Shown: piece by piece, positions 1 to 64,000 of the stretch | How the letters are laid out: each line of letters opens with the position of its first letter | Numbering within the stretch: the stretch's first letter is position 1 | Origin: Magallana gigas | Lineage: Eukaryota | NCBI RefSeq assembly: GCF_963853765.1 | Contig: NC_088858.1 | Coordinates: 22,258,001-22,322,000 of the forward strand | Direction: 5' to 3' | DNA length: 64,000 nt | The notes under the pieces: generated by a model | Seen by the model: only the letters and a program-made list of their open reading frames with translations | Database searches by the model: none | Told to the model about the DNA's origin: nothing | Made by a program: the position numbers and the translations under genes

Positions 1-12363: not shown

Positions 12364-14069
12364 GAATATGCAAAGTCATTAACAATACGGAGGAAGGGTG
12401 TTTAATTTGGGACAAATTCCTTAATTACACGAATAGTGGCATCAGTGTAAGAGATACTCGCAAAATTTTTTTTAATTATTTTGTAATGAAGAGTTAGACA
12501 TTTTACCGAAATAAATAGTCATTCGAATAATAGAGAGATTTACCTCAGCGTGTTTTATGACGTATGGAAATGAAATTTGATATGCAATATCCAAGTAATT
12601 TATGGATAGTTATGAAAAATTAAATGACAGCTCAAAAGACTTAAAATTAATTTCTTTTTCACGTTGAAAAAGGTTGAGATAAGCATAGAGAAGTAATTTT
12701 GGAAACCAGTTTGAAATATAACTATATGTATGTCTCGTTGCGAGTATTTGAGTAACTCCTTAGCTAGTGGCTACTGTATCATTAGCGTTCAAGGTTGCTG
12801 CTTTCCTTTGGGGACAATCTTGATAATAAGCTATACACGTCAAGAGTGAGCAATCCAACACACTATCGCGCGCACTCCCATAAACGTAGGAACCCATAAT
12901 GTTGAGTCATGAAAAACCAATGCAATTAACTCATTGTGTGAAGAAATTCCTATCAAATACCCCTTTTCTATCCGACAATGCTAGGCCTTTTCTTTATGGA
13001 ATAGCAGTGATCGCTGCATGAAGAGATGGGTGGGGTCATTTTATTATAGTGAAGACGGGTGGACATGCCACTTGATTAAAGTTTTGTTGTCGATGCCCTT
13101 TTTTTCAAAGTTGTTATAACTTTTATTTATTTTCTCCAATTATGCTATTAAGGCACATGTACGCACAGTAGTATCATTTCGGGGTTGGGGGTTGGGGGGG
13201 GGGGGGGGCAAAGCTCGACAGACAGTAAAGGAAGGGAATAATGACTTACTTCGCCTAAGCTTAATTACAGGATGGGGTGTTGCATTGGGAGGAACAGAAG
13301 GTGTTTATTCAGCTATATCAACTTGCTATTACCTTCATAAAAGTTGTGATTTAAAAAGGGGGACACTTGACAAGAAATTTCTATATGAAATCATTATTTT
13401 AAAAGGGTACTGCTAGAAAACGTGACAACCCTTCTCTGCGATCTACTGGATACATCTATATGTTACAAAATCTATACTTAGTTTTACAAAAAAAAATTAA
13501 ACGAATTTTACGAGATCCTATTTTTTCTCATTTCTTTTTGCATTATTTTCGTACTCGTCAATGTCAAACATGGCAGTAAACTTCCATACAACTAATAAAA
13601 AGCCAATAAAGCGTTTCCAAGATGCACCACGCTGATTCAAAATGGCATTTAAAATGGGATATGATAGAGAAATCGATGATATAACGTCCCCGATTTCTAT
13701 TAATTTACATTATTTTTGAATTTATACGTTAAACCTTCTTGGGCCCATTTTCTTCTTGGCATTCGAAGAAGCTTTAAAGAGTATAGATTATACGAAACCA
13801 ACTGATAAAATTGCAGTGTTATCCGTTTCCAATTAAAACTGCAAGAAAAAGGAGTAATTAAATCATGAGAGCATAACGAGGCTATTATTACAAATTTAAC
13901 ATTATCAAGATTCGTATTTTTAACTGGTATTTTGTTGTATTGAAATCAAGTAACGGCTTGAGAAATCATCCCTATTAAAAATATATCTAAACTTATCTAA
14001 GTTGAAAAGAGAGTACAATATACAAGTACATATAGTACTGAGAATGTTATCTAATAACATAATATTTTC

Positions 14070-14073
<4 letters not shown>

Positions 14074-14107
<34 letters not shown>
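14074..14107. repeat. (GA)n microsatellite
   Basis: Pure GA run. Confidence 0.95.
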
Positions 14108-14109
<2 letters not shown>

Positions 14110-16972
14110 GAGATCTAAATATCGATTCTTTACGTAACCCTTGATTTTAAATACACTTATCTATAAATTTCATAGCTGGTCATGACTTAAAATATACAAG
14201 AGCACGTGTACTTTACTTATCCGGGATTAAAAATACACATGGTCTCACTTTCCATTCCTTAAAAAGGTTAAAAATCATGACTGTGCGATTGAAGTTATTT
14301 TAAAAATCCATTTATTTTCTCTAAGACTTCTTAATTCCAAGACGAGATTGTATCAACCTATATTAAAAAAGATCGACGCAATACTAGTGATTCCCGTGGA
14401 TACAATATTATTTAAAACTTTAAACATGTATCCATCTGATGATTTCGTATAAGCAGAATTTTTTACCCTTCGTGTTAAGATATATTTACATTCAACAACT
14501 TAAAAGAATGATCATATGATGAGTGGAAAAGAAAACAAATGTCATGTCTACTTGTGCACGATTTTGGACTATTGGCATGAAAATTTTCTACATTCTATCA
14601 CTTCGAAATGTTTGTATTCCAAAACAAAACTAAAGACTACTTATATGATAAGGGCCGGTGTGTTTAAGTCGAATTTAGTAAAAAAAAAAAAAAAAAAAAA
14701 AGGTGCACTCTTTTATGACTAAAGTAGGATGACCCTGGGAGAATTTCGGTCTACTTTATAAATAAAAACTTTTTCATCTTAATATTAATCTGTAATTATA
14801 GAAGCACGCGTCCAATGGGTATTCATTAATCTAAAATAAAAAAAGATAAGAAAAAAAGAGAGAAAAAGATGAGAAATGACTTTAATTTGAATCAGTGCGA
14901 TAGCAGTTAAGATCTGAAAATGAGATAATTTGTAGGAATAACATATATTTTTTGACAAAATGATGCTTCTATGAATAACTAAATTTGCATGATCCTATGA
15001 TAATTTTACCCAGCTGTATTTTCCAAGAATATAAATTAAAAAAAAAACATTTATGGAAAACGAAATAATTTCTTCAACTTTTTTTTTTTTTTATCAATTT
15101 AGGTCCCTTCTTTAAAAGGCGATAGCGGATGTGTGGGTGGTTGAATTGTTCCCTCACCCTTTGTCCGTATGTCTGTCCCCCAACATTAGGATTGAGAAGG
15201 TGAACATATGGGTCATTAAATTACAAATTATATAAAATAAAATTTATATCGAAGCCGGCGTTTTCTTTAATCAATATCTCATTCAAGCTAAAAGAAGATG
15301 AAATCAAAGACAAAAATTATCAACGGATTTGCAACCGAGATAATATCTTTTATAACCATTTTTGTTTAACCCTATGACAAATTGTTTATTTCAAAATATG
15401 CACGAGAACTTAATGATTCATAGAACGAGCGTCTTTTTTCATGATTATAAAAAGAAAATCAATGCTGTATATTTGTATTTGTTAAGTATTTGACTTTCGA
15501 AAATAATAAGAAAAGATTATTTCATTTGAAAAGGAAGATAGAAAAAAAGAAATTGTAATTCAGAATTAAAGACTAATTACAAACCGTATTATCTCCCCTT
15601 TTTATCGGTCACGCTGTACTAAAGCTGCAAAAATTTAAAAATTTTGTATTCCACGAATCGGTCGTGATTTTGATAAAACTTTAAAATGCAAATTTTAGTC
15701 TAACGCTCGGCGATTTAATGTTTTAATCATTAAAATCATCTTATATGATAGGGGGAAGTAAATTGTTAGTAAGAATTCTTTTTAATTTATTACGTAAAGT
15801 AATTCATACAATACATATGGGCCTCATACATTAAAAAGTACGTAAAATTATATTTAAAAAAAACTAATACATTTTACCTTTAGTTTTAGCCATACACTCA
15901 GTATGTTTTAATTCATTTTTAACACTTTGCACGCCAAATTCGAATAAGAAAAAATAGCTACTTGTTTTATTCATAAACGAACATCAAAACGATTAAAATT
16001 TTCCAACTAAAAGAATCTCCACAAATATGTCAGAATTTCATTCATAATAACTTTAATAAGTGAACTTACGAAATCGCCATTGTCTTTCGTTGTTCCTGAT
16101 ATCCTCTCTCGCCTACGCTTTACATAACAGCCTGGGAATATTTTCAAGAGCTATCAACAACCTAGTGCAGATTTATCTCATTATATCGTCAGCTATTCAA
16201 CTTCCGAATGGCATTGTCATAATTGTCTCCAATTATCAGATTAAAAGTAACTTTGTTATGCAAAAGACTAAAAAAGATTGTTTAAAAAAAAAGAAGAATT
16301 TAAATTGTGTTTTAGAATATAACGACAAGACTAGTCCATAAATTAGGTACAGGGGCAAGACTCGGCAAACAATGGCCTCCATATATTATCACTGAAAAAA
16401 TTGTATTGTTATCACCTGAGGTGTCTCTATGCCCCCCATTTAAAGCTGCTTCGGGTTCTTCCTAAGTAAATTGTTCGATAGATTCAATAAATGCAGAAAC
16501 GGGTGATTTCTATCTGTTATTTGTTTGTGTTGGGTAGATAAAGTTTAAAGATCCTTTAAAATGGTAACCCTTCAACACATGAAAGATTTTTCGACGATTC
16601 CTCATTCGAAGACAGGACCCTGGGACTACTTTGTCAAAGGGGATATTTATAGGCGTTAAACAAAGAAGAGGGTGTGTGCGTATGGAGATGTTGTTTGACA
16701 TTTACCAAATGAATTTTTTATTCCCACTTTTTGGGGAGCATAAACAGCCCATATCACCAAGAAACAATCCAGTGTTTGTGTCGAAGGAATTTATGCGAAA
16801 CAAATATTTATTTCGTTTACAAGTATTGCCACAAAACTACAAAATGCTGGGGTCACCTACAACTCCTGGTCTGTAAGACCTGCTTTTAGCTATATACTTG
16901 TAGTCTGTCATCAAGACTTGCCACAAATAACTCCAAAAAATTGGTTGGCGTTCCTAGGGTTTTAAGACCGTG

Positions 16973-16975
<3 letters not shown>

Positions 16976-17045
<70 letters not shown>

Positions 17046-17056
17046 AAGAGAGAGAG
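16976..17056. repeat. (GA)n microsatellite
   Basis: GA run with two G-to-A interruptions. Confidence 0.95.
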
Positions 17057-18771
17057 TTCCTTCATAATTTGTCCTCTAATATGTTTATATACTATTACTT
17101 GACAATTACAAACGTTGGATTTACCAAAATTTGGTCATGTTTTTCAATCAAGCATTTTTCGGATAAACGTATTACCATTAAATCATCTAGAGTATACGTA
17201 TACCACGTTAATTTTTTTTTTATAGCTAACACACTACAGACACTGTTTTGAATTTAGTTTATCAATGAGTAGACTCTGAGTAAAACCATGAGAACAAAGT
17301 GTCCAGTCGAATGAAGTCTGACACGCACTTGTCTTTGATTGATACCAAGGACGCGGTGCCACCCCAAACCACAAATCTTGATCTATTAGCCCTTTTAAGA
17401 TGGGCAGGTCAAAGTTTGAGTAAATAAACATATATGGCCCTGCTCTCATCTATCGGTGTTTAATTTTTGCTAATTACGCTGTTGATTGATGATCTTTCTC
17501 AGATGATCACACCAAGGTCTAGTTAACATGGGCTCTGTTTAGTGATACATCGCCCCCCTTTTTCACAAGGTAAAAAAATTCTGCGCAAGAAAAATGATGA
17601 TTACAAAGCATATACATGTAGTACGAAAGCCTAGTTATAAGATCGATTTTAAAAAAGTAAAAAAAGTATTTTTCATAACTCGTTATTTCGAGTAAGTATC
17701 TTATCATAACGAGTTACAATTATGCGGTATCTTATTACATTTCGAGTTAGTATCTCGTTATAAAGAATTCATTTTCTCGTAATTTAACGGGATAATTATC
17801 TCATGATAACGAGATACAATATACTAACTTAATCCATCTGGTAGACTATTTGACTTGAAAGATAATTTGAATCCTTTTACTACGTTTCTTAATCAAATTT
17901 ATAATATGGAGTAAGAATTACGTGTACATACAGAGCACCTTCTTGTCTTAGTGACGGGTGAAAGGAGAGGGAGAGTGGTTTAATAATCAGACTGCTTTCA
18001 GACATAATGTAGCGTATATTGATTCTGCAAGTATATATATTCATCTGCATTTTAAATAACTTTCAGTTTCTTTTGGTGTATAAGGTCATCTACTGCAATT
18101 TTATCTACCAGACAAAAGGGTTTCTGTGTATGATTTGTAAGCTTTGATAGACAGTTTTAATATTTTCGAGTAAAAAACTTTGTCTGATATTGGTACGCTC
18201 GGTTACTCAATTACAGGTTCATCGACCATCTTTTAAATTCCACCAAGTGACTGACTGAATTATTACTAAACTAAGGCCAAAATGTGTAATGTTCAAAACA
18301 GTTTTTTTTAATCCATCGACAATTGCGGTTCAAGGATTACTCGTAGTTCAAGGTGGACAACACAAGGAATTAACAAGAATCTTGAGCTGAATAAAATCCC
18401 CGCCGAAATGATATTCATAAGTGTGAGATGTCGAAAACACATAACTTTAATCCAGACCAAGTTCAAGGATCAAGGATTAAGATGAGAAAAACACAGGATA
18501 ATCTCGTGTTTTGTTGATAATAGACAAAGTCATTAAAAGGTTGTACCCGAGCACAGATTTAAGCTAAGCAGATACAGTGGACTGAACTGGATCAAACCAG
18601 AACCAAGGTTCATAAACACTTTTACCATGAACTATTCCCCTGTACATTCTACATCCGTATTGATTTTTTGTATAATCAAACTAAAATTATTTTTTATTTT
18701 TTTCAAATAATTCAAATCTTTAAAAAAGAGATGACGATTATGCGGCATCCGTTGCAGTTATTCAAAGTTTA

Positions 18772-18865
18772 AACTTTCTATGAAAATTAGTTCGTTTCAA
18801 AAATTATTTGATACTTTTAACTTTCTATGAAAATTAGTTCGTTTCAAAAATTATTTGATACTTTT
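18772..18865. repeat. Exact 47-bp tandem duplication
   Basis: aactttctatgaaaattagttcgtttcaaaaattatttgatactttt occurs twice in succession. Confidence 0.9.
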
Positions 18866-20067
18866 ATAGCCAAATCAAAAATTAATTAAATCAAGCAGTT
18901 TTAATATAAGAATATGATCTTACATATTTAGAACATTTAATAATTCAATGAATACAGAACCATGCACAAAAATATAATGTTTTCACTTGGTTTAAATCTA
19001 ACAAATGGATTCAAACCCTCAAGATTTTTTTGACTTGGCGCCGCACAACATACATATACGTATTCAAAAGGCATAGGGCTATGTCGTGAAAATGGAAAGC
19101 AATGCCTAGGTTAGTTTTGCCATGTGTACCTTACTAAGATAAAAGTTTTAACTCATTAAAAGACGTTATATTCGGGCATATAAATGGCAGGTCAAATACA
19201 CAAAAATCGTCTGAGTATAGTTTGATTGTATTCTATTTTTTATCTGATTTGACTTTATTTTGTCTTGAACAAGTGTATAAATTAAAATATACCTGACTTC
19301 GGTATCAAATGCTGTTTGTTTACTTTTTTCTTCACACTGAATAATTTGCATTTAAATTATCATTTTACAAGAAAAACAAACCGAGAAATATTTATCAGTT
19401 CAAGCAGGGTTCGTCTTTAATCCAGTTCTACATACATGTAAACACTGTACCAGACCGTTGTTATCAAGGCTATAGTTAGCTATTTTGTTGTTGATAGTGA
19501 CCACAAATTCTGTGAACAATATTTTAATCAAAATGAATTCCGTCATCAAAATAGAATCGCTCAGCTAGGTTCAAATTCAAGTGCAAATTCACATCTTGTT
19601 AGTTCATTATCATCCCTTATATACCAGTCTTGGTTGAACCTGGAATTAAATCTAACATGTTTACTTAAAAATCCATATTTTTTTTTATTTTTTCCTAAAT
19701 AATGATAGTACAGTTCATTCTTTAATTTTTCCCTTTATCTTATGTACACAAAATTCCAAAAATATATCTCTCTGCAAGTCAATCATATTATATCCTATAG
19801 AAATATCTCGTACAAAGAGATTTCCACTACTTGACTTTGTATTGGGGAGGGTTTATATAGGCTTTGTCTGGTGCCTAATCCTTTTGAATTATCAATAAAA
19901 TGAATCAAGGATATTTCGGTTACTACTACGTCCCTTTAATATTCATCTAAATATTACTACCATTTTCTTAGTAGTAATTTAATATACTTTGAGATTTTAT
20001 TAAAATAGTGATGAAAGTGCATCCTATTTTTTACTTCTAAATGCAGTTAGTATCAAATGTTAGTAAA

Positions 20068-20069
<2 letters not shown>

Positions 20070-20104
<35 letters not shown>

Positions 20105-22034
20105 GAACAATAGGTATGATAAAATCAGCTTAATGGAGTCATAATACAAACTATCTGGACAATGTACAATAATACATGTAGATCCCGTATAAATAAAATC
20201 CATTTCCCCCTGGATATTCTTATGTTTATAATCATTAGTCCCTTTTCTAACAGGACGATTTTATAGTCATATCATATGTTGAGTATTGCAGTTCTCAAAA
20301 AGATCCTTAACAATTGTTTATATATGGGATATAAACGTACATAAACTCTGAACCTTCTTGTGAGGCCAAAGAATTGTCCTGGGGCCAAAGTCTTAACAAT
20401 TATAAAGAATCATCTGGCTGATTAGTTTCTGAGAAGAAGATTTTTAAAGATTTACCATATATATTCCTTTGTTAAACTTTGAACCCCCATTGTGGCCCCA
20501 CCCTACCCCTGGGGATCATGATTTTCACAACTTTGAATTTACACTACCTGAGGACGCTTCCACACAAGTTTAAGCTTTCCTAGCTGATTAGTTTCTGAGA
20601 AGAAGATTTTTAAAGATTTACCATATATATTCCTATGTAAAACTTTGACCTTCCATTGTGGCCCCACCCTACCCCCGGGGGTCATGATTTTCACAACTAT
20701 GAATCTACACTACCTGATGATGCTTCCACACAAGTGTCAGCTTTACTGGCTGATTAGTTTCTGAGAAAAAGATTTTTAAAGATTTACTCTATATATTCCT
20801 ATGTAAAACTTCGATCCCCCATTGTGGCCCCACCCTACCCCCGGGGGTCATGATTTTCACAACTTTGAATCTACACTACCTGAGGATGCTTCCACACAAG
20901 TGTCAGCTTTCCTGGCTGATTAGTTTCTGAGAAGAAGATTTTTAAAGATTTACTCTATATATTCCTATGTAATAAAACTTCGACACCTCATTGTGGCCCC
21001 ACCCTACCCCTGGGGATCATGAATTTCACAACTATGAATTTACACTACCTGAGGATGCTTCCACACAAGTTTCAGCTTTCCTGGCTGATTAGTTTCTGAA
21101 AGGAAGATTTTTAAAGATTTACTTTATATATTCCCATGTTAAACTTCGACACCCCATTGTGGCCCAACCCTACCCCGGGGGTCATGATTTTCACAACTGT
21201 GAATTTACACTACCTGAGGATGCTTCCACACAAGTTTCAGCTTTCCTGGTCTTATGGTTCATGAGAAGAAGATTTTTAAAGATTTACTCTATATATTCCT
21301 ATGTTAAATTTGACCCCCAATTGTGGCCCCACCCTACCCCCGGGGGCATGATTTTCACAAATTAGAATTTACACTACCTGAGGATGCTTCCATACAAGTT
21401 TCAGCTTTCCTGGTCTTATGGTTCAGGAGAAGAAGATTTTTAAAGATTTACTCTATATATTCCTATGTAAAACTTTGACCCCCCATTGTGGCCCCACCCT
21501 ACCCTCGAGGGTCATGATTTTCACAAATTAGAATTTACACTACCTGAGGATGCTTCCACACAAGTTTCAGCTTTCCTGGTCTTATGGTTCATGAGAAGAA
21601 GATTTTTAAAGATTTACCCTATATATTCCTATGTTAAATTTCGACCCCCCATTGTGGCCCCACCCTACCCTCGGGGGTCATGATTTTCACAAATTAGAAT
21701 TTACACTACCTGAGGATGCTTCCACACAAGTTTCAGCTTTCCTGGTCTTATGGTTCATGAGAAGAAGATTTTCAAAGATTTACTCTGTATATTCCTATGT
21801 AAAACTTCGACCCCCCCATTGTGGCCCCACCCTACCCCCGGGGGTCATGATTTTCACAAATTAGAATCTACACTACCAGATGATGTTTCCACACAAGTTT
21901 CACCTTTCCTGGTCTTATGGTTCATGAGAAGAAGATTTTTGAAAATTTCTCGAAAATTTTCATAAATTCCTAATTATCTCCCTTTGCAAAAGGGCGTGAT
22001 CCTTAATTTTCACAAATTTAAATCCCCTTAGGCT

Positions 22035-22083
<49 letters not shown>

Positions 22084-22203
22084 GAAGATGTTGAAAATGT
22101 GAAAAGTTTACAGACAGACGGACAGATGGACGGACAGACAGACAGACGACAGACAAAATGTGATCAGAATAGCTCACTTGAGCTTTCAGCTCGGTGAGCT
22201 AAA
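20070..22203 (+). mobile_element. Non-autonomous Helentron/HINE-like element carrying a ~166-bp satellite array
   Basis: 5' end aacaagaggcccatgggccacatcgctcacctgag. A (GACA/GACG)n tract lies at about 22110-22155. A 3' hairpin gctcacttgagctttcagctcggtgagc is followed by taaaaa. The flanks are A-rich. This layout is established for DINE-1/HINE elements in oysters. Confidence 0.85.
20426..21940 (+). repeat. ~166-bp satellite, 9 full monomers (Cg170/HindIII-like family, by recall)
   Basis: The anchor motif ..gagaagaagatttttaaag recurs at about 20426, 20592, 20758, 20924, 21093, 21258, 21422, 21588, 21754 and 21921. There is an AAGCTT site in monomer 1. Confidence 0.9.
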
Positions 22204-23570
22204 AATACTTCTTTTTAATGAGTATTTACCTATTATTTTATTGTATTTTCAATAAAATTAAAACATCACAGAATTAAATTGTAGTGTACAAGTTTAACAA
22301 GGATTTGTAGTAATAAAACACAGACTATTTACAGACACAAACTTTCTCACAATCTGTAGATCACATAAAATTTCTCTATAATAGAACAGCGGAGGTAGTC
22401 AGACACTATAAGATTATTGTAATCAGGCTGATGTTAAAAAGGAGGGGGGAGGAGGGGGGGGGGGCATCAATGTTTGTACTAGGTCAGTATACAATGATAA
22501 TCTTCAAACGTACTAAAATCATTACACTTATGACATCCTGGTACAGTAAAAATCACCTGCACAGATCATTGATTTTTTATAAAATTGAACATCATAAAAA
22601 GGTACATGAAAAATTTATGTCAAGCTCTTCTTTATTTGAAGATAGAAAAGAACTATGGAAATGGTCACAACCATATATCCTTCTTCAAATTAGCTCCTTT
22701 TTATGTGTTTTTCCTCCTCAGTCAATTCATAATGACCACAGTTGCACATTATATATTTCTTCCTATGAAAACTTATCTGTTTATAGTATTACAGCAAAAT
22801 TTATGCTAATCTGACAGATACATGGGTATATTACATTTTCATCCATTACTTTAACTGCTAATCAATAACTTGATTTCAGAACTCAATTTACATACTGTCA
22901 GCAGCGAGTGCACTTCTGTTATTTCTCTTGAAGTCTTTGAATTCTGTAAAACAGTTAGTAGTCCCCGTTAATGAAATAGCTGTTCTATTCAGAAATTCAA
23001 TAAATAGAAATATGGTAACAATGTATCTGCAAACATACTGTAGATATTATTCTTCCATAAAACTCTAATTAAAAAGACATTGAAATATGTGATTATCATT
23101 ATGGTAATACATGTAATTTTGAGCAATTTTTTCGCACCATACCCTGGTTTTACTTGAACATTTAAAAAAAGAACATTTCAGATAATGATACAGTTCATGT
23201 GTATAAAAAAATGTAGATTATTTAAAACATTCCAAACATTAAAAAGGTTTTTACAATTCAATACAGCCATATTAATGTACTGGTATTTCTGTATGTCTAT
23301 TGCACATTGAAAATGATATTGATTAGCTTTGAAATTTGCAACACACCAGAAATCCAAACTTTAGCTTGATTGCAACACACTAGAAAACCCAAACTTTAAT
23401 TCAAGCACATGATATTTGCCATTTCTATTTATTCATGTGTATAACATGCATATCAAAAGAGAATCAAAATATAGAATTAGCCCTTGCAATGAAAACGGTT
23501 AAGAATGGGACACTTTCAACAATATAATCACCAGTTTAAAAATTCTAATAAAATGTTCACTGAGTCTTAA

Positions 23571-24055
23571 AGGGGCATGGTCATGATTTTGGTCGAATTT
23601 TATTTTTCTGTTTTGATTATTTACAATGCTTTAGGAATGCATTTCTAACGATCAAATGAAATTTGGGTGCCAGTCGATAAGTTTTAAGCAAGATACAGGG
23701 CTCACAATTCTTCGTCATGTAAACAAGGCTCGTGCCCTCTTTTTTTTTTTTTTTTTATACATAGGTTCAATATATCAGTAAAAATCTTTTTCAGGTGATT
23801 TGTCTCTCTTTTCATTCATTTTAAGCATAAATAAACAGTTCCTAACGATTAACACATTCATTTTAGGTCTAAACTGGAATTTTTACTTCAACATTCAAAA
23901 TTTAAACAAAAGCTTTGTTTACATAGGGAAGAATTTTAAGCTCTGTAACTCGCTTATAACTCAACAAATGACACTCAAATTTTGGTTGCCTATTAAAAAT
24001 GCCTTACTTTAAAATCGAAATAATAATTTATGACCAAAATCGTGACCATGCCCCT
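23571..24055. mobile_element. TTAA-flanked non-autonomous DNA element (Kolobok-type), 485 bp
   Basis: TTAA at 23567-23570 and 24056-24059. 24-bp TIRs aggggcatggtca(t/c)gattttggtc with 1 mismatch. Confidence 0.85.
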
Positions 24056-24323
24056 TTAAACTCTTGACTTACAAACCAATAGCTGCTCTTAATTTATATC
24101 ATAGTGTGAAAGTTAAAAATATGAAGTATTAAAGTGTTAATTTTATCATTTATTTCAAAAGAATGTACATCAAATGACAAAGTTGTCCCATTCCTCTCTT
24201 AACACAACACAGAAAAAATTCACAACAGTAATTGGTCCCTTGATTGATTGGCTTAACAAAGTTTAAAATACTATCTAAATGTTTAAAAAAAAAAACATCT
24301 AAAATCTCAGAATATTTGATTGC

Positions 24324-27300
24324 TTATTTCACTCTGTATTTCATTAGAGACTGGATTTCTTCTTCTGCTGTCTTGTCCTGTATGAATGATAAACAGATGA
24401 ATTTTAGGAACAAATGTTAGCTTCAAAAAAACCCCAAACATCTTTAACATTCTATTATGCTTCTCTAGTAAACTCATTCCGTAGGTAATGTACCGGTAGT
24501 TAAAGCTTGTAGCTTGAAAAAATGTTTTCAATGCCACAATTCCTTGATCCAAGCTTTCTATATATGGGCATAAGTAACCTGGCATATCTTAATACATAGG
24601 AAGAGCATTTGGAATCAAGGACAGGCTAAGAAGTCTTATACAAACAATGGAATCTCAGTGCACAGTGTCAGTCTGTTTGTTTCAGAATTGTTTGAGTGTT
24701 GTTTTATAATTATTTCTTTTATATACTTTGAACCCATAAGGACCCCTTCCTGACCCCCTGGGGTCATGATTTGAACAAATTTAAACCATATACATATGTA
24801 TCATAAAGCCTATTTTGAAGTTTGGATATTATGGGCTACTTGATTCTTTAAATTTCCTCACCATATCTTCCCTCTTTCTTCACTTAATTGTCTTCCCTTT
24901 GAAGGGGAACTGGCCCTGGAGAAACATCCAAACCTATTTTCCCTCTTTCCTAATTATCTACACTTCGAAGAGGATCTGGCCCTTCATTTAAAAGAATTTG
25001 AATTCCCCCAAGGATGCTTTGTGCCAAGTTTGGCTGAAATTTGCCCAGAGGTTCTGGAGAAGATGAAAAGTTTGCAACGACCCCAATGCTGATGACAACA
25101 ACATCAACGACGACAGACAACGGACATATTTTGATCAGAAAAGCTCACTTGAGCAAAAGTCTCAGGTGAGCTAAAAACAACTTAATAGTCATGACAAGTT
25201 CCTTATATTAACTAATGTACATTCAAGGAGGGCGAAAATCAAACTCCAAACTTTAATTGATGATGAAGATTTTTCCACTGCATTTTTCAAATCATATTTG
25301 ACAGTATACTACATGTAGTCTGCATGTACTGGTACATGTACTTACATCCTGACTAACAACAGGAATCGCTGCTGCTTTATCCAACCATTCGGTCATCTCT
25401 TTATACTGCGACATTTGGTAATAGCACTGAAAAAATCAAATCAAAACATAATTTTCTATTGTGATCTCTATATATGATTAAATATAGAAATTTGAAACTT
25501 ACTGAAAAAGATGATAATTATCTTACTTTTGCCACATAAAGTAGATTTTCTTTCCATTTTCCTGGGTTTAGACGATCTGCCTGAAAAAAACCCCCATAGT
25601 ACACTGTACATGTACATGCATATCATATGCATAAGTCAAAGGGGGGTAACTTTAAAATTATGAGAGAAAGAGAGTGAGAGAGAGAAATGCTATTGATTGA
25701 TGAGTGGAGGAGCAGGGGAATAGATAGGAGAGAGCATAGAGGTGAGAGGGAAAAACTTTTATTATTGTTATCCATATTCAATACTCAGGTACATGTATCT
25801 CAATCTTTTTTTTAAACATATAATGAAGCCTTATATTTTTAAATGTCAATTTCTACTAAATCTAGTATATTAGTTGTACAGATAAATTAGCCCTATTTCA
25901 GTACCTCAAGGAAATGGGTGAGAGCCTCCTGAGCAGTAGAGGTTGGGGGCGTGGCAAAAAGAGTGGCAGCTGCCTTTCTTTCTATCCAGGAAAGCATGTA
26001 CACCTGTCAACAAAACAATAAGTAAGTTAGGTATTAGCTTCTCGAATAGAGGAGGAAATAACGTGGAATTGCTTCAATTCTTGGAAGAAAATTTTAACTG
26101 ATGGTCAATATCTCACAGGTTCATAAGCATGCATTTTGTATGATTAATGAAAAAGATCTTGCTTCTTGATTTTTTGATGAACTGCATTTGCCGATGATGA
26201 CATCAACATAAAATCAACAAAAACAGCCACAAGAAATTCTAATGATTTAACAGTAAGATTATATTTAGTTCTTTTGAGAAAGTTTCTAAACAAATGGTTT
26301 CATTTGTAGAATTGCAAATGCATAATGAAAATAAGGAAACATAGTTTTATATAATTGATGTTTGGGTAGTGCCACCCTCACTCAGCACCAGTACCACCCT
26401 GACTGTTGAACCTTACCCCATAGCACCACCTGCCCAGGAGATGGTGGTTGGATGGATCCTGAGGATTAAGTTGTATTGCACGTTCTATATGTTCCTAAAA
26501 AAGTCAAAATAGTACACATATATACATCTATTGCATCTTCCCAAGTCAAGGGTTTCTGATTCGCATCGCTTCTCTCGCTTGTGAGAAGTGATGCGGATCA
26601 GAACCATTGACTTGGGAAGATGCATCTATTGGAGAGGGTTATACTATGTAAACGGAATTCCAAATTAAATATTGCTATCAGTAGTATTTTGCTTTAATTC
26701 ATCATTTATGGTAGTGAAATGAACAAAACAATCACTTGGCATTGGATCTAACATACCGGTAATTAAAATTTTCAACTATGTGTCGTTTCAAATTTACCTT
26801 GAATACATATCCATTTTTTATCTTTTCTTGCGTAGATTCATAATCCCCTATACTTCCCAATGTAATGGCAAACCTATTTTTTAAAAACAAAATAAGGTCA
26901 GATAAGATTTTGGTAATGCATGTAAGGGATTCACAATTCTGAAATGTGCAAATACATTGTGATTTTTTTAAGTCTCAAAAATACTCTGCTCTTGACAAGA
27001 AGCCACTCTTGGAAATAAGCCTCTTATTTCTTGCAGCTGGCTATAACTTGAAAATAAGCCTCGGTCATACCAAATTTCTTACCAAATGTCAAAATCTCCA
27101 GCATGAGATCTAGTGATATTGCTCCTTATAAAAATCAATAACAAAAATGACTTGAGCTCCAAAGAAAACCAGAACATATGAACTTCTTTTGGTAACACAT
27201 ACAAACTACATTTTTTTTTTTTTTTTTGCAATTCAATATGAACTCTTTTCAATTGCACTCAATCTTTACATAAAATAGTATGTATCCCAAAGCCTGTTAT

Positions 27301-28822
27301 CCTGCTATGCTGTGAATAACAGTACATTTGTAATAAAAAAAAACCCTACCATTTGTGAGCATTGGCACATTTTTCATCCATGGCAACAGCTTTCTGAGAC
27401 AGGTCTTTGGAAGCATACACTAATTTTTTCTTCTTCTCCAGTTCTCCTCTGCTTCCCTCAATCTGTGAGAGCTGGTAGGTACTTTTGGCTAGTCGCCAAC
27501 AATATTCAACATCACCTTCAAACTGGAAAAGTAAACAAACACTTTAACACCAAGACTTAATTACTGGATTTGTATATGGCTAATGGTTTTGAATAAGTGT
27601 AAATGCTAGTTTACTGCACATTTGCATGTACATGCATTTAATATCTTTGATTAATAGCGACCCACATCAATCCCTGAATTCAACTTAGAATCAGGCAAAA
27701 TGTAGCTTTGTATATTCATTATCAATACACATGACATGTAATTATAGTATTAATAATAAATGCAGATAATAAACAATAATGAATATACAAAGGAATAGTC
27801 AATAAGTGTAAATAAAAGTTTATGAAATAGATTTCTTTAATTTACATTTTCATGATATTTTCTGATACCTTTCATTTACCTTGTCTCTATTGTTCTGCAG
27901 CATTTCATAAGCCTTTATTTTTTCCTCGTCAGTTCCATCGAAAAGTTTGTCAACACTTGAAAAGAAATTGACACTGTCGTTGTCATCTTTACTGTCGTTG
28001 TCATCTTTTGTTTCTTCTTGTTCATCCCTGCCAATTTTCGCATTCATCTGAGTATGGATTTCTGTTTGAAGGTCATGAAAGTTATGGAACTCATAGTCTG
28101 ACCTATAAAATAATGCAAGATGACATTAAAATATATCTTGCACTATCTGTGACTAAAAATGACGGATAAGTTAGGCAGACAATCAGATTGGTACAAGTAG
28201 GTAAATTTCCTTAAAAGATAAAGCTAAATCTATTTATATTCCTAACAGAGAAGTTTAATATCATACACGATATCATATGTAAAATATCAGACCATGAATT
28301 ATGAAATAAACTGCAAAGTACGCAATTTGAAAGGGCTGAACAATGTAGAACCAATGGCATTGAAAATACATTTACTATTGAAAGCATTTTGTGCTGTATT
28401 AAGAAATGACACGTTTCAGTCCATATCATATATCAAGTTAGATTAGGGGACATGAGGCTTTAAACCAAAAAGTCTTCAAATCAAGCACGTGTTGCAGGAA
28501 ATCCTGTAACGTGTTCTGAGGAATTTCGAACTAAATTTTGTTACCCTCCGTATGCATCTTCATAAGCCTCGTCATCCGTTTCCCCGCTACTGGAGGCAGT
28601 CCCAGAATAGAATGCCGGACTTCTCCTCCTACGAGTGGCAATTTTTTCTTTTAACTCCTCTACCTCTCTCCGCAGAGAAGAAATGGATTCTGATATCAAG
28701 CGCAGTTCAGTATCAACATTGGTTGTCAATCGAAAATAAATCACAGATCCGCCAACGCCGACTAATAAACCCATTCCCAAACCCCCCAGAAACAAGGAGT
28801 TGTGTCTGAGAAATGTCGACAT
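24324..28822 (-). CDS. RMDN: Regulator of microtubule dynamics protein (RMDN2/RMDN3-PTPIP51-like; N-terminal TM, coiled coil, TPR-like domain), 9 exons, 371 aa
   Basis: complement join(28545..28822,27880..28102,27350..27522,26798..26873,26417..26494,25905..26003,25527..25580,25346..25426,24324..24377) = 1116 nt, GT-AG and in phase. Family motifs: [83 protein letters not shown]. It ends [17 protein letters not shown]. The vertebrate paralogue cannot be assigned. Confidence 0.93.
24729..25174 (+). mobile_element. 5'-truncated HINE-like element in RMDN intron 8
   Basis: Degenerate satellite monomer, the same aaggatgctttgtgccaagtttgg block as 22037, a GAC/AAC microsatellite remnant and the 3' hairpin gctcacttgagcaaaagtctcaggtgagc-taaaaa. 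Confidence 0.75.
26533..26623. repeat. ~91-bp near-perfect hairpin flanked by 7-bp direct repeats, in RMDN intron 4
   Basis: Arms gcatcttcccaagtcaa..ttctgattcgcatcgcttctc and gagaagtgatgcggatcagaa..ttgacttgggaagatgc. atctatt occurs at 26526-26532 and 26624-26630. Confidence 0.8.
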
Positions 28823-28993
28823 CTTTAACGAAAGAAGATTGCGGAGATAACTACGACATAAGAGGAGGAGTGATGCTTCGAGATAGATGTAAACACAGTC
28901 ACCGGATGTGAACTCTGATGTGTTAAAGGGACATAACTCGCGATGTTTATTGTGAATCTCAAGACGGGCTAGACAGTGAGGACAACATCAATT
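28823..28993. promoter_or_regulatory. Putative bidirectional promoter between RMDN (-) and GCHFR (+)
   Basis: Only 171 bp separate two divergent ATGs. The interval is CpG-containing and has an ETS-type ACCGGATGT at 28901-28909. Confidence 0.7.
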
Positions 28994-31833
28994 ATGCCGT
29001 ATGTAATGATCAGTACACAGATCAGACTGGTAAACAGAAAGCCTTATTGGTTTTTTAACAAATGTCTTTATCCTGATGAATGTGTTTTTTGCTTTAATAT
29101 AGTTTTTTACTATAAATTACATTTTTCATACATGTGTATGCATTTCCAATAATTTCAGTGTAACTCATTTTTTTACAGTTACATAAAGATATCTTCATTC
29201 CTTTACTAAGCCTATAGATTTTATTGTACATATATATAGAGGATGAACATTTTAATACAATAATGGGGAACGCCTTTGGAGTACACAAAATAATATTATC
29301 AAGCAAGGAGCTTTCAACTCCAGGCTGGGATTCAAACCTGGGCCCCTTGATTCTCTACCCAGGTGCTCTACCAACTGAGCTATCTAGCGCTGGTAATCGA
29401 ACCAGTCTGACTGTCACATTCCTCCCACCTAAAATGATCTTCGTTTCCGAGATCAACCCATGCTCTTCCCTTGGCAGGAGTTCACCTGTCAGTTCCAAGG
29501 GATGGTCACGGTACCAAATGTAACAGGATGGGAGAAATAATGAAGGACTAGACAGGGATTTGAACCTGGGTCCCCTGAATCTCTGTCAGGTGCTCTACTA
29601 ACTGAGCTATCTTGCACCGGCATTCGAACCTATATCTGATCATCACACGACTAAAAGAAAAATTCATTGTAAACCGTTTATTGTACCGGTATGTATGTGA
29701 TGGTTAGACCAGTTCTAATACAGACTCCAGATATCTCAGATGGTAGAGCCTGACTAGTAGGCCCAGGTTTGTATACCAGTCTGGTCTGTCATTATTTCTC
29801 CCTTCTCGTTACAGTTCATCTGGTGCAGTGCCAACCCCTGGAACTGACAGGTTAAGTCCTACCAGAGAGGAGCCTGGGTTGATTTTCAAGTGAGAATCAT
29901 TTAAGGGAGTAGGAATATGACAGTCAGACTGGTTTGAATACCAGTGCCAGATAGCTCAGTTGGTAGAGCTCCTGGCTTGAGATTCAGGGGTCCAAAATTG
30001 GAATCCAGGTCTGGTCCATCATTATTTCTCCCATCCTGTTACATGTGTTTATTAGCATCAACTCAGAAATGAAACATTATTTACTCAGTGTGCAAAAAAC
30101 TGATAGACTTATAAGTTTTGTATGTATATAACCTTGGGTGTTTAAGTCAGACTCTGAATATATGAAATCTTTAACCCTTTGCATTCAGAGTAGCTGGTCC
30201 GCTTAATTAAATTAAACTAGAGTAAATAAGCTGATATAATTAAGAAGTTGTTAATGGCTTATTATCAGCTGAAGCAAATAGATTGCCACTGTGCATTTAG
30301 ATTCCATTGTTTGTATGTATAAGACTAGATAGCCTGTTTTTTTTACTCCAAATGCTGCTGCTATCTGATCAGAGTTATGACCAATGTTAATCAAGTGAGC
30401 AATGTGGCCCCTTGGCCTCTTGTTTAATTACCTTAAATATGCAGATTTTTATTACCGTTACATTGATATAGTGTATGTAGGAAAGGTACAATTAATGAAG
30501 ATTTTATTAATTAATCTGTATAAATGTGCTGTAGGAGACAGGACCAACAGTGTGTGGAGATGAATGGAGTGACCCAGAGTTGATGGAATATCTGGGTGCC
30601 AGACTGACCAAAACTCTGGGAAACAACTTGTGAGTAACTGGTCAGTCTTTTATAAGCCATCCAAGTAAGAAATAAGCAACTCTCTATTTTCTTATGCAAT
30701 AATGATAAGTCATCCAAGTCTGGTAACTTATGTTTTCTTTCCTATATCTATTTGTAAGATATTGGGGTCAGCATCTATGAAATTCAAGAAAAGACTTATA
30801 ATGCTTTCAAGAAATAATATTCTTAATTAAATTGGCACGCGCACCATCAAACACGAAAAAAGAAACAGTTAAGTTTCTGCAGTTACAGTAAAACATACAG
30901 CAAAGTGGCAGAATGATCAATTTTAATTCAATATATTAAGCATTTATAGTAATTCATTAAAAGCATTAGCAGTACCGGTAATTCATTTTAAGCATTTGTA
31001 ATGAGCATTAAGGTGTCATAACAGTATTTCACTGAAGGTTCACGTCAAAACATGGCTGAGCCAAAATAATTCCCGAATTTTCCTTTGAATTCGGGGCGGT
31101 TCCGCACGCGACAGGAATTGATTTTTTTTATGAGATGAAAAACAATGTGTAAGAGGTCTAACTATCCCATTTTTGTAATAATGCGAGGTCATTTGAATTT
31201 TTGATGCGTGTTGTTTCCAGAGGGGGGTGAAAAGGCCCGGGCTTGATTTTCAAGCACGTGTGTAACTTCGAGGTAAACAAAGTCTCATGCCTTGCTGGAT
31301 GCACGTGTGTATTTTGCTAGAAAATTGTAAATGAAGCGTTGTTTAAAATGATGTCAAGCGGATTTTTTCCAGAAGTTCGTTTTGAATTTTTAATCTGTAT
31401 CTAAAGTTGTGCAATTTTGGTAAGAATATATAGTAAAATTTAATACTGTAGTGACACCTGCATTAAGCACTAAGGAGAATTAAATTGACAGCATGATAAG
31501 TGTGAATTCACGTACTGTAAAAGAAATTGCTGTAACCAAGTTTTACTATATGTTTTTAGATAAGGATTGTCAGAGAACACTTTGTATTTACTACTTAATG
31601 TTTACATCATTAGTCATAGAAACTGAATTTTAGTACATGTACTTCAATATTGAAATTGATTTTATGTTACTGGTTTTTTATTTATTTTTATTTATAGTCA
31701 AGAATATATTTCTCAAGACACAGTGCGAATTATTCTGAACAAGCTAGAGAAGAGAGGATACAAGCTTAAAGCTATGACTGGCTTAGGACAGACTTGTATT
31801 TGGACACTACATAAGGAACTCGATGATGAATGA
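28994..31833 (+). CDS. GCHFR: GTP cyclohydrolase I feedback regulatory protein, 3 exons, 88 aa (not in the ORF track)
   Basis: join(28994..29029,30535..30629,31698..31833) = 267 nt, GT-AG and in phase. Translation: MPYVMISTQIRL ETGPTVCGDEWSDPELMEYLGARLTKTLGNNF QEYISQDTVRIILNKLEKRGYKLKAMTGLGQTCIWTLHKELDDE*. It is collinear with recalled human GFRP (MPYLLISTQIRMEVGPTMVGDEQSDPELM...MTGVGQTLVWCLHKE). AATAAA at 31982. Confidence 0.95.
29321..29647 (-). mobile_element. Miniature LTR retroelement with tRNA-like LTRs (Helenus/TRIMp3-like), copy A; 3' LTR truncated
   Basis: On the - strand: 5' LTR 29647-29519 (TGTGA...GTTACA), TT, PBS TGGTACCGTGACC (29516-29504), PPT AGGTGGGAGGAA (29430-29419), and a 3' LTR from 29418 (TGTGAC). 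The LTRs contain A-box TAGCTCAGTT(A/G)GTAGAGC and B-box GGTTCAAATCC/GGTTTGAATCC. Confidence 0.8.
29696..30043 (+). mobile_element. Miniature LTR retroelement with tRNA-like LTRs (Helenus/TRIMp3-like), copy B
   Basis: 5' LTR 29696-29813 (TGTGA..GTTACA), degenerate PBS tggtgcagtgcc (29821-29832), PPT aagggagtaggaa (29903-29915), and 3' LTR 29916-30043 with A-box tagctcagttggtagagc. Flanks tgta/tgtg could be a 4-bp TSD with one mismatch. Confidence 0.8.
30391..30424 (-). mobile_element. Isolated 5'-end fragment of a HINE-like element
   Basis: The reverse complement aacaagaggccaaggggccacattgctcacttga matches the 5' end at 20070. Confidence 0.6.
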
Positions 31834-33588
31834 AAGAATGTGATTTTGTTAACAGATGAAAGCTATAAGAGGGGCCAAAACTAGTTGAAATGGAGATTTA
31901 TCATAACTCAAAAAGAAAAAAAAAACATTGTTATATACTTGTATATTATACTTAATATATTTATGTGATGATCATTTTCATAATAAAAGATAAAAATAAC
32001 AGAACTGTCCAAATGAAGAATACCTAAGTTCATGTACATGTACAGTCAAGCTTTTATCTCATGGGGTCTAATAGAGGCTGATGATATGTGGGTACATGCA
32101 TGGAACCTTGAAATTGAGAGAACAATAAAAATTCTTTGGAAGGAAAGTGGGACTGTTTATTGAAAATATAGAATAGAAAATGCAAAGTAAAAGCTAATGG
32201 TAGTTACCGGGTGCATTTTTTTGTGTACAACATAGTCCTTGGGAAGCTGCAGAGGAAAAGTATGGCAAGTTAACTTAACTTTCAGAAGAGTTATTTCCCT
32301 TTGCCTAACTATTGGGCTTTTCAGAATCTACATTACCATCAGAATGTTTGCAAAATAGCATGTTTTCATAATAAATTGTAAATATTTATTTAAGAAATAA
32401 GGAATTGTCCTTTGAGTATAATGAGGAGATAAAATATGGTTGGGTGATCAAATCTAATAATAAAAGCCCAAAGGGCTTCATGATAGATTTGATCAATACA
32501 ATGTCATATTTCTATAATTTTCAGCAATTCTATGATAAAATATTAGAAAAGTCATGGACAAAACATTTCAAAATTGATTTGTATAAAGCTGTTATTACAG
32601 ACAAGGTATTATTTACTTTTTCAGTGTCTTTGTCTGAAAAAATTAATACCCCGGTATTAAATATCTTAAAAGTGAAGATGGTAGGGTATAGAGGATTTTC
32701 CCTCATAGTAGGTAATGTATGACCCTTAAACATTACCGGTAATTCTTTAAAAAAATCTGTCATGATCTCTATGGATCAAATAAGGATGAAATGAAGTCAC
32801 AAATGATCCTGATGCACTTCACTGTTTGCAACTAATGTAAACAGGGTTATTTCCCCCCATGCTTTTTATCACCCTTCTATATACTTACAAACGGTTTTGC
32901 AGGCACATAGCATCATTTTTGAAAGTGGGGGGGGGGGGGGGGGGGAGGGCAGACTTGTCCAAAAAATCTTGTTAAGCATTAAAAAAAAAGGAAATCTGTG
33001 GGGGGTGGGGGGCAGTAGGTATACTTTTAACTGTTTGTAGGTATACTTTTTCACTTCAATTTCACTGTTTATTTCCTTATTTTCAATTCAATTTTTTGTA
33101 TGTAAATTTAAGAATCTTAGCTGCTCACTCTCTGAATAGACACAAAGCCTGTAGTTTGTGACAATGATGATGTTGTATGCAGATGCATATAGTACATTAA
33201 TCATGCACTCTATCAAAACACTGTTACTTCGATTTTCTTGAACTAAGGACATCTTGCAACCACCCTTGTTTTATAGTACTTGGCATGCTTCCTCTTCCTG
33301 ATTATATTCAAAATTATTTCATTCTACACTTGAAAGCTATGCTAAAACAAAGTTAAGTGAAAGATCAAGGATCCTTGAAATAGCAAAAGGGTACTATAAA
33401 AAGTAAAACATGGTTACAGCAAATATGCTTTTAACAGATTCCACACTAACAGCCAAGTCAGTTTCATTCCAACATTCTGATCGTAAATTACTGGTATGTT
33501 ATAAACTTATTGGGTATAAGGAAAAATATGAATTATGTTTAGATCAAATATATAAAAAGTTAAGTCTCCATTTGCCACTTTGCTTTAA

Positions 33589-33909
33589 AAGTACCTCACT
33601 ACACCCAGACTTATACTTTTTAAGACACTACGTTACAAGATGGCGATTTAAATATTTCGTTAAACTGTTTATATCGTCGTATCTCAGTGGTTAAAGTATT
33701 GGGCTTCTGAACCGCAGTTCATGAGTTCAAATCCTCCTGGAGTTTTTGTTCATGTTTACTGAATTAAATATTTGAAAATGTAATTTTTCATCCAAAATTG
33801 CATTTTTTTGCCTGTTTGACTTAAATACTTCTTTTCCATTATGATATCTATCATAATCATGTAATTTTCTGCTGATTTGAGAAACTATTTCAAGGTGTAG
33901 TGAACCATC
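33589..33909 (+). mobile_element. Degenerate TTAA-type (Kolobok-like) MITE containing a tRNA-like A/B-box module
   Basis: TIR core tcactacacc / ggtgtagtga, with ttaa on the left and ttat on the right. A-box-like tatctcagtggttaaag at 33680-33696 and B-box gagttcaaatcc at 33723-33734. Confidence 0.6.
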
Positions 33910-45962: not shown

Positions 45963-47582
45963 ATGGGACGAATTTTTCTGCGACACATTGGAGGGACCAG
46001 ACTGTTCTCTTGTGCCAGTTGTGACACGCCTCTCACAAACAGAGCTGAATTGATTTCAACCAGATTCACAGGTTAGAAGTGATATCTAAAGTTTAATGTT
46101 TGACAACTAAGTTAGTTTAAACAATATTTTATTTCAAAATGAAATGAAAAAGGATCAGACAGCAGGCATGGCCTACTTTTAGTCCTCTCCTTGACAACTA
46201 AGTTAGCATGGTTGTCAACAGAACTAAAAAACCGTAGTCTCCTCCCTCAAAGTTATACTTTGATGGTATTGATAATTAGTTAATTTTCATTGAAACCTTA
46301 TCTAACAATGTAAATAATATTCATCATAATGGTGAATAAACTTTGTCAGTTAAAACAGTGCATGTCCTATCACTCCAATGAACGCACAGGCACCTGACGC
46401 TATATCTTTTTCTCATAATAAAATATGTACCCTATATCTAATAATACACAAGGTACACATTGCTTCCATCTTGAATATTTTAAACTGTCACATCAGATGG
46501 AAGTTTCACTAGAGACTCATCAGTAAAATTATTCTGCAATCATCTCTGTCTTCCTATCGTTCCTTCAACACTTAAGCTTACAACCGATTCAGCCAGAACT
46601 GTGCATTACACCTGTAATATATATAAAAATCACCTCACGAAGGGCATCAACTACCTTGGATATATGAAGTTAGGTGCCTGTGCATGAATGCTGTAAAAAT
46701 GTTCAAGTAATGTATATATATTCATTTGCAGACCAGTTATCGATAAAACTGGCCAGATCAGGGATTCAGTTGTAGTAATATAAACACAACTGGATTGGCA
46801 AAAAATAGCTGCAATAATGTAGCCCTCTCCCGATTTTTTTTTTTTTTTTTTTTGGGAGAGGGCTCCTCTCCAGTAAACATCAGATATAAAAAATCGGAGA
46901 GGGCTACATTATTGCAGCTAGGCAAAAAATTAAGTAAAAGGAGAACATACTCAGTGGATGTTAATGTTCACCAATGTCCATATTTCTTTTATAAAGTACT
47001 TAACATTTCATATTTATTACAATGTATGTTCTTTTTGAAGGGAGAGATTTAGGAACTGAACAATTTACATTCAGCTATATGTACCGGTAGTACATAAAAC
47101 CAGCATACAAATTAAATTTTACATATTCTTTTACTTTCTTGCATGAAGATTAAAGTTGGATAACAGTAACAAATTGGTATTCAGATTGATGCATTTAGTT
47201 ATAAGAATTTACATCAGTATATACCTGTACCACAGGTAAAAGATGGACATAACTGTTACAATTTTGTATTTATATGATTTAGAATGCACATCAGTATATT
47301 GTCTAGTATCTCTGTATATGTATACTAGGTGCCACAGGCCGAGCCTTCCTCTTCAATAAAGTGGTCAACTTGAACTACAGTGAGGTACAGGACCGCGTCA
47401 TGTTGACGGGGCGACACATGGTTCGCGACGTCTCCTGCAAGAACTGTGACGCAAAACTTGGCTGGGTGTACGAGTTTGCCACGGAGGACAACCAGAGATA
47501 CAAGGAGGGGCGGGTTATTCTGGAGAGAGCCCTGGTGACAGAGAGTGAAGGCATTGAGGAACACATCAGCCATGATGGATGA
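45963..47582 (+). CDS. YPEL5: Protein yippee-like 5, 2 coding exons, 120 aa
   Basis: join(45963..46071,47329..47582) = 363 nt. Translation: [37 protein letters not shown]|[69 protein letters not shown]. It has two CxxC Zn ligands and is near-identical to recalled YPEL5. Confidence 0.97.
46384..46683. mobile_element. ~300-bp MITE in the YPEL5 coding-region intron
   Basis: TIRs gcacaggcacct / aggtgcctgtgc. The same terminus appears at 6619 and near position 73. Confidence 0.65.
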
Positions 47583-49743
47583 AAAACAATGGGGAATAAC
47601 TGTTGCCTTAAAAATGTATATACAAAAGCTGTGTGTATGTTTTGATGACAATGACTCACATATCTTGGGTATGTCTGTAAGTCCAGACAAGAAGTTTGTG
47701 CAAGTCTTAAGACAGGGAATTTGTTCCTGTGAAGTTTGTTTAAACTGGCGTTAGCCAATGGGGGAATTATGACTGTAACATTACTGTACTTTGGATGCAT
47801 GCATGTATGTGTGAATATCTATATGACTGTTAAGAGTTCAATATATGTTGCCATGGCAAATTATATGAAACTGTACAAATGTTACACAAGTATTTATGTA
47901 ATTTGTGAGGTACTGGAATTGTTCAGGTTTGAAAAATTTTGTAAAGAATGAAAATGCAAAGAATGACAACTCTTGTAAGCTTGCATTTGCTGAAAGATAA
48001 TCATGCAAGGCCATTGAAAGATTGTTTATTTTTTTTTTTCTGTTGAGAGAAATTGAAGGGACAATTTTTTGTCCATATGAAATTAATGACTATGAAGTTA
48101 GCGGATGTTGAAATAATTGTACATGTATTAGGTTCTTTGCCTCCATCTATCTATCTCTCTCTCCCCCTTTCTCTTTAGATCTCTCTTCGGATGAAATATT
48201 GTTAACTATCTTAAGGCAGTAGTGGCATAGATTTCAGCCACCAAGTTTTGCAGCTACATGGTAAATATCAAGACACCAGCAACCTTCTTTGTTTTAATAC
48301 ATAATGTGGGTTTTATGGAAATAAATTGGTGCAAATGATATTTAGCTAAAATGTTGGACCTGCTTGTTTTTAGCATGTAGGATCCTATATACAGGTATTT
48401 GAAAATGGAGTTTGAGGTAATAGGAAATCTCTGAGATTTGAACCCCGTGAATGCCGCATATCATGAAGAATTGTTGTTGCTAATTGTTTCAGTGAATCAA
48501 CAGAGGCAGAAACAAATTTAAAGTTTACAATGTAGTGTATTTTCCTAGATACATTAGAATAATATTTAAAATCTTTGAATATAGTAAGGAAAAAAATGTG
48601 ATACATGTATATTATTGTCTGTATTTATTTGTTCTACACTTTATAATTATTATCTGTTTTTGCATTTTACTGACAGCTAGCTAAAACACGTAAGCTTCAA
48701 AATATATTTTTGAAATGAGTAGAAATAGATATATACAACAGTTAAGGTGGTATTGCAGCATTACTTTGATTTTCTAGCTTGGTACAATTTATAGGAGATT
48801 GATCTTATTACCTGGATGACTTTCCACAAAATCAATGACATATTAAATTATGTGCTTTGTCTCATCCTACAAATGGAATTGATTTTCTCATTATGCAAAT
48901 TTTCTTCAGCTGTGATTGCAGTTATGCTGCGTGAAGAAAACACGTTAATAAGAGATGTATACCATGTACAAAATTGTGAAAATTAAATCTGATCTAGATA
49001 TTAATACTAGTGTTGGTTATGTGTGCCAGTAATCTTTGTTTTGAAATAATTGCCTGTGAAATTGTAGGTAAAAGGTAAAAAAAAAAATTGACAATTCTTT
49101 GACATGACATTCAGGTCTACTAAAAATAATCTTGTATGATTGTAGCCTGAGATTTATATGTTAATTTTGGGAAGACTCTGTTTTGTGACAAATAAAAACT
49201 TTCGGCATCCAGAGGATTCTGATTGAATTGTAGGTGTTGAATTATTCTGATCCAATTTATTCCCTAATTTAAAAGTTTTCTTATGAAATTTCAAACAATT
49301 AACATATAGGCTATTTTGAAAAGTTGATTCCCCAGCTATTGATTTGTTATTACAAATTCAGAAATCAGTTTATTGCTCATAATGGCAGGGACGTATATAC
49401 GTCCCTGATAATGTTAAGCATTTTTTGAATAATTTAGATTTTTTTTATGTCTTAAGTTTAAGTTCCTTGGGACCATTTTTAACCATTTTACTTGTGTGAT
49501 AGAAATATCTTGACAATATGTAAATAGTAAATGTGCTGTTTGATATTTACATGAGCTATATCAAGGGAAATTCATGAGCGGATTGAAGGGATGGGTGGGG
49601 TGAAATCTAAAAGAAATATAATTGCCATTCATAAAATAATAGGTATATACATGGTTAAGATTTGTTTTCTTCCTCCCTCCCTTGACTCCCACCACCAAAA
49701 ACTACACACTAAAATCGGGTTTTCAGATTTGGTTTCTTTTTTG

Positions 49744-51399
49744 TTAGCTCACCCGAGCCTAAGGCTCACGTGGGCTTTTCTGAAGAAAATCTGTTCGTTG
49801 TCTGTCGTTGTCGTTGTTGTTGGCGTTGTAAAACATTTTCATTTTAAATTCTCGAAAACCGCTGGAACAATTCAACCAAACTTAACACAAAGCATCACTG
49901 GGTGAAGGGGATTCAAGTTTGTTCAAAGGAAGGCGGCACACTCTCTTTAAAGGAGAGACAATTTTGAATTATTAGCCAGTGTTCGTATTTTTCAATAATC
50001 TTCTCAATAACTATTTTGACAGAAAAAGCTGTTAATTGTGTGGAAGCATTCTCAAGGTAGTGTAGATTAAAGATAGTTTAAATCATGATCCCCGAGATAG
50101 GATGGAGCAACAATGTGGGGGGGGGGGGGGGGGGCGGGGGGTCAAATTTTACATAGGAGTATATAAAGAAAAATCTTTTAAAAATAATTTTCTCCTCAAC
50201 AATTATGCGGCCAAAAAAGTTGTAACTTGTGTGAAAGCATCCTCGTGTAGAGTAGATTCAAATTTGATCAAATCAGGACCCCCGGGGATAAAGTGGGAAC
50301 ACAATGAGGGTTCGTATATTTACAAAGATTAAATTAAAAAAAATCTTTAAAAATCTCCTCAGAAACTAATTGACCAGATGAGCTGTAACTTGTGTGAAAG
50401 CATTCTCGGGTAGTGTAGATTCAAGTTTTTTTAAAATCACCATCCCTACTGGAGTTAGGGAGGAACCCTAATGTGGGGGTGGGTGGGTTGTTGTTCAAAT
50501 TTTTACATAGGAATACATAGAAAAAGGTCTAACAACTTTTTTCTCAAAGCTGTAACTTTTGGACAGCATCCTCAGGTAGTGTAAATTCACATTTGTTCAA
50601 ATCACGATCCTCAGGAATACGTTGGGGCAAAAGAATCTATCCATAGGTTTGAAAAATATGAACATTTTATTTTAGTAAACAATTTTTTTATCAAAAAAAA
50701 CACAAAAACAAACCACTAATAAATAAATAAAACGTCTCATTGACATTACTGGACATGATTTAATAGATATTTATTCACATCTACAGTGTGTTTTATTTGC
50801 AACCAAAACAGACTTTCTACTTTCTCATAAAATAATACCCCAAGAAAAGAAGATAAATCGTATAAAATAATTCAGAGCATATATCCTTCTTTGAACAACT
50901 GAATATAATGTTTCCAGAAATAATACTACAACAATCCATCAAATAAAGTTCTGTCCTTTCTCACCCCCACTAAAAACATAAAAAACAAACTTTCACACCA
51001 TTGTGAATTATCATATATCTATTCTTGCATGTATATTGTATGTAAAAAAAAAATGTTGAGATTCCAAAAAAAATGTAGTATGTAAGAAAGCTGTGAAAGT
51101 CATGAATAAAAATATAAATAAAAAAAAAAATAAAAAAAATAAAGTTTTGGTGTACTATTCCACCTTTATATCTTCTTGAGAATGCTCAATATGTAATATG
51201 ATTATGAAATCATCAAGTTACAAAAGGAGCTCAAAGTTTAACATAAGAATGTATTTGGAGAAAATTTTGAAAGTCTTTTTATACGGGATATGTTTTACTG
51301 CATTGTCGATTTATTTTGTATATGACTCCTTTATATATAGATGATTTTATTGTTGGCTATTGGTGCTCAGGTGAGCGATGTGACCCATGGTCTCTTGTT
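49744..51399 (-). mobile_element. Diverged HINE-like element with degenerate satellite monomers and an AT-rich internal insert
   Basis: The 5' end at 51399 (reverse complement aacaagagaccatgggtcacatcgctcacctgag) is homologous to 20070-20300. The 3' hairpin and (GAC/AAC)n lie at 49744-49830. The monomer motif aagcatcctcaggtagtgtagattcaa is the reverse complement of the 20-22 kb satellite. Confidence 0.75.
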
Positions 51400-53300
51400 T
51401 TGCTTGTTATCTTAACTTCTGTGTTTACTTTTACCCCGCTATCCTAAAAAAAAACCTAGATCTGCGTCCGAAATCCTTTTAAATATGGGACTCTTGACAC
51501 AAATATTGTCCAGTAACTCACACAGCCAAATTTTGTAATTTATGTCAACAGTTTTACCAACTTTTTTTTACTGCCTCTCTCCATGGGACATCATTTAAAG
51601 TTTACTGTTGCGCAAAAGGGGCAATAAAAACCTTTAATGCGACAGCGTTAAAGGTCATATTTGTTTGCTAAGAAAACGACGAATTTTCATTATATGGTTT
51701 AAATACTGTAAAAGTTCTTCATGCATAGCTCCGTTGCTTCAATCCCAGTTATGATGTAACATGCATGTTTTCATCTTTAATCATATTTTGTTTATGACAT
51801 ATTTGCTCCACCCTTCAAAAGTATTGAAAGTTTTATCAATGAATCGGTTACGTACCGGTAAAATTAAGGTGTGGGTGTGTGTCGCGTTTTTAGGACTAGA
51901 ATCTAGACTTGTGGCGTAATGGGTGCATAATTCTTGTACATTTTTTAAACTACATATGCACTACAGCAACTGCATGATTAAAACAAAGAAAAAGTATAAA
52001 ATTGTTTTTTTGGGTGAAGTGTAAATCTCAACTCCAACTATGCTGAATTACTATAGTCATCAGACGATAGCTGTATTTTGACGGGCAACGACTTATAAAT
52101 CCAACCTCATAAAGGAAAAAAACCCCACATAATAAAGTTAAACTTTGCAAGCATAGGCACGGTAATGAATCTAAAAAGTTGAAAGAACTCATTTCTACAC
52201 ACAATTAAAGAATCAATATCTCGTATTTACTACTGTATGAATACGAGTGAAAGAATTTTAATAAAGAACATAATACAACCTTTGTAAATTACCCATTTAG
52301 GACACTTATGACTGAATCGATCTCAGTAATTAAACCATGATTATACGATTTAAAAGCTTGTTATCATTGAATAACACTGAAAAGTACAAGTGATGCATAT
52401 ATATCAAATAGGTCGCCTTTGTTCGTTTGTTAAACATCACTACGACCGTTCCTAATCAACAAAATAAAATATTTATGTAAACTTTTTTCGTATTGATAAA
52501 AATTGATGTATACATTACAACAGAATAAAGGGACCGAAGAATTCGTTGAAACGTAGGGAAAAAAAAAACCCTTACTGACAACTAGATCAAACAATAGAAA
52601 ACATTTAATCTTACAGCGAAGTTTTGTGGGATGATTACACCAGTACATCAGAATTGTTCCCATGCAAGAACTTAAAGACTTAAAAACGAACCCCAATTTT
52701 ATGAACCTTTACGTTGTATACTAGTTACCACAAGGCAATGAAATACAAGGCAGATTAATTTTATTTATATATAATTCAGAAGAAAACGACTGGTTGAGAA
52801 AAATTGAACATAACAAAATAACACCATAGTACTATATTTTCAATTTTAAGTAATTTAAGAGGCCAATTCAGGGCCCTAGAGTGACAACAAATAGGAACAT
52901 TATACATGTACATACAGGTATAATGAATTTGGAAAGTTTTACATAATTAAAAGAAAAACAGCCATTAACATTTAAACATAAATACATTATCTATATTCGT
53001 AAAGTATACATGTATATGTGCATACTTTTGCCATGTGTTAAAAAATCCCAAATGAAATAAAATACCAAACTAAATTAAAAATGCCCCCATATAAGTTAGG
53101 CTACAATTACAAAAAAAAAACATACCAAAAAATTGATTTAACAACTACATGAACTAACAACTTACATCAACAAATCAGCTTGTCAACCATCCAACTAACC
53201 TTACCAACCAGCCGACCAACGAAGTCTTATTTTCGTCAAACGTTAACAAGTTGACAGACGAACTCGCCAACCGGATGACCAACGAACCATACCAACACAA

Positions 53301-53516
53301 TACTGAAAACAAACTTTTATTAACGAGCGAGTAAATTTCGCGAGACTTAATGACGAAAACCTAGCTTTGTGTCGCGAATATCTCTTGCCACGAGCCAGAC
53401 ATTACAAAATTTCCTTATTATACTATCAATATGGGCTTGGTCACATAAAAGTACTCCCTGCCATCACTGGTAATAAGCAAAATAAAGTCGTCACGAATAA
53501 AGGTTGGTCCTCAGTA
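53301..53516. mobile_element. Old TA-ended MITE
   Basis: Degenerate TIRs tactgaaaacaaacttttatt / aataaaggttggtcctcagta. Confidence 0.5.
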
Positions 53517-55537
53517 AACCTTTGATCTAACCATTCGACCAGTCAGCTAGGTCCGCGCGCTAGTCTTTCAGCGTGGACCGGTATACTCGTTCACCGGTTG
53601 ACCACCCATGCAATTTACTAATAGATCCATAAATCTGTACGACGAATGAACAACATTAAAATACAACAACTCGACAACCAGCCAAAAATACCAAATTAAT
53701 TTGATGACCTACCGATTACATCTTCAGCAAACCGACAAAACAAGAATCTAAAGGCTGATTATAATATTTTTCTGAATATGGAAATCTAACGATAAAAATC
53801 ATATTCTTCTCACATAGTATTTTTTTCTTTAAAAAAAGTCAGGTGCCTAGCTATATCTTCTAAACGAGGCTTGTGGACACAAATAGTCATCATATTTTAC
53901 ATGTCATACCTTCAAGGCCTTTAAAGTAAATCATTTTAATAATATATATATATAATTTAATAGAATAACATTTTTCCAGGAATATATTAATTACAATAAG
54001 TAATTACAAATTATACAATACACTGATAATGGAGGAAAGATCGTTCAAAAAGAAGAGTCTTAGTATCATCAGTTACCATTGATAAAAACACTTCAGCTAA
54101 CTGATGAAAAGTTTTCAAAAATATTTAATTCCGTTCCAAAAAAAATGTGAAGGATGCTGACTCAGGGGTTTTGAATTGGTCGCGGAAAGATAGAGTATAT
54201 TGAGGTAGCTAGACAATATGTTAAAAACAATAGTGTGGGGAGGAGTTTGAAAGGGTGGGAGAGGATTTTGCCTAAAAGAAGTAGTTAGTCCGCCCCTGGG
54301 TGAAGCTGTCTAGTACTGTAATAAACTAATTTGACACGATATCAAGGACCGAAACAAAAGAAAAAATATTTCATATGGAAAATGCATCAATGTAGTCGCA
54401 ACGCACACCTCTTGACTGAGGGGCTCACGATTTTACTTTGATGGACGCCTCATACCGGTATATTGCTCCTCGGTACTTTGGATATGTACTTTTTTAGTTC
54501 TAATATATTGGGAAAAAAAATTACTGCATTTTCACTGTATATGATCAACAGACCCCCTCCCCTACCCAATCACCAGAAACAATATCCAGGGATCATGGGT
54601 CTTACAGTCTTAGGTGAGAAATTCTTCATAAATGCAGAGGAGCTCGGTGAAAAAAAAATGTTTGAGAGTTTACGCACGGCGACGGACGAATCGTTAATGG
54701 CGATGAATCACCAGATCCACACAGCTGGAGATCTAAACGTAAAAAATCCCTTGTTTTCTGTGGTTCAAAAAATACAATGGAATGTATGCGACCAATAACG
54801 CATGAATTACCAATATCTCACCATTGTATTGCTTTTTTCATTTTTCATTAAAATTTTCAGTTTCTTTTTTTTTTTAAATTGAAATTTGGTTTGACGTTTT
54901 GAGTTCATTTGAATTATTTTTTCATAGTTTAACATTGCATGATTAAGACAACTCTTCAAGCAAGCGAATGACATTGAACCTTTAATTGACATTAAATGCA
55001 TGTCATTAAATGAATGCTGATTTTAAATAATCACCATGCCATTACTTTCAACCATACAGTCAATCTCATGGCGTGCGTATATTTTCTTTGTTTTATTCAC
55101 AATTTCAATAGTTGAAGCGTATCCAAGTATAGTAAATGCCTATATGCATTGATGTTAAAAATTAACAATGCAAGTTCAAAAGCCTATCTTTTTTACAAAG
55201 ATGTTTGTTAATAATCATTTCCAAATATAATTAGATTTGTGTTTATTGATTGTCGTAGACATAGATAATCTTTCAAAACACGTACAGGTATAAAATCATT
55301 TTGCATCATTTGTTTTTTTTACCCCTGTTCAGTCATGCAGTTACTCGGGTATAGATTTCAAGTCTGTACACATGAACATCTCATCAGCAAATGTGTTCGA
55401 GGAGAAAATTTACCCATCTAAATTTGTCGCTAAAGAAGGCTGTTAACCTTCAGATCTTCCTTAAATTTTCTGCTATGATATGTTTACTTACAAACTATCA
55501 TTAGGTAAAGAAGAAATCCAATTATTTGAGAGATTAA

Positions 55538-55978
55538 TGTCAGGCGACACGTTCCTCAATTTTATATAACTTTTTCCAGGAATTTGTTAATGGTTTACTA
55601 CTACTTTGATAAGCTTTCTTGCAAAAAATTAGGTACCTTACCAGACATTTCTGCAAAATACTAGAGTATGCAATTACCTAATATATAATTTTCTTGAAAA
55701 TACACTTGAGTTGCTGATATAAAAATAAATAAATATACAGCACAGCGAAATTCACTCTATCTCGGGTGGGCCCGGGCTTTGAACTCACGACCTCTAGATA
55801 CTACGCTCCTGGCAGTAAGCGGCCACAGCTCTAACCACTCGGCCATCTATGCATATATTCATTATTGATCAATGGAATCTTAATCATTTTGAATATAATT
55901 ATAAAAATAATAATTTTTATTGGAACTCTCTATTACGAGGAGATACAAAAAGATTCTCGAGGAACGTGTGGTCTGACC
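55538..55978. mobile_element. TTAA-flanked Kolobok-type element with an internal tRNA-like module, 441 bp (same family as 40860-41366)
   Basis: TTAA at 55534-55537 and 55979-55982. TIRs tgtcaggcgacacgttcctc / gaggaacgtgtggtctgacc. The - strand A-box GGCCGAGTGGTTAGAG and B-box GAGTTCAAAGCC lie at about 55764-55844. Confidence 0.85.
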
Positions 55979-56941
55979 TTAAAAAATTTGATTGTTTGCT
56001 GTATCTGTGTACAGAGCTCTTCTTAAAGGAGGTTAATATAGTCAAACATGGCCGCGATCGATCATCCAGCCCTCTTAAATTCTCCCAACAATCGATTACA
56101 GAGCAAGAATCGAGTGGGAGGGTATTGTTTCCCTATATTCCCTTTTCATGTATGTCAGGGGCGAATCAAGCAGATTGCATGTAGAGCTATTATAGACATA
56201 TTTCTTAATAACTACACAATTTGTCGGTGGGTCTAAGCCTTATGATTAGCATCGTTAATTTTTGTATCTGCAGCTATTTCAAATTCTGACAAGAAACTTG
56301 CATTCATAAAGGGATGTTTAGGTTAAAAAAAAACCCACTTTGCTGACAAACTTGTGAGGAAAATATGCAATAAAAATTCATATTCATTTATTACAATAAA
56401 CATGTTTTTGAATTTTATAAAACTACTCCATGTACACTGTAGTATGTTATGTTGCCGGAAAAAAGTCTGATATTTTGTAGCTTTGACGTCATTTGATATT
56501 CATGGACACATACATTATATATAGTATTTATACAGTTATAGACTATTCTATAAATCTTTCAACAGAACTAACTACATGTAAAGTGATTCCTTAAATAAAC
56601 TGCATTTATTTAACTGTAAATAGTTTGCTAATTTCTGCATTGTAAAGATTCTAATGCAAGACTTTTACTTTTTGGTTGAATTTGTTAATAAATGCAAGCA
56701 GGGAACATAAATTTTTAATCAGCGGTGTCTTGAGTTTGATACTATAATAAGCACATGTACAAATATAATAAATGCAAATTGTGTTTGTTTTCGACGCTCG
56801 AATATTGTTCGCAATGAAATGTCAATATATCGCGGAGAATGGGAAAGAATTATAAATGTAGTTTAATCATTTGCAAGGCATGCTGTCTTCTGTCCATTAA
56901 GTCCTCTATGAAATAAATCATGATTTGAATCAGAAACTCTG

Positions 56942-56945
<4 letters not shown>

Positions 56946-57004
<59 letters not shown>
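56946..57004. repeat. (GA)n microsatellite
   Basis: Pure GA run. Confidence 0.95.
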
Positions 57005-57009
<5 letters not shown>

Positions 57010-58779
57010 ACTTTAATTTTAATTTCAAGGTGAAAAACCTATTTTACGCACTGTTCTGATCGTCTAAGGAGTCAGAAAAACTCTATAGACTGGTAGGCGT
57101 TTAATAGAAACGTGGATACCATGCTATTCAAACTCTTCATATTGAGATTTTTAATATTTTCTGCACGTAATGCTTGTCAGAAATTAAGTTTTAACAATGA
57201 ACAAGAACTGTTTTAGTTTTAAGTTTTGAAGTTTTAGAAGTAAAAGAATATTCCAATTTTAATATTAAAAAGATCAATAGAAGTAATAACAAACATAAAA
57301 AAGAAATTCCGACATCAAAAATATATATATACATGTAGATATGTATATAAAGATGTTTTATATAAAATTGTTATCTTTACCGCATTCAGAACTCGTTGTC
57401 AGTTTGTTGCTAACTGTAACCACAAACCTCCCACGAACACTTATATGTAGTTGTATACTTATTGTACAGGGTGTGGCTTGTCGGCCAATACATTCTGTCG
57501 CTTTATTTGCTCAATAGGCGGTTTTAAAGGTGAACATTTAAGCTTGTTGACGATGTTCTTATCGGTCAGCAATTTGTAGTCGGTTGTTCTGAAGACATCA
57601 AGAAACAGGAAATGAAAGAAAGCGTTTCGTGAAGGAAATATAGCCTTGATACTCAAATTATTTCTTTGAACGACTCTTGCTTGTATAGTCCTGTTCAATG
57701 CATATTTCTCTCTGCACGCATGCGTGTGCGTGTATCTGTGCATCCATTGGGATCATTGCGGTCATAACTAAAAACTGACTTAATATGTCTAAAAGATTCT
57801 GCAAACAATTTTGAGCCCTCTGAATTGTTTGACAAGCTAAGTGAATTACTTTTGGGGTTCTGGTTGTTGTTTACCGATCATTGATTGAAAAGGTAAACAT
57901 TGTTAGGTGTATCGGCGAAAATTTGTGAATTCTACGTTCTTTAAAACTCTTGATCCGAAGGTAGACAGCATGCTCTTTTCACTTAGAATACTGCATTTTA
58001 GGTCAATTGGACCCGTAGCAATGTTTGTTATTGAGGACTTAACTCCTTATGGCAACGCTATCACGGGCTTCTCTAATGAGTCTCTTATTGTGGAGACCAC
58101 ATTGACAGCCAACGATTCGTAAAGTGTTAGAATGTGCACTCCTCAAAATAACAAATACGGCAAATTGCTGCAACACAAAAAGAATAGAAAGCTTGGATTA
58201 TTTTGGATGAATTTGCTTCTATAGAAAACAATTTCAAAAGGCTATTGATCAGGGGGCATCCAAATAATGAGTATGTATTCAGGGAATTGAATTCTTACAT
58301 AATGCAAAAATCATTTTTTCCATCGGGATGAAATTAAACGCATTGAACCCAGGTATGCTTGGCGACGTTACGTAAATGTGTCTAAAATCAATAAATGACA
58401 CCCCCTCAACCCCCCCCCCCCCCCCCCAAAAAAAAAAAAAAATTATCGGGTTTTACAAATTTAGAGCTTTGATATTTACATAGAAACCCAAATTCCATCA
58501 AAGTAAGAAATAAAAAAAATTTAAAGAAATTTCATTGATTATTATAAAATGTTTCAAGTTCTTGAATTCATGGTATTGTTGATGTTAGCGACGAGATGGA
58601 CCTCTCAATGCGTGAACTAATCTCAACGTATTGAATTTTTATATCTATGGAATGAGATGACAGCGCTTATCATATCACTATATACAAATTTACAACATTT
58701 AGAAACAATGCTCAGTATTATTATCAATATGTTAAGTAGGGCTATTATCATTATTATTTATCGGTCTATTTACCGATCA

Positions 58780-59360
58780 ACTGAATCATTCATGCTTATA
58801 TCAATTATCTATTAACTGATTTGTCTATAGAATCGTCCATGCTAACATAAACTAATTTGTCTACAACTATCCATTACTGAATCATCCATGCTTACATCAA
58901 TAGATTTATCTACAACTATCCATCGACTGAATCGTCCATGCTTACATCAATAGATTTGTCTACATCTATCCATTACTGAATCATCCATGCTTACATCAAT
59001 AGATTTGTCTACAACTATCCATCGACTGAATCGTTCATGCTTACATCGATTGTTTTGTCTATAACTATCCATCGACTGAATCATCCATGCTTACATCGAT
59101 TGTTTTGTCTACAACTATCCATCGACTGAATCGTCCATGCTTACATCGATTGTTTTGCCTACAGAATTATTCATGCTGACATCGATTGTTTTGTTTATAG
59201 AATCATTTATGCAAAGATCGATTGTTTTGTCAATAAAATCATTCATGCTTAGATCGATTGTTTTGTCTATAGAATCATTTATGCATATATCAGTTGGTTT
59301 GTCTATAGAATCATTCCTGATCACTTTGACTGGTTTGTCTATACCTACCCATCGACTGAC
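58780..59360. repeat. Minisatellite with mixed 49/50-bp and 36-bp units
   Basis: The aactatcc anchor recurs at 58865, 58914, 58964, 59013, 59063 and 59113. It is followed by 36-bp units starting atcgattgttttg. Confidence 0.85.
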
Positions 59361-60791
59361 TAAAGCACGCTGTCATCTTTTCATCGTTTACGCAAGTTTA
59401 TTTTAATTCATTGAATGTTTTATCTATCGATTAATTGGTCTACTCTTCGATTGATGGATTATTTCTGTAACAGATTTATTTATTCATCTCAAGTGTGACA
59501 AAGCGGAACATGCATGGAACTCAGCACTCACCTTAAAGTTTATATATGCTATAGTAAACCGGATATAACTTGCATGCACTTTACAAAATATTTGTGAAAT
59601 TGTGATACATAGAACACTGACAAACATTAATGGACATCAGTACATGTACTACTTTTCTGAAGTCTTAACCGAAGTGTATGACCTATTGATGGTATCACGG
59701 TGAACCAATCAGTACAGATTTTTGATTAAGGAGACTAAGTGGTCAGCAAATTGAATATCAGATCTTCCTTGAATATTTAAATATGAAGTTATTTACAATA
59801 AACTATCATTTAATGAATGAAAAATCCATGTATTTTAGCACTGCCTTTTGAATATTTTGCTATATTTTTATACATTTTCAAGGAAATTATTGTATAGTGT
59901 GAAAAATGGCCATGACCACCAAGCCCTCTTTAAATGGTAAACAAAAATATCTTCCAATTAACGCAATCACATAAAATTTACGTTTATGAAAACTTGCTTA
60001 CGTACAAGTGATTGTATAAAGGCAGAGTTGAAATTCTCATATATTTATTTGACACGGTGAACACTAGTGAAGTAGGACGAATTCTTTTGACTCATTCACA
60101 TAAACGTTTACACAGGGTACGGATGAATGAAGAAGTTAAAAATCTCTTATCTAAGAATTAGAAAAAGTGCAAGTCTAAATGTAAACCAAATTTAATTAAG
60201 TTTATGGAGATATCTATATATTCATTTGAAACGCACATTTGATTGAAAAAGGGGTATTTTGAATTTATAAAATAGGTTATACAGAATTATAAAAGAAAGA
60301 AACTGACATAAATTCTGAAAAACCTTTAACACATACATACATGGTTGACATGGATATTGATTTCAAACTTGCTAGTTAATTCACCATGCAACATAAAGCC
60401 AATCTAATGTCTTAACTATTACGGATCGCTGAAATCATAGAAAACTTGCAAGCCGTTTTCTGTGATGTTTATAGGCATTCAATACGGTCTCGATGCGTTA
60501 TTTGTAAAATATGCAAATGAAGGTAGCTATGCGTTAAAACCACCCTTTCTCCGATTTTATAGAGCCGGTGTCATGGGCGTAATGTTTATAACGTGAACAG
60601 ACTGCTCTTCTTGAAACTGGTTTCTTGAGTAGCAAACAAACTTATCTGTTGATAGCAACCGTAATTTATATAAATTATCATGCCCGGGCACAAATATCGA
60701 CCACATCCCCTGTTGAAGAGACAGATCAAGCATCAGGGTGAAAAATATATCTACAAATATCATAAAATATACGATACATAAATAATCAAAT

Positions 60792-63700
60792 ATGGGGGTA
60801 GTGGACGGCTTTAAATCGGCGAGCCTATTCGGAAAGATAGCTTTCATATTGCTTGCAGTCGCTAGTTTTTGCATTATCATTGCGTTCACTTGTACTGGAT
60901 GGGGAGAAAGTAACGAGAATGTTGGAAGTGGATACCAAATACACTGGGGACTGTGGAGAAGATGCACCGAGAACGAGATTAGCAATGCACCATGTAGTCC
61001 ACTTGATGGATGGGCAAACGGTAAGTCATTAAATCTGTTCTTTTTGTTGTTTTTTTCCAATGCTTTTTTTTTGCTTTTTTAAAAATACAATCCTTTTTCA
61101 GGACTTTTATGTAAATCTCAAATTGCATTTTCTACAAAATATTATTTGTTAATTGTTTAATGATTATTAGATTTAAGGTTAAGGTTTTCTTACTATTTTT
61201 AACAAAAAGTAAATTCATAATAAAAGTACAAAGTTTAACCATTGTTGTTCAAACATCGGATTTTATATCTGTTAACAATAAAAAAAAAAGAAGATATTTA
61301 ACGCTAAATTATCAATTGAACTATAGATAAACTTATATATATCTCGGTTATAGTTACATTATAGAAATTCCAAAAGGACATATATGTACTTAATTTTCTA
61401 AGGTTATTACTTGAAATGATGCCAACGGTGTTTTTATTGAGCATGTTCACAGCATGCGATGTTTTGACATCACTTTTACACAGAGTTAATCAAGAAATCA
61501 ATAATAATAATGTTACGGACATTAACCCATCTCCTGGTAAACAATAGTAACGAAAGAAAGAGCCTGATTTGCAATTTTAATTAAAACGTGTTTGGGTCAA
61601 AAAAGTCCTGCTGTCAACCAATTCTGATAACCGGTCCATCCATTTCATGATTTGGAAAATGAAATTACAACCTCCCCCGTTTTCAAAACTAAAAAAACCC
61701 CAAATTTTTTATTTGATACTTATTTAATTGCAAAAGTAATTTTGTTGTTTTTTTCAGATTGGTGGGCATTTGCTCAAGCCGCCAGTTGCTTCGGTTTCTT
61801 TGGAATACTGGTTTCATTTTTCCTAGTTATCTTATACCTGTTTGTGGATTCATGCAAGGGCAATGGAGAGGTAGCCACTGGTGCAGCAATCCTCTGCCTA
61901 GTAACAGGTAATCTCATGACCAAGACTACACGGAGTATGGTTATACTAACACTACCCTCCCGCCCCTAACCCCTCCTCCCTCCTCCTCCCTACAGACACA
62001 CAAATTGCTAATCTCAGTAATTGACACAGACTGTTTGTAGTATTTCCAGATTTAAATCTAACGAAAGTCTTTATGACTGTCAGTTACTTTAAATTCATGT
62101 TTGCCTATAATAGTAATATCGTTATCTTGTACAAAGCTTTAAATTCTATTCGTTGATTCAGCCACAGGTATAGCTTTTGTGACAATATTAAGAAGCTAAA
62201 TGGCCGTGCCCATTTTTAGCTCTTTGATATGAAGAGCTTTGTATATTCTTTAATATTTGGATTTTTTCTCAACTGAAAATAGTTTATGGCAAAAGGCAAA
62301 AAAAAAAAAATTCGAAGACACGATGAGTAATTTTTTAACCATCCAGCCTCCTCTATGTGACATAGTGCACAACCTGTCAGAAGTCACGGTATTGGCAGTG
62401 AATGGTTAAAGATTTCGAAGCTTACGGAAATAGATGATTATTTTCACCCAAATCACTCGACCATGTCTCACACAAGTGAATATAGGCTTAAGCGTCTGAT
62501 GCGCGTGAACAGTGGCGGAAACTTGTGTTAATTAGTTTTTATTGTTATGAAAAATAGCTTTGGTGACAAAGTTAAAACAGGGGCAGATCGATAATTTTCT
62601 CCCCTGGGTTGATTCAGAAAATGTCCTTGTTTCCATGGGGATGGAAATGGCGATGGGAGGGGGTCCAATTTATATGTTTGGTACGTGTATTTTATTGTGG
62701 TTTAATTAGAACCATTTTAACAAGACTTTGGATTTTCGGTAGAACGTAACTGTGTTTTTCTTGTATCAAAACAAGTTAAAAATGACCTGGTTTTGGGTGA
62801 AATATGAATACTAGAATAGATTACTTAGTCTTAGCTCAAAAGTCTGACAAATTTTGTTGATTTCAAAGATCCGTCGCTGAGTATCCAGCAATGAAATAGA
62901 CAAATAGACATGCCTACGCCACAATGCTGTTTTACACAACTACCCAAAGTCCAAGCTCTTGTTAAAATGGTTCTAATGTTTGTTGAAGAATTCGTTGACG
63001 ACCCGATCCATTAAGGCAAATGCTTATCGAAGTGTGTCAACAGATCTTATTATAAGTCCATTGTCAACGAAAGTGTGTCACTGTGAAAATGTGACACTTG
63101 TGAAATTGCCATATTTATTCTATGAAAAGTTAAGTTGTATTTGTATCAACAAAAAACTATTGCCAAGAAATATAGACCCTTTCACGGTAACTGCGGTTCT
63201 GCTCTTTTGCATGGCAAAATGACATAATTTGGTGAAATATGACGTAACGTCAATTGTTTCATTTAATTCATTTTTCGGCGAAGTATATAAATTTGCCCTG
63301 CATGAGAGCAGTACCACAGTTATAGTGAAAGGGTCTATTGATGAAACAAAAGTTAATGATTTGAATAGCTCTGAAACCCACGCTTGTAACCATGGGCCTG
63401 TGTTGTTACTTTTGGATTTTGACTACCGAACAACGCTAAGCCACATAATCAATTCGATGTAGATATTTAGATAGACAATCACAGTATACACATTGCTATT
63501 CGAAATTATTCAAAAATTGTTTAAATGCTTACAATTTTTATCTCTGCGCATGAAAAGATAAACAGCCCATAATCCCTTGACAACGAAACTTCATGACGTC
63601 AGACCGATCTAAATTGTGTTCATGGTTTTATTAATTTTTCTTTTCCTATCATTTTGATCTAGATGAACCAATAATTTCTGTAACACGCTATAACGCACTT

Positions 63701-64000
63701 TCATTCTGTCTTGTAAAAAAAAGCGATTCATGCAGTGACACACACAAACTTCAATCTTTGGCTTCGCTAAATATAAAACATCAAAGACAAAGTTTGATCG
63801 TATAGTGTAAATATGGTTGTGATAATTACCTGCCCATATCAATATTTGATACCTTGTTTACCTCTTTTTTTGGTTATATTCTCAGGTGTGATTCAACTCA
63901 TCGGTTGCATCGTGTTTGGGGTGGAGTTTGATGATGTGTACTATGATAGAACCGTCGGAGGGGCTAAGTGGGAATTCTGGCTATCATACGCCTTTGGAAT
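60792..64000 (+). CDS. Claudin/PMP22/EMP-superfamily tetraspan membrane protein, 3' end outside the window
   Basis: join(60792..61020,61758..61907,63886..>64000), GT-AG and in phase. TM1 IAFILLAVASFCIIIAFT, signature WGLWRRC..C, WWAFAQAASCFG, TM2 and TM3, and exon 3 GVIQLIGCIVFGVEF...WLSYAFG leading into TM4. Confidence 0.88.

Follow-up and report, generated by a model that had tools for sequence, protein, structure and literature searches.

The first intron of GCHFR in the oyster Magallana gigas carries two miniature LTR retroelements in opposite orientation, only 48 bp apart. Did one of them guide the other to this site, did a single insertion become duplicated, or did two independent insertions come to lie side by side? 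We addressed this question in a 64,000-nucleotide stretch of contig NC_088858.1 (the window; all unprefixed positions refer to it), starting from a sequence-only reading of the locus and extending the comparison to copies elsewhere in the genome.

Two inverted elements in GCHFR intron 1

The placement in GCHFR intron 1 given by the sequence-only reading was borne out: the intron begins with a GT donor and ends with an AG acceptor, and the exons on both sides match Pfam GFRP. Exon 1 encodes a peptide consistent with the human GFRP N-terminus. RNA data yielded no read spliced from exon 1 to exon 2, and exon depth was near zero, so the intron borders have sequence and Pfam matches as their only basis.

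28994-29029, plus strand: GCHFR (GFRP) coding exon 1, MPYVMISTQIRL, found as an in-frame pattern with an ATG start
29030-30534, plus strand: GCHFR intron 1, 1,505 nt, GT donor at 29030 directly 3' of exon 1, AG acceptor at 30533-30534
30535-30629, plus strand: GCHFR coding exon 2, beginning ETGPTVCGDEWSDPELMEYLGARLTKTLGNN, Pfam PF06399, 47.7 bits

Within this intron the observation of two inverted miniature LTR retroelements, here called Copy A and Copy B, was confirmed. Both showed the proposed order of LTR, primer-binding site (PBS), interior of about 100 bp, polypurine tract (PPT) and LTR, with small coordinate corrections, among them a shift of the element start from 29321 to 29319. Neither has coding capacity, since only mechanical ORFs of at most 99 aa overlap them. 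The copies stand head-to-head, with their 5' LTRs pointing at each other, and the pair takes up 725 nt of the intron.

29319-29647, minus strand: Copy A, whole element, 329 bp, LTR-interior-LTR
29648-29651, minus strand: Copy A target-site duplication (TSD), 5' side, GTCG
29519-29647, minus strand: Copy A 5' LTR, 129 nt, TG...CA, tRNA-like unit at 29545-29616 (Rfam tRNA, 35.4 bits)
29503-29516, minus strand: Copy A PBS, TGGTACCGTGACCA, complementary at 13/14 positions to the 3' end of host tRNA-His plus CCA
29419-29518, minus strand: Copy A interior, 100 nt, 90% identical to the Helenus-2C interior
29419-29431, minus strand: Copy A purine tract, TAGGTGGGAGGAA, directly before the 3' LTR
29319-29418, minus strand: Copy A 3' LTR, 100 nt, weak tRNA-like unit at 29317-29389 (Rfam, 18.1 bits)
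29315-29318, minus strand: Copy A TSD, 3' side, GTTG
29648-29695, no strand: host intron spacer between the two 5' LTRs, 48 bp
29696-30043, plus strand: Copy B, whole element, 348 bp, LTR-interior-LTR
29692-29695, plus strand: Copy B TSD, 5' side, TGTA
29696-29813, plus strand: Copy B 5' LTR, 118 nt, TG...CA, with 10 nt of the anticodon arm lost
29814-29915, plus strand: Copy B interior
29821-29833, plus strand: Copy B PBS, TGGTGCAGTGCCA, matching tRNA-His at 12/14 positions, with a 5-nt insert upstream
29903-29915, plus strand: Copy B purine tract, AAGGGAGTAGGAA
29916-30043, plus strand: Copy B 3' LTR, 128 nt, now TA...CA, weak tRNA-like unit at 29945-30017 (Rfam, 17.5 bits)
30044-30047, plus strand: Copy B TSD, 3' side, TGTG

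For an expected LTR length of about 120-130 bp, the Copy A 5' and Copy B 3' LTRs measure 129 and 128 nt, and the Copy B 5' and Copy A 3' LTRs 118 and 100 nt. The last of these can be aligned to a young LTR as far as roughly position 99; its final 28 nt are deleted in the assembly and present behind 29319 in a contig of run X1. The deletion is polymorphic, and the X1 allele that retains the tail was used to fix the LTR end. tRNA-like folding, claimed for the LTRs in general, stood for the Copy A 5' LTR, in which Rfam recognized a tRNA with the named D, anticodon and T arms. Both 3' LTRs scored below the Rfam gathering score of 29 bits, the Copy B 5' LTR gave no Rfam tRNA match, and ARAGORN called a tRNA in none of the window's four LTRs, leaving Rfam alone as detector of these units. 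The Copy A PBS, separated from its 5' LTR by a TT spacer, was one mismatch from the tRNA-His type, as read from the sequence.

Family identity

The proposed assignment to the Helenus/TRIMp3 class with tRNA-derived LTRs proved correct, and the family is Helenus-2C_CGi, published with an LTR of 128 bp, an interior of 101 bp, a total length of 357 bp and a 4-bp TSD (Kojima 2024, Biology 13:119, PMC10886601; Repbase), and represented in C. gigas by 1,124 LTRs and 402 interiors (Kojima 2024, PMC10886601). Many young copies in the genome have an LTR equal to the published sequence, and young copies measure 357 bp (LTR 128, interior 101, LTR 128) with TG..CA ends. We made our comparisons against one such natural copy, L009:1501-1857, whose LTR equals the published one, rather than against a built consensus. 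Copy A was 88% and Copy B 85% identical to it, and the Copy A 5' and Copy B 3' LTRs were 88.2% and 85.9% identical to the young LTR. The LTR-tail motif was absent from all other families in the Kojima 2024 sequence file, and the LTRs of Helenus-2 and Helenus-2B differ from those of Helenus-2C at both ends. Judged by these sequence matches, Copies A and B are not new and belong to the published Helenus-2C_CGi lineage.

The repeat occurs far beyond chance. A genome pattern search found 245 matches to a diagnostic 14-mer compared with 1 in the control, and 584 compared with 0 for a 17-mer; the genome holds more than 1,100 candidate copies. Fourteen nucleotides of the young Helenus-2C PBS match the 3' end plus CCA of a host tRNA-His(GTG) gene (L058:1446-1517), and the young polypurine tract reads AAGGGGGGAGGAA. 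Perfect 4-bp TSDs flanked 19 of 23 young loci, three of these sharing one flank; among the other four are a 3/4 match, a mismatch and a copy truncated at its 3' end. ARAGORN calls the young LTRs tRNA-like, with a 4-base anticodon.

A tRNA-like core with A and B boxes is also what SINE2 elements carry, and the sequence-only reading had named SINE dimers with poly-A tails as the pattern that would overturn it. Such tRNA-derived dimers, moved by LINE machinery, would have A-rich or simple-repeat tails and TSDs of varying length, and would lack PBS and PPT. The copies found here lack poly-A or simple-repeat tails and form (LTR-interior)n-LTR arrays within a single TSD; in them the PBS immediately follows the 5' LTR and the purine tract immediately precedes the 3' LTR. 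Constant TG..CA ends, fixed 4-bp TSDs, PBS and PPT in the other copies refute this explanation, whose probability we regard as negligible.

At L041, L048 and L050, LTR tail and interior are separated by about 545 nt. This variant was rejected as a new family layout, as it represents a Helenus fragment inside a larger repeated unit.

Age and independence of the two insertions

Copies A and B are old, and their decay is concentrated at CpG sites. The two LTRs of Copy A are 78.6% identical and those of Copy B 72.9%, compared with 94.5-100% in 16 young copies. Per LTR, 7-11 of 20 CpG-site bases have changed, compared with 6.5-11.5% of non-CpG bases, and the CpG count has fallen from 10 to 0-2. This fast CpG loss in old intronic copies fits methylated oyster gene bodies. 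Each of the four LTRs in the window has at least one damaged Pol III box (A or B).

The search for target-site duplications, proposed as a check on the elements, recovered 4-mers matching at three of four positions around each copy: GTCG/GTTG for Copy A, where the difference is a CpG transition, and TGTA/TGTG for Copy B. The weak point is that a 3/4 match arises by chance in about 5% of cases for each copy. Because each copy has its own 3/4 duplication, the two derive from separate insertions. A single insertion followed by inverted duplication (palindrome formation) would account for arms that are inverted, close and equal in layout. However, the flanking 4-mers differ between the copies, and the host flanks are not mutual inverted repeats, with short weak matches only. 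Identity between A and B (77%) is below that of either copy to the family and no higher than two independent decays predict (0.88 x 0.85). Nor does the interior state GGGTTG, which both retain, link them: it is also found in the Saccostrea relative Helenus-1_SaGl and is therefore an ancestral state, not a change derived in common, suggesting that the copies descend from an older version of the Helenus-2C lineage. Palindrome formation is thus exceedingly unlikely.

Insertion sites and neighbouring copies

The sequence-only reading had suggested local or targeted re-insertion near an existing Pol III/TFIIIC site. Targeting of Pol III genes by retroelements is well established, with Ty3 in yeast and DGLT-A/TRE in Dictyostelium as examples. 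By analogy, a Pol III/TFIIIC complex on the tRNA-like LTR of the first copy could have tethered the integrase that inserted the second. The proximity of A and B is somewhat unlikely under strictly uniform insertion, with 0.012 opposite-strand pairs with centres at most 400 bp apart expected for the 181 sampled loci, and 0.06-0.8 for 402-1,500 loci. It could also stem from a regional preference, for instance for open chromatin near a bidirectional promoter some 300 bp away.

The insertion sites sampled ran against targeting. No cellular tRNA gene was found within 1.5 kb of any of 21 young insertion loci, and the 64-kb window contains none. Neighbour analysis used pattern-match coordinates and covered 191 of 245 interior sites, leaving out 54; LTR-tail sites were taken from contig C1 only. 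An arrangement on opposite strands within 16 kb was seen for this pair and for no other among the 191 of 245 interior sites listed; the ten other close adjacent pairs among those 191 were all same-strand tandem arrays. Counted by locus, the other 180 sampled were likewise without an inverted Helenus neighbour at distances up to 16 kb. The A-B pairing is therefore real but ordinary, a one-off in the genome among the 191 of 245 interior sites listed. Helenus pieces show some local clustering, with a second separate piece at 3 of 15 loci of 10 kb, one of them inverted. At L055 an inverted LTR piece abuts a full copy, a configuration that would favour targeting, but its junction shows neither a TSD nor a continuation of the interrupted LTR. 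Together with the damaged Pol III boxes, these data do not support local or targeted re-insertion, which we consider very unlikely.

RNA reads and a predicted hairpin

The inverted arrangement yields a predicted intronic hairpin of roughly 330 bp, with a dG of -385.6 kcal/mol compared with -214 for shuffled sequences (z = -18.8), and an RNA library contains a contig identical to 29574-29939 (X9 record 18). Such a structure might have been co-opted for GCHFR or the adjacent promoter, its double-stranded RNA signalling editing or splicing or giving rise to small RNAs. However, the two arms pair no better than expected after independent neutral decay, and the 28-nt deletion is polymorphic in one arm. 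In addition, 676 of 845 reads over the elements are only 90-95% alike; reads here come mostly from other copies, are assignable to neither a locus nor a polymerase, and allow no claim of locus-specific expression. Joints classed as 'opposite strands', such as 29519/29831, are most readily accounted for by reads of canonical copies, one part of which aligns to A and the other to B. Co-option is accordingly highly improbable. Similarly remote is the broader proposal that a first copy with intact Pol III boxes drew in the second integration via TFIIIC/TFIIIB, or that the hairpin now provides a signal in the form of double-stranded RNA at the promoter region of RMDN-GCHFR; we give it little more credence.

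Proposed mechanism

The pair very probably represents two separate ancient integrations of Helenus-2C, an oyster TRIMp3, in opposite orientation and 48 bp apart in intron 1 of the GFRP gene. Within each 128-bp LTR lies a tRNA-derived unit that includes A and B boxes and from which Pol III would transcribe the element, a step that follows Kojima 2024 (PMC10886601), where Pol III transcription from the Helenus LTR is stated as unvalidated. As PBS complementarity suggests, a host tRNA-His primer would anneal to the RNA for reverse transcription, and the purine tract would serve as the start of second-strand synthesis. An autonomous Gypsy-type partner may then have supplied the integrase that inserted the cDNA and left the 4-bp duplications that flank the copies. 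Gypsy-39_CGi, with the same primer, is the proposed candidate mobilizer; a genome pattern search found about 20 sites outside tRNA genes that carry a tRNA-His PBS of the Gypsy-39_CGi type, TT(C/T)TTGGTGCCGTGACCAGGA. Both copies would subsequently have decayed neutrally, mainly at CpG sites, to become what are probably dead relics, with no evidence of the first guiding the second. As a by-product, pairing of the two copies in the pre-mRNA could give a long but imperfect hairpin.

On C1, many pairs of LTR tails on one strand are separated by 7-15 kb, a pattern resembling a large autonomous element that uses the Helenus LTR. At L056 this reading was rejected, as the locus is a 7.6-kb segmental duplication with one Helenus copy per unit and no ORF of at least 150 aa.

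Significance and comparison with known systems

Beyond annotation the pair has little significance, as the family, tRNA-like LTR, primer and 4-bp duplications were already published for oyster in 2024. Because ARAGORN calls young Helenus LTRs as tRNA genes, tRNA counts can be inflated. Long double-stranded RNA typically originates from inverted intronic pairs of this kind, which would be of use to any study of RNA editing at GCHFR. Integration guided by a Pol III complex in oyster Gypsy/Helenus elements would, if true, be a metazoan case of interest; the evidence here is against it. Ty3 and the Dictyostelium elements DGLT-A and TRE, the model behind that idea, share with Helenus a Gypsy-type (Ty3-like) machinery, presumed in the case of its helper, but their insertions lie a short, constant distance upstream of tRNA genes, whereas the 21 young Helenus-2C insertions sampled have no cellular tRNA gene within 1.5 kb.

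Copies A and B share with published Helenus-2C_CGi the LTR layout and sequence, family-specific tail motif, interior, tRNA-His PBS, purine tract, TG..CA ends and 4-bp TSD, and differ in being old and decayed, with a 3' LTR 28 nt shorter in A, 10 nt missing from the 5' LTR of B and damaged Pol III boxes. Helenus-1_SaGl of Saccostrea glomerata (Kojima 2024) is a sister lineage with the same LTR architecture (129 bp), a 103-bp interior and a tRNA-His PBS, in a one-base-shorter form that it has in common with Copy B; it belongs to another species, and by-eye comparison shows an LTR tail and interior that differ at many positions. Among bivalves, biv-TRIM (Satovic et al. 2019, PMC6934838) likewise forms tandem arrays and solo repeats, but its terminal repeats measure 202-218 bp, it lacks a clear PBS and no tRNA-like unit has been reported for it. 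The plant TRIM Cassandra and the nemertean Ajax are also TRIMp3 elements, with a Pol III promoter from a small-RNA gene in the LTR; unlike that of Helenus, their promoter derives from 5S rRNA rather than tRNA, their TSD is 5 bp and their sequences are unrelated.

The Helenus pair in GCHFR intron 1

Two units of identical build, copies A and B, lie in opposite orientation at 29319-30043, confirming the paired miniature LTR elements proposed by the sequence-only reading. They are arranged head-to-head, with 48 bp of host sequence (29648-29695) separating the two 5' LTRs, and the only ORFs overlapping the pair are short mechanical ones.

Features of the pair and the adjoining GCHFR exons
28994-29029: GCHFR coding exon 1, first and short (MPYVMISTQIRL), GT donor at 29030
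29319-29418, minus strand: copy A 3' LTR
29419-29518, minus strand: copy A interior, purine tract at its end (29419-29431)
29503-29516, minus strand: copy A primer-binding site, after a TT spacer
29519-29647, minus strand: copy A 5' LTR
29696-29813, plus strand: copy B 5' LTR
29814-29915, plus strand: copy B interior, primer-binding site 29821-29833, purine tract 29903-29915
29916-30043, plus strand: copy B 3' LTR
30535-30629: GCHFR exon 2, preceded by an AG acceptor

Pfam GFRP (PF06399) matches two exons closely downstream of the pair, and the positions of the exon 1 donor and exon 2 acceptor therefore define intron 1 as 29030-30534. The earlier placement of the pair in this intron was thus right; it fills 725 of 1,505 nt. 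No spliced read across the exon 1-exon 2 junction was recovered. Two further high-copy repeats lie in GCHFR introns 1 and 2 (30314-30515, closely upstream of the exon 2 acceptor, and 30920-31525), with summed contig depths from read run X15 of thousands to tens of thousands and unique flanks at ~12-20. The 20 nt spanning the exon 1 donor (29017-29036) are 90% complementary to 29770-29789 in the copy B 5' LTR, probably by chance.

The copy A 5' LTR has the D, anticodon and T arms named in the earlier reading and scores 35.4 bits on the Rfam tRNA model (gathering score 29), the sole above-threshold Rfam match in the 64-kb window. The 3' LTRs of copies A and B score 18.1 and 17.5 bits, and the copy B 5' LTR has no score because 10 nt of its anticodon arm are missing. 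Elsewhere in the window, 44198-44254, 45087-45179 and 45192-45256 (plus strand) weakly resemble the Helenus-2C interior and the first half of its LTR (68-72%); together they may be a Helenus-like element of ~1.1 kb, either much older or distinct.

Family identity and primer

In the 564-Mb genome to which the window belongs (29 contigs), a first-look search returned >1,100 candidate copies. The best-scoring ones were uniform, 357 bp long (LTR 128, interior 101, LTR 128) with ends TGTG...TTACA, and 19 of their 23 loci had a perfect 4-bp target duplication, three of these 19 having a common flank; among the others were one 3/4 match, one locus with none and one truncated copy. These values agree with the 128/101/357 bp and 4-bp duplication published for Helenus-2C_CGi, for which 1,124 LTRs and 402 interiors were counted in Crassostrea gigas (Kojima 2024, PMC10886601). 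On this match the genome is an oyster's, most likely that of C. gigas. A natural young copy (L009:1501-1857) has an LTR equal to that of Helenus-2C_CGi in the paper's sequence file, and its interior differs from the published one only where genomic copies vary. Because of this equality, because the LTR-tail motif is absent from every other family in the file, and because Helenus-2 and 2B LTRs are unlike 2C at both ends, copies A and B belong to the 2C lineage. All Helenus-defining structural features were tested and found, and the classification of the two copies as TRIMs with tRNA-derived LTRs (Helenus/TRIMp3) was correct; the family is already published for this species.

The host tRNA-His(GTG) gene (L058:1446-1517) ends ...CCTGGTCACGGCA. 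The complement of its 3' end plus CCA matches the primer-binding site over 14 nt in young copies, 13/14 in copy A and 12/14 in copy B, whose site has lost one base, which upholds the tRNA-His primer call. Helenus-2C is listed under tRNA-His in PMC10886601, where Gypsy-39_CGi is named as an autonomous element that uses this primer too. Outside tRNA-His genes, ~20 sites in the window's genome carry TT(C/T)TTGGTGCCGTGACCAGGA, the Gypsy-39_CGi type of primer site, and on this motif are candidate autonomous helpers of Helenus-2C.

Both copies are dead relics

Copies A and B are 88% and 85% identical to the natural young copy (16 young copies, 97.5-100%), and their own two LTRs are 78.6% and 72.9% identical (94.5-100% in the 16), with Kimura distances of 0.26 and 0.35. 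Copy B is probably the older insertion. CpG sites have borne most of the decay: per LTR, 7-11 of 20 CpG-site bases have changed, compared with 6.5-11.5% of other bases, and CpGs have fallen from 10 to 0-2, as would be expected if the gene body is methylated. Consensus A and B boxes no longer occur together in any of the four LTRs, and both copies are dead relics.

A single long, imperfect hairpin is predicted for the 725-nt stretch, with a dG of -385.6 kcal/mol compared with -214 +/- 9 for shuffles (z = -18.8). Any inverted repeat would be expected to fold in this way, and we saw no sign of selection for pairing between its arms. A contig from RNA library X9 is identical to 29574-29939. Of 845 raw reads over the region, 676 show no more than 90-95% similarity and derive from other Helenus copies. 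Transcription or editing specific to this locus cannot be claimed.

Young copies elsewhere

Helenus-2C also forms tandem (LTR-interior)n-LTR arrays with up to 3 interiors (L006, L023, L005, L015, L022). Such arrays (for example G000:C9:4075533-4076347, in the window's genome; L006, L023) lie within a single perfect 4-bp target duplication and formed either before integration or via unequal exchange within one insertion. ARAGORN called every young LTR (L002-L030; for example L009:1529-1603) a tRNA, its type unknown and its anticodon four bases long (agag), and a solo LTR (L017:1198-1273) tRNA-Leu(gag); young Helenus-2C LTRs thus give rise to false tRNA predictions in oyster genomes.

An LTR-tail 17-mer showed frequent same-strand pairs 7-15 kb apart on contig C1, among matches listed. 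One such pair (L056, G000:C1:7400100-7408900) reflects a 7.6-kb segmental duplication whose units each carry a Helenus copy. It has no ORF of at least 150 aa, and in one unit ~500 bp are inserted between 5' LTR and interior. At separate chromosomal sites, copies (L004, L005, L013; L041, L048, L050) have identical or 91-93% identical flanks; some Helenus copies have therefore been carried along as passengers in a larger repeated or duplicated segment instead of integrating themselves.

Inverted pairing is a one-off

The sequence-only reading had suggested local or targeted re-insertion near an existing Pol III/TFIIIC site. ARAGORN found no cellular tRNA gene within ~1.5 kb each side of 21 independent young loci, its calls there being only the Helenus LTRs themselves, with 4-base anticodons; none was found in the 64-kb window. 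An interior 14-mer gave 245 genome matches versus 1 for a control, and orientation was analysed in the 191 of 245 listed (181 loci). Among these, ten adjacent close pairs (217-446 bp) were all same-strand tandem arrays, and the A-B pair was the only opposite-strand interior pair within 16 kb. By eye, none of the 100 LTR-tail matches listed of 584, all on contig C1, had an opposite-strand partner within 5 kb, and one interior site, among matches listed, had an opposite-strand LTR at 1.1 kb. Three of 15 loci of 10 kb held a further separate Helenus piece, two in the same orientation and one inverted.

At L055:4694-5163 (G000:C5:11286879-11287348) that inverted piece, LTR positions 1-114, adjoins a full young copy's 3' LTR without a gap; neither a recognisable target duplication nor the rest of the interrupted LTR was seen on the other side. 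It was the only other inverted juxtaposition seen.

Uniform insertion predicts 0.012, 0.06 or 0.8 opposite-strand pairs with centres <=400 bp apart for 181, 402 or 1,500 loci, so the A-B pair, selected after the fact, is mildly improbable under this naive model. Among the sites surveyed it is therefore a one-off; targeted re-insertion is unsupported, and nothing points to Pol III-guided integration. Open chromatin at the site could favour repeated insertions.

Two integrations and a recent deletion

TGTA precedes copy B and TGTG follows it. This assembly lacks the end of the copy A 3' LTR. A contig of 1,024 nt from read run X1, covering 29046-30041, has 28 extra letters behind 29319; read by eye on the minus strand, 23 of the 28 agree with the family LTR tail. 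In this allele GTTG begins one base after the LTR end and is the partner of the GTCG lying upstream of the 5' LTR; the two differ only by a CpG transition. The 28-nt indel at 29319/29320 is polymorphic, the tail being kept in the X1 contig and absent from the assembly and X15.

The flanking 4-mers therefore give each copy its own 3/4 duplication, the two mutually unrelated. The host flanks do not form an inverted repeat, and the 77% identity between copies A and B approximates the prediction from two independent decays (0.88 x 0.85). From these observations, and from the ancestral state of the single interior feature common to both, we conclude that the two copies integrated separately and that the 28-bp deletion, which is recent and polymorphic, came later. 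That interior state is taken as ancestral because the Saccostrea relative Helenus-1_SaGl carries the same state as copies A and B.
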